From the NCBI GenBank assembly GCA_038231435.1, contig JBBRLJ010000002.1:32001-96000 (forward strand): DNA of 64,000 bases, read 5' to 3'. This DNA comes from Planctomycetota bacterium (GTDB lineage Bacteria; Planctomycetota; UBA11346). The position numbers and the translations under genes are program-made. Below are positions 1-64,000 of this stretch, piece by piece; the stretch's first letter is position 1; each line of letters starts with the position of its first letter. The notes beneath the pieces were generated by a model. That model saw only the letters and a program-made list of their open reading frames with translations, ran no database searches and had not been told where the DNA came from.

Positions 1-548
1 ATCCGGCGAACCCTGCGATCCACGAGAAGACCACCGGCCCCGAGATCTGGCAGGACACCGACGGCACCATCGACGTCTTCGTATCCGGCGTCGGCACCGG
101 CGGCACCCTCACCGGCGTATCGCGCTTCATCAAGGGCACCAAGGGCAAGCACATCATCTCGGTCGCGGTCGAGCCGGCCGAGAGCCCGGTGATCAGCCAG
201 ACCCTGGCCAAGCAGGAGCTCAAGCCGAGCCCGCATCCCATCCAAGGCATCGGCGCTGGCTTCGTGCCCAAGAATCTCGATCTCAGCCTGGTCGATCGTG
301 TCGAGCTGGTAACGGCCGCGGAATCGTTGGAGATGGCGCGCCGGCTCGCCGCCGAGGAAGGCATCCTGTGCGGCGTCAGTTGCGGCGCCGCGGTGGTGGT
401 GGCCGCGCGCCTGGCGGCGCTGCCCGAGTTCAAGGGCAAGACCATCGTCACCGTGCTGCCCGACGCGGGCGAGCGCTACTTGACCGGCCCACTGTTCGAG
501 GGGGTGTTCCAGGGCGTGGCGGAGGCGAAGGCTGGCGACGCTATTTAG
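1..548 (+). CDS. cysK: Cysteine synthase A, 5'-truncated by the window edge
   Basis: Frame from nt 3 reads [16 protein letters not shown]...GVGTGGT...[13 protein letters not shown]...LPDAGERYL, typical CysK motifs. Confidence 0.95.
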
Positions 549-852
549 TCAGGGGCTTCGCCCCTACGGCCTGCGGCCTACCCCGCGCGGCTTTGTCGTG
601 GCTCGTTTTCGCCGGGGGCCGGCGAAAACGTGGGCGGATCGGCTACGCCGATTGTATCCGCCCACCGCCACTCGGCGCCCGGTCGCTGGCGCTCCGGGTT
701 AGTCAGGGGCTTCGCCCCTACGGCCTGCGGCCTACCCCGCGCGGCTTTGTCGTGGCTCGTTTTCGTCGGGGGCCGGCGAAAACGTGGGCGGATCGGCTAC
801 GCCGATTGTATCCGCCCACCGCCACTCGGCGCCCGGTCGCTGGCGCTCCGGG
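545..852 (+). repeat. Tandem direct duplication of a 154-bp structured repeat (subtype A): 545-698 and 699-852
   Basis: Both copies begin TTAGTCAGGGGCTTCGCCCCT and differ by about one base; several internal hairpins. Confidence 0.95.
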
Positions 853-980
853 ATACCGGCCTGCGGCCGGTGGAGAGGGAGCAAAAAATACACCGTGGGA
901 ATAGGATTCGCACCTGGGTCTGGACTGCGGTGCGTGCGCGCTTGAGGGCGTGAGCGTAGGATCGACGGCTGGAGCATCTC

Positions 981-2285
981 ATGAAGCGACTGCGACTGGC
1001 TGGCATCGGCTGCGGTGGACGGACCCTCACGTATTTCGGGCTCGGCGGCAAGATGCCGGATCGCTACGAGGTGGTGGCCGCGGCGGATCCGCTGCCCGAG
1101 CGCGTCGAACGGGCCCGCGTCGCGTCCAGGAATCCCGCCTTCCGCGGATTCGCGAGCGATAAGGAGCTATTGGCGCAGGACCGGCTCGCCGACGTCATGG
1201 TCATCGGCACCCAGGACGCCTACCACGTGCAGCCGTGCATCGCGGCGATGGAGAAGGGCTACGACATCCTGCTCGAGAAACCGATCGCGACCACCTTGGC
1301 CGACGTGCTGATGCTCGAGTCGGCGGCGAAGCGGCTGAAGCGGAAGGTCCTGGTCTGCCACGTGCTGAGGTACTCGCCGTTCTACCGCAAGGTGAAGGAG
1401 ATCGTCGCGAGCGGAGCGCTCGGCAAAGTCATCAGCCTGAACGCCACCGAGGGTGTCGGCGCTTGGCACCAGGCGCACTCGTTCGTGCGCGGCCACTGGA
1501 GCGTGACCGAGAAGGCCACGCCGATGATCATCGCCAAGAGCTGTCACGATCTGGACGTGATCTCATGGCTGATGGACGAGCCGTGCCAGTCGGTGGCGAG
1601 CTATGGCGAGCTCTCGCATTTCACCGCGGCAAACGCACCCGCGGGTGCGCCAGCGCGCTGCACCGACGGCTGCCCGGTGGCGGCCACCTGCCAGTACAAC
1701 GCCACGCTCTATGCCGCCAACCAGCGTGGTTGGCTCGCCCATGTCTACGATCAGGAGGCCGGCGCCAGCACCGAGCAGATCAACGCCTGGCTGGCTACGA
1801 GCCCCTGGGGCCGCTGCGTGTATCGCTGCGACAACACCGCGGTGGACCACCAGGTGGTGGCGATGCGCTTCGGCGGTGGCTCCACCGCGACCTTCACCAT
1901 GACCGCCTTCGACAGCGGACGCGATCTCGAGATCTACGGCACCAAAGGCCATCTGCGCGCCGGCGACAATTACCGCCAGCACACCGGAGCCGACATCCTG
2001 ATCAGCGAGCACGGCACGGGCAACGTCACCAAGTTCAATGTCAGCACCATGGTTGGAGGCTACGATGGCCACGGTGGCGGGGATTCGGGCCTGATGCTCG
2101 CGCTCCACGACGAGATGATGAAGGCCGATGCCGCCGACATGCACTCGTCGATCCACCGTTCGGTCGAGAGCCATCTCATCGGCTACGCCGCCGAGCACGC
2201 CCGCAAGACCGACACCGCGGTGGATCTCGCCACCTTCCGCAAGCTCCATGAAGGGATGCCGCTGGAAGCCAAGCAGGCCAGGTAG
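981..2285 (+). CDS. Gfo/Idh/MocA family oxidoreductase
   Basis: GIGCGGR Rossmann start, LEKP motif, HSFVRG, AKSCHDLD, GHGGGD. Confidence 0.92.
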   Translation: MKRLRLAGIGCGGRTLTYFGLGGKMPDRYEVVAAADPLPERVERARVASRNPAFRGFASDKELLAQDRLADVMVIGTQDAYHVQPCIAAMEKGYDILLEKPIATTLADVLMLESAAKRLKRKVLVCHVLRYSPFYRKVKEIVASGALGKVISLNATEGVGAWHQAHSFVRGHWSVTEKATPMIIAKSCHDLDVISWLMDEPCQSVASYGELSHFTAANAPAGAPARCTDGCPVAATCQYNATLYAANQRGWLAHVYDQEAGASTEQINAWLATSPWGRCVYRCDNTAVDHQVVAMRFGGGSTATFTMTAFDSGRDLEIYGTKGHLRAGDNYRQHTGADILISEHGTGNVTKFNVSTMVGGYDGHGGGDSGLMLALHDEMMKADAADMHSSIHRSVESHLIGYAAEHARKTDTAVDLATFRKLHEGMPLEAKQAR

Positions 2286-2356
2286 CGGCGCGCGACGCAC
2301 GGGCCCTGGACATCAGATGTCGGGCCCTGATCCAAGGGCACGCGCCACCAGTACGC

Positions 2357-2372
2357 TGGCACGAGGATCGCA
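2357..2372 (+). promoter_or_regulatory. Possible sigma-54 (-24/-12) promoter
   Basis: TGGCACG-AGGA-TCGCA, one mismatch to TGGCACG-N4-TTGC, about 70 nt upstream of the PhyH gene. Confidence 0.3.
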
Positions 2373-2440
2373 CAGGTCCGCAGGAGCCCCGCACATTCCC
2401 GATGAGGTGTGTCCGCTATGCTGAAAAGCAGGAGCACGCC

Positions 2441-3202
2441 ATGACGATCATCGATGCCTCGGCAATATCGCGCTACCAGCGCGACGGCTACCTGGTGGTC
2501 GAGAATCTCTTCAGCGCTCCCGAGGTCGAGATCATGCTCGACGCGTGCGACGGCGGGCGCGTCGCCGCCACCGCCTGGGACGCCGCCGATGCCGATGGCC
2601 AGGCCGCGCGCCTCTCGCTGTGGTCGCAGCTCGGCGACGATGTGTGGGCCGCCGCCTCCACCTGCCCGCGCATCGTCGACTCGTTGCGCGCGCTGATGGG
2701 CGAGGAGCTGTCGTTCTTCCACGGCAAGGTCATCCACAAACCGGCCGGCTCCGGCGGCACCTTCGAATGGCACCAGGACTACGGTTACTGGTACGACCAG
2801 GGCTTCGTCTTTCCGCGCATGGCCAGCGCCTGGGTGGCGCTCGATCCCTCGACCCGCGCCAATGGCTGCCTCGAGGTGCTGCGCGGCTCGCATCGCCTCG
2901 GCCGCCTGAACCACAACGCCGTCGGCGGCCAGGCCGGCGCCGACGTCAAGCGCCTCGAGCAGATCCGCGCGCACTTCGAGCATGTCCACTGCGAGATGAC
3001 CCCCGGCTCAGCGCTGTTCTTCGACTGCAACCTCCTGCACGGCTCGGGACCGAACCACAGCGCGATGCACCGGCGTTCGTTCATCATGTGCTACAATGCG
3101 TTGGCGAATCCGTATCTCGTCCCGGGCTCGATCGTTGAGCAGGGAGCGTGCCCGGTGTCGGCTGACGATGCGATCCTGCGCCATGCGAGGGCACGGGCCT
3201 AG
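2441..3202 (+). CDS. Phytanoyl-CoA dioxygenase (PhyH) family Fe/2OG dioxygenase
   Basis: YQRDGYLVV, WHQD, WVALD, NGCL, LHGSGPN; GGAG RBS before ATG 2441. Confidence 0.92.
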   Translation: MTIIDASAISRYQRDGYLVVENLFSAPEVEIMLDACDGGRVAATAWDAADADGQAARLSLWSQLGDDVWAAASTCPRIVDSLRALMGEELSFFHGKVIHKPAGSGGTFEWHQDYGYWYDQGFVFPRMASAWVALDPSTRANGCLEVLRGSHRLGRLNHNAVGGQAGADVKRLEQIRAHFEHVHCEMTPGSALFFDCNLLHGSGPNHSAMHRRSFIMCYNALANPYLVPGSIVEQGACPVSADDAILRHARARA

Positions 3203-3366
3203 AGCGGAGCTCGGACTTAGAGCGGAGAGCGTCCCCAAGGGCACGTCGCGGGGGGAAGACATCCCTTTACTAGCCGCACGGGGCCGCCGCAGCGAGCATC
3301 CCGACAGCGGGAACGGGTGGAATGGAACGTCCTCGGATCAGGGGACCTCTCCCAGGGGAGACCGCC

Positions 3367-4236
3367 ATGCCCCTGTCCGCACTGATCGCCGCGACCCTGG
3401 TGTTCTCATCGCTGGCCGCACAGGCCGAGGACCTCGCGGGCAAGCGCCTGCATCTCGCCGACGGCAGGATCCTGGAAGGGAGATACGACGAGGCCACTGG
3501 CCAGATGCGGCTCGCTGGACCCGGTGATGCGGTGATAGCGGTGGCCCAGGCCGAAATCGCCTCGAGCGAGAACATCGTGCTGGTGCAGCCGACCCCGAAC
3601 ACCGACGACAAAGCCACCCGAAAACTGAAGGGCGAGCGATCGGGAATCATCGTCGTGCTGCGACAGCTCGAGGCCAGGTTGGGACCCCATCCCGAAGCGG
3701 AGCTCGACACCTGGGGCGCGCGACTCGCTGAAGTGCCGAAGCGCATCGCCAGCGGCGAAGCCCGCCTCGACACGCTATGCGATGCCCGCGACGAGTACCG
3801 TCGGCAGATCGCACTGAAGGAAACCACCACCGCGACCACGGCGGCGAGCGACTCGACCACGATCGCGCGCGCTCGCGAACGGGTGGTCGGGGTCGCGGAC
3901 CCGGTCATGCAAGCCGGCATGGATGCGACCTATCGCGTGGCGGTCGATACCATCGAACGCCGCTCGGTGGTAGCCGTCGCGGTCGAGGAGGTCACGCTCG
4001 ACGCCGCGCGCGCCGAGCTCGCGCGCCTCGACGCCCAGGTCGAGGATGTGCGTCACGCCCTCACCGAGCTCCACGCGTACGCCGATCACCTCGCGGCCCG
4101 CGTCGTGGCGACGAGTGCCGATCGCGTCCTGCGCGATCGCTACCGCGCGCGCCTGCTCGAACTCGATGGGCTGCTCGGAACGCGAACGTTGGACCAGGCA
4201 GTGGACTCGGTCCAGCACGAGCCTGCCCCGCATTGA
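3367..4236 (+). CDS. Hypothetical secreted protein: small N-terminal beta domain plus coiled coil
   Basis: Signal peptide (MPLSALIAATLVFSSLAAQA), GGAG RBS, heptad-rich C-terminal part. Confidence 0.7.
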   Translation: MPLSALIAATLVFSSLAAQAEDLAGKRLHLADGRILEGRYDEATGQMRLAGPGDAVIAVAQAEIASSENIVLVQPTPNTDDKATRKLKGERSGIIVVLRQLEARLGPHPEAELDTWGARLAEVPKRIASGEARLDTLCDARDEYRRQIALKETTTATTAASDSTTIARARERVVGVADPVMQAGMDATYRVAVDTIERRSVVAVAVEEVTLDAARAELARLDAQVEDVRHALTELHAYADHLAARVVATSADRVLRDRYRARLLELDGLLGTRTLDQAVDSVQHEPAPH

Positions 4237-4269
4237 GTGGGCAGACATCCCTCTGGGATCACCCGTGAT

Positions 4270-5088
4270 TCACGCCACTCCGGACGCCATGGGACCGGCT
4301 TGATCCGGGATGCTCGGAGTCGGAGTCGGCGCCTCCTCGGGCACGATCGCATCCCGCCCGACCCTCGCCTTGCAGAACGGGCAGTGCATGCCCAGGCGCA
4401 CGATGATCTTCAGCAATGACGGTCTGCGGAAGAGGCGGTCGCAGCGCGGACAGGCGAGGATGGTGCCGGGCTCGGCGATCACCGAGGAATTCCCGTGGCG
4501 AATGAGGACGCGGCGCGGTCCGCTCGCGCGCGGTGTTGGAGCCGGGGCAGGTTCAGCGGCTTGCGACACCGCCGCGGGCGTTTCGGGCGGACGATCCGCC
4601 AGCAGCTCCTTCGTGTCCATGCGCTTGGTGTAGCCGAAACGCTGGATGTGTGCGATCACCGGGCTGAGGAAACGCCGGCCGATGATCAGGCGACGATCGA
4701 TGGCATCGAGATTCACGCTCGCACTGATCGCGAAGCTGAGCTTCTCGGCATTCGGGATATGCCAGCCGAGATCGCCGTACTCATCGAGGAAGTCCAGGAT
4801 CAGGCGCATGCGGTGCTGGGTGTCGGCGTCGGGCTTGCCGCCGGCCGCTCCGCCGCGGCCGCCGACGCGCGTCAGCAGCTCCTCGGCCTCGCGCGCGGCG
4901 TGATCGAGCTTCCGGCAGTCGTAGCCTTCCATGCGCTCGATGTGCTCGGGCAGGAAGATCTGCACCGCGTGCTCGCGGCGCAGGCGCAGCGCCTCGCGGT
5001 AGACGGCGAGGATGTGCTGGACGCCGCCGAGCTGCGCGGTGGCCAGCGAGGCGACACGCAGCAGCTGGTCGGTCGTATCGGCACCCAT
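4270..5088 (-). CDS. Hypothetical protein with C-terminal CxxC...CxxC zinc ribbon
   Basis: Protein-like from MGADTTDQLL; CPRC...CPFC near the C-terminus. Confidence 0.7.
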   Translation of the reverse strand: MGADTTDQLLRVASLATAQLGGVQHILAVYREALRLRREHAVQIFLPEHIERMEGYDCRKLDHAAREAEELLTRVGGRGGAAGGKPDADTQHRMRLILDFLDEYGDLGWHIPNAEKLSFAISASVNLDAIDRRLIIGRRFLSPVIAHIQRFGYTKRMDTKELLADRPPETPAAVSQAAEPAPAPTPRASGPRRVLIRHGNSSVIAEPGTILACPRCDRLFRRPSLLKIIVRLGMHCPFCKARVGRDAIVPEEAPTPTPSIPDQAGPMASGVA

Positions 5089-5206
5089 GGCGATCAACGG
5101 TGCGCCGTTTCCTTCGTGACGCCCGCGGAAAATGCCACCTTGGAACTGTCCAGATCGGCGGAAAAGCTGGCAACGGCGCGGCCGTTCGGGGGTATGAGGC
5201 AGCGCC

Positions 5207-5848
5207 TCACTTCGACCGCACGCGTTCGATTCGTTCGCGTCCGTCCAGCCGCCGGAGCTCCTCGGCCCGGCGGTTGTCCTCAAGGCGCTGGCGATCCTCC
5301 ATCCGCTGCAGCAGTTCGAACTGGCGTATGCGCTCTTCGCGGGCCTCCGCTTCGCGGCGCGCGATGGCGGCGAGCTCGCGTTCACGCTGCTCGCGCAGGT
5401 CGCGCTCATGGGCCTGGACCAGGGCCTGCTCCGCTGCGGCCTTCTGGGTCTCGCGCCGGCGCTGTTCGGCGATGGCGGCGAGGCGGGCAGCGCTTTCCGC
5501 CTCGAGCCGCGCTTGTTCGGCCGCCGCTTGTTTGGCTTTCGCCTCCGCGGCTCGGCGTTCAGCCCGTTGCGGCTCGCCCGCCAGCCAGGCCTGCTCGGCC
5601 CGATCGATACGCAGCTGGGCGTCGCCCAGTTCCTGCTGCGCCTCGTCATCGGTGACGGGTGAGCGCGCAAGGATGCGCGCGGGAGGCACCGTGGCGCGGC
5701 AGACGCCATCGGGCGTACGGATGGCCAGCACGTGCGACGACTCGTCGTAGGTCCCGATGACGATGTGATCACCGGCAAGGGTGAATCGCTCCATGTCGGC
5801 GCCGGACAATCTCGCGACCAGTGCCAAAGCCAGGACCAGAACGCGCAT
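5207..5848 (-). CDS. Hypothetical secreted coiled-coil protein (N-domain resembles that of 3367-4236)
   Basis: Signal peptide MRVLVLALALVA; E/R/A-rich coiled coil. Confidence 0.7.
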   Translation of the reverse strand: MRVLVLALALVARLSGADMERFTLAGDHIVIGTYDESSHVLAIRTPDGVCRATVPPARILARSPVTDDEAQQELGDAQLRIDRAEQAWLAGEPQRAERRAAEAKAKQAAAEQARLEAESAARLAAIAEQRRRETQKAAAEQALVQAHERDLREQRERELAAIARREAEAREERIRQFELLQRMEDRQRLEDNRRAEELRRLDGRERIERVRSK

Positions 5849-6093
5849 CGGAGTCCCCCGCGAGGAAGGTCTCGGCTGCCATGCCCGTTCCGGGTCCCCT
5901 GAGCGGCCAAGGCCTCGTCGCTCATGGACTACCCTCCGCCGGTGTCGGCGTTGGGGCACCTTCAGCAGCCTAGATAGAGCAGCCTCGAAGAGCCGTCTCG
6001 AGGCGCTGATGCCGCCTCAGCCTGGAACTCGGTCGTCTCGCCGAGGCGCAGTCGGCGACGTAGGTTAGACTCGGCGCATCGGTGGAGGGATAC

Positions 6094-6297
6094 GTGAACA
6101 CGGATGCCCTCACGCGAGGCAGACGAGGGCTCCTGGCGGGAAAGGCCCTTGGCGCCAACCCGTTAGAGCGGGATACGGTGTCGTGGCATGGCTGGAGGAA
6201 TGGCTGGGGGGAGGCACGGATCGTTCGCCGGGGGCGGTCGTCGAGACCGCGCGATCAGGGCGGCCCTTCGCCACTCTTCGCCACTCTTCGCCAATGA
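6094..6297 (+). CDS. Small Rmf/CrpP-like protein
   Basis: GGAGG RBS before GTG; G..G...G.....NP.........W..GW pattern. Confidence 0.45.
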   Translation: MNTDALTRGRRGLLAGKALGANPLERDTVSWHGWRNGWGEARIVRRGRSSRPRDQGGPSPLFATLRQ

Positions 6298-6368
6298 GCG
6301 CCAATGAGCACCACTTAAGCCGCCCATTGGGAAGTCCCCATTGCCGCCGAGAGGCACCGCAGCGCCAA

Positions 6369-6605
6369 TCAGACGACGATGGAAATACCCTTCTCGGCGA
6401 ACTCATTCTCCATCGCCATCTCCTTGAGACGGATGCGATCCTGGAACGACAAGCCCGAGAGGCGGATGGGATGTCCACCGGCGATCGACTGGATGGCGCG
6501 GCTGAGTTCGTCATTCACGGCGGCGAGTGCGAGCAGGCGTAGCTCGCCACGAGAGATGCTTCCGGCGACGACATGCCTGGCGGCCACGGTTGCGACATCG
6601 GTCAT
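6369..6605 (-). CDS. Small hypothetical protein (78 aa)
   Basis: GAGGAG RBS 6 nt before ATG; protein-like composition. Confidence 0.6.
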   Translation of the reverse strand: MTDVATVAARHVVAGSISRGELRLLALAAVNDELSRAIQSIAGGHPIRLSGLSFQDRIRLKEMAMENEFAEKGISIVV

Positions 6606-6815
6606 GGGTTGCTCCTCAACCCCTGTTGTACCAGAATAGACCTCGTATCAATGGTACCGGATCGCAGCAGTCTGCCTCATTGGCTGGATATGGGGTGGAA
6701 ATCGCTGGGAATCGCACAAATACAATCGCTCGCGGCCAATCTGGGCGTCGGGCATCTGCCGAGCCGTGCTCATTTTATCCTTGAGACCCCCCATCGTTGC
6801 GCGGACAACCCCAGC

Positions 6816-7427
6816 GTGACCGAACCATTCTTCGCCGCCAACAGCCAGAACCTGGCGGCCATCGAAACCGCGCTCACCGCGCTGACCTCGATGCGGCGCG
6901 ACTTCGAGGACCGCGGCAGCGCCAGCGAGCATTGGTTCTACGACCTGACCTGCGCCGCGGTCTTCCAGAACTACACCCTGCACTACCTGATCAGCCTGTT
7001 GGATGGCGAGAAGCCCGCGTGGAGGACCCGCCTGGAATCGCGGCTGCTCGCCACGCACACCTTATCGGTCATCGACGATCTCGGTCGGCTGGTGAACAAG
7101 ACCTTCGAGAAGCATCTCGCTGAGATCACCAACAATCCGCGCATCATCCAGCCATTGGAGCAAGCCGCAAAAGACCTGGCGGCGTTCCGCCGGGTCAATG
7201 ACAAGTCGGTGCGCGCGCTGCGCAAGGCGCTCGGGCTCCACGACGAGAGCAAGCCGCGCGAGCGCATCGCCTTCGACAACGACCTCGACCCACAGGCCAT
7301 CATCGGCCTCGCCATGGGCACGATCGGCTGGCTGTCGTCCTTCGGCAAGGGCGCGACCCTGCTCATCGGCGTGATCCGCACCGAGAAACAGCTGGGCGAT
7401 CAGCCTCGCGACGGCGGCGGACCCTGA
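6816..7427 (+). CDS. All-helical hypothetical protein, possibly HEPN-like
   Basis: Typical high-GC3 coding from GTG 6816; R-x5-H (RKALGLH) near the C-terminus. Confidence 0.65.
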   Translation: MTEPFFAANSQNLAAIETALTALTSMRRDFEDRGSASEHWFYDLTCAAVFQNYTLHYLISLLDGEKPAWRTRLESRLLATHTLSVIDDLGRLVNKTFEKHLAEITNNPRIIQPLEQAAKDLAAFRRVNDKSVRALRKALGLHDESKPRERIAFDNDLDPQAIIGLAMGTIGWLSSFGKGATLLIGVIRTEKQLGDQPRDGGGP

Positions 7428-7569
7428 CCACCATCACTCGACTCGTCCTCGGCATCGCTGGGTATCGCTGGGTAGAGGCGCGCTGATCGCCGAATTCGCG
7501 CCAACCCCCAGCCCATCACCCATTAGACTTCCGACGATCCCTGCGGTAGATTCCCCGCAGGAGCCCGCG

Positions 7570-8406
7570 ATGCGCCACGCCAATCCCGTCTCGATCCTCT
7601 CCCCGGCATTTTTCACGGCCTGCGCGAGCGCCTTCCTGCTCACGCTCGCGGACGAGGCCCGCTCGGCCGACGGCGCGTCGACCGACTACTGGGTGCGGGT
7701 GATGCCAGCGCTGTGGGCGGCGCAGCTCGACGGTGACTTCAGCTACCAGCGCGGAGGATCGTCTGGATCGCGCTTCACCACCGACCAGCTCGGCATCGAT
7801 GGCGCCAAGAACATCTTCGCCATCGAGGCCGGCGCGCAGATCCCGTTCCTGTTCGGCTTCCATGCTGGTTACTTCGACTTCTCGACCGAAGGCACGCGCC
7901 CTCTGACCCAGACGCAGACCTTCGGCAACCAGACCTACGCGGCCACCACCCAGGTGAAGACCACCGTGGGGCTGCGCGACCTGTACGGCGAGATCTGCAT
8001 CCGCCCGCTCAACCTCGACCTCGTCGGCTTCAGCGTCGGCGTCGCGGGACACTCCATCGATGGCCGCATGGAGCTGGCCGACCTCACCACCGGCAATTCC
8101 GATTCGATCGAGAAGACGGTGTTCATCCCCGCCGTGGCGGTGCGCGGGCACGTCAGCCCGCTGAAGTGCTTGACGCTCGAAGCGCGCGTGCACTGGATCG
8201 AGATCGCCACCGGCGGCAACCACGTGCGTTTCGCGGATGCCGATGTCCAGCTCGCCTACCGTCCGATCGAGTGGGTGGGCGTGCTCGCCGGATACCGTTA
8301 CAATCTCTACGACCTCCATCTCAAGGATCCTACCGGCACCAACTCGTCGGCCGACCTCAACCTGTCCCTCAGCGGCCCGTACGTCGGGTTGATCGCGAAA
8401 TTCTGA
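7570..8406 (+). CDS. Outer-membrane beta-barrel protein
   Basis: Signal peptide, alternating beta-strand pattern, terminal GPYVGLIAKF. Confidence 0.8.
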   Translation: MRHANPVSILSPAFFTACASAFLLTLADEARSADGASTDYWVRVMPALWAAQLDGDFSYQRGGSSGSRFTTDQLGIDGAKNIFAIEAGAQIPFLFGFHAGYFDFSTEGTRPLTQTQTFGNQTYAATTQVKTTVGLRDLYGEICIRPLNLDLVGFSVGVAGHSIDGRMELADLTTGNSDSIEKTVFIPAVAVRGHVSPLKCLTLEARVHWIEIATGGNHVRFADADVQLAYRPIEWVGVLAGYRYNLYDLHLKDPTGTNSSADLNLSLSGPYVGLIAKF

Positions 8407-8512
8407 GGGCATCAGGGACGCTGGCTCCCGCGCGTATCCCGGGCTCGCGGGCCGGACATTGCCCGATTGCGGCCCGACCCGTCCCGGAGTATCCTTCCTC
8501 CATCGGGGACCC

Positions 8513-9103
8513 ATGTTGACCGTACGCGTACCCAACGTCCTGTTCATCGATGACGATTCACCCTTCCTCGATGGGCTCAGGCGCTCGATGCACTCGCAGC
8601 GCATGCGCTGCTCGTTCGCCATCGATTTCGAGACCGCGCTCGAGATCATGGACCGCGAACCGATCGACATCGTGGTGTGCGACGAGCGCATGCCGACCAA
8701 ATCGGGCTGGGAGTTCCTCGGCGAGCTGCGCGAGAGTCATCCCACCATCATGCGCATCATGCTCAGCGGCGGATCGTCGATGGCGTCGATGGTAGCCACC
8801 ATCAACCGCGGCCAGGTCTATCGCTACCTGATCAAGCCGTGCCCCCAGGAACTGCTGGTCGACACCATCGAGAAGGCCTTCGAGTTCAAGCTCCTCACCG
8901 AGCAGTGCCGCGACTCTCTGAAGTACCTGCGCCACATCAACGAGGTCATCCAGCACATCAAGGATACCGACCCGGACCTGCTCGCCGCCTGCCGCGGCGA
9001 CCTGCCGGCCCCGGGATCTGTCTCCCCCGAGATCGACCTTGCCCAGCTCCATGAGAAGCTCGACGTCGAGATTTCCCACGCACGCGCCGCCTTCGGGGCT
9101 TAA
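8513..9103 (+). CDS. Response regulator (receiver domain plus short helical tail)
   Basis: LFIDDD, VVCDERMP, MLSG, LIKPC. Confidence 0.9.
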   Translation: MLTVRVPNVLFIDDDSPFLDGLRRSMHSQRMRCSFAIDFETALEIMDREPIDIVVCDERMPTKSGWEFLGELRESHPTIMRIMLSGGSSMASMVATINRGQVYRYLIKPCPQELLVDTIEKAFEFKLLTEQCRDSLKYLRHINEVIQHIKDTDPDLLAACRGDLPAPGSVSPEIDLAQLHEKLDVEISHARAAFGA

Positions 9104-9107
9104 TTAA

Positions 9108-9546
9108 TGCGCGGGCTCCGCCCCCGGGCCCCCGCGCACCTTTGTCGCCCCTCTTTTTCGCCGAGGGCGCAAAAGTTTGCGTGATGGGCTACGCCCATTG
9201 TTCACGCACAACGGAGCTCGGCGGTCGATTGGGGGCTTCGCCCCCCAGACACGCGTCACCGCCTGCATGAGCCTGTCGTTTCGCAGCCCGATCGAGTCAT
9301 CGTCTCAGATCGCTCCGCATCGCGTGAGCCCTGGCTGGAGCCCATCATGCAACATTCGCCGCCCGGCGGCGAATGAGATGAGCGACAAAGGTCAGGGGGG
9401 ACCGGCGAGGCGTAAGACCCGCCCGACCGCCTAGCTCCGGTTTGCGTGAACAATGGGCGAAGCCCATCACGCAAACTCTTTCGCCGCCCGGCGGCGAAAG
9501 AGAGGCGCGACAAAGGTCGCGGGGGACCGGGGGCAGAGCCCCCGCA
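9108..9546. repeat. Mosaic of subtype-B structured repeats: one forward copy and two reverse copies
   Basis: ~9108-9249 and ~9421-9546 are inverted copies sharing CTTTGTCG and TTTGCGTGATGGGC(N3)GCCCATTGTTCACGCA; a degenerate third copy lies at ~9322-9405. Confidence 0.9.
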
Positions 9547-9550
9547 CCAA

Positions 9551-9832
9551 TTAAGGCATTTCCCGATTCTTGGCGCGCCGATGGGTGATGCGGATCACCA
9601 GCGTGTTCGAGACGTGCTCCGCAACCGTCAGCAGCGGGTTGGGGTCCCAGGGTTCCACCACCGCCGTCGCCGCGCAGGTCTCCACGCGCTCGATCATCTC
9701 GAGGCCGCGGATGCGCTCGGATTCCCCGAGCTGGCGGATGTTGGTCAGGCGCCAGCCGCGTTCGTCGTACTCGAAGCGGATCCCGTCCGGGGCAACGAAT
9801 TCGACAAGATGGACGTGGCGGTACTTGCGCAT
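9551..9832 (-). CDS. Hypothetical protein (93 aa)
   Basis: Follows the receiver gene after 7 nt; coding-like codon usage. Confidence 0.7.
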   Translation of the reverse strand: MRKYRHVHLVEFVAPDGIRFEYDERGWRLTNIRQLGESERIRGLEMIERVETCAATAVVEPWDPNPLLTVAEHVSNTLVIRITHRRAKNREMP

Positions 9833-9839
9833 GGCAGGC

Positions 9840-10226
9840 TCAGTTCTTGGCGGAGACGGCCGCGGCGGCCTGGAGGATGACCGCGCGCAGCTTCTCCGGA
9901 GTGCATGGCTTGCACAGGTAGTGGTCAGTCAGTGGAGCCGCGGGCTTGAGGAAATGCCCCGCGTCGATCATGCCCGACAAGGCGATGCGGGCGATGCGCG
10001 GATAGCGGGCCTGGACGATGGCCAGGAAACGCACGCCATTCATCCCGCCCATGAGCATGTCCGAAACCACCACATCGATGTCCTCGCGATGCAGCACCTG
10101 CAGCGCCTGTTCGGCGCTGGTCGACAGGTGGACGGTCCACTCCGGCTCCTTGAGGCGCAGGATGCGGAAATGCGCGAGGATGGAGTTCGGCTCATCGTCG
10201 ACGAAGAGGATGCTGAGACCGGCCAT
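9840..10226 (-). CDS. Single-domain response regulator
   Basis: ILFVDDE, VVSDMLM, ALSG, LCKPC. Confidence 0.9.
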   Translation of the reverse strand: MAGLSILFVDDEPNSILAHFRILRLKEPEWTVHLSTSAEQALQVLHREDIDVVVSDMLMGGMNGVRFLAIVQARYPRIARIALSGMIDAGHFLKPAAPLTDHYLCKPCTPEKLRAVILQAAAAVSAKN

Positions 10227-10280
10227 GACCGGAACGTATCACCCGGGCACCCGCTAGGAACCGGCGTGCCCTCAGCGGAA

Positions 10281-10544
10281 TCACAAACGATGCCCGCCGC
10301 TTACCTCCAGCACAGCGACTTTACCTGGACGTTTGTCCGGTGTCGGCTGTCCGCACCACGTCCAGCGGCCGGCCGGATCGCACTTCCAATCCGGATCTGC
10401 GGTGGGCTTGTCGCTGCGCGTGATCGCCATCTGGCTTCCGGGTTCGCCGTCCGGATCTGGGATCACCATCACATACCAGGTCTCCGGCTTGCCCCCTTCG
10501 GGAGTGAAGATGATCCAATGGGTTGGTGACCATTTTGGCCGCAT
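10281..10544 (-). CDS. Stand-alone copy of an uncharacterised Trp-rich 'WxxTH' domain
   Basis: WSPTHWIIFTPEGGKPETWYVM...WKCDPAGRWTWCGQPTP; aligns with three other copies nearby. Confidence 0.8.
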   Translation of the reverse strand: MRPKWSPTHWIIFTPEGGKPETWYVMVIPDPDGEPGSQMAITRSDKPTADPDWKCDPAGRWTWCGQPTPDKRPGKVAVLEVSGGHRL

Positions 10545-10687
10545 GTCCCGACGATATCTCGGCTCCGCGGTTGCGCAGTTCCGAGCAGCGCTGATCGGCG
10601 CAGCCGTCCGTCACACGACTGGCCTTCACTCCGCCCTTCGTCACGCAGGAATCACGAATCCGGACCAGAACCAGGGCCGACCCGAGG

Positions 10688-11299
10688 CTAATGGGGCATC
10701 TCGTCGATGGCGACCTTGCCGCGCTCGCCCTCGGGCGTGCGCAATCCCCGGCAGGTCCACACCCCATCGGGCGTGCAATGCCATGCGGGCGTCACTCCAG
10801 CCGCCCATTCGGAATGGGTCAACGCCACGCGATGGCCGTAGGGCGCCGGACCGATCATCACCAGCCAGTTCTCAGGGCGACCCTTGTCAGGCGTGAAGGT
10901 GATGCGGTGGGTCGGAGTCCACGACGCCGTGATCTCCGGATTGCGCGCCATCGCGCCGCGCCAATCGTCTTCGGCGAGGCGAGGCGTGGAGCGCGGAGAC
11001 AGTTCCTGCAAGCGCGGAGACGAGCGAGGGGATGGCTCGCCGACAATGCGGGAGGCGCGCGGCGACGGATCCGGCAGGCGCGGCGACGAGCGCGGCGTAT
11101 GGCGTTCGGTCTGGGGCGGGAGGGCCGCCGGCCGTAGCGCGGACGCACCGAGGGCTTGGCCCGAGAGGGACTCGAGCAGGCGGCGCTGGCGCTCGAGCGC
11201 ATCACCGAGGCGCGCGATGCGCCGCGTCGATAGCAGGTGCAACAGCACCATGAGCGAGGCGAGGAACACCAGCGCCGCGATCGTGATCACCAGCTGCAT
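10688..11299 (-). CDS. Membrane-anchored protein: TM helix, SPR-repeat linker, WxxTH domain
   Basis: MQLVITIAALVFLASLMVLL TM segment, GGAG RBS, repeated [ST]PR, C-terminal WTPTHRITFTP domain. Confidence 0.8.
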   Translation of the reverse strand: MQLVITIAALVFLASLMVLLHLLSTRRIARLGDALERQRRLLESLSGQALGASALRPAALPPQTERHTPRSSPRLPDPSPRASRIVGEPSPRSSPRLQELSPRSTPRLAEDDWRGAMARNPEITASWTPTHRITFTPDKGRPENWLVMIGPAPYGHRVALTHSEWAAGVTPAWHCTPDGVWTCRGLRTPEGERGKVAIDEMPH

Positions 11300-11487
11300 G
11301 GCGGGCTCCGGTCCATCATCGCATCCATCAACATCACTATCAGCATATCCATTCGCCCATGATGGCACCCGCGTGGCCCGCGGCCAGGGCGGCGTGGGCG
11401 AAGCCTCCCGCGTGCTTTATGTCAGCGGCCGTCCAACGGCCGAACATTGGCCGAACATTGGCCGCCAGTTGCAGGACACTAGCCGTG

Positions 11488-12204
11488 CTATTCGCGCTTG
11501 CCCTCGTCGAGCATGCGCGCCACCTCCATCAGCAGCCCCTGCATCGATCCGCTCAGGGTCTTCTGGTCAGCGGCGGGAGCGCCGGCGTGGAAGGCGAAGC
11601 GCTTGGGCGGATTCGTGGCCATGGCGATCAGCGCCTCGAGCCCGAGACGGGCGCCGCTGAACGCGTGGACCGGAGTCCCACCCACGAACCACACCGCCGA
11701 CAGGTTCGATCCGCCGGTGAGATCGAGTCGGCCGGTCTTGAGCGTGACGTTGAAGTACTGCAGCAAGTCGAGCACGCCATCCGAGGTCACATCGCCAACG
11801 AAGTTGGCGCCCTTGCTGACGATGTCCTGGACGTTGAAGTCGGGGCCCATCGTCTCCTCGTCGGCGATCTGCGGAGCGTTCGCCAACGCCGCGGGATCTG
11901 CGCCGGGGGGGAACAGCTGGAAGCGGAATACCTGCCCGCCGACCTGGATCTTGGCGCCGTCGGCGACGCGCGTGGGCGCGGTGATCTTCTTGCCGTTGAC
12001 CAGCACCCCATTGCGACTCTCGAGATCGCGCATCTCCCAGTGGCCGGCCGGGGTCCACGCCAGTTCCGCGTGCCGGCGCGAGATCAGGGCGTCCTGGATC
12101 GGGATGTCGGCCTTCTCGTCGCGACCGAATACATACGAGCGGCCAGTGCGGAGCTTGTGCAGCCTGCGGGCCGCCGAGACGAGGTAGTAATCGGCGGTGG
12201 CCAT
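11488..12204 (-). CDS. FHA domain plus DUF4388 (PatA-N-like) protein
   Basis: FHA motifs FGR, SRRH, SRNG..VNG; C-terminal LDLLQY...KTGRLDL...LLMEVARMLDE typical of DUF4388. Confidence 0.88.
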   Translation of the reverse strand: MATADYYLVSAARRLHKLRTGRSYVFGRDEKADIPIQDALISRRHAELAWTPAGHWEMRDLESRNGVLVNGKKITAPTRVADGAKIQVGGQVFRFQLFPPGADPAALANAPQIADEETMGPDFNVQDIVSKGANFVGDVTSDGVLDLLQYFNVTLKTGRLDLTGGSNLSAVWFVGGTPVHAFSGARLGLEALIAMATNPPKRFAFHAGAPAADQKTLSGSMQGLLMEVARMLDEGKRE

Positions 12205-12295
12205 GGGCTCGTCGACACCGTAACCCCGCGTACGAGGCAGCGCAAGCCGGCACAGAGCTTGATCATGATGGTCTCGGCGTTTCCGAGGAGACGTC

Positions 12296-12850
12296 CTAGC
12301 GCTGGCGCGCGTCGCGGTCGTCGGCGGCCGCTTGCGTCGGATAGGCGCCGCTCACCTCTTCGACATGGACCGAGCCGGGGGTGTCCTTCGGCGTCGCCAT
12401 CCCCTTCCACGTCCAGTCCCCTTGGGGACTGCAGCTCCACTCAGGCGGGCACTGGGCGAACCATTCCTCGTGCGTCATCGCCGCCCAATGGCCAGGTCGG
12501 TAGGCGTCGGGCCTGGCCATCACCATCCACCAGCGCGGCTGGCCCTCGCTCGGATAGAACGTGATGCGATGGGTGGCGCTCCACTCCATCTTCTTGAAGC
12601 CGCCGCTGGTCTCCTTCACCGTCAGCAGTCCCTGGCGGTCGCCCGGCGTGTGCACGCCATCGCAGGTCCAGGTGCCGTCGATGGTGCAGGCCCATGAGCC
12701 AGGAGCGCTCTTGAGCCACTCGTCACGCGTATGCGCGCGGCGGATGCCCTCGTCGTCGGGCATGGCCGCCAACATGACCACCCAGGTTTCGGGCGGGCCG
12801 GCCTGGGGCGTGAAGGTCAGATAATGCGTGGCGCTCCAGGGTCTAGCCAT
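12296..12850 (-). CDS. Protein with two tandem WxxTH domains
   Basis: WSATHYLTFTP... and WSATHRITFYP... repeats; start could be 12868. Confidence 0.8.
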   Translation of the reverse strand: MARPWSATHYLTFTPQAGPPETWVVMLAAMPDDEGIRRAHTRDEWLKSAPGSWACTIDGTWTCDGVHTPGDRQGLLTVKETSGGFKKMEWSATHRITFYPSEGQPRWWMVMARPDAYRPGHWAAMTHEEWFAQCPPEWSCSPQGDWTWKGMATPKDTPGSVHVEEVSGAYPTQAAADDRDARQR

Positions 12851-12959
12851 GAGGAGCAGCATCGACATGGGAGCCCGCGTTCCAAGCCCGTCCCGGGATC
12901 CGCTCCCGACGTGCGCGATACGCCGCGCGCCGGGAGCGAGACCACTAGCTCCTCCCGAC

Positions 12960-13778
12960 TCACCGCACCCAGGTCCTGGTGGGAGAGCCGGTTCCGGGTC
13001 CGACCATGATACCGTCATCGCCGGCCGGATCGTAGATGTCGTCGGCGGTCGCTCCGCTGGCGTCCGGATTCAGGTACTGCCACGTCGCGATGGCCGAGCC
13101 GTCGAGATTGGCAGTCGCCCCCACCGGCGCGCCAGCCAGGCGCGGCAGCTTTCCGGTATGCCCATCGAAGAAGCACGCGACCGCGAGCTTCTTGTGCGCG
13201 AGATTCGCCACGCCGCGATCGGCCAGCACCACGCGCATCGAACTGGCATTCGACGGCACCGACCAGTCGTAGGCGTAGGCCGGAGAGTGGCTGAGGTTGC
13301 CGCCAGGTCCGGTGACGGCGTTGGTCCAGGCCGAGATCGCCGGTCCGGCGACGTCGAGCGTGGGCTCGGGCGCGAGCGTGGGCCGGTAGTGGGGTTCGGA
13401 TGGGCAGCTGAAGAGCTGGCGAGGCAGCTCGCCCATCTGGGTCGCAAGGAATTCGAAGCTGCCAATGGTGGTCGCGAACGCGAGCGGCGTCGGATTGGCG
13501 GCATCCTGCGAACCGTCAGCCTTGGTCGCGCGCACCGGCCAGATGCCTTCGTTCTGATTGGCGTAGACCATCATCGCCATCGCGATCTGGCGCTGGTTGC
13601 TCGCGCACTTCGTCTGATTCGCCAGCTCCCTCACCAGGTTGATGGCGGGGATGAGCATACCGGCGAGGATCGAGATGATCGAGATCACCACCAGCAACTC
13701 GATGAGGGTGAAACCCGAGCGGGCCCTGCCCTGGGGCCGAGGCCTGGTGGATGGGTGACGGATGGTTGGATGGTTCAT
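12960..13778 (-). CDS. Prepilin-type N-methylation / DUF1559-like (H-X9-DG-CTERM) protein
   Basis: GFTLIELLVVISII, CASNQRQI, H...FFDGH. Confidence 0.88.
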   Translation of the reverse strand: MNHPTIRHPSTRPRPQGRARSGFTLIELLVVISIISILAGMLIPAINLVRELANQTKCASNQRQIAMAMMVYANQNEGIWPVRATKADGSQDAANPTPLAFATTIGSFEFLATQMGELPRQLFSCPSEPHYRPTLAPEPTLDVAGPAISAWTNAVTGPGGNLSHSPAYAYDWSVPSNASSMRVVLADRGVANLAHKKLAVACFFDGHTGKLPRLAGAPVGATANLDGSAIATWQYLNPDASGATADDIYDPAGDDGIMVGPGTGSPTRTWVR

Positions 13779-13949
13779 GGCAGCCTCCGGGATGAATGGA
13801 CGGATGCCCGCCTAACGGCGGGACGGATGCCATGGTTATCCGGTGAAAATCCTTGGATTCGACCGTGCGCTCGTTGCGCGCTTCGCCAATGTTGCGCGCG
13901 CCGGCACGAACGTGCGCGTGATTGCGTCAACGCCGGCGGGCGAGCGGCT

Positions 13950-14891
13950 TCAGGCGCGAATCGCGAACATCCCCGCCACCCCGCCCACCGCGATCGCGGC
14001 GCCGAGCAGCGACAGTAATGAGGGGCGATCACCCTCGCTCACCCACGCCAGTGGGATCACCACCACCGGCACCAGCGCGACCAGCGCCTGCATGAGCGCG
14101 CTGGGCGTATCGATCAGGGCGATCTGATAGCACATCACCCCTGCTACCGGCCCGCCCAGCGCGGCGACCACCAGCCACGGTCCGCCGCGTCGCCAGCTAC
14201 GCGTGCCGAGCCGCTGCTCGAAGCGGCGGATCCAGTACCCAGCGGAATCGTCCTGGGCGGGAAGCACCGGCCACAGCGCCAGCGCCGCGGCGGCTCCGCC
14301 GCAACAGCGCAGGAAGGTCAGATCGAGCGCCGCCGCCTGGATCGAGTCCACGTGCCAGGCAAGATGCCCGCGGCGGATCATCACTGCGGACACGGCGACG
14401 CCGACCGCCGACAGGACGGCGAAAGCGATGCCCGACCTGAACCGTGCGGGCTGGCTGTCGCCGGTCGACCGACGCGACCCCCCTCCGGCGAGCGAGATGG
14501 CCACGCCGACGAGCATCACGCCCGCGCACGCGGCGTCGCGCGGCGCTATCCCGGTTCCCAACCACGCCCATTCGATCGCACCAGCGAGCGGCGCGGCCAG
14601 GCAGTACGACAGCATCGCCGGCAGTCGCGCGCCCAGGCGATCGTAGGCGGCGAACAGCGCGGTATCGCCAACCGCGAGACCCATGACGCCACTGGCGATG
14701 AACCACCATGCCCCAGGCTGCCAACGTGGCACCCCGCTCGCGTGCGCGACCACGACCGCCGAGCCGAGCATCAGCAGAGCCATGGCCAGGCGCGCGCGGT
14801 TGGCCACTGCCCCTCCGACGTGCGCCGCGGCGCGTGCCGATGCGATGCTCGAGAGAGACCAGCATGCGACGACGATCAAGGCCAGCAGCAT
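13950..14891 (-). CDS. DMT/EamA family transporter
   Basis: About 10 hydrophobic segments; SGVMGLAVGD motif. Confidence 0.85.
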   Translation of the reverse strand: MLLALIVVACWSLSSIASARAAAHVGGAVANRARLAMALLMLGSAVVVAHASGVPRWQPGAWWFIASGVMGLAVGDTALFAAYDRLGARLPAMLSYCLAAPLAGAIEWAWLGTGIAPRDAACAGVMLVGVAISLAGGGSRRSTGDSQPARFRSGIAFAVLSAVGVAVSAVMIRRGHLAWHVDSIQAAALDLTFLRCCGGAAAALALWPVLPAQDDSAGYWIRRFEQRLGTRSWRRGGPWLVVAALGGPVAGVMCYQIALIDTPSALMQALVALVPVVVIPLAWVSEGDRPSLLSLLGAAIAVGGVAGMFAIRA

Positions 14892-15119
14892 CGAAAGCCA
14901 TGCTAGCAGGCAGTCGAAAATCTCCCCACGAGCCCCCGCCGCCGGCCCCTGAATCCCGTCATGCGGTTCGGCGGGTGTCAGCTACGCCGTCCGTAGGCGG
15001 TGGTTGCGCCATTCCGCGCTTTCCGGCCCAGGCTAGGCTGAACGACCCCGAGATGGGGCCGTTCACCCCTCGATCGGAGCCCCCTTATGCGCTCGTTGCG
15101 TCGTCATCGTGAGGTCATC

Positions 15120-16721
15120 GTGAGGAAGCCAGCGGCATCGATGTTCCTGCCCGTGATCGCGGCGATGAGCGCCGTCCTATGGTTCGCTGGTGCCCCGATG
15201 GCCCATGGTGAGGAACGGCTCGAGGACCGTGTCTCGGCCACCGACATGACCGACGCGCCCGCCATCTTCGCACTCGCCACCTGGTGCAAGGAACATCGCC
15301 TCCCGACCAAGGCCCAGCAGTACTACAACCAGACCATCAAGGTCGACAAGGATCACGAGGGCGCTCGCGCCGCGCTCGGTTTCGTGCGCGTCGGCGATCG
15401 CTGGGTCAACAAGGCCTATGCTCCCGCCGGGTCCGGCAAACCGGCCGCCGCGGCCGACGCGCCCCGCAGGCCGACCACGCCCGGGCCGACCGCCGCCCAG
15501 GTCCAGTGGGACCTCACGGTTCCTGCCGACCCGGCTCCGACCAATGCGTTCATCACCAAGTACATCGATCGCCTGCCCACGGTCGGCAATGATTCCAACG
15601 AGATGGACGTGTCGGTGGCGACATGCGTCGATCCAAAGAACTGGCCGTCCGCGCTGTCGCGCCTGTGCGCGACGTTGAAGAAGCCGGAATTCAACGATCT
15701 CTACGGCGCCGCCTCGATGGTCTCCGAACTCGCGCGCAAGGGCCGGACGGCCGAGGCCAAGCCGTTGATCGGCTTCATGGTGAAAGCAAGTGAACGCGTC
15801 GCCGACCCAGAGGATCTCGAGACCTTCTGCTACGCCATCGCGGTGTTCAAGGATCGCCGCGCGGTGCCGCGCCTGATCGAGCTGATGGAGAAGGGCCAGG
15901 GATCGCTCGCGAACGCCGCCGCGGCGGCGGTGGCGGCGATCGCCATGCTGCCGCCCGCGAGCATGACCGTCGACAAGGCCCACGAATGGTGGGACATCAA
16001 CTGCAACGTCTCGGAACGCGAAACCTCGCGCGGCCAGCTGCGCAGCGCAGATCCCGCGGTGGCGGTTGAGGCCGCGAAGGCCCTGTATCCCTACCGCGAT
16101 CCCGAAATCATGCCGGTGCTGATCGGCGCGCTCAAGGGCGAGGACAAGCGCGCCGCTTCGATCGCGATCAGCGTGATCGCGAAGGTCACCGGCAACGACT
16201 GGAGCTTCGACGCGAACGCTCCCATCGAACAGCGCACCAAGATCGCCGATCGTTTGGCCGAGTGGTGGAAGCAGGAGAAGGATCGCTTCATCTGGGTCGA
16301 GGACCGCTCGGCGGCGCCTGCGGGATCCGCCGGCATCTCGGCTGATCCGTGCGCCGAATGGGTGGCGCAGCTCGACAGCATGGAAGGCAACAAGGGACAG
16401 CAGGCCGAGGCCAGCCTGCGCGAGCGCGGCGACGAGGCCCTACCCGCACTCATCGATGGCCTGTCCAGCACCAGCAGCATCGTGCGCCGCAAGTGCAATG
16501 ACCAGCTGCGCACCCTGACCCGGCAGGATTTCTCGTTCGATCCGCGCGCAGCAGACGAGGAGCGCGCCAAGGCGATCGCCGCGTGGAAGGCATGGCTACT
16601 GCAGACACACCCGCCGGCCAAGCCCGCGGTCGATGCGCCCGCGACGACGAAGCCTGTCGACAAGCAAAGCGACAAACCAGGCGACAAGCAGAGCGTCAAG
16701 CCGAACCACGACGTGCCCTGA
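15120..16721 (+). CDS. Secreted HEAT-repeat protein
   Basis: Signal peptide; HEAT-like repeats (AVPRLIELM, IMPVLIGAL, ALPALIDGL). Confidence 0.8.
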   Translation: MRKPAASMFLPVIAAMSAVLWFAGAPMAHGEERLEDRVSATDMTDAPAIFALATWCKEHRLPTKAQQYYNQTIKVDKDHEGARAALGFVRVGDRWVNKAYAPAGSGKPAAAADAPRRPTTPGPTAAQVQWDLTVPADPAPTNAFITKYIDRLPTVGNDSNEMDVSVATCVDPKNWPSALSRLCATLKKPEFNDLYGAASMVSELARKGRTAEAKPLIGFMVKASERVADPEDLETFCYAIAVFKDRRAVPRLIELMEKGQGSLANAAAAAVAAIAMLPPASMTVDKAHEWWDINCNVSERETSRGQLRSADPAVAVEAAKALYPYRDPEIMPVLIGALKGEDKRAASIAISVIAKVTGNDWSFDANAPIEQRTKIADRLAEWWKQEKDRFIWVEDRSAAPAGSAGISADPCAEWVAQLDSMEGNKGQQAEASLRERGDEALPALIDGLSSTSSIVRRKCNDQLRTLTRQDFSFDPRAADEERAKAIAAWKAWLLQTHPPAKPAVDAPATTKPVDKQSDKPGDKQSVKPNHDVP

Positions 16722-16747
16722 TCGATCCAGACGCAGCATCCGCCAGC

Positions 16748-17563
16748 ATGCCCAACCCCCCTCCTGGTGGTCCGACCGATCGGCCGCGCACGCCGCCACG
16801 GGCGACGGCGATGGCGCGCGCCTGCGTGGTTCTGGTGCGCACCCAGGGGGCGATCAATCTCGGCATGGTGGCGCGCCTGTGCGGCAATCTCGGCGCGGAC
16901 GAGCTGCGCCTGGTGGCGCCGCGATGCCGGCCCGATGCCGACGAGAGCCTGGCGTTCGCGACCCACGCCCGCGAGCTGTTGCTGGGCGCGCGCATCTTTC
17001 CCGACATCTCATCGGCCACGGCGGACTGTGGCATGGTGGTCGGCACCAGCGGCGAGTTCCGCACCGGTGAGCTCGGGCCGCCCCTGCTTCCCGGCAAGGT
17101 GCCGGCGTTGCTGGCGGCGCGCGGCGTCAGGCGTTGGGCGCTGGTGTTCGGGAACGAAGCCGATGGCTTGGACACCGATGAATTGCGCTCCTGCCAGGCG
17201 TGGATCCATCTCGACACCTTCGGGCCGGTGACCAGCTACAACTTGGCGCACGCCGTGGCGATTGCCGGCTACGCCATCGCCACCGCAGATCAGCCCGAGA
17301 GCGTTCCAGAGGCGCGCGTCGCCGATCGCGGCGATGTCGAGCGCCTGTCCGAGCACTGGCTGTCAGCGCTGATAGCCGCCGAGCATCCGCCGGCGCTCGA
17401 TGCCGGATTCCCACCCAGGCTGCGCGCCCTGATCGATCGGTTGTCGTTGGACGACAAGGACGTCCGTGCCCTCCGCGGCATGCTGACCAACATCCAGCGG
17501 GCATTGGGGAAGGATGGAGGCGTGTCGCCCCCGCCTACGTCGACGTCGACATCACCTGATTAG
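16748..17563 (+). CDS. SPOUT tRNA/rRNA methyltransferase, TrmH/TrmJ family
   Basis: VVLVRTQGAINLG, VFGNEADGL, SYNLAHAVAI; start may be 16811. Confidence 0.88.
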   Translation: MPNPPPGGPTDRPRTPPRATAMARACVVLVRTQGAINLGMVARLCGNLGADELRLVAPRCRPDADESLAFATHARELLLGARIFPDISSATADCGMVVGTSGEFRTGELGPPLLPGKVPALLAARGVRRWALVFGNEADGLDTDELRSCQAWIHLDTFGPVTSYNLAHAVAIAGYAIATADQPESVPEARVADRGDVERLSEHWLSALIAAEHPPALDAGFPPRLRALIDRLSLDDKDVRALRGMLTNIQRALGKDGGVSPPPTSTSTSPD

Positions 17564-17624
17564 GCAAATTGCCTGGTGATAAGTGGCTCCGCGCCGCACC
17601 CCCGCAGACGTCCGCGTGCGGAAG

Positions 17625-18191
17625 TCAGCGGTCGTTGGGTGCATCCTCGAAGAACATCGGCGCCGGGCGATCGCCCGCGATGGTCACGGTCAGCTGCCTC
17701 AGGAGCCCGCCGAGCCGGCGCCGATCAGTGGGTTCCATGCTCGCGATTGCCGTCATCAGGTGCTCCTGCGCGGCCTCCGGTGCCCTGCGCGACAGCAGCA
17801 TGCCGCGGCGCGTGAGGGTGACGTCGATCTGGCGGCCATCGATGGCCGAGCGCTGCCGCGCCACCAGGCCGAGCACGGCGAGCCTGGAAACCACCGCGGA
17901 CACCGAGCTTTGATGAGTCAGGGTCGCCTCGGCCAGCTGGTTCACCGAGGCTACCCGGAGCGCGGCGAGCTTATGGAGCACGAACAGTTGCGCACCGCTC
18001 ACGCCGACCTCGCTCTCGGCCGCGCGCGACGATTCGCGTAGCTCGCGCACGATGCAGCGGATGGCATCGAGGATCACCCGGCCGTCGGCCAGCGCATCGA
18101 CCTCCACGGTCCGCCCGCCCCTGGGCACTCGGTGGTCGCGGTGGCGGCGGCTTCGGCGTGGCGGCTTGGTCCGGATCATGCGAGCGGTCAT
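17625..18191 (-). CDS. MarR family transcriptional regulator
   Basis: VSGAQLFVL, QSSVSAVVSRL, DGR..LT..G. Confidence 0.88.
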   Translation of the reverse strand: MTARMIRTKPPRRSRRHRDHRVPRGGRTVEVDALADGRVILDAIRCIVRELRESSRAAESEVGVSGAQLFVLHKLAALRVASVNQLAEATLTHQSSVSAVVSRLAVLGLVARQRSAIDGRQIDVTLTRRGMLLSRRAPEAAQEHLMTAIASMEPTDRRRLGGLLRQLTVTIAGDRPAPMFFEDAPNDR

Positions 18192-18292
18192 GTGAGCGGC
18201 AGCCTAACAATCCATCCCCTGCAGGATAGCAGCGGGCACAGCAGCTCCCTCGACGACCCGTCTACCAAACGCTCACCTCATGTGTAGTGCGT

Positions 18293-18817
18293 TCATGGAG
18301 AAGGAGTCGAGAGCTCCAGGTGCTGATGCTCCTCGGCGTCACCGGCACGCTTGCCGGTGGCGATGGCCTTGACGAAGCCGGCGAGGCGGGTGGCAGTGCC
18401 TCCCGTAGATTTCCACCAATCGGCCTGCTCCACGCGGACGCGCAGCAGCAGCAGATCGGGATCGTCGAGACCGCGCGGGAACCATGCTTCGTAGAGCCGA
18501 TCCCAGAGTTGGCGCATCCTGCGCCCGTCAACCAGGGCCTCTGCCTGACCCGACACCGACACCCAGACGTGCTGCGAGGCGTAGGTGATGTTCACCCATG
18601 GACGCGCGCGGATCTCATCGACCTTGTGCGCATCCTTGGCGGTGAAGAACCAGAGCGTGCCGTCGAACGGGATGCGCTGGGTGGCCATCGGTCGGGCACG
18701 CAGCGTGCCATCGGCATCGACGGTGGAGAGCATGGCGACGCGTACATCCTGGATGAGGAAGGCCAGGCGTTCGATCGGAGTCCTCTCGGCGGACGTGGAA
18801 TTGACGAGACGAACCAT
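18293..18817 (-). CDS. Pyridoxamine 5'-phosphate oxidase-like general stress protein
   Basis: AMLST...RARPM, LWFFT, AWFPRGLDDP. Confidence 0.9.
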   Translation of the reverse strand: MVRLVNSTSAERTPIERLAFLIQDVRVAMLSTVDADGTLRARPMATQRIPFDGTLWFFTAKDAHKVDEIRARPWVNITYASQHVWVSVSGQAEALVDGRRMRQLWDRLYEAWFPRGLDDPDLLLLRVRVEQADWWKSTGGTATRLAGFVKAIATGKRAGDAEEHQHLELSTPSP

Positions 18818-18841
18818 GGTATGTTTCCCTAGTGGATCTGC

Positions 18842-19861
18842 TCACACGAATGCAGCGAGGCCGACCACCAGGAGCACCGCCGCTGCCGCAGCCGACCAGC
18901 CGAGGGCGGGATGCAGGGCGGCGCGGGTGTAGACGCTGGAAGTCGCCACATGGCCACGGTGCGAGCCCCGGGTGTGCCCTTCATCGCCGTGCGGCTCGTA
19001 TAGGCTGTCCACCCCATGGGGTGGCTCTGATGAGCGCTGGGCGGAATACATCGTACGTTCCATCATCCGGTCCGCGAGTCTGGGCATGAAGGTCTCCATC
19101 AGCGAAAACGCCCTCGCGGCGCCGCCGACGAAGATGTCGCGGTGCGGATGCACGGCGCAGGCCAGGATGGTATCCGCCACCACATCGGGCGCGTACACCG
19201 GACCCGGAAATCTGGGATGCACATCGAGGTGGTTGCGCGCATGGGCAGTGAAAGGAGTGTCGATGGACGAAGGTTTGACCAGCGTGACCACGATCGGCGA
19301 TCCCTCGGCCTCCAACTCCATGCGCAGGCCGTCGGTGTAGGCCTTCACCGCATGCTTGGAGGCGGCATAGATCCCCTGCAGGGGGATGACGCGCTCGGAC
19401 AGCACGCTGCCGATGTTGATGATGGTTCCCCCACTCGCGCGCAGATGCGGCACCGCCGCCCGGCATCCATGGACGACGCCCCAGAAGTTCACGTCGAACA
19501 GACGACGCTTCTCGGCGAGCGGGATCTGCGACAGCGTGCCGTAGATGGCGAGTCCGGCATTGTTCACCCAGGTATCGATGCGGCCATAGGCGCTGATTGC
19601 ATGCTCGGCGATGGCGAGGACCTGATCGGGATCGGCGACGTCCGCTGCGAAGTGAACCGCTTTACCGCCGCGTGAGCGGATGTCGGCGACGACTCCAGCG
19701 AGTTCACGATCGTCACGGGATGCGAGCACGACCTTCGCGCCGGCGGCAGCCGCCTTCAAGGCGGTGGCCAGGCCGATGCCGCTCGAGGCTCCGGTGATGA
19801 CGATGACTTGGTGGTCGATGGCCTTGGGCTGGAATCTTCGCGTCACGCGGTCGGTGCTCAT
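18842..19861 (-). CDS. Short-chain dehydrogenase/reductase
   Basis: TGASSGIG, NNAG, YAASK; GGAGG RBS. Confidence 0.93.
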   Translation of the reverse strand: MSTDRVTRRFQPKAIDHQVIVITGASSGIGLATALKAAAAGAKVVLASRDDRELAGVVADIRSRGGKAVHFAADVADPDQVLAIAEHAISAYGRIDTWVNNAGLAIYGTLSQIPLAEKRRLFDVNFWGVVHGCRAAVPHLRASGGTIINIGSVLSERVIPLQGIYAASKHAVKAYTDGLRMELEAEGSPIVVTLVKPSSIDTPFTAHARNHLDVHPRFPGPVYAPDVVADTILACAVHPHRDIFVGGAARAFSLMETFMPRLADRMMERTMYSAQRSSEPPHGVDSLYEPHGDEGHTRGSHRGHVATSSVYTRAALHPALGWSAAAAAVLLVVGLAAFV

Positions 19862-20087
19862 GACTGCCTCCAATCGACGGCCGACCTGCCTGAAGGGATT
19901 CCTCGGGCGATGCCGGCGATCATGGACTGGCAGTATACCTGCACGCGCGTCCCCACCCGTCCGAGGCGGGGAAGACCCTGCACAGCGCATCGCCTAATTC
20001 GCCGATGGATGCTTGAACGGCGCGACTAGTCGCGCTCATGTCCCTCATATCCATCCATGTCGATGCGGACATTCGGCAACGAGCGCC

Positions 20088-20855
20088 CTAGGCCGGCGAT
20101 CGGCCCACAATCTCGCCTCCGTGCAGGAATGGCTCGGTGCGCCCGCGCGGCTTGCCATCGGGACCGGCGACCACTTCGTCGGAATATTGGATGAGGTAGC
20201 TGCGGCGCGGCTTGCCGCTGCGATTGAAGCCACTGCGGTGCAGGGTGACACTCGAGAACACCGCGATCGATCCCGCCGGGGCGATGATCGGGATGCCCGG
20301 GTCGTCTCCCTGGTAGCCGACCAGGTCGTTGGTCACGGGATCGTGGATGTGCGGCTTGATCGATTTGCCGCCGGCGCGCGAGTATGGCAGTACGTAGACC
20401 GTGCCGTTCTCCTCGCTGACGTCATCGAGGGCGCACCAGCACGTCAGGTAGGGATTGTGCGGGATGTCGCCCACGTATCCGGAATCCTGGTGCCAGCTGA
20501 AGGTCATGCCGGCTTCAGCCATCTTCACCACATACTGCTCCCAGAACACGAAGGCTTCTGGCCCGAGCAACGAGCGACACAGCTCGGCCATGAGCTGGCT
20601 GTAGATGAACTCGAAGAGCGCTGGCTGCTTTTGCGATGTATGCCCGGAGAAATATCTGCTGCCGCGATGGTTGATGCCAATCACGTCGGTGCCGAGCTTG
20701 TCCATCTCGGCGTGCACCTCGTCGATGGCGAACTGGCAGTTGTCGCGCAGCAGCTTCACGTGCTCGTCGGGAATGGCGCGCTCGAGGATGAACCAGCCTT
20801 CTTCGTGGTATTGGCGGATCTGGGCATCGGTGATGCGGCAGGCGGTGGCGGTCAT
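20088..20855 (-). CDS. PhyH family dioxygenase
   Basis: YHEEGW, WHQD, WCALDD..ENG, LHRSG. Confidence 0.92.
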   Translation of the reverse strand: MTATACRITDAQIRQYHEEGWFILERAIPDEHVKLLRDNCQFAIDEVHAEMDKLGTDVIGINHRGSRYFSGHTSQKQPALFEFIYSQLMAELCRSLLGPEAFVFWEQYVVKMAEAGMTFSWHQDSGYVGDIPHNPYLTCWCALDDVSEENGTVYVLPYSRAGGKSIKPHIHDPVTNDLVGYQGDDPGIPIIAPAGSIAVFSSVTLHRSGFNRSGKPRRSYLIQYSDEVVAGPDGKPRGRTEPFLHGGEIVGRSPA

Positions 20856-21019
20856 GGCGGATGTTCTCCATTCTTCGGCGGATGGGACGTGGACGGATTG
20901 TTGTGGCTCGTCTCCGTGGGATCTTCGCTTCCAGGACGGTCGCTGCTTCTCAAGGCATGGCGGAAAGTTATCATTTTCTGCTGGAGAGCCCCGCCTGGGT
21001 CCTCCTGAAGGAGCCAGAC

Positions 21020-21841
21020 GTGAAGGAGGCGCTGCATCTGCCAGGCGACGTCGACGGCCGGGCCTGGCCGCACATCTACCGTGGCCGGCTGCATCCGCGC
21101 CACCACCACGAGGAGCTGGAATTCAACCTGGTGGTGCGCGGCACCGGACGCTACCTGCTCGACGATCGCCGTTACGACCTCGGACCCAACAGCCTGGTGT
21201 GGCTGTTCCCCGAGCAGGAACACGTGCTGATCGACATGTCCAAGGACTTCAGCATGTGGATCCTCGTGGTGAGCCCGCGCACCCTGCGCGCGCACTGCGC
21301 GGCCGCGCCGTACAGCGCACTGCTCGAGGGCAATCCACCCGGGCACTTCTGTCGACGGCTCACCGATCCCGATGCTCTGCAGCTGCGCCGCCTGCTGGAA
21401 GGCCTGCCCGCGGCGGAGCACGATCGCGCGCGCGCGAATGCAGGAATCGCCTACACCACGCTCGCTGGCTGGGCGATGTACGACCGCGCGCCGGACACCA
21501 TCGCCAGCGTGCGCCTGCATCCCGCGGTCGAGCGCGCGGCGAGCCTGCTCTCCAGGGATGACGCCGCCGATCTCGGGGCGGTGGCGGCGAAGGCGGGGCT
21601 CAGCCACTCGCGCTTGAGCCATCTTTTCCGCGAACAGACCGGCCAGACCCTCGCGGCCTACCGCAATCGCCAGCGCCTCGAGCGCTTCTTCGACGCGGCC
21701 TCGGATCGCAAGCGCACGCTGCTCGCGGCCGCGCTGGACGCGGGGTTCGGCAGTTATGCGCAATTCCACCGCATCTTCCGCAGCTTGGTCGGCGTCAGCC
21801 CCGCGACCTGGCAACGCCGCGCCGATGGCGAGCGCGGCTGA
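21020..21841 (+). CDS. AraC family transcriptional regulator
   Basis: Cupin HHHEELE; C-terminal double HTH (GFGSYAQFHRIFR); AAGGAG RBS. Confidence 0.9.
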   Translation: MKEALHLPGDVDGRAWPHIYRGRLHPRHHHEELEFNLVVRGTGRYLLDDRRYDLGPNSLVWLFPEQEHVLIDMSKDFSMWILVVSPRTLRAHCAAAPYSALLEGNPPGHFCRRLTDPDALQLRRLLEGLPAAEHDRARANAGIAYTTLAGWAMYDRAPDTIASVRLHPAVERAASLLSRDDAADLGAVAAKAGLSHSRLSHLFREQTGQTLAAYRNRQRLERFFDAASDRKRTLLAAALDAGFGSYAQFHRIFRSLVGVSPATWQRRADGERG

Positions 21842-21864
21842 GCATCATTAACAACAGCGGATAA

Positions 21865-22674
21865 TCAGCGGACTTTGCGGAAGCGCCCCGGCGGCTGGCC
21901 GGTGGCCTTGCGGAAGGCGGCGGTGAAGTAGTGCTCGTCGCGGAAGGCGCATGAGCGCGCGATGTCCTTGATCGGCATCGCAGAATGCGCGAGCAGATCC
22001 TTGGCGCGCTCGATGCGCACGTCGCCGAGCCAGCGCACCGGGCTGATCCCCCAGCGGCTCTTGAAGACATGGCGCAGATGGTCGGGGCCAACGCCCAGCG
22101 AATGCGCGATCTCGTCCACGCTCGAGATCTCGTGGTAGCGCTCCTTGATGCGCCGCCTGGCCTCCTCGGCCAACGCGTCCGCGCGCGAACGCCCCGAGCG
22201 CGAACCGGCGCGCCACGCGGCGACCAGATGCGCGAGCAGCGCCGAAGCGCGCAGATCGAGCGCGAGGCGCTCGGCGTCGCCCACGCCGGCGTGTTCGCGC
22301 GTCAGCGCGTGCAGTTCGCCCACTGCCCACGCGTCCTCGACCTCGCGGATGTGCAGGCAGCCCTGGAAGACCCGAGGCACGGGCGGGCGCATTTCGAGCT
22401 GGACGCAGAAGTCCTCGCCGGGTTGGCGCATCGATTGGTCGTGCTCGAGCGCCGGAGCGTAGACCACGACATCGCCCTGGGCGAAATCAAAGCCGGCACT
22501 CCCGGGGATGCTGCTGCGTCCCGCGCCGCGCGGATGGTAGACGATCTCGAGCCCGGCATGGGCATGCATCGGGCAATAACCCGGAACCGGTTGGCGGAAA
22601 CCGCACAGAAAACGCACGCGCCGCTCGGATAGGCAGCGTACCAGTTCAGCATCGGCCGGTTCTTCGCTGGGCAT
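21865..22674 (-). CDS. AraC family transcriptional regulator
   Basis: HAHAGLEI; IKDIA...YFTAAFRKATGQPP. Confidence 0.9.
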   Translation of the reverse strand: MPSEEPADAELVRCLSERRVRFLCGFRQPVPGYCPMHAHAGLEIVYHPRGAGRSSIPGSAGFDFAQGDVVVYAPALEHDQSMRQPGEDFCVQLEMRPPVPRVFQGCLHIREVEDAWAVGELHALTREHAGVGDAERLALDLRASALLAHLVAAWRAGSRSGRSRADALAEEARRRIKERYHEISSVDEIAHSLGVGPDHLRHVFKSRWGISPVRWLGDVRIERAKDLLAHSAMPIKDIARSCAFRDEHYFTAAFRKATGQPPGRFRKVR

Positions 22675-22834
22675 ATCCGAGTCTAGCGCCGTTAATCGGC
22701 ATGAACATATGCCATATTTGCTGTTCTTGTCATGTTTTGTGGATGTCAACCACCGAAAATCATCATCGGCACCGAACATCGGCCTTGTCTGGCGAGAGCC
22801 TTGGCGCCTATGATGCGGACACGGAGGTCGAGCC

Positions 22835-23806
22835 ATGGGTGCACGCGTCGTCTTCACCGGCAAACAGCAGGTCGTCTTGGAGGCGCATCCGGTGCAGGAG
22901 CCGGGACCAGGGATGGTGCGCCTGCGCACGCGCTGCTCGCTGATGAGCACTGGCACCGAGAACATCTGCTTCAACCGCCTGTTCGAACCCGGCAGCCATT
23001 GGGACAAGTGGGTGCGCTACCCCTTCTTCCCTGGCTACTCGACCATCGGCATCGTCGAGGCCGTCGGCAGCGGCTGCGAGGGCATCGCCATCGGCCAGCG
23101 CGTCGCCTGCCGCGCTCCGCACTCGTCGCATCCGCTCGTCGAAGCCTCACGCTGCTGTCCGGTTCCCGAGGGCATCGACGACCGTTCGGCCGCGTGGTTC
23201 GCGCTCTCCAAGATCGCGCGCGTCGGATCGTTGGCGGCGGACTACCGGCTTGGCGACCAGGTGCTGGTGATCGGTGCCGGGCCGATCGGCCAGATGACCG
23301 TGCGCTGGGCGGTCGCGGCCGGAGCCAAGGTAGTGATCGTCGTCGACAGCGTGGAGATGCGCCTGGGATTGGCCCGTGCCGGCGGCGCGACCCACGCCAT
23401 CGCCGCCACCGCCGACGCCTGCGCCGACGCCGTGAAGGCCGCATGCGGCGGGGTGCTGCCGCGCGTGGTCGTGGACACCACCGGCAATGAGCACGTGTTC
23501 CCGCATGCGCTCGCGCTCGCGCGCACACGTGGCACGGTGGTGATCCTCGGCGACACCGGCTCGCCGTCATTGCAGCGACTCACCCCCGACGTCATCACCC
23601 GCGGCCTGTCGATCGTCGGCGCGCATGATCTGCTCGAAGAGGACCGCCCACATGTCGCGTTATTCTATGCGCTCGCCACCACCGGTCGCTTCGCGCTGAG
23701 CGGCCTGAACACCGACGTGTTCAAGCCCGACCAGTGCGCGGCGGCATATGCGGCCGCCAATACCCGACGTGGCGAGACCATGGGGATCATCTTCGACTGG
23801 GCGTGA
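22835..23806 (+). CDS. MDR / zinc-binding alcohol dehydrogenase family
   Basis: STGTE, PGYS, GAGPIG; GGAGG RBS. Confidence 0.9.
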   Translation: MGARVVFTGKQQVVLEAHPVQEPGPGMVRLRTRCSLMSTGTENICFNRLFEPGSHWDKWVRYPFFPGYSTIGIVEAVGSGCEGIAIGQRVACRAPHSSHPLVEASRCCPVPEGIDDRSAAWFALSKIARVGSLAADYRLGDQVLVIGAGPIGQMTVRWAVAAGAKVVIVVDSVEMRLGLARAGGATHAIAATADACADAVKAACGGVLPRVVVDTTGNEHVFPHALALARTRGTVVILGDTGSPSLQRLTPDVITRGLSIVGAHDLLEEDRPHVALFYALATTGRFALSGLNTDVFKPDQCAAAYAAANTRRGETMGIIFDWA

Positions 23807-23815
23807 GCTATTTTT

Positions 23816-24233
23816 TCAGGGGCTTCGCCCCTACGGCCCGTTGGGCCTACCCCACGGGCTTTGTCGCGGTTCGCTTTCGCCGCGGCGGCGAAAGCGTCGG
23901 CGGATCGGCTACGCCGATTGTATCCGCCGACCACCGCTCGGCGCCCGCCCCATCGCAGAGCGATGGGGCCCCCGTCCAGTCACCGGCCACCGAGCACTGG
24001 TTTGCGTGGCAGGTATGATTCTGGGGCTTCGCCCCTACGGCCCGTTGGGCCTACCCCATGGGCTTTGTCGCGGTTCGATATCGCATCTTCCAACCGGCGG
24101 CGCAGCCGCTCGGACGCCGAGTCCTGGTTTGCGTGAATAATGGGCGCAGCCCATCACGCAAACTTTCTGGCCGCCCGGCGGCCAGAAAGAAGGACGACAA
24201 AGACCGTGGGGGCCCGGGGGCAGAGCCCCCGCA
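23816..24233. repeat. Composite of structured repeats: A forward, partial A forward, B reverse
   Basis: GGGGCTTCGCCCCTACGG at ~23819 and ~24023; reverse B unit ~24126-24233 matches 9421-9546. Confidence 0.92.
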
Positions 24234-24243
24234 ATGATGAACG

Positions 24244-24726
24244 TCAGGCGACGCCTGGTTTTCCTAGGACGTGGCGGATCAGGCCGAGTTGGCCGAGGTG
24301 GTAGGCTTCGTGCCATTGCAGGAAGCGGGCGGCGCCGGCGACAGTGTCGGAGCCATCGGGCAGCTTGCGGCCGAATGGCGCCTGGCCGGCTTCGGCGCTC
24401 AGGGTCGCCAGGCCACCGGTGATGACCAGACCGCCGTGATGGAAGGCGCGCACCAGGTCCGCCGCATCCGCGCCGCCCTCGGCCGCGGGCTTGCTGCCGC
24501 GGGCGAAGGAACCTTCCCACGGAGACTGCGCGACGGTGATGCCGAGCTTGCGCGCGAGACCCATGCGCATCGAGGCGAGATGGCCGACGATCCATAGCGC
24601 GTGGCTGGCGCCGGCGAGCTGATGCGTCCAGTCGGCGGGCGAGAAGCCCTCGATCAGCCGGTCGAGCATGCGGTCCTGGAATTGGAAGAAGCCGATCAGC
24701 GGCTTCAGTGTCGGGTCACCGCTCAT
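24244..24726 (-). CDS. DinB/DUF664-like protein
   Basis: WIVGHL and HEAYHLGQL metal-binding histidines. Confidence 0.85.
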   Translation of the reverse strand: MSGDPTLKPLIGFFQFQDRMLDRLIEGFSPADWTHQLAGASHALWIVGHLASMRMGLARKLGITVAQSPWEGSFARGSKPAAEGGADAADLVRAFHHGGLVITGGLATLSAEAGQAPFGRKLPDGSDTVAGAARFLQWHEAYHLGQLGLIRHVLGKPGVA

Positions 24727-24871
24727 GCGGCCGCGGCGGACGATGCGCCCGCGATGGGGATGTGGAACATGGCTTGCCGATTCCTCGTTTCGCGATTTGA
24801 ACCGCCCCTGGCGGCAGTCCAGCGGGCAGTCCAGCGAAAGGCCCCGCTCGGGCATGAACTCTGCACCGCCC

Positions 24872-25786
24872 TCAGCAATCCTCGGCGCCGAAGATCGCCA
24901 CCCGCGCGCGCCCATCGGCGCCGATGATGCCGCGGAACATGTCGCCATCCTGGACCATGGCCGCGCGGCCATCGCGGCGCAGCACGATGCAGCCGCCGTC
25001 GCCATCGTAGCGGCGCACCAGCTCGAGGCCCCGACGCGCGGCGTCGCCGGGATCGGATCCGCCGGCGATCAGCATGGCGATGGTGTGGGCGAAGGCGGCG
25101 CGGATGAAGGCCTCGCCCTTGCCGGTCGCCGAGATCGCGCAGGCCTGGTCGGCCCAGGTGCCCGAGCCGATCAACGGGCAATCGCCAACGCGCCCGGGCA
25201 TCTTGCCGGTGACGCCGCCGGTCGAGGTCGCCGCCGCCAGTCTTCCAGCACCGTCGAGCGCGACCGCGCCCACCGTGCCCTGCGTCGACGGCGGCTGCTT
25301 GGCAGCCACCAACGCAAGCTCCTCGCGTGCCCTTTCGGTGATGAACCAGTCCTGGTCGGCGCGCTCGGCCCCCTGCGCGAGCGCGAAGGACTCGGCTCCA
25401 GGGCCTACCAGCAGCACGTGTGGCGTGCGTTCCATCACCAGGCGCGCCGCCTGCACGGGGTGGCGCAGGCAGGTGACGCAGGCGACCGCGCCAGCTCTGC
25501 CGTCGCTTCCGTCCATGATCGCGGCGTCGAGCTCGGCGCGTCCATCGCTCGTCAGCGCGCAGCCGCGTCCGGCGTTGAATGACGCGTCATCCTCGAGCAC
25601 CCGCACCGCGGCCTCGACCGCGGTCAGCGCGTCGCCGCCACCAGCGAGGATCTGATGCCCGGACGCCAGTGCCGCGCGCAATCCGGTCCGGGCGAGCGCA
25701 TCACGCTCGGCGCCGAAGCGCGCGCGCTCGATCGCGCCTGCCCCGCCATGGACGATCAGTATCGGTGAACCCTGTGCCGGCGACAT
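24872..25786 (-). CDS. iaaA: Isoaspartyl peptidase / L-asparaginase (Ntn hydrolase)
   Basis: IVHGGAG, FNAGRG, ELDAAIMDG, GTVGAVALD, TSTGG, GRVGD. Confidence 0.92.
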   Translation of the reverse strand: MSPAQGSPILIVHGGAGAIERARFGAERDALARTGLRAALASGHQILAGGGDALTAVEAAVRVLEDDASFNAGRGCALTSDGRAELDAAIMDGSDGRAGAVACVTCLRHPVQAARLVMERTPHVLLVGPGAESFALAQGAERADQDWFITERAREELALVAAKQPPSTQGTVGAVALDGAGRLAAATSTGGVTGKMPGRVGDCPLIGSGTWADQACAISATGKGEAFIRAAFAHTIAMLIAGGSDPGDAARRGLELVRRYDGDGGCIVLRRDGRAAMVQDGDMFRGIIGADGRARVAIFGAEDC

Positions 25787-26949
25787 CAGCAGGCGCGGTC
25801 GCGTCGCCGACTGAAACGAGCCCAAGCGAAACCCAGTGCGGCGAGCACCAGCCCGGTGGAGCCCGAGGACAGCCCGCACTTCTTGCTGCTGCCGCTGGGC
25901 ACCGGATAGCCGACGGTCTGGGCGATGCTGCCAGTACCAGCGGTTGAGACGTCGAGCCTCGCGAGGGCATTGCCGTTCTGCTCGGAGAACCACACGTTCC
26001 CATCCGGGCCGACGCAGATGTCGAGAGGACCCGACGCGGCGGTGGGGATCGCGTATTCGGTGATCGCCCCGGCGGTGGTGATCACGCCGATCTGGTTCGA
26101 GGCGAACTCGGTGAACCACAAGGCCGCCGAGCCGGCCGGGCCGGAGACGATTCCGGCGGGCTGGCTGCCGCCGGTGGGGATCGTGTATTCGGTGTAAGCG
26201 CCCGCGGTGGTCATGCGCGCGATGCGGCCGAGGTTGAGTTCGGTGAACCACAGCGCGCCATCCGGACCGACGGTGATCTTGAACGGCTGCGAGCCGCCGT
26301 TGGTCGCGATCTCGGTGACCACGCCGGCGGTGGTGATGCGGCCGATGTGGTCGCGGCCCGATTCGGTGAACCACAGCGCACCGTCCGGCGCCGCCACGAT
26401 GGAGTCTGGCAGCGAGCCAGCGGTGAGTGGAAATTCCGTGATCGTTCCGGCGGTGGTGATCATGCCGATCTTGGCGACCGCGGATTCGCAGAACCACAGG
26501 TTGCCGTCGGGGCCGACCGCCATGCCGCGCGGCTGCGCGCCGGCGGTCATGCCCGCGGTATAACGCGTGATGACCCCGAGCGGGGTGCACGAAGCGATGG
26601 CGTTGCCGAGCTTCTCGGCCGACCACAGGTTGCCATCGGGCCCGGTGACCACCTCGCCGAGGCGCGAGATGCCGGCGGAGGCGTATTCGGTGATGGCGCC
26701 GGCGGTGGTCATGGTGCCGAACTGCGTCGCCTCGCCGAACCACAGGTTGCCGTCGGGTCCGGTGGTCACGCCGGATGGCGCGGCCGCGGCGGTGGTGACC
26801 GGGAACTCGGTGATGGTCACCGCCTGGACCGATGCCGAGCACCCGAGCAGCAGGGCCATGGCCAAGCACGCATGGACGGCGGGCCGTGCGGGGATCCAGG
26901 GGTCGAAGCGGTTGATGCGGTTGAGGCTGGCATGCAGGCGGGCGGGCAT
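25786..26949 (-). CDS. Secreted Vgb-like beta-propeller protein with C-terminal Cys-TM-basic sorting signal
   Basis: Repeated GPDGNLWF / GPDGALWFTE blades; ends KKCGLSSGSTGLVLAALGFAWARFSRRR; start uncertain. Confidence 0.85.
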   Translation of the reverse strand: MPARLHASLNRINRFDPWIPARPAVHACLAMALLLGCSASVQAVTITEFPVTTAAAAPSGVTTGPDGNLWFGEATQFGTMTTAGAITEYASAGISRLGEVVTGPDGNLWSAEKLGNAIASCTPLGVITRYTAGMTAGAQPRGMAVGPDGNLWFCESAVAKIGMITTAGTITEFPLTAGSLPDSIVAAPDGALWFTESGRDHIGRITTAGVVTEIATNGGSQPFKITVGPDGALWFTELNLGRIARMTTAGAYTEYTIPTGGSQPAGIVSGPAGSAALWFTEFASNQIGVITTAGAITEYAIPTAASGPLDICVGPDGNVWFSEQNGNALARLDVSTAGTGSIAQTVGYPVPSGSSKKCGLSSGSTGLVLAALGFAWARFSRRRDRAC

Positions 26950-27002
26950 CGCGGGACTCCGGTCGCTCGGGGAAGGCCCCTTGTGCAGGTACGGGCCGAG
27001 CT

Positions 27003-28091
27003 TCAATGGTTTTCGCGGGAATGGTTTTCGCGGGAATGGTTTTTGCCGTCGCCCGCGGGCAGCGGCGCCAAGCGCGCGCGGATCTCGGCGATCGCCGGCG
27101 GCGGCTCGGCCCCCCAGCCACGCTCGATCAGCGATAGATGGTTGGCCGCCAGCACGACCACATCGTCGACCCCCTCGAGCCGCGCCGATTCCAACGCCAC
27201 CGCGCCGTCGCCACTGCCGTCCTCGAGCGCGCGCAGCGAACCCTTCCAGCCCTCGAGCGCGTCCGCAGGCACCGCGCCGTGGCTCCTGCCCCAATCGATC
27301 AGCTCATCCACATGGGAGCGGGTGACCGGACTGGACCTGCCGGCGAGGATGGTGAGCACGACCCCCGTGGGCGCTGGTCGGGCATTGAGCCGGCGCAGGA
27401 ACGCGCTGTCCGGCAGCAGATCGATGCCCGCCTCGCCGTGCCCGTTGGCCAACGCCCCGCGCCACGACCACTGTCCGCCGAACAACTTCACCGCCTGCTC
27501 GCGAGTCTCGGACGCCAGGCGGAAGCGCGCCAACTGCGAACCATGGTTCGGCGGCGCCACCATGATCAGCCGGCGGACGTCGGGCAGATCCGCATGAGCG
27601 GATCCAGTACCGGCGTACCCGTCGGGCGAGGTCAGCAGCTCGCGGCTGACCAGGCCGCCCATGCTATGGCTGACCAGATCGACGCGCCGTGCGCCGCGCC
27701 CATGCGCCGCGGCGAGCGCGGCGTGCAGCAGCACGGCGCTCGCCGGTACCGTCTGATCGTTGGGATAGACGAACTCGCAGACCGTGAGCGCGTCGCCCTG
27801 CAGCGCCGGCACCACATCCTTCCAGCAGGTGCCCGGTTCGTCGAGGCCGTGCACCAGCACCACCAGCTCGGCGGGCAAGGCCGACATCGAGCTGGCATCG
27901 ACAGTCTCGCCGCCCACATGCACGCGCAGGCCGAACTCGGGCAACGTGCCCGATACGGTTGCTGCCGGAGGAGCGGACTGTGCGGACGCTGGCGTCGCTG
28001 CGTCCTGAACGGCTTCTTGCGCACGGAGCTGCGGACCGGTGCCAGCAGCCAGGACCAGCATGAGCAACACCGTGAAACCGCGCACGCGCAT
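27003..28091 (-). CDS. Secreted alpha/beta hydrolase (lipase/esterase-like)
   Basis: VLVHGL, SHSMGG nucleophile elbow, PPNHGS, GDGAV, NH. Confidence 0.88.
   Translation of the reverse strand: MRVRGFTVLLMLVLAAGTGPQLRAQEAVQDAATPASAQSAPPAATVSGTLPEFGLRVHVGGETVDASSMSALPAELVVLVHGLDEPGTCWKDVVPALQGDALTVCEFVYPNDQTVPASAVLLHAALAAAHGRGARRVDLVSHSMGGLVSRELLTSPDGYAGTGSAHADLPDVRRLIMVAPPNHGSQLARFRLASETREQAVKLFGGQWSWRGALANGHGEAGIDLLPDSAFLRRLNARPAPTGVVLTILAGRSSPVTRSHVDELIDWGRSHGAVPADALEGWKGSLRALEDGSGDGAVALESARLEGVDDVVVLAANHLSLIERGWGAEPPPAIAEIRARLAPLPAGDGKNHSRENHSRENH
27005..27043. repeat. 15-bp tandem repeat (AATGGTTTTCGCGGG x2.6)
   Basis: Seen directly; encodes NHSRENHSRENH at the hydrolase C-terminus. Confidence 0.9.
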
Positions 28092-28099
28092 CGACCGGC

Positions 28100-29341
28100 T
28101 CAGCCGCGGCCGGACTTGGACTTGGTTTTCGCCTTGGCAGGAAGCCTGCGGGCGGGCTTGGCCGTCAGCGCCTGGTTGCGGCGGATGAGCGCGATGCGCT
28201 GCTCGACGCAGGCGCGCGAGCGCAGCGGATCCTCGGGCGTGTTCACCACGTAATCGAGCATGCGCTCGATGCTGGTGGCGGCGACGTGGCAGCGCGTGTC
28301 CGAGGACGCGTAGTAGATGAACAGGTCGCCATTGGCGCGCGCCACCGCGGCGTTGCAGAAGATGACGTTCGACACGTCGCCGACGCGTTCCGGGCCGACC
28401 GGAGCGATCAGGTAGCCGCTCGGACGATGGGTGACGCGCTCGGGATGGGCGAGATCGCTGAGGAAGGCGTAGACCACGTAGCGCAGACCGGCGGCGGTGT
28501 TGCGCACGCCATGGGCGATGTGCAGCCAACCGGCGCGGGTCTTGATCGGCGCTGGCCCCTGGCCGTTCTTCACCTCTTTGATGGTGTGGTAGAGCTTGGC
28601 CTCGATCACCCGCTCCTCGCTGACCTGGGCACGCTCGATCGAATCGGCGAGCGCCCAACCGATGCCGCCACCGGAGCCCGGATTGATGAAATCATCCTGC
28701 GGCCTGGTGTAGAAGGCGTACTTGCCGCCGACGAATTCCGGGTGCAGCACGACATTGCGCTGCTGCGGCGAGCGTGAGGCGAAATCAGGCAGGCGCTGCC
28801 AGGTCTTGAGATCCTTGGTGCGCGCGATGCCGCACTGCGCGACCGCGCTCGAGGTGTCTCCGGGGGACGCCTTCGGATCCTTGCGCTCGGTGCAGAACAG
28901 GCCGTAGATCCAGCCATCCTGGTGCTTGACCAGGCGCATATCGTAGACGTTGACGTCGGGCTGGTCGGTCTCGGGCATCAGCACCGGCTCGTCCCAGAAG
29001 CGGAAGCCGTCGACCGCGCTCGAACTCTCGGCCACCGCGAAGAATGATTTGCGATCCGCGCCCTCCACACGGCACATCAGGTGGATCTTGCCGTTGAGCT
29101 CGATGGCGCCGGGATTGAACACCGCGTTGATCCCGAGGCGCTCCATCATGAAGGGATTGCTCTTGGGATTCAAATCGTAGCGCCACGCCAGCGGCACGTG
29201 GGCATCGGTCACCACAGGATCGACGAAGCGGTAATAGACGCCGTTCGACCACGAGGCGTCGACGCGGTTCTTGCGCGCGATCAGACGTTTATGCTCGGCG
29301 GTGAGCCTGGCGAGTCGGGCGGACGGCGAGGGCTTCGGCAT
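28100..29341 (-). CDS. GH130 glycoside phosphorylase (4-O-beta-D-mannosyl-D-glucose phosphorylase-like)
   Basis: WRYDLN...[40 protein letters not shown]. Confidence 0.92.
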
Positions 29342-29466
29342 GCATGCACTCCGGGTGGGCCCGGATGGTGGCCCCCTGCCCCGACCAGGCAAGCCGCAGC
29401 CGCCTGGAAATACGTCTCAATGCATGGGCGGAGGGCCGTCCAACGACGCCCGGCCCTGAAGGGCGC

Positions 29467-31107
29467 CTAGTCCTCGTCGGACAGCACGATGATCTTCATG
29501 CGCAACGTGCTGAGGTCGCGGCCGCCGCGGCGGCGGGTGGTGGGCACCACCCACAACTGGCCATTGCCGGTGAGCACGCCGGCATCCTGGCGGTCGCCAC
29601 CGTTGCCGACCAGGAACACCATCTTGTCCTTGTCGTCGGGGTGCGGCACCACGCGTACGCGCTTCTGCGGGCTCAGCTGCACGCCGCCATTGCTGCGGTC
29701 GACCTTGGCCTCGATGGTCACCAGCTGGCCCTTGAGCTTCTCCCACTGCTTGGTGGTGAGGTTGTCGTAATCGATGTCGGCCAACGGCAGGATGGCGTCG
29801 ATCTCCTCGAGCCGCTTCTCGACCATGGTCTTGTTGACGCCGTTCAGGCTGCCGAGCGCGAGATTGTACCAGTGCTGGGCGCGGAGCCACGCGCGGGTCT
29901 TCTCTGATCCCGAGACCTTCCTGCCGAGATCGTACCAGGCGTCTCCCGTGGCGCGCTGGTCGGCCGGCTGCTTCGGATCCGAGAGCTCCATCTCGGCGAC
30001 CTTGTGCAGATCGGCGTCGTCGCCCAACGAGAGCATCGGTAGCCCGAGATCCCAGCGCTGCATGTCGAAGCAGAAGAATTTCCCGGCGATGACGTTGGCG
30101 CGGCGATCCTTGGGATCGTCCATGAGCTTGAGGATCGCGGCGGCGGTGGCCTTGCCCTTGATGCGGTTGAGCACCTCGCGCTTGCGCGCGTCCGCGTCAA
30201 AACCCTTGTAGGTCTCGCCCATGCGCTCGATCGCGCTGAGCAGCTGTTCGTAGTCCTCGGATTCCATCGCCAGGCGCGTCGATTCGTCGAGCATCACGAA
30301 GTAGACCGACGCGTCCTCCTTGTTGTTCTCGGCCTCGGCGAAGAACTTGTGCGCGAGCGCGCGCTTCGTCGCATCCTTTCGCGCCGCCTGGTAATCGTCT
30401 TTGTAGGTGTTCTTGATGGTCGCCAGGGCCTTGTCCTGGCTCGCCTTCTCGGGAACGGTGACGGTGCCGACCGCGACCGAGGGCGGGCGCATGAAGCGGT
30501 TGCGGCGGATCTGGTCGATCTCCTGCTTGAGCTGCTCTTGCTCGTGCTTGCGCTCCTCGGACACCTGGCCGAGATACAGCGTCTGCTCCTTGGCGAAGAC
30601 CGCCGAGGCCTGGTGCGCGGCGTCGCTGTCTGGGAAGCGCTCGATGATCTCGCTGAAGCGGATCGCGGTCTCGAAATGCTTGTCGGGGTTCGCGGCCTGA
30701 TACTTCTGCGCGCGCTCGAGGTAGGCGGCCGCCTCGGTGACCGGCACCTCCTCGGTGATCAGCTTCTCTACGTTCGCGAAGTCTGCCTTTGCGGCGCCGC
30801 CCTTCTGCGCGACGTAGGTCTGCAAGTCGGACATGTTCATGCGCTTCTTGCACCAGAAGATGTCGGCCTGCATCTCGCACACCGCGTCGACGTCGCCGAG
30901 CTTCTGATAAGTGGCGAGTGCGTGCGAGAAGGCCAGGGCCGCATCCACGCCGCGGTGCGGATCGCCATCGGCCTCCTTCATCGCCTGCAGTCCGACGGCC
31001 GCGAGCGCGTCGGCGTCCTGCCGGGTGGGCGGGGATGCGATGTCCTGGGCGGACGCGAGCCCTGAAGGGACCCCGAGCAGGATGGAGCACAGGAGCAGGA
31101 CGCGCAT
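29467..31107 (-). CDS. Secreted helical (TPR-like) hypothetical protein
   Basis: Signal peptide; GKFFCF...WDLGLPML..G...GDAWYD motif; strong coding bias. Confidence 0.8.
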   Translation of the reverse strand: MRVLLLCSILLGVPSGLASAQDIASPPTRQDADALAAVGLQAMKEADGDPHRGVDAALAFSHALATYQKLGDVDAVCEMQADIFWCKKRMNMSDLQTYVAQKGGAAKADFANVEKLITEEVPVTEAAAYLERAQKYQAANPDKHFETAIRFSEIIERFPDSDAAHQASAVFAKEQTLYLGQVSEERKHEQEQLKQEIDQIRRNRFMRPPSVAVGTVTVPEKASQDKALATIKNTYKDDYQAARKDATKRALAHKFFAEAENNKEDASVYFVMLDESTRLAMESEDYEQLLSAIERMGETYKGFDADARKREVLNRIKGKATAAAILKLMDDPKDRRANVIAGKFFCFDMQRWDLGLPMLSLGDDADLHKVAEMELSDPKQPADQRATGDAWYDLGRKVSGSEKTRAWLRAQHWYNLALGSLNGVNKTMVEKRLEEIDAILPLADIDYDNLTTKQWEKLKGQLVTIEAKVDRSNGGVQLSPQKRVRVVPHPDDKDKMVFLVGNGGDRQDAGVLTGNGQLWVVPTTRRRGGRDLSTLRMKIIVLSDED

Positions 31108-31374
31108 AGCCGTGATGTACCTCGATCCGGACTTGGGAATAGTCCGGAGAGAGTGTACCCGGACAGCTCCAGGATGTTGAGGAGCCTTTCACTGACTGGG
31201 CTTAGGTCCTCTTTGGAAGGCGCCTACGGTCTTGTGCAGGTTTGGTCTGTATCGTGCCAGGAAGAGCAGGGCCGCGGCTCCCCGGGCGTCTGAACGCCTC
31301 CCAGGAGCGTTAGCGCGCCCGTATCCGGACTTGGACGATCGGCAGCCGGCCCACGATCGCGGCCTGGAGAACGC

Positions 31375-31785
31375 ATGCGCGGAATGATGTGGATGCTGGC
31401 GTGCCTGTCCCTGATCGCCACGGCATGCGGATGCGCCGATCAACGCAGCGCCGGAGCTCGCTCCGACCTGGTGGGCTACCGCACGGTGGTGGTCCTGCCA
31501 GTGGCCGATCGCGCGCTGGCCGCGGCGTTGGGGCGCACGCTCGCGAATGCCGGGTTCCAGCGCATCGCCGCTTCCGCTGAAGCACTGCGCGCCGATCCGA
31601 CAGTCGCCGCCGCGACGCTGGTCTGCGAGGCACGCGCCGACGTCGGCCCCTCGATGATGCGGATCCGCCTGCACCTCTCCGACTACGCCAGCGGAGCCAC
31701 CCGTTACGCACGCGTCCTGCCCGCCCTCGGCCCGGCCGGCTATGCCGACGCCCTCAGCACGATCGCCCCCGATCTGGCGAGGTAG
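31375..31785 (+). CDS. Putative lipoprotein
   Basis: GGAG RBS; hydrophobic N-terminus with ATAC/GC lipobox-like Cys. Confidence 0.6.
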   Translation: MRGMMWMLACLSLIATACGCADQRSAGARSDLVGYRTVVVLPVADRALAAALGRTLANAGFQRIAASAEALRADPTVAAATLVCEARADVGPSMMRIRLHLSDYASGATRYARVLPALGPAGYADALSTIAPDLAR

Positions 31786-31789
31786 ATGA

Positions 31790-31817
31790 GCGGGGGCGAA
31801 GCCCCCACACAAAAAAT
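31790..31817. terminator. Hairpin GGGGGC-GAA-GCCCCC followed by an A-tract (lone terminal hairpin of the repeat family)
   Basis: Seen directly just after the stop at 31785. Confidence 0.5.
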
Positions 31818-31862
31818 TGACTCTCGCGGTTAGCGATTATCCTCCGCGTTGAGGTCCCGCGC

Positions 31863-32612
31863 ATGAATCGAAAGAAAGTCGTCCGCATCGACACTGGGCG
31901 CGCCGACTCCCCGGATGATGCCGCGGCGGCCGCCGGCTCCGGCACCGATCCGTTTCCACGCGAGACCGACCGGCGCGACGCTTCCAGCCGCGGAGAGGGT
32001 GATGGAGACCGCCAAGGCGCGGGCGGGACCCGGGGAGGGATCGCGCCCACCGACAGCAGCCCGCGCGCCCGGCCAACCACCACCAGCGAGGATGCGCAGT
32101 CGATGGTCTCCGAGTTGCGCGATCTGTGCGAGGCCGCGCTGCTCAAGCCGCTCGACAGCCCGTCAGGCGATCCACTCGCCGCGCTCGAACTGCGGCCGGG
32201 GCAGACACACTCCGCGCGACAGCCGCATACCACCAACCACATCGCCGATGAGCTGGTGCGGCGGATCAAGTCGATGCCCCAGCTGCGCGCGCGCGTGATG
32301 TCGCAGCTGCTCTCGGGCAACGAGCCGCCCCTGGCGATTGCGCAGGTGCGCGGCACCGATTCGCAGAACGCGCTCAAGGAGCTGCGCGCGGTGCGCACGT
32401 TGCTCGACAACCTCGGCTGCCCGCGCAGCGAGGACGACAAGAATCTCAGCGTGGTCGAACGCATCCGCTGGCTGCTCGACATCGTCACGGCCACCCAGAC
32501 CGCGAGCGGCGCGGTGCCGATCCTGCCCGGCTCCGACCATACGCCGATGACCGGGATCCGCTGGATCCAGCAGCCTGATCCGCAGGCCGATGAGCCGCAC
32601 CAAAACGGCTGA
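31863..32612 (+). CDS. Hypothetical protein
   Basis: GAGG RBS; disordered N-terminus, helical C-terminal part. Confidence 0.7.
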   Translation: MNRKKVVRIDTGRADSPDDAAAAAGSGTDPFPRETDRRDASSRGEGDGDRQGAGGTRGGIAPTDSSPRARPTTTSEDAQSMVSELRDLCEAALLKPLDSPSGDPLAALELRPGQTHSARQPHTTNHIADELVRRIKSMPQLRARVMSQLLSGNEPPLAIAQVRGTDSQNALKELRAVRTLLDNLGCPRSEDDKNLSVVERIRWLLDIVTATQTASGAVPILPGSDHTPMTGIRWIQQPDPQADEPHQNG

Positions 32613-32636
32613 CCGCTAGAGATCGGAACGAGCCGC

Positions 32637-32945
32637 ATGATCCACGTCATCGCCACCATCACCGTGCATCCGGGGAAACGCCACGCCTTCCTCGACGAAT
32701 TCCACCGTGTCGTCCCGCTGGTGCGCGCCGAGGACGGCTGCCTCGCCTACGCCCCGACCATCGACGCGGCGACCGACATCGCCAAGCAGGGCCCGCAGCG
32801 ACCAGACACCGTGGTCATCATCGAGCGCTGGTCGGACCTGGCCCGCCTGAAGGCGCACCTGGTCGCGCCACACATGGAGGCCTACCGCGCGCAGGTGAAG
32901 GATCTGGTCGCGTCGTCGCAGCTGCAGGTGCTCGAGCAGGCGTGA
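32637..32945 (+). CDS. Antibiotic biosynthesis monooxygenase (putative quinol monooxygenase)
   Basis: VRAEDGCLAY, IERW...L.AHL..PHM. Confidence 0.9.
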   Translation: MIHVIATITVHPGKRHAFLDEFHRVVPLVRAEDGCLAYAPTIDAATDIAKQGPQRPDTVVIIERWSDLARLKAHLVAPHMEAYRAQVKDLVASSQLQVLEQA

Positions 32946-32960
32946 GCTGGGTGTGACGGC

Positions 32961-33920
32961 TCAGCTCGATCTCCGCCAGACGCTCACGTAGCCACGTACT
33001 CGCGCAACCGCATCCCGCGGACGTTCGCACGCGAACCGCTCGGCGAGTACGAACGCCTTGCGCTGCAGCTTGGCCCGCCGCGCTACGATGCGAGCCTTCG
33101 CCTTGGCCCGCAGCCGCGCGCCATGGCTCGTGGCCAGCTCGGTCGACAGCACCTGCAGATCGTGGTCGTCCCCCAGCAGATCCGCGAGCTCGTGCAGTTC
33201 CCTGGTCCACGCCGCCATCGGCCCGGGCCACGCCGGCGTGAACAACCGCGCCTGATACCACAGATCCTTGACCCGGCGGCGCCAGCGGTGCAGGCGCCCG
33301 TCCGTGGGCGCCTGCACCGCTTCGCTGCCGGTTTGGCGCACCCGCTCCAGCGCTCGCAGCAGCCCGCTCCAGATGTCCGCCCACGGCATCGACCGCGGCA
33401 GACTCGCGGCCAGCGCGCGCGCCACGTCGAGCGCAGCGCGCACCTCGGGAACGGCGGCGGCGAACGCCTCTCGGGAGCGGCGGCGTCCGCTCGAGAGCGC
33501 CGCGCGCGCCGCCGCGATCTCGCCAGGCGTCCCGGGCGGATCGTCCCGGCACAGGTTCGCGAACGAGGCTGCTACCACCTCGGCATCGCGGGCTGCTCCG
33601 AGTCCGCGCGATGCGCCAGAGAGCGAGCGTTCGAGGCTGCGCCGCCGCGCGCGAGGGATCGCCGATCGCGCCAGCCGCAGGCAGGCGCGGCATTCCTTCA
33701 CGCGCTTGCGCGCGTCGTGCACGCCGGCGACGCCTCGCGCCAACGCCGCGAGCGCAGCATCGATGCGTTGACGCAGTAACCTTTGCACCGCGTCGCCGGC
33801 GGATTCCCCGCGCAGCAGGGCGAATCCGCTGAGGTCCACGACCGGTTGCGCTTCAGGCTTGGCCACCGTCGGCACCTCCGACATGTGAGGCATGTGAGGC
33901 ATATCGGACAGTTCGGACAT
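32961..33920 (-). CDS. CHAD domain protein
   Basis: VHDARKRVK, ARDAEV, LHRWRRRVK, LGDDHDL. Confidence 0.88.
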   Translation of the reverse strand: MSELSDMPHMPHMSEVPTVAKPEAQPVVDLSGFALLRGESAGDAVQRLLRQRIDAALAALARGVAGVHDARKRVKECRACLRLARSAIPRARRRSLERSLSGASRGLGAARDAEVVAASFANLCRDDPPGTPGEIAAARAALSSGRRRSREAFAAAVPEVRAALDVARALAASLPRSMPWADIWSGLLRALERVRQTGSEAVQAPTDGRLHRWRRRVKDLWYQARLFTPAWPGPMAAWTRELHELADLLGDDHDLQVLSTELATSHGARLRAKAKARIVARRAKLQRKAFVLAERFACERPRDAVARVRGYVSVWRRSS

Positions 33921-34084
33921 CTCGTGAGCGCGCGTCCACCATCCCTCCGCCGGCAGCCCAGGCTACCCTCATGGTTCCGGCTGTCAGCGGCGAGCGGCTC
34001 AGGGTGGGACAGGGCGTGGCCCGCCGGATCCAGCCTCGGCCACGGTGGAGCGATCGATTTCGGGCTTCACGCGGTGGAGCGCGC

Positions 34085-37000
34085 TCACTTCCCTGGCGCT
34101 GGCGTCGGGACCTTCGCGCGGTCGCGGACCACCTGCTCGATGAAGCGCTGTTCCTCGCCGAACGACTGGTCGTCGGCAAAGCGCGCGCCCGCCAGGCGTG
34201 CGGCGGCAAGCGCGCGCTGATCGGCATCGGCGACCAGCGCGGTCCAGGCGATGTGGAAATAGAACGGCTTGGCGTCCACTTCCTCGCGCCAAGCGGAGAG
34301 CACCTGATCGAACCACGGGGCATCGAGCAGCTTGGCGGTGTTGCCGATCAGGCCGGCGACGGTCTCGGTCAGCTGACGGTCGTGATCCGCCGCAACCATG
34401 CGCAGCGCGGTGACCAGCGCCGGACGATCCTGAGCGAGCATCGCCGCGAGCACCCGCGCTTGCACCGACAGATCCACGAGTGGGCGCGATGACAAGCCCA
34501 GCGCCTGGGTGCGCTCGTGGGCCGCGATCAGGCGCGCCAGATCCGCGAGTGCCGCGGGCCTGTCGCAGGGCCTGTCGCTGGCGACTTCGGGGGACTCGCC
34601 CCACACATCGCGCGCGACCACGCTCCACCAGTATGGCACCGAGATCGCGATCCATGGCAGATCGAGGCGCAGCTGCGCGATCCCTCCGATGCGTTCGGCG
34701 CGCGCCGCCTCTGGGGCCGCAGGCGGCACGGCCTCGGCCAGCAAGGCCGCGAATTCGCCCCGGCCGATGGCGCATTCGTAGAAATAGCCGGCAAAGGCGT
34801 AGCGCCACGCGATGTCGCTGGGCTCCTCGACGTCGCGCAGGGCGATGCGGTCGAGCCAGCCCTGCTCGAGGCGGATAAGGCTATCCAACGCCTGGTCATC
34901 GCCGTCCCGGACCGGACCGAGCCAGCGGATGATGCCCTGCGCCTCGTTGACCGTCGAGAGCGCCAGTTGGCGGAAGCTCGACAGGTCGCGGTGGTGGTCC
35001 CAGGTCGCCTGGTCGAAGCGGTCGCGCAGCCAGGCGCCCACCTGGCCTTGCGATTGCAAGAGTCCCGGCAGCACCCAGCGCTGCAGGATCTCCTCCTGGG
35101 CGCGGGCCTGGGTGCGGACATCCAGCGAGCCGCCGAGCCGCACCGCCAAGCGCGGCAGAGTCTGTCCCAGGGACGACTCGAGCGCGGGGAATTCCACTTC
35201 GGACAGGCGTTTGGCCTCGATGGCGGCCTCGGCGTGGCGCTTCGCGCCGGTGAGCAGTCCGACCAGTTCGATCGAGCGCTGGGCGCTGGCGCGGCGGTCG
35301 TGGACGCGCTCGATCGATCGGCGCATATAGTCGATCGAATCGGGCCACTGGCCGGTACGGCGATACAGCCCGGACAGCTCGCTGTAGTTGGCGACATCAT
35401 CGTCGCCCGCGTCGAGCATCGCGCGCATCGTCGAGATGCCGCGCAGATAGGTGTGGAAGTACCAGTCGCGCTGGACCTCGATCATGGTCTTGGCGTATTC
35501 CGGTTCGCTGAAGATCCTCCAGCCGAGTCGCCAGTGCGAGCGGGTGTTCTCGCCGGCGAAGCGCAGCGACAGGCTGACCTGGCCGGGATCGAAGCCGGCA
35601 TTCTCGTCGAAGTGATGGTACGCGGCTTCGAGGGCCTTGGGCAGCTCGGCGTGCGAGAACTCGAGGGCCGGTCCGGTCTGGAGCACGGCCACCGTCCAGA
35701 CGCCGTCGTGCTTCTCGGCCCACGACGCCGCCAGGTGGCGCGGCAAGCTCATGACGATGACGTTGTGGCCCTGGCGGACGGCGATCTCCTGGTACAGCTC
35801 GGCGAGATCGTCGCAGTCGCCGCGGCAGATGCCGCCAGCGGCCGTGGCGAGCGTCTGACGCGCGGTCTGGTGGATATCGCCGCACAGGTCCTTGGCTCCC
35901 ATCAGCAGCGGCTGCCGCGGATCCGGGCTATCCCAGGAATAATTGAAGAGGTGACTGCCGATCAGCGCGAGATGCGGGACATCGGGCAGCGCCGCCGCGG
36001 CCTCGGCGAGGAAGCGTTCAGCGTCGCCATCGGCACCGGTGGGCGGACGCAACGCCCCGTGCGCGGTTACCAGCAGACGCGCGTCCCCAGCGAGGTCCTG
36101 GATCATCACATGGGGCGGCATGTAGCCGTTCGCCAACGCCGTGCCCAGCTCGTGATCGCCGGAGGGGAAGCGTTTCCGCCATCCGGCCTCGGTACCGCGC
36201 CAGCCACCAGCCGCAGACCAACCGGCCACCTCGACGTCCTCGATCCACAGGCCGGCGTCGCACGCCGCGATGTCCGCGTCGCCCGGCCGGCGCGGGTCGG
36301 CGCCGGCCGGCAGGCCGACGCGCAGCAGCGCTTTGGCGAAACGTTTCGTAGTGTAATAATCAGGAGCGGGAGCCGGGCGCACGAACGCGCAGCGCGCGGG
36401 CGTGGTCAAGGTCCACGCGCGACGTCCGAAGGGATCGGCCAGCACCTCGAGGCGCATGCCCGGGCCCTGCCAGGACTCGACGGGCGTCAGCGCGTCGGCG
36501 TCGGCGACCGCGTGATCGAGCGCCTTCGCCCGTTCGCCAAGAATGGCGTCGAGCCAGCCGTGGCGGATGAGGTGGCGGCAGAATTCCGGCTCGATGCCGG
36601 TGGATTTCGACGATTCGTCATCGCTCTCGGCGAGATGCTCAAGCACGGTGCGCAGCGACTGCTGCGCGAGCGGCGATAGCGGCGTCGAAGCGAGCGATGC
36701 GGACAGCTCGGAGGCGGCGGTGGTCAGCGCGGTCGCGGTTCCCGGGTGTTCGAGCGCCTGGGCGTCATCGCGCGTGAGCACGCCTTCCTCGATCACCATG
36801 CGCTTGTCCGAGCGCAGCCTCAGGCCGGTGAGGACTCCGCGCGAGAGCACGAATCCGGAGTCGGCGTCCTCGCTCGCCATAATCCCGGCATCCCGGGCGC
36901 GCGCGATCAGCGCCGCGAGCCTGTCGCCGAGTGCTTCCTCATCGCCGCCAAGCAGCTCCTTGTCGATGCGCAAACGTCCGATGCCGCTGCCGACGCGCAC

Positions 37001-37231
37001 CGTGCCGTCGTCGGTCTGTACGAGGGTGAAGGGGTGCGATCCGCCCCAGGTGCGCGTCGGCGCCGACCCGACAGGCGCTGTGGACGCCGCGGACGAAACC
37101 GGCGTGGGAAGCGTCGGCTCGTCGGCGGCTCCGAGCGTCACGGCTCCGAGCAGCGATCCGAATGTCGTTCCCAACGTTGAAAGCAGCGCCGCCATGAGCA
37201 TGGACGGCGAGCAAGCGCAACGGAAGTTCAT
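34085..37231 (-). CDS. Large secreted protein with transglutaminase-like core and TPR-like C-terminal region
   Basis: N-terminal hydrophobic segment; GDCDDLA followed by LPRH; helical repeats. Confidence 0.7.
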   Translation of the reverse strand: MNFRCACSPSMLMAALLSTLGTTFGSLLGAVTLGAADEPTLPTPVSSAASTAPVGSAPTRTWGGSHPFTLVQTDDGTVRVGSGIGRLRIDKELLGGDEEALGDRLAALIARARDAGIMASEDADSGFVLSRGVLTGLRLRSDKRMVIEEGVLTRDDAQALEHPGTATALTTAASELSASLASTPLSPLAQQSLRTVLEHLAESDDESSKSTGIEPEFCRHLIRHGWLDAILGERAKALDHAVADADALTPVESWQGPGMRLEVLADPFGRRAWTLTTPARCAFVRPAPAPDYYTTKRFAKALLRVGLPAGADPRRPGDADIAACDAGLWIEDVEVAGWSAAGGWRGTEAGWRKRFPSGDHELGTALANGYMPPHVMIQDLAGDARLLVTAHGALRPPTGADGDAERFLAEAAAALPDVPHLALIGSHLFNYSWDSPDPRQPLLMGAKDLCGDIHQTARQTLATAAGGICRGDCDDLAELYQEIAVRQGHNVIVMSLPRHLAASWAEKHDGVWTVAVLQTGPALEFSHAELPKALEAAYHHFDENAGFDPGQVSLSLRFAGENTRSHWRLGWRIFSEPEYAKTMIEVQRDWYFHTYLRGISTMRAMLDAGDDDVANYSELSGLYRRTGQWPDSIDYMRRSIERVHDRRASAQRSIELVGLLTGAKRHAEAAIEAKRLSEVEFPALESSLGQTLPRLAVRLGGSLDVRTQARAQEEILQRWVLPGLLQSQGQVGAWLRDRFDQATWDHHRDLSSFRQLALSTVNEAQGIIRWLGPVRDGDDQALDSLIRLEQGWLDRIALRDVEEPSDIAWRYAFAGYFYECAIGRGEFAALLAEAVPPAAPEAARAERIGGIAQLRLDLPWIAISVPYWWSVVARDVWGESPEVASDRPCDRPAALADLARLIAAHERTQALGLSSRPLVDLSVQARVLAAMLAQDRPALVTALRMVAADHDRQLTETVAGLIGNTAKLLDAPWFDQVLSAWREEVDAKPFYFHIAWTALVADADQRALAAARLAGARFADDQSFGEEQRFIEQVVRDRAKVPTPAPGK

Positions 37232-37349
37232 GGCTGGTTGTAGGGATCAGCGCCGGCGTGGGAAGTAACCGCCGGGAGTCACTCGCGTGCGGCCATCTGC
37301 TGCGGATATCCAGCGGATATCCAGAAATGTGGACGGATGGCCCGCGGGA

Positions 37350-38186
37350 TCAGAAGTGGACGCGCACGCCGGCGTACGGCCCCTGCAGCTCCACGCCGCC
37401 GATATCGAGGTATTCGTAGCCGGCGTAGGGTTCGAAGCTCCCGATCCCGACGCCGAGGTCACCGCGGATGCGCACCAGCGACGCATGGCCCAGGGTGCCG
37501 AGCGCGAGATCCACCGTCAGGCGCATGGGACCGGCGACCAGCGCGTCGAATCCGAGCACGGCGCTGAAGCCGTAGTCGGTGCCGTGCGCATCGTGCATGG
37601 CGCGCGCGCCGAGCCCGCCGCGCAGCGATGCGTGCTCGCTCATGCACAGGCGGTACACCGCATCCGCCTCGATGAGGTCGAGTCGATCCCATCCTGTACC
37701 GGTGGACGGGAGTCGCCCGGATGATTCATAGAACCGGTCCCAACTGGCTTCGCATCCGAACGGCGGTTCCGCGTCCCAACGCGCGCGTGCTCCGATGCGC
37801 AGCAGATCGGCGTCCCGCATCCCGTACTCGGCCTGCGCGAACGTCCGCCGCGTCGGCGGCGACGCGGGCTCGCGCGGACGCGACCCGGCACGCTCGCGAT
37901 CCCGGTCGTCACCTGCCCACCGGTACGGCCTCTCGGCGTGCTCGTCGCGACACGCCACCGCCTCATCGCCCCCTCCGAACACCAGATGCACGAGGCTGCC
38001 GAGCACGCCGTCGCCATCGGCATGGTCGGACGAGCACATGGATGCCGTTCGGGAGGCCGGAGCCGACGAGGTGGCCGGCGCACCCGAGCGCACCTGTTCG
38101 CGCACCTGCCCGAGATGGCCTTCGGCAGCGCTAGCGGCGCTGGCGGTCAGTGAGACGAACGCGAGGAGCGGGAGCGGATGATACAT
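37350..38186 (-). CDS. Outer-membrane beta-barrel protein
   Basis: Signal peptide; terminal GPYAGVRVHF. Confidence 0.75.
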   Translation of the reverse strand: MYHPLPLLAFVSLTASAASAAEGHLGQVREQVRSGAPATSSAPASRTASMCSSDHADGDGVLGSLVHLVFGGGDEAVACRDEHAERPYRWAGDDRDRERAGSRPREPASPPTRRTFAQAEYGMRDADLLRIGARARWDAEPPFGCEASWDRFYESSGRLPSTGTGWDRLDLIEADAVYRLCMSEHASLRGGLGARAMHDAHGTDYGFSAVLGFDALVAGPMRLTVDLALGTLGHASLVRIRGDLGVGIGSFEPYAGYEYLDIGGVELQGPYAGVRVHF

Positions 38187-38356
38187 AGATAACTAATGTT
38201 AACATATCTTCAGTCGATTGGCCATCCTCACTTCAAGTGCTTATGTCTGCTTAGCTAACGACGAGGCACGAGTGCGACTCCGCGGGCCGTGGATGACGGA
38301 TGGCAGACGGCAGATGCAGGGAGCGGAAGCTGCGCGCACTCGAACGAGCGACTGCT

Positions 38357-38860
38357 TCAGGTCACGCGCACGCGGCCTTTCACCTCGAATTGGTAGGTGA
38401 ACGGGGTGCCCGCGATCGCCGCCTTCAGCCGCGCCTTCACCTGGTACACGCCGGGCTGATCCCAGGTGTAGACGCCATCGATCCCGCCGGCGATGCGCCG
38501 TTCGTAACTCGCCGCGCGCCGGGTCAGCTCGGTGGGGAGCGCCGCTTCGGGAAACGACGTGGTGGCGTCCTTCTGTACCTTCAGGCGCGTGCGGTAGGTG
38601 ATGAAGCTGTGCGCGCCGTTGAACAGGCCCCATTCGAAATGGATGTGGCAAGGCTGGTTCGCGCGTACCGACGCGCCCCCCACGCAGGTCAGGCGAGCGC
38701 GTTGGAGGGTAAACTGCGTCGTCGGCTCGCCGCGCGACGCCACGCCAGCAAGCGCGGCTGGACGCGCCCGCGTGCCGAGCATGAACACCAGCGCGCCGAG
38801 CACGGCCACCGTGCCGACCGAGGCGAGCATGGTGACGAGGATGATGGCGGTGAGGCTCAT
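38357..38860 (-). CDS. Membrane-anchored hypothetical protein (Ig-like C-terminal part)
   Basis: N-terminal TM; YTWDQPGVYQVKA. Confidence 0.7.
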   Translation of the reverse strand: MSLTAIILVTMLASVGTVAVLGALVFMLGTRARPAALAGVASRGEPTTQFTLQRARLTCVGGASVRANQPCHIHFEWGLFNGAHSFITYRTRLKVQKDATTSFPEAALPTELTRRAASYERRIAGGIDGVYTWDQPGVYQVKARLKAAIAGTPFTYQFEVKGRVRVT

Positions 38861-39100
38861 GGGTGGTCTCGCGGGTGTGGTTGCGCGGATTGTGCCGTGG
38901 AAAAGCTTCTGCAGTGATGTGCGGAGACGCGCGGGGATGAGCCGGGACGCGCCGCGATATCGCGCGCTACCTGGTGGACTGCCGCACGGCGTATCCGATG
39001 ACGCGCCTCGCGGACGCGGACGCTAGCTGTTTCACACAACCTGCCGACGCGTGCGGGTCATTTCCGGTTATCGACGCGCCGGTCGCACCGTCAGTGCTGC

Positions 39101-39835
39101 ATGCTCACCCATACCATCTTCCCGGCCCTCGATGCGCGCGATGACGCGCGCGAGCGCGCACGCGACGGCCTCGACCACGATCCCGATCTGGTGCCCGCGG
39201 GCGAACCGACCTGGGACGCGATGTTCGCCGAGCTGCTGCTCGCGGTCGGCGACGACGATCTCGCCGCGGTGCGCACACTGCTCGCGATCGGCGCGCCCGC
39301 ATCGGCGCGCAACCGTCACGGGCAATGCCCGCTGGCCTGCGCCGCGAGTCACGGGAGCCTCGACATCGCGAGCCTATTGCTGGATGCCGGCGCCGATGCG
39401 AACGGCCTCGGCGTGAACGACCACCCCGTACTCACCCTCGCTGCCGGCCAGGGCTGCGTCGGCATGGTCGAGCTGCTGCTCGCGGCCGGCGCCGACGCCA
39501 ATGCCCGCCGCGCATGCACGGGCGAGAGCGCGCTGCATGTCGCCGCGGCCTTCGGCCATACCGACGCGGTGATGGCCCTGCTGCGCGCGGGTGCCGATGT
39601 CCGGGCCCGCACCGAGGCCGAGGTGGAGACCGACTTGTTTCCAGGACGCCACGAGGTTGGCGAGGAGACGGCGCTGCATCGCGCCGCCGAGAACGGATCG
39701 CGCGACATGATCGAGGCGCTGCTCGCCGCGGGCTCGAGCCGGACGGCCCGCACCATGCTCGGCGAGACACCGCAGTCCTGGGCGCGCCGGGCGCGGCGAG
39801 ATCCTGAGATCGTGCGCCTGCTCAAACAACTCTGA
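39101..39835 (+). CDS. Ankyrin repeat protein
   Basis: Repeated ankyrin motifs (GESALHVAA, ETALHRAA, LLAAGADAN). Confidence 0.9.
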   Translation: MLTHTIFPALDARDDARERARDGLDHDPDLVPAGEPTWDAMFAELLLAVGDDDLAAVRTLLAIGAPASARNRHGQCPLACAASHGSLDIASLLLDAGADANGLGVNDHPVLTLAAGQGCVGMVELLLAAGADANARRACTGESALHVAAAFGHTDAVMALLRAGADVRARTEAEVETDLFPGRHEVGEETALHRAAENGSRDMIEALLAAGSSRTARTMLGETPQSWARRARRDPEIVRLLKQL

Positions 39836-39955
39836 TTTCTAGGATCCGGCCCCAAAATCCGCTGAATACTGGACTTGGAGCTCGTGTGTCATACGCGTTG
39901 CCGAGCTCCTTCCAGACGACGGTGATACCACCCCCCTGTGGGGGGTCGTACATGT

Positions 39956-40894
39956 GTGCAAGCCACCATCGACACCGCCTCGGCCCTCAACCGTTTCGTC
40001 GGATCCGCCGACCAGCAGGCGTTCAGGGAGATCCTGACCACCTACCAGCCGATGGTGTTCGCGGTCTGCCGCCGGGTACTCGGCACGAGCGCCGACGCCG
40101 AGGACGCCACCCACGAGACCTTCATCAAGCTCTCACGCCACGCCTCGTCGATTCGCGGCAGCCTCGGCTCGTGGCTCTACACCTGTGCGCTGAACGTTTC
40201 GCGCGATGCGCGCCATGCCGCGATCTCGCGGCGCCAGCGCGAGCGTGAATTCAGCGGCCAGGCGAACGAGCCGCAGGAGCCTGCCTTCGACGCTGACGAG
40301 TACGCGCTGCTCAACCGCTGCATGGCCCAGCTCGAGGATCAGGATCGCGAGGTCATCGCGCTCTATTATTTCCTCGATCTCACCCAGGAGCAGATCGCCG
40401 TCCGCCATGGCATCACCCAGGTCGCGGTGAAGCGCCGCCTGGATCGCGCGATCCGCGCGTTGCGCTACACGCTCGTGCGCAACGGCTTCGACCTCTCCAC
40501 CGCCTCCAACGGGCGCGCGTGCGGCATCACCTGCGAGGGCGAGGTCGATCTGGTGGCGCTCGGCGCGGTGCTGATCGCGATGCTGCTCGATGGGCCCGGG
40601 CTGCTGTCGCAGGCCGGCCAGGTATCCCAATGCTCATCGGTGATGACCTGGGGCGATGGGCTCGGCAGGCGAGGGGCCGCGATCACCCATGGCCTGATGC
40701 AGACCTCGGACGAGGGGTTGACTGGCCGTCGGCGCACCGTGTACCGCATGACGGCGCTGTCCTGGCCGGCGCGCGGCTGGCACGGCGTGCTGTCGGCCGT
40801 GGAACTCGCCCATGATGCCGCGGATGTCGTTGTCCGGCTGCTGCGCGATGCGTCGTCTTCGCTGCGTGGAGTCTTCGCCCACGCGCGTCGCTGA
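39956..40894 (+). CDS. ECF sigma-70 factor (ECF57-like) with C-terminal extension
   Basis: QPMVFAVCRRVLG..ADAEDA...F, LGSWLY, region 4 LTQEQIA. Confidence 0.85.
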   Translation: MQATIDTASALNRFVGSADQQAFREILTTYQPMVFAVCRRVLGTSADAEDATHETFIKLSRHASSIRGSLGSWLYTCALNVSRDARHAAISRRQREREFSGQANEPQEPAFDADEYALLNRCMAQLEDQDREVIALYYFLDLTQEQIAVRHGITQVAVKRRLDRAIRALRYTLVRNGFDLSTASNGRACGITCEGEVDLVALGAVLIAMLLDGPGLLSQAGQVSQCSSVMTWGDGLGRRGAAITHGLMQTSDEGLTGRRRTVYRMTALSWPARGWHGVLSAVELAHDAADVVVRLLRDASSSLRGVFAHARR

Positions 40895-41173
40895 TCCAGA
40901 TGACCCGCCGTGGGGGTCAGAATGGTGACCATTGGGCGGACCTGTCCTCATCGGAATCGCAGTACGAGGCCTCGCCTCTACTCTCTCCGTTAAATCGATT
41001 CAAACGTTGCGAAATAAGAAGGACGTACAGATCCAGTCCGCCAAGACATGCAACTGCACCACACGCACCGTCAAGGGGCCGTACCATCCCCCAAGCCCTG
41101 CGTGTAATGCCTTGTATACGCTGTGTTCCGCCCAATTTGGCAATCATCGGCTACCTTTTCGAGGATACCTCCC

Positions 41174-42406
41174 ATGCACCTCCGCTGGCCACTCGCGCTG
41201 CTCCCGCTGCTCTGCTTCGCCATGTGGTCGTGCGACCATGGAGCCGCGGGCAAAGTGCTCGCCGGCGGACCCGGTAGCGCATCGCAGTTCGACATCGTCC
41301 CGCCCATTCCGAGCGTGCCGGTTGCCTACGGCACCTACGTGGTGCAGATCACCCAGATCATCACCGCGCCGCTCGGCCTGAACGACCGCTTCGCCGCGCT
41401 CGGCGACTCGACGACCATCGTGCTCGCCGCGGGTCCGTCGAGCAACACCATCTCGATCGGCGGCGCGTACATCGATCCGCGCATCGACGATTCGATACTG
41501 CTGACCGATCGAGGCCTCAATAGCTGGTCGGCGCAGGTCGGTTTCTCGGGCTCCGCCGCGACGCTCACCCTCACCACCAACGCGGCCGGCTTCCCGATCA
41601 CCTATTCCGTCGCCACGCTCTCGACCTCGACCCTCGGCGCCCAGATCTCTAGCACTCGCATCCGCTCCAATTTCGCGAGCCCTCCCGGAGCGCCGGTAGG
41701 GCTGTGGATGGCGCGGGTGAACACCAGCTCGAACGCCAGCCGTCCGCCGCTGGTCGGCGATTTCTACGAGTACGTGATGGCCCCCAGAGGCCTCGCGCAG
41801 TGGGAGCAGGATGATTTCCAGCAGGCGTACTTCGCCGTTCCCGGCGGCATCGCGGCGCAGTTCACCACCTATTCGCCCACGCGCACCACCGGCGCGCCGC
41901 CGAACATCGAGTTCTATGACATGTTCAATGCGCCGCTGTTCACCACCGGCACGTACACCGAGACCGAGCATGAAGGCCAGACCACCGAGATCACCGGTCA
42001 ATGGTTTCCGATTTCACCAATCAACACCAGCGGAAATTTCACTGGCAAGGTGCGCGGGCCGAACGGCCTCTACCAGAGCTTCCCCTACATCCTCGTGGAC
42101 AACGTCTCGGACATGCTCTTCACCGTCGCCGGCACCACCGTGACCTTGACGGTCGGCACCATCACCAATGCCTTCATCATCACTCGCCTGGATACCGACC
42201 GCACCACGCTGCTGCGCACCATGACCGCGTACCGCAAGATCGATGCCGCGACCTACGAGAAGTTCACCCTCACCCGCAACGTCACCATGGGCACCCCGGT
42301 GCTCGCGAACAGCGGATGCCGGATCGACGTGCAGACCTACCGCATCGCGTCGCCCGCCGACATCCAACTCGGCTCGTACTTCGTGTCGCCCATCACCAAG
42401 ATGTGA
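41174..42406 (+). CDS. Putative beta-rich lipoprotein
   Basis: GAGGA RBS; LCFAMWSC lipobox-like; Thr-rich beta composition. Confidence 0.75.
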   Translation: MHLRWPLALLPLLCFAMWSCDHGAAGKVLAGGPGSASQFDIVPPIPSVPVAYGTYVVQITQIITAPLGLNDRFAALGDSTTIVLAAGPSSNTISIGGAYIDPRIDDSILLTDRGLNSWSAQVGFSGSAATLTLTTNAAGFPITYSVATLSTSTLGAQISSTRIRSNFASPPGAPVGLWMARVNTSSNASRPPLVGDFYEYVMAPRGLAQWEQDDFQQAYFAVPGGIAAQFTTYSPTRTTGAPPNIEFYDMFNAPLFTTGTYTETEHEGQTTEITGQWFPISPINTSGNFTGKVRGPNGLYQSFPYILVDNVSDMLFTVAGTTVTLTVGTITNAFIITRLDTDRTTLLRTMTAYRKIDAATYEKFTLTRNVTMGTPVLANSGCRIDVQTYRIASPADIQLGSYFVSPITKM

Positions 42407-42999
42407 TGCCGATGCCGATGCGGGATCATCTGGGCGCGCTCGCGGCGACGGCCGCCATCGCCGTGGTCTTCGCCGTGTCGACGTACGCGACCTGGCCCTC
42501 ACCCGGGCTGAACGCTCTGGCCACCCGGTCGTCCGCCCAGGCTTGCGCTCCAGCCCCCTCCTCGGTCGAGACTTCCTCCCTAGCAACAGCAGCTCGCCTC
42601 GAGGCCAGCGGCGCGATAACCTCGGACCTCTCCGCATCCGCATCTCCTCGATCGAGGGCGTCTTCCAGCCCACGCATCGGCACGGCTCCGACCTCGACCT
42701 GGAATACCGCCGGTCGCGTCTCCAGTGCGGGCGCGTCCCGCCACCCGGCCGGAGCTTCCGCCGGATCCTCCGTGTCTGAGGGCGTGGCTGAGGGCAATCC
42801 GCTTCCCGATGACTCCGTCGCTGAGACCACCCGCTCCAGCTCTCCCGTTTCTGGCGCTGCCTCGGAACACGGCCGGATGGAACTCGGCCAGGGCGTCTAC
42901 CACAACCGCGTCGCCGGTTCCTGGGTCAACGTGCCTCCGCCCGACCGCCATTATCAGGGCAGCGCATCGGATCCGCTCGCGCCGAGCGGCGCAGGCTGA
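42406..42999 (+). CDS. Ser-rich hypothetical exported or membrane protein
   Basis: Start overlaps the upstream stop (TGATG); N-terminal TM. Confidence 0.55.
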   Translation: MPMPMRDHLGALAATAAIAVVFAVSTYATWPSPGLNALATRSSAQACAPAPSSVETSSLATAARLEASGAITSDLSASASPRSRASSSPRIGTAPTSTWNTAGRVSSAGASRHPAGASAGSSVSEGVAEGNPLPDDSVAETTRSSSPVSGAASEHGRMELGQGVYHNRVAGSWVNVPPPDRHYQGSASDPLAPSGAG

Positions 43000-43002
43000 G
43001 CA

Positions 43003-43764
43003 TCACGCGGCGTTCGTGCCACTGACGTCGCGAACGCCACCGACGCGCCGGCAAATCAGCATCACCTCGTCGACACCCGCGCCGTCCACCAGTCCGGGAG
43101 CGAACGCCAGAGGCTTCTGGAAGCGCAGCCCGATCGGCAGGAACAGCCGGTTGTAGAAGAACATCGCACGCCGTCGGCAGTTCTTGAGCCACCACATGCC
43201 GAATCGCAGCAACCATGTGTTCGTCGGCTGCATGCCGAAGATCGCGCTGCGCTCGAGCGTGAAGCCGTGCTCGGTGATGCGCGAGAGCAGGAGCTCGGGT
43301 TCGTAGCGGCGGAAGTGTCCGACCATCGCGTCGAACTCGGTCCAGACCGAGGGATGCAGCGGCACTGAGAACACCAGAGTGCCACCGGGCTTGAGGACGC
43401 GCGACAGCTCGCGGAACACCGCGAGATCATCGGCGACGTGCTCGACCACGTCGAAGGCGCACACCAGGTCGAAGCTGCGATCCGGGAAAGGCAACGCGGT
43501 GGCGTCGCCGCGCTCGGCATGGCCGCCGTGCTCGGTCAGCTGGGCAATGGCTGGCGGGCTGATGTCCACGAACGAGGTACCGGCAATCGGCAGGCGCGGG
43601 CGCAGGCCCGGGCCGACCTCGAGCCGATCCTTGGCGCCGGCGGCAAGCTCGGAGAGCGCCGGCCAGGTATTGAAGCGCTCGGGCTTCTGCAGCACCGCGT
43701 CACGCCACAGGGCGTCGTAGAAGGCGCGGTTGACCGCGGTGATGTCGACGACGTCGCTGGGCAT
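43003..43764 (-). CDS. Class I SAM-dependent methyltransferase
   Basis: LEVGPG, GDATALPF, FDVVEH, LKPGG. Confidence 0.9.
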   Translation of the reverse strand: MPSDVVDITAVNRAFYDALWRDAVLQKPERFNTWPALSELAAGAKDRLEVGPGLRPRLPIAGTSFVDISPPAIAQLTEHGGHAERGDATALPFPDRSFDLVCAFDVVEHVADDLAVFRELSRVLKPGGTLVFSVPLHPSVWTEFDAMVGHFRRYEPELLLSRITEHGFTLERSAIFGMQPTNTWLLRFGMWWLKNCRRRAMFFYNRLFLPIGLRFQKPLAFAPGLVDGAGVDEVMLICRRVGGVRDVSGTNAA

Positions 43765-43868
43765 CGCCAGAGCGTATGCGCCCAGGCCGCGCCGCCAATC
43801 GGCCTGCCTCGCCCAGCGGACGAGACGAATTGCGTGGTCGCGGGCCCGCACCCCGCCATCCTGCGCGG

Positions 43869-45800
43869 ATGCGGCGTGCGTTGGAATCGGCGTGCGCCTG
43901 CCTGCTGTGGCTCGGGTCGATGCTCAGCTGCGGCGCGCACGCCGTGGATGCGCCCGCCGTGGGTGCGGTAGGCCCTGGTGAGCCAGGGCCGCCGACGCCG
44001 GTCTATGCCTGCCATGAGACCATCGCGACCAACGAGCAGCTCGGCATCGCCGCCTCGCTCGACCCCTACGATCCGACCCAGGTACGCGTGGATGCGCAGC
44101 TCACCGCCCCCGATGGCGACGTCGTGGTCCAGCCATGCTTCTGGCAGGTGCCGCAGCAGGCGTGGACTCAGACCGCATTCTCGACCGAGCAGAAGCAGGA
44201 CGTGCCGTGGGAACGCTTCCGCGATCATGCTGCCGGGCGCTGGTGCCTGCGCTTCTCGCCCGACCGGCGCGGCGCCTGGTCGTACCGCTACGCGATCACC
44301 CAGGGCACGCGCACCGCGGTGCGCGCCGGCGGCTCGTTCACCGCCGAGCCGCTCCTGCCCGCGGGATCCGGGCCGATCGCGCTGTCCAAGAACCGTCGCG
44401 CCTTCGTGACCGCCGATGGCTCGCCGTACGTGCCGGTGGGCATCAATTGCGGCTGGCCGACCGAAGCCGGCTCGCGGGTATACGCCGAATGGCTGGCGCG
44501 CTTGTCCGGAGCTGGAGGCAACGCCACGCGGCTGTGGCTGGTGCACTACTACGGCGGCACCTCGCTCGAGTGGTCGAAGTCAGGCGTCAACGACGGCTAT
44601 GCCGGCGTCGGCGCCTACAGCCAGGAGTCCGCCGAGCGCGTCGATCGCATCCTCGCCGAGGCCGAGCGGCGCGGTGTGCGGGTCATGCTCTGCCTCTATA
44701 CCTTCGGCGACACCAACTGGGATTGGCAGCTGAATCCGTATGCACGCGCGGCCGGCGGCTGGCTCGACCATCCACGGCAGTTCATCACCGATGCGCGCGC
44801 CCGCGCCGCAACGCGCGCGCTCCTGCGCTACCAGGTCGCGCGCTGGGGGCACAGCCGGGCGTTGTGGGCGTGGGAGATGTGGAACGAGGTCGAGACCTCC
44901 GAGGCTTTCGACGATCGCGCGGTCCTCGACTGGCACCGGGAGATGTGCGGCGAGATCAAGCGCCTCGACGCCCATCACCATCTGGTGACCACCGACTACC
45001 GGTTCACCCCCCCGGCCAGCGCCTGCAGCGCCTACGCCCTCGCGCAGATCGATTTCGTGCAGCTGCACACCTATTGGCCGCTGATCACTGAGGGCTTCCA
45101 GGTCGAGATCGAGCACCTCCAGCCGTTCGCCAAACCGGTGGTGATCGGCGAATACGGCCTGCACGTCGGTCCGGAATCCCTCGCGGCCGATCCCGCCGGC
45201 GAGCACCTGCACGACGGCTTGTGGGGCGGTCTGTTCTGCGGCAGCGTGGGCGGAGGCATGGGCTGGTGGTGGGATGTCTACGTTCACCCTCGCGATCTCT
45301 ACGGCCACTGCACCGGGCTCGCCCGGTTCACCGCCGGCGAATCGCTCGACGATCTCTCGCCGGTGCCTGCGGACACCGGCGAAGCCGGCGCGCCGGCGCT
45401 CGCGCTGGCATCCGACGACCGCGTGTGGGCGTGGATCCGCAATGCGCGCGACGTGCGCGTGAAGGGCTTCCAAGTCGTCGCCTATCGCGTGCCCGCGCTC
45501 GGGGTCGCGAAACGGGTGGTGGTCGCCGGGAACCGCGCCGGCAACTGGGCAGTCGATGTCATCGATACGTATGACGGCACGTGGATGTCGAGTACGCGCG
45601 CGACCGGCACCGCCGAAGGGCTCGCGATCGAGCTGCCGCCGTACCGTCACGATGTCGCGCTCAAGGCGCGACGGATCAGCGCCGGGCAGCAGGCCGACGG
45701 CGCTTCGCGGATGGGTCCGCCCGATCCGACGCCTTGGCACGAGCGCGTGTCTTCGCAGATGCCTTCGACCCCGACGTTGCCGCCAGCGAAGCAGCCATAG
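43869..45800 (+). CDS. DUF5060 plus GH5-like (clan A) glycoside hydrolase
   Basis: DPYD..V..., W..RF.P...G.W.Y; acid/base WNE; nucleophile IGEYG; WWW. Confidence 0.82.
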   Translation: MRRALESACACLLWLGSMLSCGAHAVDAPAVGAVGPGEPGPPTPVYACHETIATNEQLGIAASLDPYDPTQVRVDAQLTAPDGDVVVQPCFWQVPQQAWTQTAFSTEQKQDVPWERFRDHAAGRWCLRFSPDRRGAWSYRYAITQGTRTAVRAGGSFTAEPLLPAGSGPIALSKNRRAFVTADGSPYVPVGINCGWPTEAGSRVYAEWLARLSGAGGNATRLWLVHYYGGTSLEWSKSGVNDGYAGVGAYSQESAERVDRILAEAERRGVRVMLCLYTFGDTNWDWQLNPYARAAGGWLDHPRQFITDARARAATRALLRYQVARWGHSRALWAWEMWNEVETSEAFDDRAVLDWHREMCGEIKRLDAHHHLVTTDYRFTPPASACSAYALAQIDFVQLHTYWPLITEGFQVEIEHLQPFAKPVVIGEYGLHVGPESLAADPAGEHLHDGLWGGLFCGSVGGGMGWWWDVYVHPRDLYGHCTGLARFTAGESLDDLSPVPADTGEAGAPALALASDDRVWAWIRNARDVRVKGFQVVAYRVPALGVAKRVVVAGNRAGNWAVDVIDTYDGTWMSSTRATGTAEGLAIELPPYRHDVALKARRISAGQQADGASRMGPPDPTPWHERVSSQMPSTPTLPPAKQP

Positions 45801-46356
45801 ACGACAGACGCGCTCGCGACGGGATGCCGGCGGGCCGCTTGCCCCGACGGGTCGCGGTGGCCATGCGCGCCAGCAGGTCCCGGTCGTGCTCGTCGCGGTA
45901 GGGTTGCTGATCGAGGTCCGCCGGCAGTCGTTGAAGGCGCTCGTCGCCGATGCGCTTGATGTAGCGCTGCATGGCGCGGTCGTAGCCGCGCCAGCCGACG
46001 CCGTCCGCCCGCACCGCTGCCTCCTCGGCGCGCAGCGCGATCTGGTGCGCATGCTGGTAATGCAAGCCGAGCTGGTCGAGCAGGGTCTTCTCGACCGCCT
46101 CGTGCAGGACCAGGTAGCGGTCGGTAGCGATCGACTTGCCGCCGATCATGAAGCTGCGCGGCAGGTGGCGGTCGATGTAGATGACGTCCCCGTTCTGGCT
46201 GTAGCCCGCCAGGTAGGGGATATCGTGTTTGCGGTCCAGGGTGACGCGCTTGAGGATCGCGTCGAGCGCGCGGTCGAGCATCAGGCTCGACACGTACCAG
46301 TCGGGGAGGCGGAGCTTCTGGTGCGCGGCGATGGGATGGCAGCTGTCGGTGGGCAT
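45676..46356 (-). CDS. Hypothetical protein with HExxE and HxH motifs
   Basis: DIPYLAGYS...YIDRH, VLHEAVEK, YQHAHQIA; 3' end overlaps the convergent gene. Confidence 0.7.
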   Translation of the reverse strand: MPTDSCHPIAAHQKLRLPDWYVSSLMLDRALDAILKRVTLDRKHDIPYLAGYSQNGDVIYIDRHLPRSFMIGGKSIATDRYLVLHEAVEKTLLDQLGLHYQHAHQIALRAEEAAVRADGVGWRGYDRAMQRYIKRIGDERLQRLPADLDQQPYRDEHDRDLLARMATATRRGKRPAGIPSRARLSSMAASLAATSGSKASAKTRARAKASDRADPSAKRRRPAARR

Positions 46357-46429
46357 GCCCCGATGATCACCGCCGGGCGCGCGCTATCCATGATGGATCC
46401 GAGAGGCATCCACCACCGAGTGCACGGGT

Positions 46430-47002
46430 TTGACCGCGTCGTCCGGCCGCGACACTGCGGGCGTGACCACGCCACGCCATCCACCGTCCCAGCGCCCGGA
46501 ACGCGACGATTACTACATGGGCATCGCGCTGGCGGTGAAGCGCCGCGCGAACTGCCTCGGCAGCCACGTCGGCGCGGTGCTGGTGCTCGACGACCGCATC
46601 ATCTCGACCGGCTACAACGGCACGCCGGCGGGCATGGTCAATTGCGACCAGGGCGGCTGCGAGCGCTGCGCCAACCGCGGCAAGACCTACGTCTCCGGCC
46701 AGGGCTACGACATCTGCATCTGCGTCCACGCCGAGCAGAACGCGCTGCTCACCGCCGCGCGCTTCGGCATCGCGGTCGCGGGTTCCATCTGCTACGCGAC
46801 CAAGCGCCCGTGCTTCGGCTGCACCAAGGAGCTGCTCCAGGCCGGCATCCGCGCCGTGCGCTACCAAGAGGACTGGCGGCATCCGGACGAGACCCTGCGC
46901 GCGATGTACGAGCAGATGCAGAAGACCTTTTCCGGCGGCTGCGTGGCGGTGCCGCCGGAAGCCCCCGCGGCTGCCGTGCCAGGGACGGATCCCGCGGCTT
47001 GA
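46430..47002 (+). CDS. dCMP deaminase family protein
   Basis: TGYNG, HAEQN, PCFGC; start may be 46463. Confidence 0.92.
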   Translation: MTASSGRDTAGVTTPRHPPSQRPERDDYYMGIALAVKRRANCLGSHVGAVLVLDDRIISTGYNGTPAGMVNCDQGGCERCANRGKTYVSGQGYDICICVHAEQNALLTAARFGIAVAGSICYATKRPCFGCTKELLQAGIRAVRYQEDWRHPDETLRAMYEQMQKTFSGGCVAVPPEAPAAAVPGTDPAA

Positions 47003-47111
47003 TTCCGCGCACGTCTCGGCAGCGAGCGGCGCGGCCTGTAGCGGGTTTCGCAGGCTCGTCTCGTCGTGCAAGGCGGCGGGCGATCCAATGCCGGCACTCG
47101 AAAGGAACCAC

Positions 47112-47483
47112 ATGCACAAGGTCCTCTCTCCGCGCGCTCATGGCGTTCTCGACTACGCCGTGGTCGCGACCTTCCTGCTGGCACCCAGCCTCCTCGCCTT
47201 CTCGGGAACCCCGGCGACCCTGTGCTACCTCCTGGCTGGCGCGCATCTGGCGCTGACGCTCCTCACCGCCTTCCCGCTCGGGCTCCTGAAGCTCATCCCC
47301 TTCCCGGCGCACGGTCAGCTCGAGCTGATCATCGGCTGCGCGCTGGTCGTGATGCCGTGGTTCGCCGCCTTCGGCAACGACGCCAAGGCACGCTGGTTCT
47401 TCATCCTCGCCGGCCTGGTGCTGCTAGGTGTCCGAGCTGTGACCGACTACCGCGCCGCCTCCCGAGCACCCTCCTTAGATTGA
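47112..47483 (+). CDS. Small membrane protein (SPW-repeat-like)
   Basis: HGVLDY, four TM segments, AAGGA RBS. Confidence 0.8.
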   Translation: MHKVLSPRAHGVLDYAVVATFLLAPSLLAFSGTPATLCYLLAGAHLALTLLTAFPLGLLKLIPFPAHGQLELIIGCALVVMPWFAAFGNDAKARWFFILAGLVLLGVRAVTDYRAASRAPSLD

Positions 47484-47490
47484 TTGGATG

Positions 47491-47690
47491 GCGCGGGGGC
47501 TCCGCCCCCGGCCGCAGACCAGCGTACCCGGGGGCCCCATCGCCCCGCGATGGGGCGGGCGCCAGAGGGGCGGTCGGCGGATATAATCGGCGCAGCCGAT
47601 CCGCCGACGATGTCGCAGCGTAGCGGAGACATCGAGCCCCGACAAAGCCCGTGGGGTAGGCCCGGAGGGCCGTAGGGGCAGCGCCCCTGG
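47491..47690 (-). repeat. Reverse subtype-A structured repeat preceded by a subtype-B 5' hairpin
   Basis: Reverse complement reads AGGGGC-GCT-GCCCCTACGGCCC...CTTTGTCG...GTCGGCGGATCGGC...ATCCGCCGAC. Confidence 0.9.
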
Positions 47691-47720
47691 CAGCCGTCTG
47701 GCGCTTCGGCCAGACGGCTG
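47691..47720. terminator. Perfect 12-bp hairpin
   Basis: CAGCCGTCTGGC-GCTTCG-GCCAGACGGCTG, 12 nt before the hisH start. Confidence 0.5.
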
Positions 47721-47732
47721 ATACTAAAAGCC

Positions 47733-48341
47733 ATGATCGCCATCCTGGATTACCAGGCGGGAAACATCACCTCGGTGCGCCGCGCCTTCGCCAGCCTCGG
47801 GCAGGAGGCGGTGGTGACCGCGGATCCCGCCATCGTCGCCAGCGCCGATCGCGTGGTGTTCCCGGGCGTCGGCGCTGCCGGCAGTTGCATGGCCAATCTG
47901 CGTAGCGCCGGCCTCGACCGCTCGCTACGCGAGATCGCCGCGAGCGGCAAGCCGCTGCTGTGCGTCTGCATCGGCCTGCAGCTGCTCTTCGATTGGAGCG
48001 ACGAGGACGGTGGCGTCGCCTGCCTGGGGCTGCTGCCAGGACGGGTGGTGCGCTTCGCGCCGTCAGACCCGTCGATCAAGGTGCCGCACATGGGCTGGAA
48101 CGACGTCGCATTCGCCGCCGACGACCCGCTCGCGGGTGCTCTCCCCGATCGGCATTTCTACTTCGTGCACAGCTACCACTGCGTGCCCGGACCAGGCGTA
48201 CAGGTGATCGCCGAAGCGGATCATGGCGGCCGCTTCTGCGCGGGCGTGCGCCGCGGCAACCTGGCGGCGGTGCAATTCCACCCCGAGAAGAGCGGCCCAG
48301 CCGGATTGGCGCTGCTGCGCAATTTTCTGGCCTCGGCCTAG
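47733..48341 (+). CDS. hisH: Imidazole glycerol phosphate synthase, glutamine amidotransferase subunit
   Basis: PGVG, CIGLQLL, VPHMGWN, YFVHSY, QFHPEKS. Confidence 0.96.
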   Translation: MIAILDYQAGNITSVRRAFASLGQEAVVTADPAIVASADRVVFPGVGAAGSCMANLRSAGLDRSLREIAASGKPLLCVCIGLQLLFDWSDEDGGVACLGLLPGRVVRFAPSDPSIKVPHMGWNDVAFAADDPLAGALPDRHFYFVHSYHCVPGPGVQVIAEADHGGRFCAGVRRGNLAAVQFHPEKSGPAGLALLRNFLASA

Positions 48342-48483
48342 CTCGCTTCGATACCCAAGGTGCCGGCTTCGGTCGCGGCCAAGACCACAAGCCGACGAGG
48401 CGGTAACACCGGCCCGACACCCTGGCGCCGGCGACGCGATCGGCGATGTCGCGCGCGTTCCGCCGTGTTGGAATCAGGGCGCC

Positions 48484-50787
48484 ATGCGGCACGTCCTCCA
48501 ATCCATCCTGCTGTCGTTCCTGCTGCTGCCGCTCGCGACACGCTGCCAAGCGCTCGAGGTCGAACTGGTCTCGCCGCTGGTCACCGTCACCAGCATCGCG
48601 GGAGAGGTTCCGGGCGGTGACAAGACCGTGCGCGCGCGCGTGATCGTGCCCGACGACGCGCCAGCGGATCTCGGCGTCGGCGCCTTCGTGACCGATCACC
48701 ACGGCCGCTGGTACCAGCGTTTGGCGGCCGGGACGCTCGCCCACGGTTCCCAGATGGTCGCGATCCGCCTCGGCGCGGCCGACAGCGTGCAGGGCGAGGA
48801 GCACGGCGGCGGCTGGAACTCCGCGGAATCGGCGAAGTCGGCGCGGGCCGGGCTGTTCTTCTGGTCAGCGAGCGCGAGCCGTGCGCGCCTGCGCGTGATG
48901 GATCTGCGCGCCGACGCAGCGGGTACGCCGGAGAAGCCCGGCGAACGCCTGCTCGAGCTCGAGGTCGGGGGTTTCGCGAACGGCGTGGCCACGGTGGCGA
49001 CCGGCGAGCGCTGGACCGTCTCCGTACTCCCTCAGCCGTTCCCCGCGAATCCATACGACCGCGACGAGTTCTCGCTCGATGCGGTGATCACCTTGCCGGA
49101 CGGCCACGAGAACCGCATTCCGGGATTCGCGATCCAGCCGATGCGCGGCGCCGATCGCGGCGATCGCGAGACGGTGTCTCCGGCTGGTCCGGCACGCTTC
49201 GCGATCCGCTTCAGGCCGCGCCAGCCGGGAGCGTACGCGGTGCGGCTCGAGGCGCGCTGGGGGGCGAAAGAAAGCGGCGGCAAGACCATGGCCGTTGCCA
49301 TGCAGCTGCCCAGACTGGTTGCGCGAGGCAAGTCGTGGGACGCGTACGTGCGCGTCGATCACGACGACCCGCGCTTCTTCGCCCTCGGCCCCGGCGGCAG
49401 CCTGGTCGGCGCAAACGGTGAGGGCCCAGCGAGCGGCTCGTCGTGGTGGTGGCCGATCGGCCCGAACCTGCGCTCGGTGTGGGATCTGCGCAGCCAGCAA
49501 TACCTGGGCACGGTGGTCACGCCCGACCGCGGGTCGCTGTCGTACCACGCGTATTTCGATCGGCTGGCCGCGAATGGAGTCGACGCCGTCGAGATCTGGA
49601 TGTGCTCCTGGAACCTGGCGCTCGAGTGGCGGGGCGACTGGCCGGGATTCTTCGGTAAGGGCCGCTACAACGAGGTCAACGCGTGGCGCATCGATAGGGT
49701 GCTCGACGATGCATGGGCTCACGGCATCCGCGTCAACCTTGTCATCTACAATCACGGCCAGGCCTCGGATCGCACCGACAAGGAATGGGACAACAATCCC
49801 TACAGCGTCGAGCGCGGCGGAAAGCTCAGGGATCCATCGCAGTTCTTCACCGATCCCGAGGCGCTGGCGGCGCAGGAGCGTTTGCGCACGTACATGGTCG
49901 CGCGCTGGGCCGATCACCCGGCGGTGATGGCGTGGAAGCTGTGGAGCGAGATCAACCTGACCGGCGCGGCGCAGAGCGAGGACACGCTGCGCCAATGGCA
50001 CGAGCACGCGACCGCGCGCTGGCACGAGCTCGACACCTACGGACATCCGTGCACCACGCATTGGGCCGGCGATTTCCGCTCTCCGCACCGTTCGATCGTG
50101 GCCCTGCCCGGCCTCGACTTCGTCTGCATCGACGCCTACCACGCGCCCGAGGGTGCGGGCGGCGGTACCCTGCTCGCCGAGCTCCTGGGCATGAGCACGG
50201 GCAGCGGTGAGGCACGACGCGGCGGCGGGCTGTCGCGCTACGGCAAGCCGGTGCTGGTGACCGAGTATGGCGGCAGCTGGGACGCCTGCTCCGGGCGTCA
50301 GATGGAGGCCGAGCACGCGAGCGGCGGATGGTCGGCGCTGGTCACCGGACACGCCGGAGCGCCGATGCTGTGGTGGTTCGAGTGGGTCGACCAGGGAAAC
50401 CGCTTCGCGCCCTATCGCGCGCTGTCGAGATTCCTCGCCGGCGAGGACAACCGCGTCCCGGCCGGCAGTTCCGTCCAGCTCTCCGCCACCGATCCGCCGC
50501 GCGAACTGTGGGCGCGCGCCTGGGCGCGGCCTGGGCGGATGCTCGGCTACGTGCTCGATCGGCGCTGGGGTGCGAGCGGCGAAGGCGACGATCCGCACGA
50601 GGGCGCGCAGGTCTCGCCATCCTCGCCGATCGCCGCCGGTCGACTGCTGCTCGAGTGGTGGAACGCCGACACCGGCGTCCGCATCCAAGCGCGGGAGATA
50701 TCTCACCCGGGCGGGCTCCTCGCGCTCGATCCGCCGCGATTCGTCCACCACATCGCGTTCAAGCTGATCCGCGTCAAGGATGGCTGA
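48484..50787 (+). CDS. Secreted DUF5060 plus GH5-like glycoside hydrolase
   Basis: Signal peptide; NPYD, RFRP..PG.Y; WSE (acid/base), VTEYG (nucleophile). Confidence 0.8.
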   Translation: MRHVLQSILLSFLLLPLATRCQALEVELVSPLVTVTSIAGEVPGGDKTVRARVIVPDDAPADLGVGAFVTDHHGRWYQRLAAGTLAHGSQMVAIRLGAADSVQGEEHGGGWNSAESAKSARAGLFFWSASASRARLRVMDLRADAAGTPEKPGERLLELEVGGFANGVATVATGERWTVSVLPQPFPANPYDRDEFSLDAVITLPDGHENRIPGFAIQPMRGADRGDRETVSPAGPARFAIRFRPRQPGAYAVRLEARWGAKESGGKTMAVAMQLPRLVARGKSWDAYVRVDHDDPRFFALGPGGSLVGANGEGPASGSSWWWPIGPNLRSVWDLRSQQYLGTVVTPDRGSLSYHAYFDRLAANGVDAVEIWMCSWNLALEWRGDWPGFFGKGRYNEVNAWRIDRVLDDAWAHGIRVNLVIYNHGQASDRTDKEWDNNPYSVERGGKLRDPSQFFTDPEALAAQERLRTYMVARWADHPAVMAWKLWSEINLTGAAQSEDTLRQWHEHATARWHELDTYGHPCTTHWAGDFRSPHRSIVALPGLDFVCIDAYHAPEGAGGGTLLAELLGMSTGSGEARRGGGLSRYGKPVLVTEYGGSWDACSGRQMEAEHASGGWSALVTGHAGAPMLWWFEWVDQGNRFAPYRALSRFLAGEDNRVPAGSSVQLSATDPPRELWARAWARPGRMLGYVLDRRWGASGEGDDPHEGAQVSPSSPIAAGRLLLEWWNADTGVRIQAREISHPGGLLALDPPRFVHHIAFKLIRVKDG

Positions 50788-50884
50788 GAGAGATTGGTGC
50801 GCGGCGCGGCGTACGGCGAAGTCGCTCCACTCGCGCCGTCCTCGCCGTACGCCGCTCGTCGCACACCGCACATCCGCATAGGCC

Positions 50885-51490
50885 ATGCGGAAGACGGCGT
50901 ATCGTGATGCCATGCATCCCCTCCTCCGCCGCGCCGTGCTGGTCTTGCGCCGCTCAATCGCTGTCTGCTGGTCGTTGTCCTGGTGGACCACGGCGGGACT
51001 GCGCGACCGACGCACGCGGCCGACCGGCATGCGCCTGCTGGTCCTCGGCCTGCTGGTCGGCGCGCTGGTCGGCTGGAGCAACGGCAAGATCATCCACGTC
51101 ATCCAGGAGAAGGAGCTGCCCAGGCCGGTGACGCCGCCTCCGGCGGGCGCCACCTGGGCGCGGGTCATGACTACCGGCTACTGTCCGTGTTGGCGTTGCT
51201 GCGGTTTGGAGGCGAACGGCCACACCTCCATCAATCGGGACGTCTCGACGCATCCCTTCGGGCTCGCCAGCGACCCGGGCATGATGCCCTACCATACCGA
51301 GCTGCAGATACCCGGTTACGGCCAGGCGGAGGTCGACGACACCGGCGGACGCATGCGACAGGATGCCCGGAAGGACCTGTTCCACCTGGATCTTCGCTTC
51401 GTGACCCATGAAGAGGCACAGCGCTGGGGGGTGCGCTGGATGTGGATCGCCGTACCCAGGGACTCCAAGGCGGCCGCCCTGGCTCCGTGA
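50885..51490 (+). CDS. 3D-domain (MltA-like) protein
   Basis: TM; TGYCPC..CCG, ASDP, IPGYG...DDTGG, LDL. Confidence 0.85.
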   Translation: MRKTAYRDAMHPLLRRAVLVLRRSIAVCWSLSWWTTAGLRDRRTRPTGMRLLVLGLLVGALVGWSNGKIIHVIQEKELPRPVTPPPAGATWARVMTTGYCPCWRCCGLEANGHTSINRDVSTHPFGLASDPGMMPYHTELQIPGYGQAEVDDTGGRMRQDARKDLFHLDLRFVTHEEAQRWGVRWMWIAVPRDSKAAALAP

Positions 51491-51785
51491 CGCGCTGGAT
51501 GCTCCCCGGCCGCGGCTGGGCCAGCGCCAGCCGGGAAAAGCGCGCTGAAAATCAGCGTCCGGGGTGCTGGCCGAGGGTCCAGCCGGGACCCATAGAGCTT
51601 GACCCGAAGCTCGACGGGACTATCTTTTCACCCCTCACTATCGGTGACTCTGCCGAGCGTGGGCCGTCTGGCTCACGCTTTTTTCATCTCTGCCTTCCAT
51701 CCGGAAGCCCAGGGATCGGCCGAGACGCCCGGTTGAACCCCTCCTCACGACCTCCCCCAACGATCAAGCACCGACGAGACCCGCC

Positions 51786-53126
51786 ATGTTCAACGGTACC
51801 CAGCTGCTGCAGCGCGTCGATCTCCTGGCCCGCGAGCGCGGCCTCGACAAGAACGTCATCCTCGACCACATCGAGAAGGCCCTCCTCCAGGCGGCGCAGA
51901 AGCGCTTCGACGCCACCGGCGATTTCACCCTGACCATCGACCGCGAGACCGGCGAGATGCGCGCGTTCGAGGACGACAAGCCCGTCGACCTCGAAGCCCT
52001 CGGCCGCATCGTCGCCAACATCGCCAAGCAGGTGTTCGTGCAGGCGCTCAAGGAATCCGAGCGCGACATGATCTACACGGAGTTCGCGACCCGTGAGCAC
52101 ACCGTGACGTCCGGCACCGTGATGCGCGAGGAGCGCGGCATGATCATCGTCTCGCTCGGCCGCACCGAGGCGATCCTGCCCCGCGAGGAGCAGATCCCCG
52201 GCGAGGTCTACCGCCCCGGTTCCGTCGTTCGCGCCTACGTGCTCTCGGTCGGCAAGAAGGGCCAGCGCGTGCGCATCGTGCTCTCGCGCACCCACAGCAA
52301 CTTCGTCAAGGAGCTGTTCAAGGCCGAGATCCCCGAGATCGCCGACGGCCTGATCGAGATCAAGGGCATCGTGCGCGAGCCCGGCCGCCGCACCAAGATC
52401 GCCGTCGCCACCACCGATCCGCGCATCGACCCGGTCGGTTCGTGCGTCGGCATGCGCGGCAGCCGCATCACCAAGGTCACCGACGAGCTCGGCGGCGAGA
52501 AGATCGACATCATCCCGTGGGCCGAGGATCCGGCGCAGTTCATCGAGAACTCGCTCAAGCCCGCGCGCGTGCTGCGCATCAGCTACGATCACTTCCGCGA
52601 TCGCGCGCGCGTGGTCGTCAGCCAGGACCAGCTCCCGCTCGCGATCGGCAAGGCCGGCCAGAACGTGCGCCTCTCGGCGCGCCTGACCCGCTACAAGATC
52701 GACGTCATGTCGGAAGAGAACGCCGCCAAGGCGCGCCAGGCGGGCAGCGAGCAGCTCCAGCAGCTGATCGACGCCGGCCTGATGAATGACTTCCTGCGCG
52801 AGACCTTCCTCGACAACCACCTCGATTCGCTGGCCGCACTCGCGGCGCAGACGCCGGAACGCATCGTCGAAGCCCTCGAGGAGCACAAGATCGAGCTCGA
52901 CCAAGCCAAGAAGCTGGTCGAACGCGCGAACGAGCTGCTCACCGACGAGCAGAAGGCCGAGCGCGACATGATCGTCGAGCGCCGTCAGCAGGTCGAGCGC
53001 GAGCAGGCCGAGGAGGCCGCGCGCGCGATCGCCGCCGCCGAGGCCGAGGCCGCCGCGGCCAACCAGACCGCAGGCATCCCCCTCACTCCCGACAGCCCGG
53101 TCAACGTCCAGGCCCCGAACGCCTGA
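51786..53126 (+). CDS. nusA: Transcription termination/antitermination factor NusA
   Basis: S1 and KH domains: EIPEI.DG, REPG.RTKIAV, DPVG.CVG.RG, AIGK.GQNVRL. Confidence 0.97.
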   Translation: MFNGTQLLQRVDLLARERGLDKNVILDHIEKALLQAAQKRFDATGDFTLTIDRETGEMRAFEDDKPVDLEALGRIVANIAKQVFVQALKESERDMIYTEFATREHTVTSGTVMREERGMIIVSLGRTEAILPREEQIPGEVYRPGSVVRAYVLSVGKKGQRVRIVLSRTHSNFVKELFKAEIPEIADGLIEIKGIVREPGRRTKIAVATTDPRIDPVGSCVGMRGSRITKVTDELGGEKIDIIPWAEDPAQFIENSLKPARVLRISYDHFRDRARVVVSQDQLPLAIGKAGQNVRLSARLTRYKIDVMSEENAAKARQAGSEQLQQLIDAGLMNDFLRETFLDNHLDSLAALAAQTPERIVEALEEHKIELDQAKKLVERANELLTDEQKAERDMIVERRQQVEREQAEEAARAIAAAEAEAAAANQTAGIPLTPDSPVNVQAPNA

Positions 53127-53206
53127 GCTTGATCGGCCATCCGCCCCGTGATCCTACCGCCCCTTCCATCACCGTCCGCACGTAAGAGCCCTAGAGACCG
53201 TCGCAT

Positions 53207-56161
53207 ATGAAGCTCAGTGAGCTGGCCCAGGAATATAATCTCGAAGCCGACCTCCTCCGCGAGGTCGTCGAGCAGGATTTGTCGATCCCGTTGAAGCAAG
53301 GTCCGGACACCGTGCTGAAGCCGGCCGAGATCGCGCGCATCCTCGCCTGCGACGGCCTCGAGACCGCCGACGGCAAGCCGTTCACGCCGATCATCGCCAA
53401 GGAATTCGAGGACAAGCACAAGCGTTCGCTCGCCGCCAAGAAGGCCGCCGAGACGCGCAAGAAGAAGCTCGAGAAGGAGTCCGAAGACAAGAAGAAGCAG
53501 GAATCGGTCAAGGTCGAGGTCGAGCGCGCCAAACACCAGACCGAGCTCGAGCGCCGCCGCATCGAGGAAGAGGCGCGCATGGCCTCGCAGGAGGAGGCCG
53601 AGAAGAAGCGCATCGAGGCCGAGGCCCGCGCCGTGCAGGACGCCGAGGAGGCGCGCATCACCGCCGAGCAGGAGCTCCAGCGCCGCGAAGCCGAATCCCG
53701 CCGCATCTCCGCCGAATTCTCAGCGATCAGGCAGGTCCAGGCCAACGCCAACTCGTCGACCACGACCACCGCCGCCCCAGCCGAGCCCCACGGCACCAGC
53801 ACTGGCGAACCGGTGGTCGATCGCGCGCCCGCGGCGACACCGACCGCGCCGACCGACAGCGGCACCACTGTCGCCCCGACCCAGCCCACCGCGCCGACCG
53901 CGCCCGCGCCCACGCCAGAGGTGGCGGCCAAGATCAAGGGGCTCGGCAGCAAGCTCGGCAGCATCGCCAAGGCCACGCACGACAAATCCGACCACAGCAC
54001 CAAGGCCATCCCCAAGGCGCCCGGCGCCGACGCCAAGACACCGGCCCCCGCCGGCCCCGAGGTCGCGCTGAGCGCCGAGGATCGCCGCAAGCTCATCCAA
54101 GCGAACATCGCCCGCAATCTGGACATGGCCAAGCGCGTGCAGATGGCGAAGCAGACCAACAAGAAAAAGCCCGGCTTCGCGCCCATCGATCGCACCAAGA
54201 CGCCAGGACCCGCGCGTCCGGGCGGCCCCAATCGTTCAGGTCCCGGCGGCAAGCCGGGCGGGCCGCCGCGTCCAGGACGCGGGCCCAAGCGCGACAGCAA
54301 GGACCACCGCACCGAGCAGGAGATCGCCGACGAAGCCGCCGGCAAGGCAGGCCGACGCTGGAAGTCCACGCTCGACGAGGACATCTCGGGCGTCACCGAG
54401 TTCAGCGTCGCGCTGCCCTGCACGCTGCGCGAATTCTCCGAGGCATCGGGCGTCAAGGCCTCGATCGTCATCGCCAAGCTCTTCATGGCCGGCGTCATGG
54501 CCAACATCAACTCGGTCCTCGAGAAGGATGCCATCGAGCTGCTCGCCCAGGAATTCAAGAAGACGGTGCACATCACCGAGGCCAAGGACGTCGTCGCCGA
54601 GGTCGAGGAACAAGCCGCCGCGATCGAGGATAAGCCCGAGGATCTCGCGCCGCGTCCGCCGATCGTCACCATCATGGGCCACGTCGACCACGGCAAGACC
54701 TCGCTGCTCGACGCGATCCGCAAGACCAACCTCACCGAGGGCGAGGCCGGCGGCATCACCCAGCACATCGGCGCCTACACGGTCACCACCGCGTCGGGCT
54801 TGGATGTCACCTTCATCGACACGCCCGGCCATGAGGCCTTCACCGAGATGCGCGCCCGCGGCGCCCAGGTCACCGACATCGTCGTGATCGTGGTCGCCGC
54901 CGACGACGGCGTGATGCCGCAGACGGTCGAAGCGATCAACCACGCGAAGGCCGCTGGCGTCGCGATCGTGGTCGCGATGAACAAGATCGACAAGCCAGGC
55001 ATCGATAAGGAGAAGGTCATCCGTCAGCTCGCCGAGAACGGCCTGCAGGGCGAGGAATGGGGCGGCGAGGTCGGCATCATCGGCACCAGCGCCACCACCG
55101 GCCAGGGCATCGACGAACTGCTCGAGCGTCTGTCGCTCGAGGCCGACGTGCTCGAGCTCAAGGCCAACCACTTCGCCAGCGCCTCGGGTGTGGTCATCGA
55201 AGCGCACCGCAACGAGGGCCAGGGCGTCACCGCCACGCTGCTCGTGTCGCGCGGCAGCCTCGCCATCGGCGACGTCGTGCTCGCCGGAGTCGGCTACGGC
55301 AAGGTCCGCAACATGAGCAATTGGAAGAACGAGCGCATCGAGCTCGCCGGTCCGAGCCATGCCGTCGAGATCATCGGCCTGAATGAGATGCCCCGCGCCG
55401 GCGACCGTTTCGCAGTGCTCGAGGATCTGGTCGAGGCGGCGGATGCCGCCCAGGCCCGCCAGCAGGCGCAGCGCGAGAAGGAGCTGGCCGCGCGCCAGAA
55501 GACCACCACCGCGGCCTCGATCTTCGGCGACATCGCGCATTCGAAGAAGAAGGAAGTGCGCCTAGTCGTGAAGGCGGATGCCGCCGGCTCGATCGAAGTA
55601 CTGAACAAGACCATCGCCGACCTCGCCACCGAAGACGTGCGGGTGACCATCATCCACTCGGGCGTGGGCGGCATCAATTCGTCGGACGTTACCCTCGCCT
55701 CGGCCTCGAAAGCACTGATCTTCGGCTTCCACGTCATCGCCGACAGCAAGGCGAGGTCGTTGGCCGAGCAGAACGGCCTCGAGATCTTCACCTTCACCAT
55801 CATCTACGAGTTGCTCGACCACCTGCGCATGGCCATGACCGGCCTGCTCGATCCCGAGGTGCGCGAGACCGTCATCGGCCACGCCGATGTCCGCAACACC
55901 TTCAACATCACCAAGGTGGGCGTGGTCGCCGGCCTGTTCATCACCGACGGCCGCGTCCTGCGCGACGCCTTCATGCGCATCACCCGCGACCAGAAGATTC
56001 TGCACACCGGCAAGGTCGGCTCGCTGCGCCGCTTCAAGGAAGACGTCAAGGAAGTGAAGCAGGACTTCGAATGCGGCCTGACGATCGAAGCCTTCCAGGA
56101 CGTGAAGGTCGGCGACGTGATGGAATTCTTCACCCGCGAGAAGGTCGCCCGGAAGCTGTAA
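53207..56161 (+). CDS. infB: Translation initiation factor IF-2
   Basis: [30 protein letters not shown]. Confidence 0.98.
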
Positions 56162-56256
56162 CAATCGTGCGGTGTGCGGTGTGCGGGAAAGACTCGAAGC
56201 CCACGCTGCACCCCCGCAAGCCGCTCCCCCACTTCCTCTGTGCGCGAGACGCCTCC

Positions 56257-56691
56257 ATGCCCGATAAAAAAGGCGCCAGCCGCCAGGCTCGCCTCGCTTC
56301 ACTGCTCCACCGCGAGATCGCGACCTGCGTGCAGCAGGAGCTGCGCGATCCGCGGCTAGGCTTCATCACCGTGATCCGCGTCGAGGTGAGCGCCGACCTG
56401 CACCAGGTGAAGGCGTTCTACACCGTGCTCGGGGACCTCGCGCAGCGCAAGCTGGCCGCCAAGGCGCTCGAGCAGGCGCGCGGCTTCGTGCAGAATAGCT
56501 ATGCCGGGGTGGTGAAGACCCGCTTGCTGCCGACGCTATCGTTCGCGTACGACGACGCCGAGGAGCGCCGCCACAGCATGGACGACCTGATCCGCCAGGC
56601 GCGATCCACCGATACCGATGGCGGCAGCACTCCGACACCGCCCTCGCCGGACGCCACCAAGGCCACCGGGCCGGATCCGATCGCGCCCTAA
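56257..56691 (+). CDS. rbfA: Ribosome-binding factor A
   Basis: LRDPRLGFITV..VEVSADL; follows infB. Confidence 0.93.
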   Translation: MPDKKGASRQARLASLLHREIATCVQQELRDPRLGFITVIRVEVSADLHQVKAFYTVLGDLAQRKLAAKALEQARGFVQNSYAGVVKTRLLPTLSFAYDDAEERRHSMDDLIRQARSTDTDGGSTPTPPSPDATKATGPDPIAP

Positions 56692-56820
56692 GCTACGTCA
56701 GCTACGTCGCCTCGGCGATTTTATCCGATCCCAGCTGATCGGCGACCGAGAGTCGAGACCGCACGGCGCGACGCTTTTCCTGGCTTCGGCTGGGTTACGC
56801 TGCAGGCCATGGAGGTTCCC

Positions 56821-57237
56821 ATGCGTTGGATCCGCCCGCTCTCGTTCGCATCCGCCGTACTCGCGACCGCCGTCACGGCCGGCTGCGGCGTCAAGGACGA
56901 CATCGATCTCACCTTCAATCGCGGGCTGCGCTCGGAGCCAGAGCCGCCTACGAATCTGGTGCCGCTGACCCTGAGCTTCGATGTGGTCAACGATTCGACG
57001 GTAGCCGTCGACAACGTCGAATGGGTGATCAACCGCGACGGCGCGCTGTTCCGCAGCGGATCCTTCGCGCACATCCGCAGGGCGGATTACGACTTCGACT
57101 CGGTCTCATTCACCGAGACAGCTGGCGACCACGTTTATGAACTGGTCATCGATCCCGCGAACAGGATCCGCGAGCGCGACGAGGACGACAACGCCTCGGT
57201 GATCAAGGTGACGGTACCGCCCGGCGGAACGGGGTAA
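56821..57237 (+). CDS. Lipoprotein with CARDB-like domain
   Basis: GGAGG RBS; TAGC lipobox; IDPANRIRE.DE.DN. Confidence 0.8.
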   Translation: MRWIRPLSFASAVLATAVTAGCGVKDDIDLTFNRGLRSEPEPPTNLVPLTLSFDVVNDSTVAVDNVEWVINRDGALFRSGSFAHIRRADYDFDSVSFTETAGDHVYELVIDPANRIRERDEDDNASVIKVTVPPGGTG

Positions 57238-57392
57238 TGAAGAGCGTCCGACATCCGTGGTCCGTCGCCGACTGCGGACAGCTACCGCATAGGCGCGGTG
57301 GAGTAGACCCGTCGGTTGTCGACGACGGACGACGGACCATACGACTCGCGCGCATTTCTGGCCTTCCCCCGTCTGCCCGGTAGCGTGCCGCC

Positions 57393-58379
57393 ATGTCGAT
57401 GACCGCCGTGATCGGAACCGGCAGCTGGGGCACTGCCGCCGCGGTGATGACGGCGCGCGGCGGTGGCTCGGTGGTTCTGTACGGCCGCGATCCGGCCAAG
57501 GTCGCCGCCATTGCCACATCGCGCCGGCACGAGCACCTGGGCGACACCGAGCTACCGGCCGGGATCCTGGTGACCTCTGATGCCGCCAGGCTGTCCGACG
57601 CCGATCTCGTGCTGTGGGCGGTGCCGACCCAATACACCCGGGCACTGGCGCGGACCCTCGCGCCCAGCCTGCGCGGCGACGCCAAGGTGGTGTCGCTGAG
57701 CAAGGGTGTCGAGCAAGGCACCCTGGCGCGCGTCACCGAGGTGTTGGCCGCCGAGCTCGGGCAGCGGGCCTATGGCTGCCTGTCCGGGCCCAGCCACGCG
57801 CTGGAAGCCGTGTCCGGACTGCCGCTGTGCCTGGTGGTCGCTGGACCGTCCGCGCTCTGCGCAGAGACCCAGCGCCGTCTGCATGCCCCGCGCTGCCGAC
57901 TCTACACCTCCGCCGATCTGCTCGGCGTCGAGCTTGGCGGAGCCCTGAAGAATGTGGTCGCCGTCGCCGCCGGCATCTGCGAGGGCCTCGGATTCGGCGA
58001 CAACACCAAGGCGGCGATGATCACGCGCGGTCTCGCCGAGATGCGCCGCCTCGGCCGGGCGATGGGCGCGAACGACGTGACCTTCGCCGGCATGGCCGGC
58101 GTCGGCGATCTCATGACGACGTGCTACAGCCGGCATGGGCGCAACCGCGCGCTCGGCTTGGCGATCGCGCGTGGCGAAAATCCCCTGGAAATATTGAAAC
58201 GATTGCACACTGTAGCCGAAGGCGCCTGGACCAGCCGTTCCGCGGTCGAGCTCGGGCGCCGACACCATGTGGAGCTGCCCATCGCTTCACAGGTGGCATC
58301 CGTGATCTGGGATGCTAAACCTGTGCCCTTCGCGATGGAGCAGCTCCTCGCACGCGCACCCAAGGAAGAAGACGCATGA
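57393..58379 (+). CDS. gpsA: NAD(P)H-dependent glycerol-3-phosphate dehydrogenase
   Basis: GTGSWGTA, SGPSHA, GGALKNV, G.GDL..TC...RNR. Confidence 0.95.
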   Translation: MSMTAVIGTGSWGTAAAVMTARGGGSVVLYGRDPAKVAAIATSRRHEHLGDTELPAGILVTSDAARLSDADLVLWAVPTQYTRALARTLAPSLRGDAKVVSLSKGVEQGTLARVTEVLAAELGQRAYGCLSGPSHALEAVSGLPLCLVVAGPSALCAETQRRLHAPRCRLYTSADLLGVELGGALKNVVAVAAGICEGLGFGDNTKAAMITRGLAEMRRLGRAMGANDVTFAGMAGVGDLMTTCYSRHGRNRALGLAIARGENPLEILKRLHTVAEGAWTSRSAVELGRRHHVELPIASQVASVIWDAKPVPFAMEQLLARAPKEEDA

Positions 58380-59284
58380 ACATTCAGGCCACCGGTTTCC
58401 GACTGACCTACCTCGCTTCGCTCGCGCTCGTCGCGGGTGTCGCCAGCCATGCCGGCGCCGCGGTCTCCAGCATCGACCCCGAGCAGCAGCGCGTTCCCGA
58501 CGACCTCGTGCTCAAGGCGGAATTCCTGAGCAAGCTGGTCGACCAGGGCCGCATCCGCAACGACGACGCCACCGCGCACGTCGGCGGCGTCGCTCGCATC
58601 GGCTGGGAGGTCCCCGGATCGAAGCAGGGCATCGGCGTCCAGGTCGACGGTTACTTCGCGGTCGGCGAGGACCAGGCCACCACTCCCAAGACCAGCCCCG
58701 GCGAGATGGTCGAATTCAACGGCAAGCTCTCGTACGTGTACGAGGCCCTGGACGCGGGCGACATCCCGATGTTCCAGATCATCCCCCACTTCGAGTTCAT
58801 CACGTATCCCAACGTCGCCGAGCGTCAGAACTATCTCAAGTACCGGCAGAACTATGTCGGCGCCGACGCGTGGTACTGCCTGCCTTGGGAAGGCATCGAG
58901 ATCGGCGGCGGCGCCGATTGGAACATGAGCAGCCAAGCGCACATGTTCCGCGCTGCCGCTGGCGCGCGCGAGTTCTACCAAGATGCGCCGTTCGACCTCT
59001 CGGCCTGGCAGCTGCTCAATTTCGGCAACAAGGAGTACAAGCGCTACTTCGCAGGCTCCGGCGCGCCCCCGCCCGCGCCCGCGGGCGTCGATCGCGGTGG
59101 CTTCACCACCATCGACGTCGGCGCCAAGGTGACCCTGCCCCTGCCGTGGAATGAACTGTGGACCTTCGTCCAGGCGGACGCCGTCTACTGGGTCGACGCC
59201 AAGGATCGTCGCAATCTCAACAATGCCGGCGTGGACGTCGGCGACTTCGTGATCTCGATCGGCGCTGAATGGCGGCCGGAATAG
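58376..59284 (+). CDS. Putative outer-membrane protein
   Basis: Signal peptide; aromatic-rich alternating strands; ATGA overlap with gpsA. Confidence 0.7.
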   Translation: MNIQATGFRLTYLASLALVAGVASHAGAAVSSIDPEQQRVPDDLVLKAEFLSKLVDQGRIRNDDATAHVGGVARIGWEVPGSKQGIGVQVDGYFAVGEDQATTPKTSPGEMVEFNGKLSYVYEALDAGDIPMFQIIPHFEFITYPNVAERQNYLKYRQNYVGADAWYCLPWEGIEIGGGADWNMSSQAHMFRAAAGAREFYQDAPFDLSAWQLLNFGNKEYKRYFAGSGAPPPAPAGVDRGGFTTIDVGAKVTLPLPWNELWTFVQADAVYWVDAKDRRNLNNAGVDVGDFVISIGAEWRPE

Positions 59285-59461
59285 GCCTGCCGAGATAGGC
59301 CGGCCTAAGCCGTCCAAGCGACGCAATCTCGCATCTCGCGACCGCCGGCCTACGCCGGCGGTCGCGGTGTTTCCGGGGCTAGGTAGACGGCACGACGTAC
59401 GCGCCCGATCGTTCGCCGAGCCATGTATGGCGCCCTGCCCTTGCCACGGTACATACCCTCC

Positions 59462-60154
59462 ATGACCAGCCCTGGCCTGGCATTATCGCCCGGGGCGGGC
59501 TCCTCACCCCCGGGGGGAGGCGGCCCCCTGCCCGATGGAAGAAGCAGTGGAAGCGGCGGGAACCCCGGGCGCTCTGGCCCGTCTAATCCCCAGAACCCAC
59601 CGAATGACGACCGCGTGCTGGCCTTCCGCGCGCGCGATGGGGACCACGCCGCCTTCGCCACTCTGGTGGACCTCTACTCCGACCGACTGCACGCCATGCT
59701 CCTGCACCTCGTCAACGGCGACCGCGAACTCGCGGCGGAATTCACCCAGGAGGCGTTCGTGCGCGCCTTCGACCGCCTGTCGCAGTTCGAAGGCGGAAGC
59801 AGCTTCTACACCTGGCTGTACCGCCTGGCCCGCAACCGCGCACTGGATCTGCTCGCACGCAAGCGTCCGACAGCCGTGTCCGCCGAGCACCTCGAGCACG
59901 TCTCTTCGGCGCCCTCGCCCGTCGATGCGGTGGCGGGAGAGGAGCTGCGCGCACAGGTCCAGGCGGCGCTCGCGCGCCTGCCCATCGGAACCCGAGAGCT
60001 GCTGGTGATGCGTGAATTCGACGGCATGGATTACGAGTCCATGGCGGCGGCGCTCGACGTGCCGCTGGGCACGGTGAAGAGCCGACTGAACCGCGCGCGC
60101 GCCGACCTGCGCGCGCTGCTCGAAGGCCACGTGCGTGCGGAGGACCTGTCATGA
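59462..60154 (+). CDS. ECF RNA polymerase sigma factor
   Basis: TQEAF.RA, FYTWLYR, GTVKSRL.RAR. Confidence 0.92.
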   Translation: MTSPGLALSPGAGSSPPGGGGPLPDGRSSGSGGNPGRSGPSNPQNPPNDDRVLAFRARDGDHAAFATLVDLYSDRLHAMLLHLVNGDRELAAEFTQEAFVRAFDRLSQFEGGSSFYTWLYRLARNRALDLLARKRPTAVSAEHLEHVSSAPSPVDAVAGEELRAQVQAALARLPIGTRELLVMREFDGMDYESMAAALDVPLGTVKSRLNRARADLRALLEGHVRAEDLS

Positions 60155-61866
60155 GCGCCTCCCACGGACCGACGCCGAACACGATCCCCGAGCTCGTCGA
60201 CGCGCGCCTCGACGGCGAGATCGCCGATGCCGACTGGCAGCGGCTGATCGCCGAGCGCGGGCCCGCGCTCGCGTCCGCGCTCGCGCGCGAACACTCTGTG
60301 CGTGCCAGCGTGCGCGCATTGCCGCGCACGCGCGCACCCGACGCAGTGCGTGCGGCCATCATGGCGCACGCCGCGCAGGCGCTCCCGTCCACTGTCTCCT
60401 CCACAACCCCCTCGACCGCAGCCCCCGACATTGACGGTGCCACGCAGCCCACGCATGAAGCCAAGCCGACTGCGCGCGTCATCCGTGGTGGCTGGTGGTG
60501 GACCATGTCGGCGCTCGCGGCCGCCTGCCTGGTGGTGACGATCAGCATGCACCACGAGCCCGCGGGCCGCGATCCGGGACTGGTCGCTTTCGGCAAGGAG
60601 CCCTCGCTCACGCAGCCGGCGACCGCCGAGTCCGACGGAAAGCCGAGGCGCAACCGCGAACTCGCGGAGCGTAAACTTTCGTCGGCAGCCGCTGATTCTC
60701 CTGCCTCCCCTGATGAAGAGAACCCGGTCGCGATCCTCGAGCAAGGCGCGCGCCGCGATCCTGGGCAGCCCGCCAGCAGCTTCGGCGACCGCGCGAAGCG
60801 CGCCGATGGTGCCGTCGAAAACCTCAAGGACACCGCCGGTGCGAAAGCCGACGCGGTCGCGGGAGCCTCGAACAAGCACGATGAACTGCAGCTGTCCACC
60901 AAGCGGCCGTGGGAGGATGCGGATGCCAAGGAAGAGCTCGCCCTCGCCGAGCACGGCGCTGCCGCCGCGAGCGAGGAGAAGCTCGCGTCCGATCGCCTCG
61001 ACGGAGCATCGGCCGACAAAACCCAGCGCGCAGCCGACGCGTTCTCGGCCGGAGTGGACATTGCGGACACGGCCGTCGATGACGCCAAGAAATCCAAGGA
61101 TTCCAAGGATTCGGTCGTAGCGTACCAGCGCGCGCCAACGGAGAGCGCGGCTGACGATGCGGCCCACGACAAGAAGGTAGTTCGCAGCGGCGGTGCCAGG
61201 CAGACGACTGCGGCACCAGCCGCGACTACCGGCAAGGCGGCCCAAGCATCTGCGCCTGGCGCGGCGCCCGCGGCCGCGGCCGACGAGGCGGAGGTCGCCG
61301 CCAACGAGCTGCGCGCGAAGGTGGATGCCGTCAAGGTCGGCGCCGATGGTGAAGCCAGCGCGAACGGCGCGGTTTCGACCGATGATCAGCGTAAGCTCGG
61401 GAAGGTCGCCACGGCGCCAGCGGCACCGCCCGCGGGAGTCGCGACATCCGCGCCAGCCAAACCCGCTTCGCCACCACCGACGGCCGTATCCGCGGTGACG
61501 ACCGCCCGCGATATCGGGATCATCCTGTCCCTCGGCGAGGGCAAGGCGACCATGACCGTGGAGAACCGTGGTGGCCAGGCTCTGGTGGTGCGCCGCTCGA
61601 CCCTGGTGCTCGTGGGCCTCGACCGATCGCAGCGCAGCTGCTGGATCCACGCCACCGGCCTGCCGGCCGCCGACGAGACCGTTGCAGCGCATCAGAAGCG
61701 CTCATGGGCGTTCACGCTCCAAGGCGCGGACTCACCCACGCCGGACTCCGTCCAGCTGCGCGCGCGCTTGCAGGCGCAGGAGTCGCCAGCGCTGGATTGG
61801 CCGCCAGCGACGGCCCCCGCCGCCGCGAGCGCGGCTGATGCGCCCGCGGCCAAACCAGCCCCCTGA
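60151..61866 (+). CDS. Putative anti-sigma factor (N-terminal helical domain, TM, long Ala/Asp-rich extracytoplasmic part)
   Basis: ATGA-coupled to the sigma gene; LVDARLDGEI; one TM. Confidence 0.7.
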   Translation: MSASHGPTPNTIPELVDARLDGEIADADWQRLIAERGPALASALAREHSVRASVRALPRTRAPDAVRAAIMAHAAQALPSTVSSTTPSTAAPDIDGATQPTHEAKPTARVIRGGWWWTMSALAAACLVVTISMHHEPAGRDPGLVAFGKEPSLTQPATAESDGKPRRNRELAERKLSSAAADSPASPDEENPVAILEQGARRDPGQPASSFGDRAKRADGAVENLKDTAGAKADAVAGASNKHDELQLSTKRPWEDADAKEELALAEHGAAAASEEKLASDRLDGASADKTQRAADAFSAGVDIADTAVDDAKKSKDSKDSVVAYQRAPTESAADDAAHDKKVVRSGGARQTTAAPAATTGKAAQASAPGAAPAAAADEAEVAANELRAKVDAVKVGADGEASANGAVSTDDQRKLGKVATAPAAPPAGVATSAPAKPASPPPTAVSAVTTARDIGIILSLGEGKATMTVENRGGQALVVRRSTLVLVGLDRSQRSCWIHATGLPAADETVAAHQKRSWAFTLQGADSPTPDSVQLRARLQAQESPALDWPPATAPAAASAADAPAAKPAP

Positions 61867-61914
61867 TCGGCCGCTCGGGCTTGCGGTACCCCTCGCGCCG
61901 GCCAACCTGCCCGC

Positions 61915-63315
61915 ATGGGCCGAATCGTGGTGGTCGACGACGAGGCTGGCCTGCGCAGCATGCTCGAGGTCGTGCTGCGGCGCGATGGCCATGATGTGCG
62001 CTGCGCGGCTGATGGCCGTGAGGCGCTCGCCCTGCTCGCCGACGGAGCCCCCACCGAAGTAGTGATGAGCGACCTGCGCATGCAGCCGATGGACGGCCTC
62101 GGCTTGCTCGCCGAGATCCGCGCCAAGCACGCCGAGACCTTCGTGATCATCATGACCGCGTTCGCCGAATGGGACACCGCGGTCAAGGCGATGCGCCTGG
62201 GGGCGTACAACTTCCTGCGCAAGCCCTTCGATACAGCCGCGGCGCGCACCTTGGTGCACCGGGCGCTGGCGGCGCGCGACCACCATGTGGCCGCCAAGGC
62301 AGCCGGAGAATCCGCAGCCGCGGTGCACCTGGTGGGTTCGAGCCAGTCCATCCATGACGTGCAGGCGCTCATCGACCAGGTCTCAACCACCGACAGCACG
62401 GTCCTGGTCAGCGGCGAGAGCGGCACCGGCAAGGAACTGGTCGCGCGCGCTGTCCACTACGCCAGCTTGCGCGCCGACGGGCCGATGGTGCGTATCAATT
62501 CCGGCGCGCTCACTCCGAGCCTGCTCGAGAGCGAGCTGTTCGGCCACGTGAAGGGCTCGTTCACCGGAGCGATCGAAAACCGGCCTGGACTGTTCGCCCT
62601 GGCCGATGGCGGAACGCTCTTCCTCGACGAGGTCGGGGAACTCGCGGTCGAGACCCAGGTGAAGCTGCTGCGCGTGCTCGAGACCGGAGAGTTCATCCCG
62701 GTCGGCGGGCGCGACGTGTGCTCGAGCAACGTGCGCTTGGTGGCGGCGACCAACCGCGACCTCAAGGGCATGGTCAAGGCCGGCACCTTCCGCGAGGACC
62801 TGTACTACCGCCTGGCGGTCATCCCGATCCACCTGCCCGCGCTGCGCGAGCGCCCGGAGGACATACCGCTCCTGGCCGGCCACCTCCTGTCGCGCCATGC
62901 GGTGAAGCTGCGCCGCGGCGTGACCGGATTCATGCCCGACGCGCTCGCCGCCATGCAGGCGTATCCCTGGCCGGGGAACGTGCGCGAGCTGGACAACCGC
63001 ATCCAGCGCGGAGTGGCGCTCACCAGCAGCGGCGCGATCGCCGCCAGCGCGCTCTTCGGCGATCTCGGTGACAACACGTCCGCCGGCGGACCAGCGACAC
63101 GCGAGACCACCTCGCGGCATCGCCGCGCCTCGCTCGCGGCGACCATCGCCAAGGGCACGCCGATCGATCTCGACAAGGAACTGGTGGGCTTCGAACGTGA
63201 GATCGTCGAGGCGGCGCTCAAGGCGACCAACGATAATCTGACCGAGGCCGCGGTGCTGCTCGGCATCAGCTTTCGGCAGATCCGCTACAAGGTCCGGCAG
63301 CTCGGCCTGCGCTGA
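61915..63315 (+). CDS. Sigma-54-dependent response regulator (NtrC/PilR-like)
   Basis: REC, GESGTGKE, GSFTGA, FLDE, WPGNVREL, Fis HTH. Confidence 0.95.
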   Translation: MGRIVVVDDEAGLRSMLEVVLRRDGHDVRCAADGREALALLADGAPTEVVMSDLRMQPMDGLGLLAEIRAKHAETFVIIMTAFAEWDTAVKAMRLGAYNFLRKPFDTAAARTLVHRALAARDHHVAAKAAGESAAAVHLVGSSQSIHDVQALIDQVSTTDSTVLVSGESGTGKELVARAVHYASLRADGPMVRINSGALTPSLLESELFGHVKGSFTGAIENRPGLFALADGGTLFLDEVGELAVETQVKLLRVLETGEFIPVGGRDVCSSNVRLVAATNRDLKGMVKAGTFREDLYYRLAVIPIHLPALRERPEDIPLLAGHLLSRHAVKLRRGVTGFMPDALAAMQAYPWPGNVRELDNRIQRGVALTSSGAIAASALFGDLGDNTSAGGPATRETTSRHRRASLAATIAKGTPIDLDKELVGFEREIVEAALKATNDNLTEAAVLLGISFRQIRYKVRQLGLR

Positions 63316-63345
63316 CTTTTTGTTGGGGGGCTACGGCCCCCCAAC
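63316..63345. terminator. Hairpin between convergent genes
   Basis: GTTGGGGGGC-TACG-GCCCCCCAAC with a flanking T-run. Confidence 0.6.
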
Positions 63346-64000
63346 TAAGAGCTCCTGATGTCGCGGGGGGATTTGCCGAGTTCGCGGCGCATGGTCTTGT
63401 TGAAGAAGTGCAGATCGGGGATGCCGACCTCGGCGGCGATGTCCTTGATCGGGATGGTGGAATGGCGCAGCAGGTATTCGGCGCGGCGCACGCGGCATTC
63501 GCGCACGAACGCGACGATGGTGGTGCCCTGCTCGCGGCGGAAGAGTCTGAGCAGGTGGTTCGCCGAGCAGCCGGCGGCGTCGGCGATGGCGGCGATCCCG
63601 AGCTCGCGGTTCAGCTGGGCGTGGATGTGCGCGCGCGCGCGCTCGAGCGCGGGATGCCCGGCGCGCTCCGGGCCCGGCTTCTCGGGCTCGACCAGCTGCC
63701 ACAGCACATCCCACAGACGGGCTTCGGCGCGGTGCGGTGAACGCGGGAACCAGCCCGCGGCCTCCTGCAGCGCGCCATCGACGGCGGCGAATCTGCCGGC
63801 GAGATCCTGCAGGCCGGGCAGGATCACCTCGTCGCCCTTGGATGCGACCTCGAAGTGCGCGCACATGTGCACCGAGCGACCGCGGAAACGCGCTTGAAGC
63901 TCGACCTCGGGCCGCCACAGCGCCGCGTGCCCCGGGACGATGTCGTACTGACGACCGTCGGCGACGATCACCAGGGGCGTGGAGTACAGGTGCAGCCGCC
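63345..64000 (-). CDS. AraC family regulator, 5'-truncated by the window edge
   Basis: SANHLLRLFR, IKDIA.EVG...FFNK. Confidence 0.88.
   Translation of the reverse strand, partial: RLHLYSTPLVIVADGRQYDIVPGHAALWRPEVELQARFRGRSVHMCAHFEVASKGDEVILPGLQDLAGRFAAVDGALQEAAGWFPRSPHRAEARLWDVLWQLVEPEKPGPERAGHPALERARAHIHAQLNRELGIAAIADAAGCSANHLLRLFRREQGTTIVAFVRECRVRRAEYLLRHSTIPIKDIAAEVGIPDLHFFNKTMRRELGKSPRDIRSS

Follow-up and report, generated by a model that had tools for sequence, protein, structure and literature searches.

A tryptophan-rich domain without a match in the family libraries searched, and its possible tie to FHA-PATAN signalling in a planctomycete

FHA domains require phosphothreonine and, according to one study, bind sites of the form pTxx[I/L/V] or pTxx[E/D] (PMC8786283). 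Their canonical recognition motifs are given as GR, SRxH and SxNG in another (PMC8339232). DUF4388, or PATAN, is described in a study of Synechocystis as an output domain that works by protein binding, with PilB1 as its partner there, and that acts on the type IV pilus motor (10.1101/2021.06.11.447907). In the literature covered, which leaves most subscription journals outside, we found DUF4388 and FHA together in no paper. Here we describe a locus in which a gene that combines these two domains is surrounded by copies of a tryptophan-rich domain. The locus resides in a window of 64,000 nucleotides, the whole stretch of planctomycete DNA that was analysed.

A tryptophan-rich domain in three architectures

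A sequence-only reading of the window had proposed four segments of this domain in three architectures, bracketing an FHA-DUF4388 gene. Each of the four was confirmed and lies on the minus strand, and the following features were delineated (REC denotes a receiver domain and TM a transmembrane helix).

12296..12868, minus strand: tandem two-domain protein, 190 aa, with a possible Met start at 12850
~12602-12844 and ~12344-12592, minus strand: the two domains of the tandem protein, with an E-x-S-G-[GA]-[FY] tail after each
11488..12204, minus strand: FHA-DUF4388 (PATAN) protein, 238 aa, identified with Pfam
10688..11299, minus strand: TM-type protein (TM, linker and domain), 203 aa, with its C-terminal domain at 10691-10927
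10281..10544, minus strand: stand-alone domain protein, 87 aa
9840..10226, minus strand: single-domain REC gene, identified with Pfam, with the stand-alone copy 54 bp upstream of it

The Met codon at 12850 is internal to the longer reading frame and agrees with the start of a homologue (P0009). The FHA-DUF4388 gene lies between the tandem gene and the TM-type gene, and both of its domains score above the Pfam cut-off (FHA, E 2e-18; DUF4388, E 1e-10).

Several other elements occupy the surrounding sequence. The region is flanked on one side by an outer-membrane beta-barrel-like protein (7570-8406, plus strand; TIGR04219 below cut-off) and on the other by a prepilin-type N-methyl protein (12960-13778, minus strand). 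A palindromic intergenic repeat at 9110-9548, with inverted arms at 9122-9242 and 9409-9533, separates convergent genes; similar sequence recurs across the genome, in 89 one-kb bins spread over 48 contigs, as in REP- or MITE-like elements. Downstream of the REC gene and co-oriented with it is a 93-aa protein (9551-9832, minus strand) representing a second unannotated family, which has no match in Pfam, PHROG or NCBIfam and is present in 14 of the 48 genomes of the order.

The four copies share 23 invariant columns at pairwise identities of 40-46%, so that the invariance noted earlier stands, but at an overall identity that is moderate rather than low. When a four-copy profile was run against the six-frame translation of the 5.2-Mb window genome (G000), only these four segments were recovered, with the next match at E 0.06. 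Their likeness is not attributable to chance, because an independent family exists and because the dN/dS values of the window genes against genus-mates are 0.11, 0.11 and 0.18, which bears out the earlier view of a real folded domain under selection. The stand-alone copy falls in a diverged subfamily without the E-W helix motif, and its orthologues are 82% (G002) and 76% (G001) identical.

No described family was matched in the libraries searched. The window proteins gave no Pfam match for the tryptophan-rich domain at E<=1 (in a Pfam copy that lacks newer families such as PF26929), and their best PHROG and NCBIfam matches were at E 0.09 and 0.02, respectively. Among 80 family members, no Pfam family occurred in more than one and a single PHROG was matched by one, and no Pfam WW profile matched the window proteins or the family members. 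A search of the covered literature, which largely excludes subscription journals, returned nothing that combines Planctomycetota, a novel domain and tryptophan richness. The domain is almost certainly real and undescribed in the libraries searched.

Across 173 domains, conservation falls largely on aromatic residues, on Gly and Pro, and on the beta-core (W53 97%, W61 94%, G65 94%, P69 93%, V25 92% and A40 90%), along with several polar ones (His9 98%, Thr8 91%, Glu45 89% with Asp in a further 8%, and Thr42 80%). Cys55, invariant in the four window copies, is kept in just 32%. With so low a share, the His/Cys catalysis suggested from the sequence of the locus is not supported; papain-like and similar domains would have an invariant Cys along with the His. 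The predicted fold is that of an all-beta, tryptophan-rich domain of about 80 residues and, given the character of the conserved residues and the poor retention of Cys55, it is probably non-catalytic. It is employed in a modular fashion, occurring alone, in tandem, anchored by a TM helix, fused to REC and in many N- or C-terminal fusions. The AlphaFold model of the tandem protein has a pLDDT of 86.7 and a pTM of 0.55; linker residues 89-92 fall below 50, and the packing of the two domains is therefore not confident.

Distribution among genomes and phages

A quick tree built from 80 columns, which is weak and unrooted, has two parts, group I with 64 rows and group II with 109, and the split between them has an SH-aLRT support of only 82. 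Group I takes in all 15 copies anchored in five planctomycete genomes. The window copies belong to separate starred subfamilies, one to each (support 95-100), and the duplications are therefore old. Although the groups being compared were defined from this same tree, group II domains are acidic (median net charge of -7 vs -1 in group I) and largely carry an [AG]Y[TSD]xx[ED] motif (91 of 109, vs 4 of 64). Most family members are 70-300 aa long, and N- or C-terminal extensions are found in 74 of 110 group II proteins.

Two further sequence elements adjoin the domain. Many group I copies end with E/D-x-S-G-[AG]-[HFY] just past the domain (window 10281-10304, 12296-12350 and 12575-12601), a tail that might serve as a phosphosite or in binding. 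A second recurrent unannotated domain of ~80-90 aa lies N-terminal to the tryptophan-rich domain in many group II proteins (P0062, P0083, P0099, P0118, P0155, P0158, P0166, P0167 and P0169), two of which (P0155 and P0166) also carry PF26929.

Three IMG/VR records of 35-63 kb represent two distinct phages, each with one group II copy. These copies stand among small genes, and their neighbours with PHROG matches include a helicase loader, a DNA methyltransferase and MazG. With one query, the domain was not found in 50,697 GenBank phage records or in 72,556 plasmids. In searches that scored only 12-14 candidates per genome, it was detected within the order in 7 of 48 genomes, with weak matches in two, and in none of the seven high-quality genomes; it was likewise found in 2 of 401 genomes of the phylum, in 1 of 401 from the phylum of a Myxococcota record and in 0 of 401 from that of an Acidobacteriota record. 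The domain is therefore rare in cellular genomes, yet the restriction to one lineage that was first supposed is not supported, since the second group, with 109 of the 173 domains, contains the two phage genes, and one copy comes from Myxococcota.

We infer a phage origin for group II, most proteins of which lie in sequence without readable context. Entry from a phage followed by expansion in this planctomycete lineage seems the likelier history under a tree that lacks a root. The Myxococcota copy (L086:1156-1905, G613) forms the end of a protein with what appears on inspection to be a lipoprotein-type signal, and the domain may therefore not always be cytoplasmic. The middle part of this protein, which has no Pfam match, is one that we take to resemble the C-terminal region of pseudopilins.

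Gene neighbourhoods and the repeat linker

The neighbourhoods of 11 copies at 10 loci were surveyed in four relatives (G001, G002, G013 and G018), the sequence on one side extending for less than 1 kb at seven of the loci. An FHA domain occurs near one locus and none occurs near the other nine, against a background of 1.3% for FHA within 2 kb in the window genome. The exception, in G002, is the only TM-type gene among the ten loci. Its neighbour is an FHA-DUF4388 gene whose product is 26% identical to that of the window and which lies downstream instead of upstream. Thus, both of the TM-type genes with readable neighbours adjoin an FHA-DUF4388 gene. The tryptophan-rich domain is absent from the contig that encodes the probable G002 orthologue of the window FHA-DUF4388 protein (64%), and likewise from the G018 contig that encodes the orthologue of the G002 partner (43%).

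These observations do not sustain the proposal that the domain is generally tied to FHA or kinase genes, because nine of the ten loci have no nearby FHA domain, the G002 orthologue lies apart from the tryptophan-rich domain, and the window contains no kinase domain. Nor is there a kinase or phosphatase in the locus, the closest of the 84 Pkinase matches in the genome being ~57 kb away. What survives of the suggested phospho-signalling link is a signalling-flavoured setting in this lineage and an FHA tie that is confined to the membrane-anchored form, as seen in two genomes belonging to a single genus. The linker is a likelier basis for this tie than the domain itself.

REC, histidine kinase or cyclase genes are found within 2 kb of 5 of the 10 loci (two of them orthologous) vs a background of ~8%, a class of genes that was chosen after looking and for which three profile seeds came from those same loci. 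Two G002 loci have a REC gene nearby, at distances of 196 bp and 1052 bp, and an orthologous pair of loci has histidine kinases 0.9-1.4 kb away. One protein among the 160 listed (P0151) is a fusion of the domain to REC; this REC is 38% identical to the window REC (9840..10226), which is the second best of its 6 tblastn matches in the genome. The genes next to the orthologues of the stand-alone gene differ from those in the window and do not include REC, and the copies in G001 and G002 are scattered. A three-gene unit that encodes a small acidic protein, the tryptophan-rich domain and an ArsR-type regulator, with a divergent PAS histidine kinase, is conserved between G001 and G002 (L019:8082-9114 and L022:7774-8781).

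Homologues of the tandem and TM-type proteins form three pairs, each from the same source and on contigs of equal size (5663, 6061 and 4252), which suggests that they are co-located. In a relative with ~92% identity recovered in another study's run, contigs bridge the tandem and FHA genes, and also the TM-type, stand-alone and REC genes.

Ten TM-type proteins share a hydrophobic helix, basic residues and then 75-100 residues of Pro/Arg/Ser/Thr repeats, and the positive-inside rule predicts a cytoplasmic C-terminus. The linker of the window protein contains 7 copies of an S/T-P-R repeat, a sequence that presumably resembles the sites of proline-directed kinases; every other one of 3190 predicted proteins has three or fewer [ST]PR. 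Among the ten linkers, which are kin and repetitive such that shuffling overstates significance, [ST]PR occurs 35 times vs 4.8 in shuffles, T.R[ILVF] 8 times vs 1.2, and T..[ILV] 14 times vs 6.9 (in 9 of 10 proteins, with 14 of 2000 shuffles as high). Most repeats carry Ser, but T105-P-R-L of the window protein fits TxxI/L/V as a sequence match. On the side of the reader, the alignment shows that the FHA domain of the window protein retains its phosphothreonine-binding motifs (G27-R28, S42-R-R-H45 and S63-R-N65-G).

The FHA-DUF4388 proteins form a multi-paralogue family in the window genome, with three full-length members. An E-T-[MR]-G sequence between the two domains is kept in 7 of 9 aligned proteins and could be a self-phosphosite switch, which we assume to be comparable to that of GarA.

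A candidate mechanism and its relation to known systems

The account we favour, tentatively, is that of a non-enzymatic docking domain, shared with phages, whose membrane-anchored copy is a kinase substrate and recruits the FHA-PATAN protein through its linker. A kinase encoded elsewhere in the genome would phosphorylate the S/T-P-R linker of the tethered protein, and the FHA domain would bind a pThr-x-x-I/L/V site such as T105, thereby bringing the PATAN output domain to the membrane. The tryptophan-rich domain would bind a further protein partner, for which the soluble single and tandem versions might compete, or which they might bridge. Counting against this account are the predominance in the repeats of Ser, which FHA does not bind, the nine of ten loci in relatives without a nearby FHA, and the conserved polar residues (His9, Thr8 and Glu45), which could be catalytic or ligand-binding. 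A more elaborate version, in which a single planctomycete lineage rich in kinases took a protein-binding domain of undescribed fold from phages, multiplied it into many paralogues and made it part of a new membrane-tethered phospho-scaffold, with a proline-directed S/T-P-R repeat read by FHA-PATAN and perhaps by the tryptophan-rich domain as a bacterial analogue of WW/Pin1-type readers, seems unlikely.

A somewhat unlikely alternative takes the domain for an accessory module of phages that binds a host protein and was kept and duplicated in this lineage without a role in phospho-signalling, its FHA and REC neighbours reflecting a genome in which regulatory genes are abundant and scattered. Its presence among small genes with PHROG-matching neighbours in two distinct phages, its cellular rarity (7/48, 2/401, 1/401 and 0/401 in the searches above), the scattered copies whose orthologues switch neighbours, and a genome with 84 kinase and ~70 REC matches would all be expected of such a module. 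This idea accounts less readily for an FHA-DUF4388 neighbour that recurs with a different paralogue, for the P0151 fusion, for so unusual a linker, or for REC, histidine kinase or cyclase genes at 5 of 10 loci, even though that class was picked post hoc. Alternatively, the domain might belong with the two-component system and serve single-domain receivers as an accessory or an output partner, as the P0151 fusion, the rank of the window REC among the matches to it, and the REC and histidine kinase genes near loci of relatives would suggest; with one fusion in 160 listed proteins, REC genes common in the genome and stand-alone orthologues not next to REC, this appears very doubtful.

The remaining alternatives concern the domain itself. 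Its near-constant Thr8-His9 pair, together with Glu45 and Thr42, might form a His/Glu rather than His/Cys site in a small enzyme or small-ligand binder. However, Asp is present and the next Trp missing in the stand-alone subfamily, which is nevertheless under purifying selection; tandem, TM-tethered and REC-fused forms suit a binding module, and no enzyme is prominent among the fold matches, such that we consider this site improbable. Scarcely better placed is a Tudor/SH3- or WW-like reader whose aromatic surface binds Arg-/Pro-rich peptides (maybe its own S-P-R repeats) or nucleic acid and is switched by phosphorylation. Tudor/SH3-like and EVH1/PH-like folds yielded no sequence match to the domain, and superpositions of the predicted model give Z scores that tie with unrelated barrels. 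A WW domain is about half the size of this 80-residue domain, with its six predicted strands.

As a compact 80-residue domain absent from the profile libraries searched and with no clear structural relative, it represents a target for structure determination. It is narrow in cellular range, and its tie to signalling is based on two genomes. If the mechanism we favour were true, a phage-shared domain would have been recruited into host phospho-signalling, a bacterium with more than 80 kinase domains would possess a substrate-reader pair for proline-directed Ser/Thr phosphorylation, and FHA-PATAN proteins would have a first input.

Small domains shuffled into many architectures are also seen among the polyvalent and early conflict proteins of phages and plasmids (PMC5512222), and like them the tryptophan-rich domain occurs in small-gene regions of phages; it differs in having no Pfam or PHROG family and in residing mostly in proteins of 70-300 aa rather than in large multidomain ones. 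With the PATAN output proteins PatA and PixE, the window protein shares a DUF4388 domain above the Pfam cut-off, but its input domain is FHA instead of REC. Another close parallel is FHA phosphothreonine signalling, exemplified by Mycobacterium Rv1747 and GarA, with which this locus shares intact GR, SRxH and SxNG motifs and an unstructured-looking, Thr/Ser-rich linker with TxxI/L/V sites. Unlike those systems, the locus lacks a kinase or phosphatase, its output is PATAN/DUF4388, and its scaffold combines an undescribed domain with mostly Ser-Pro-Arg repeats. The domain constitutes an undescribed family, and the system proposed around it would be a variant of known FHA/phosphothreonine scaffolding.
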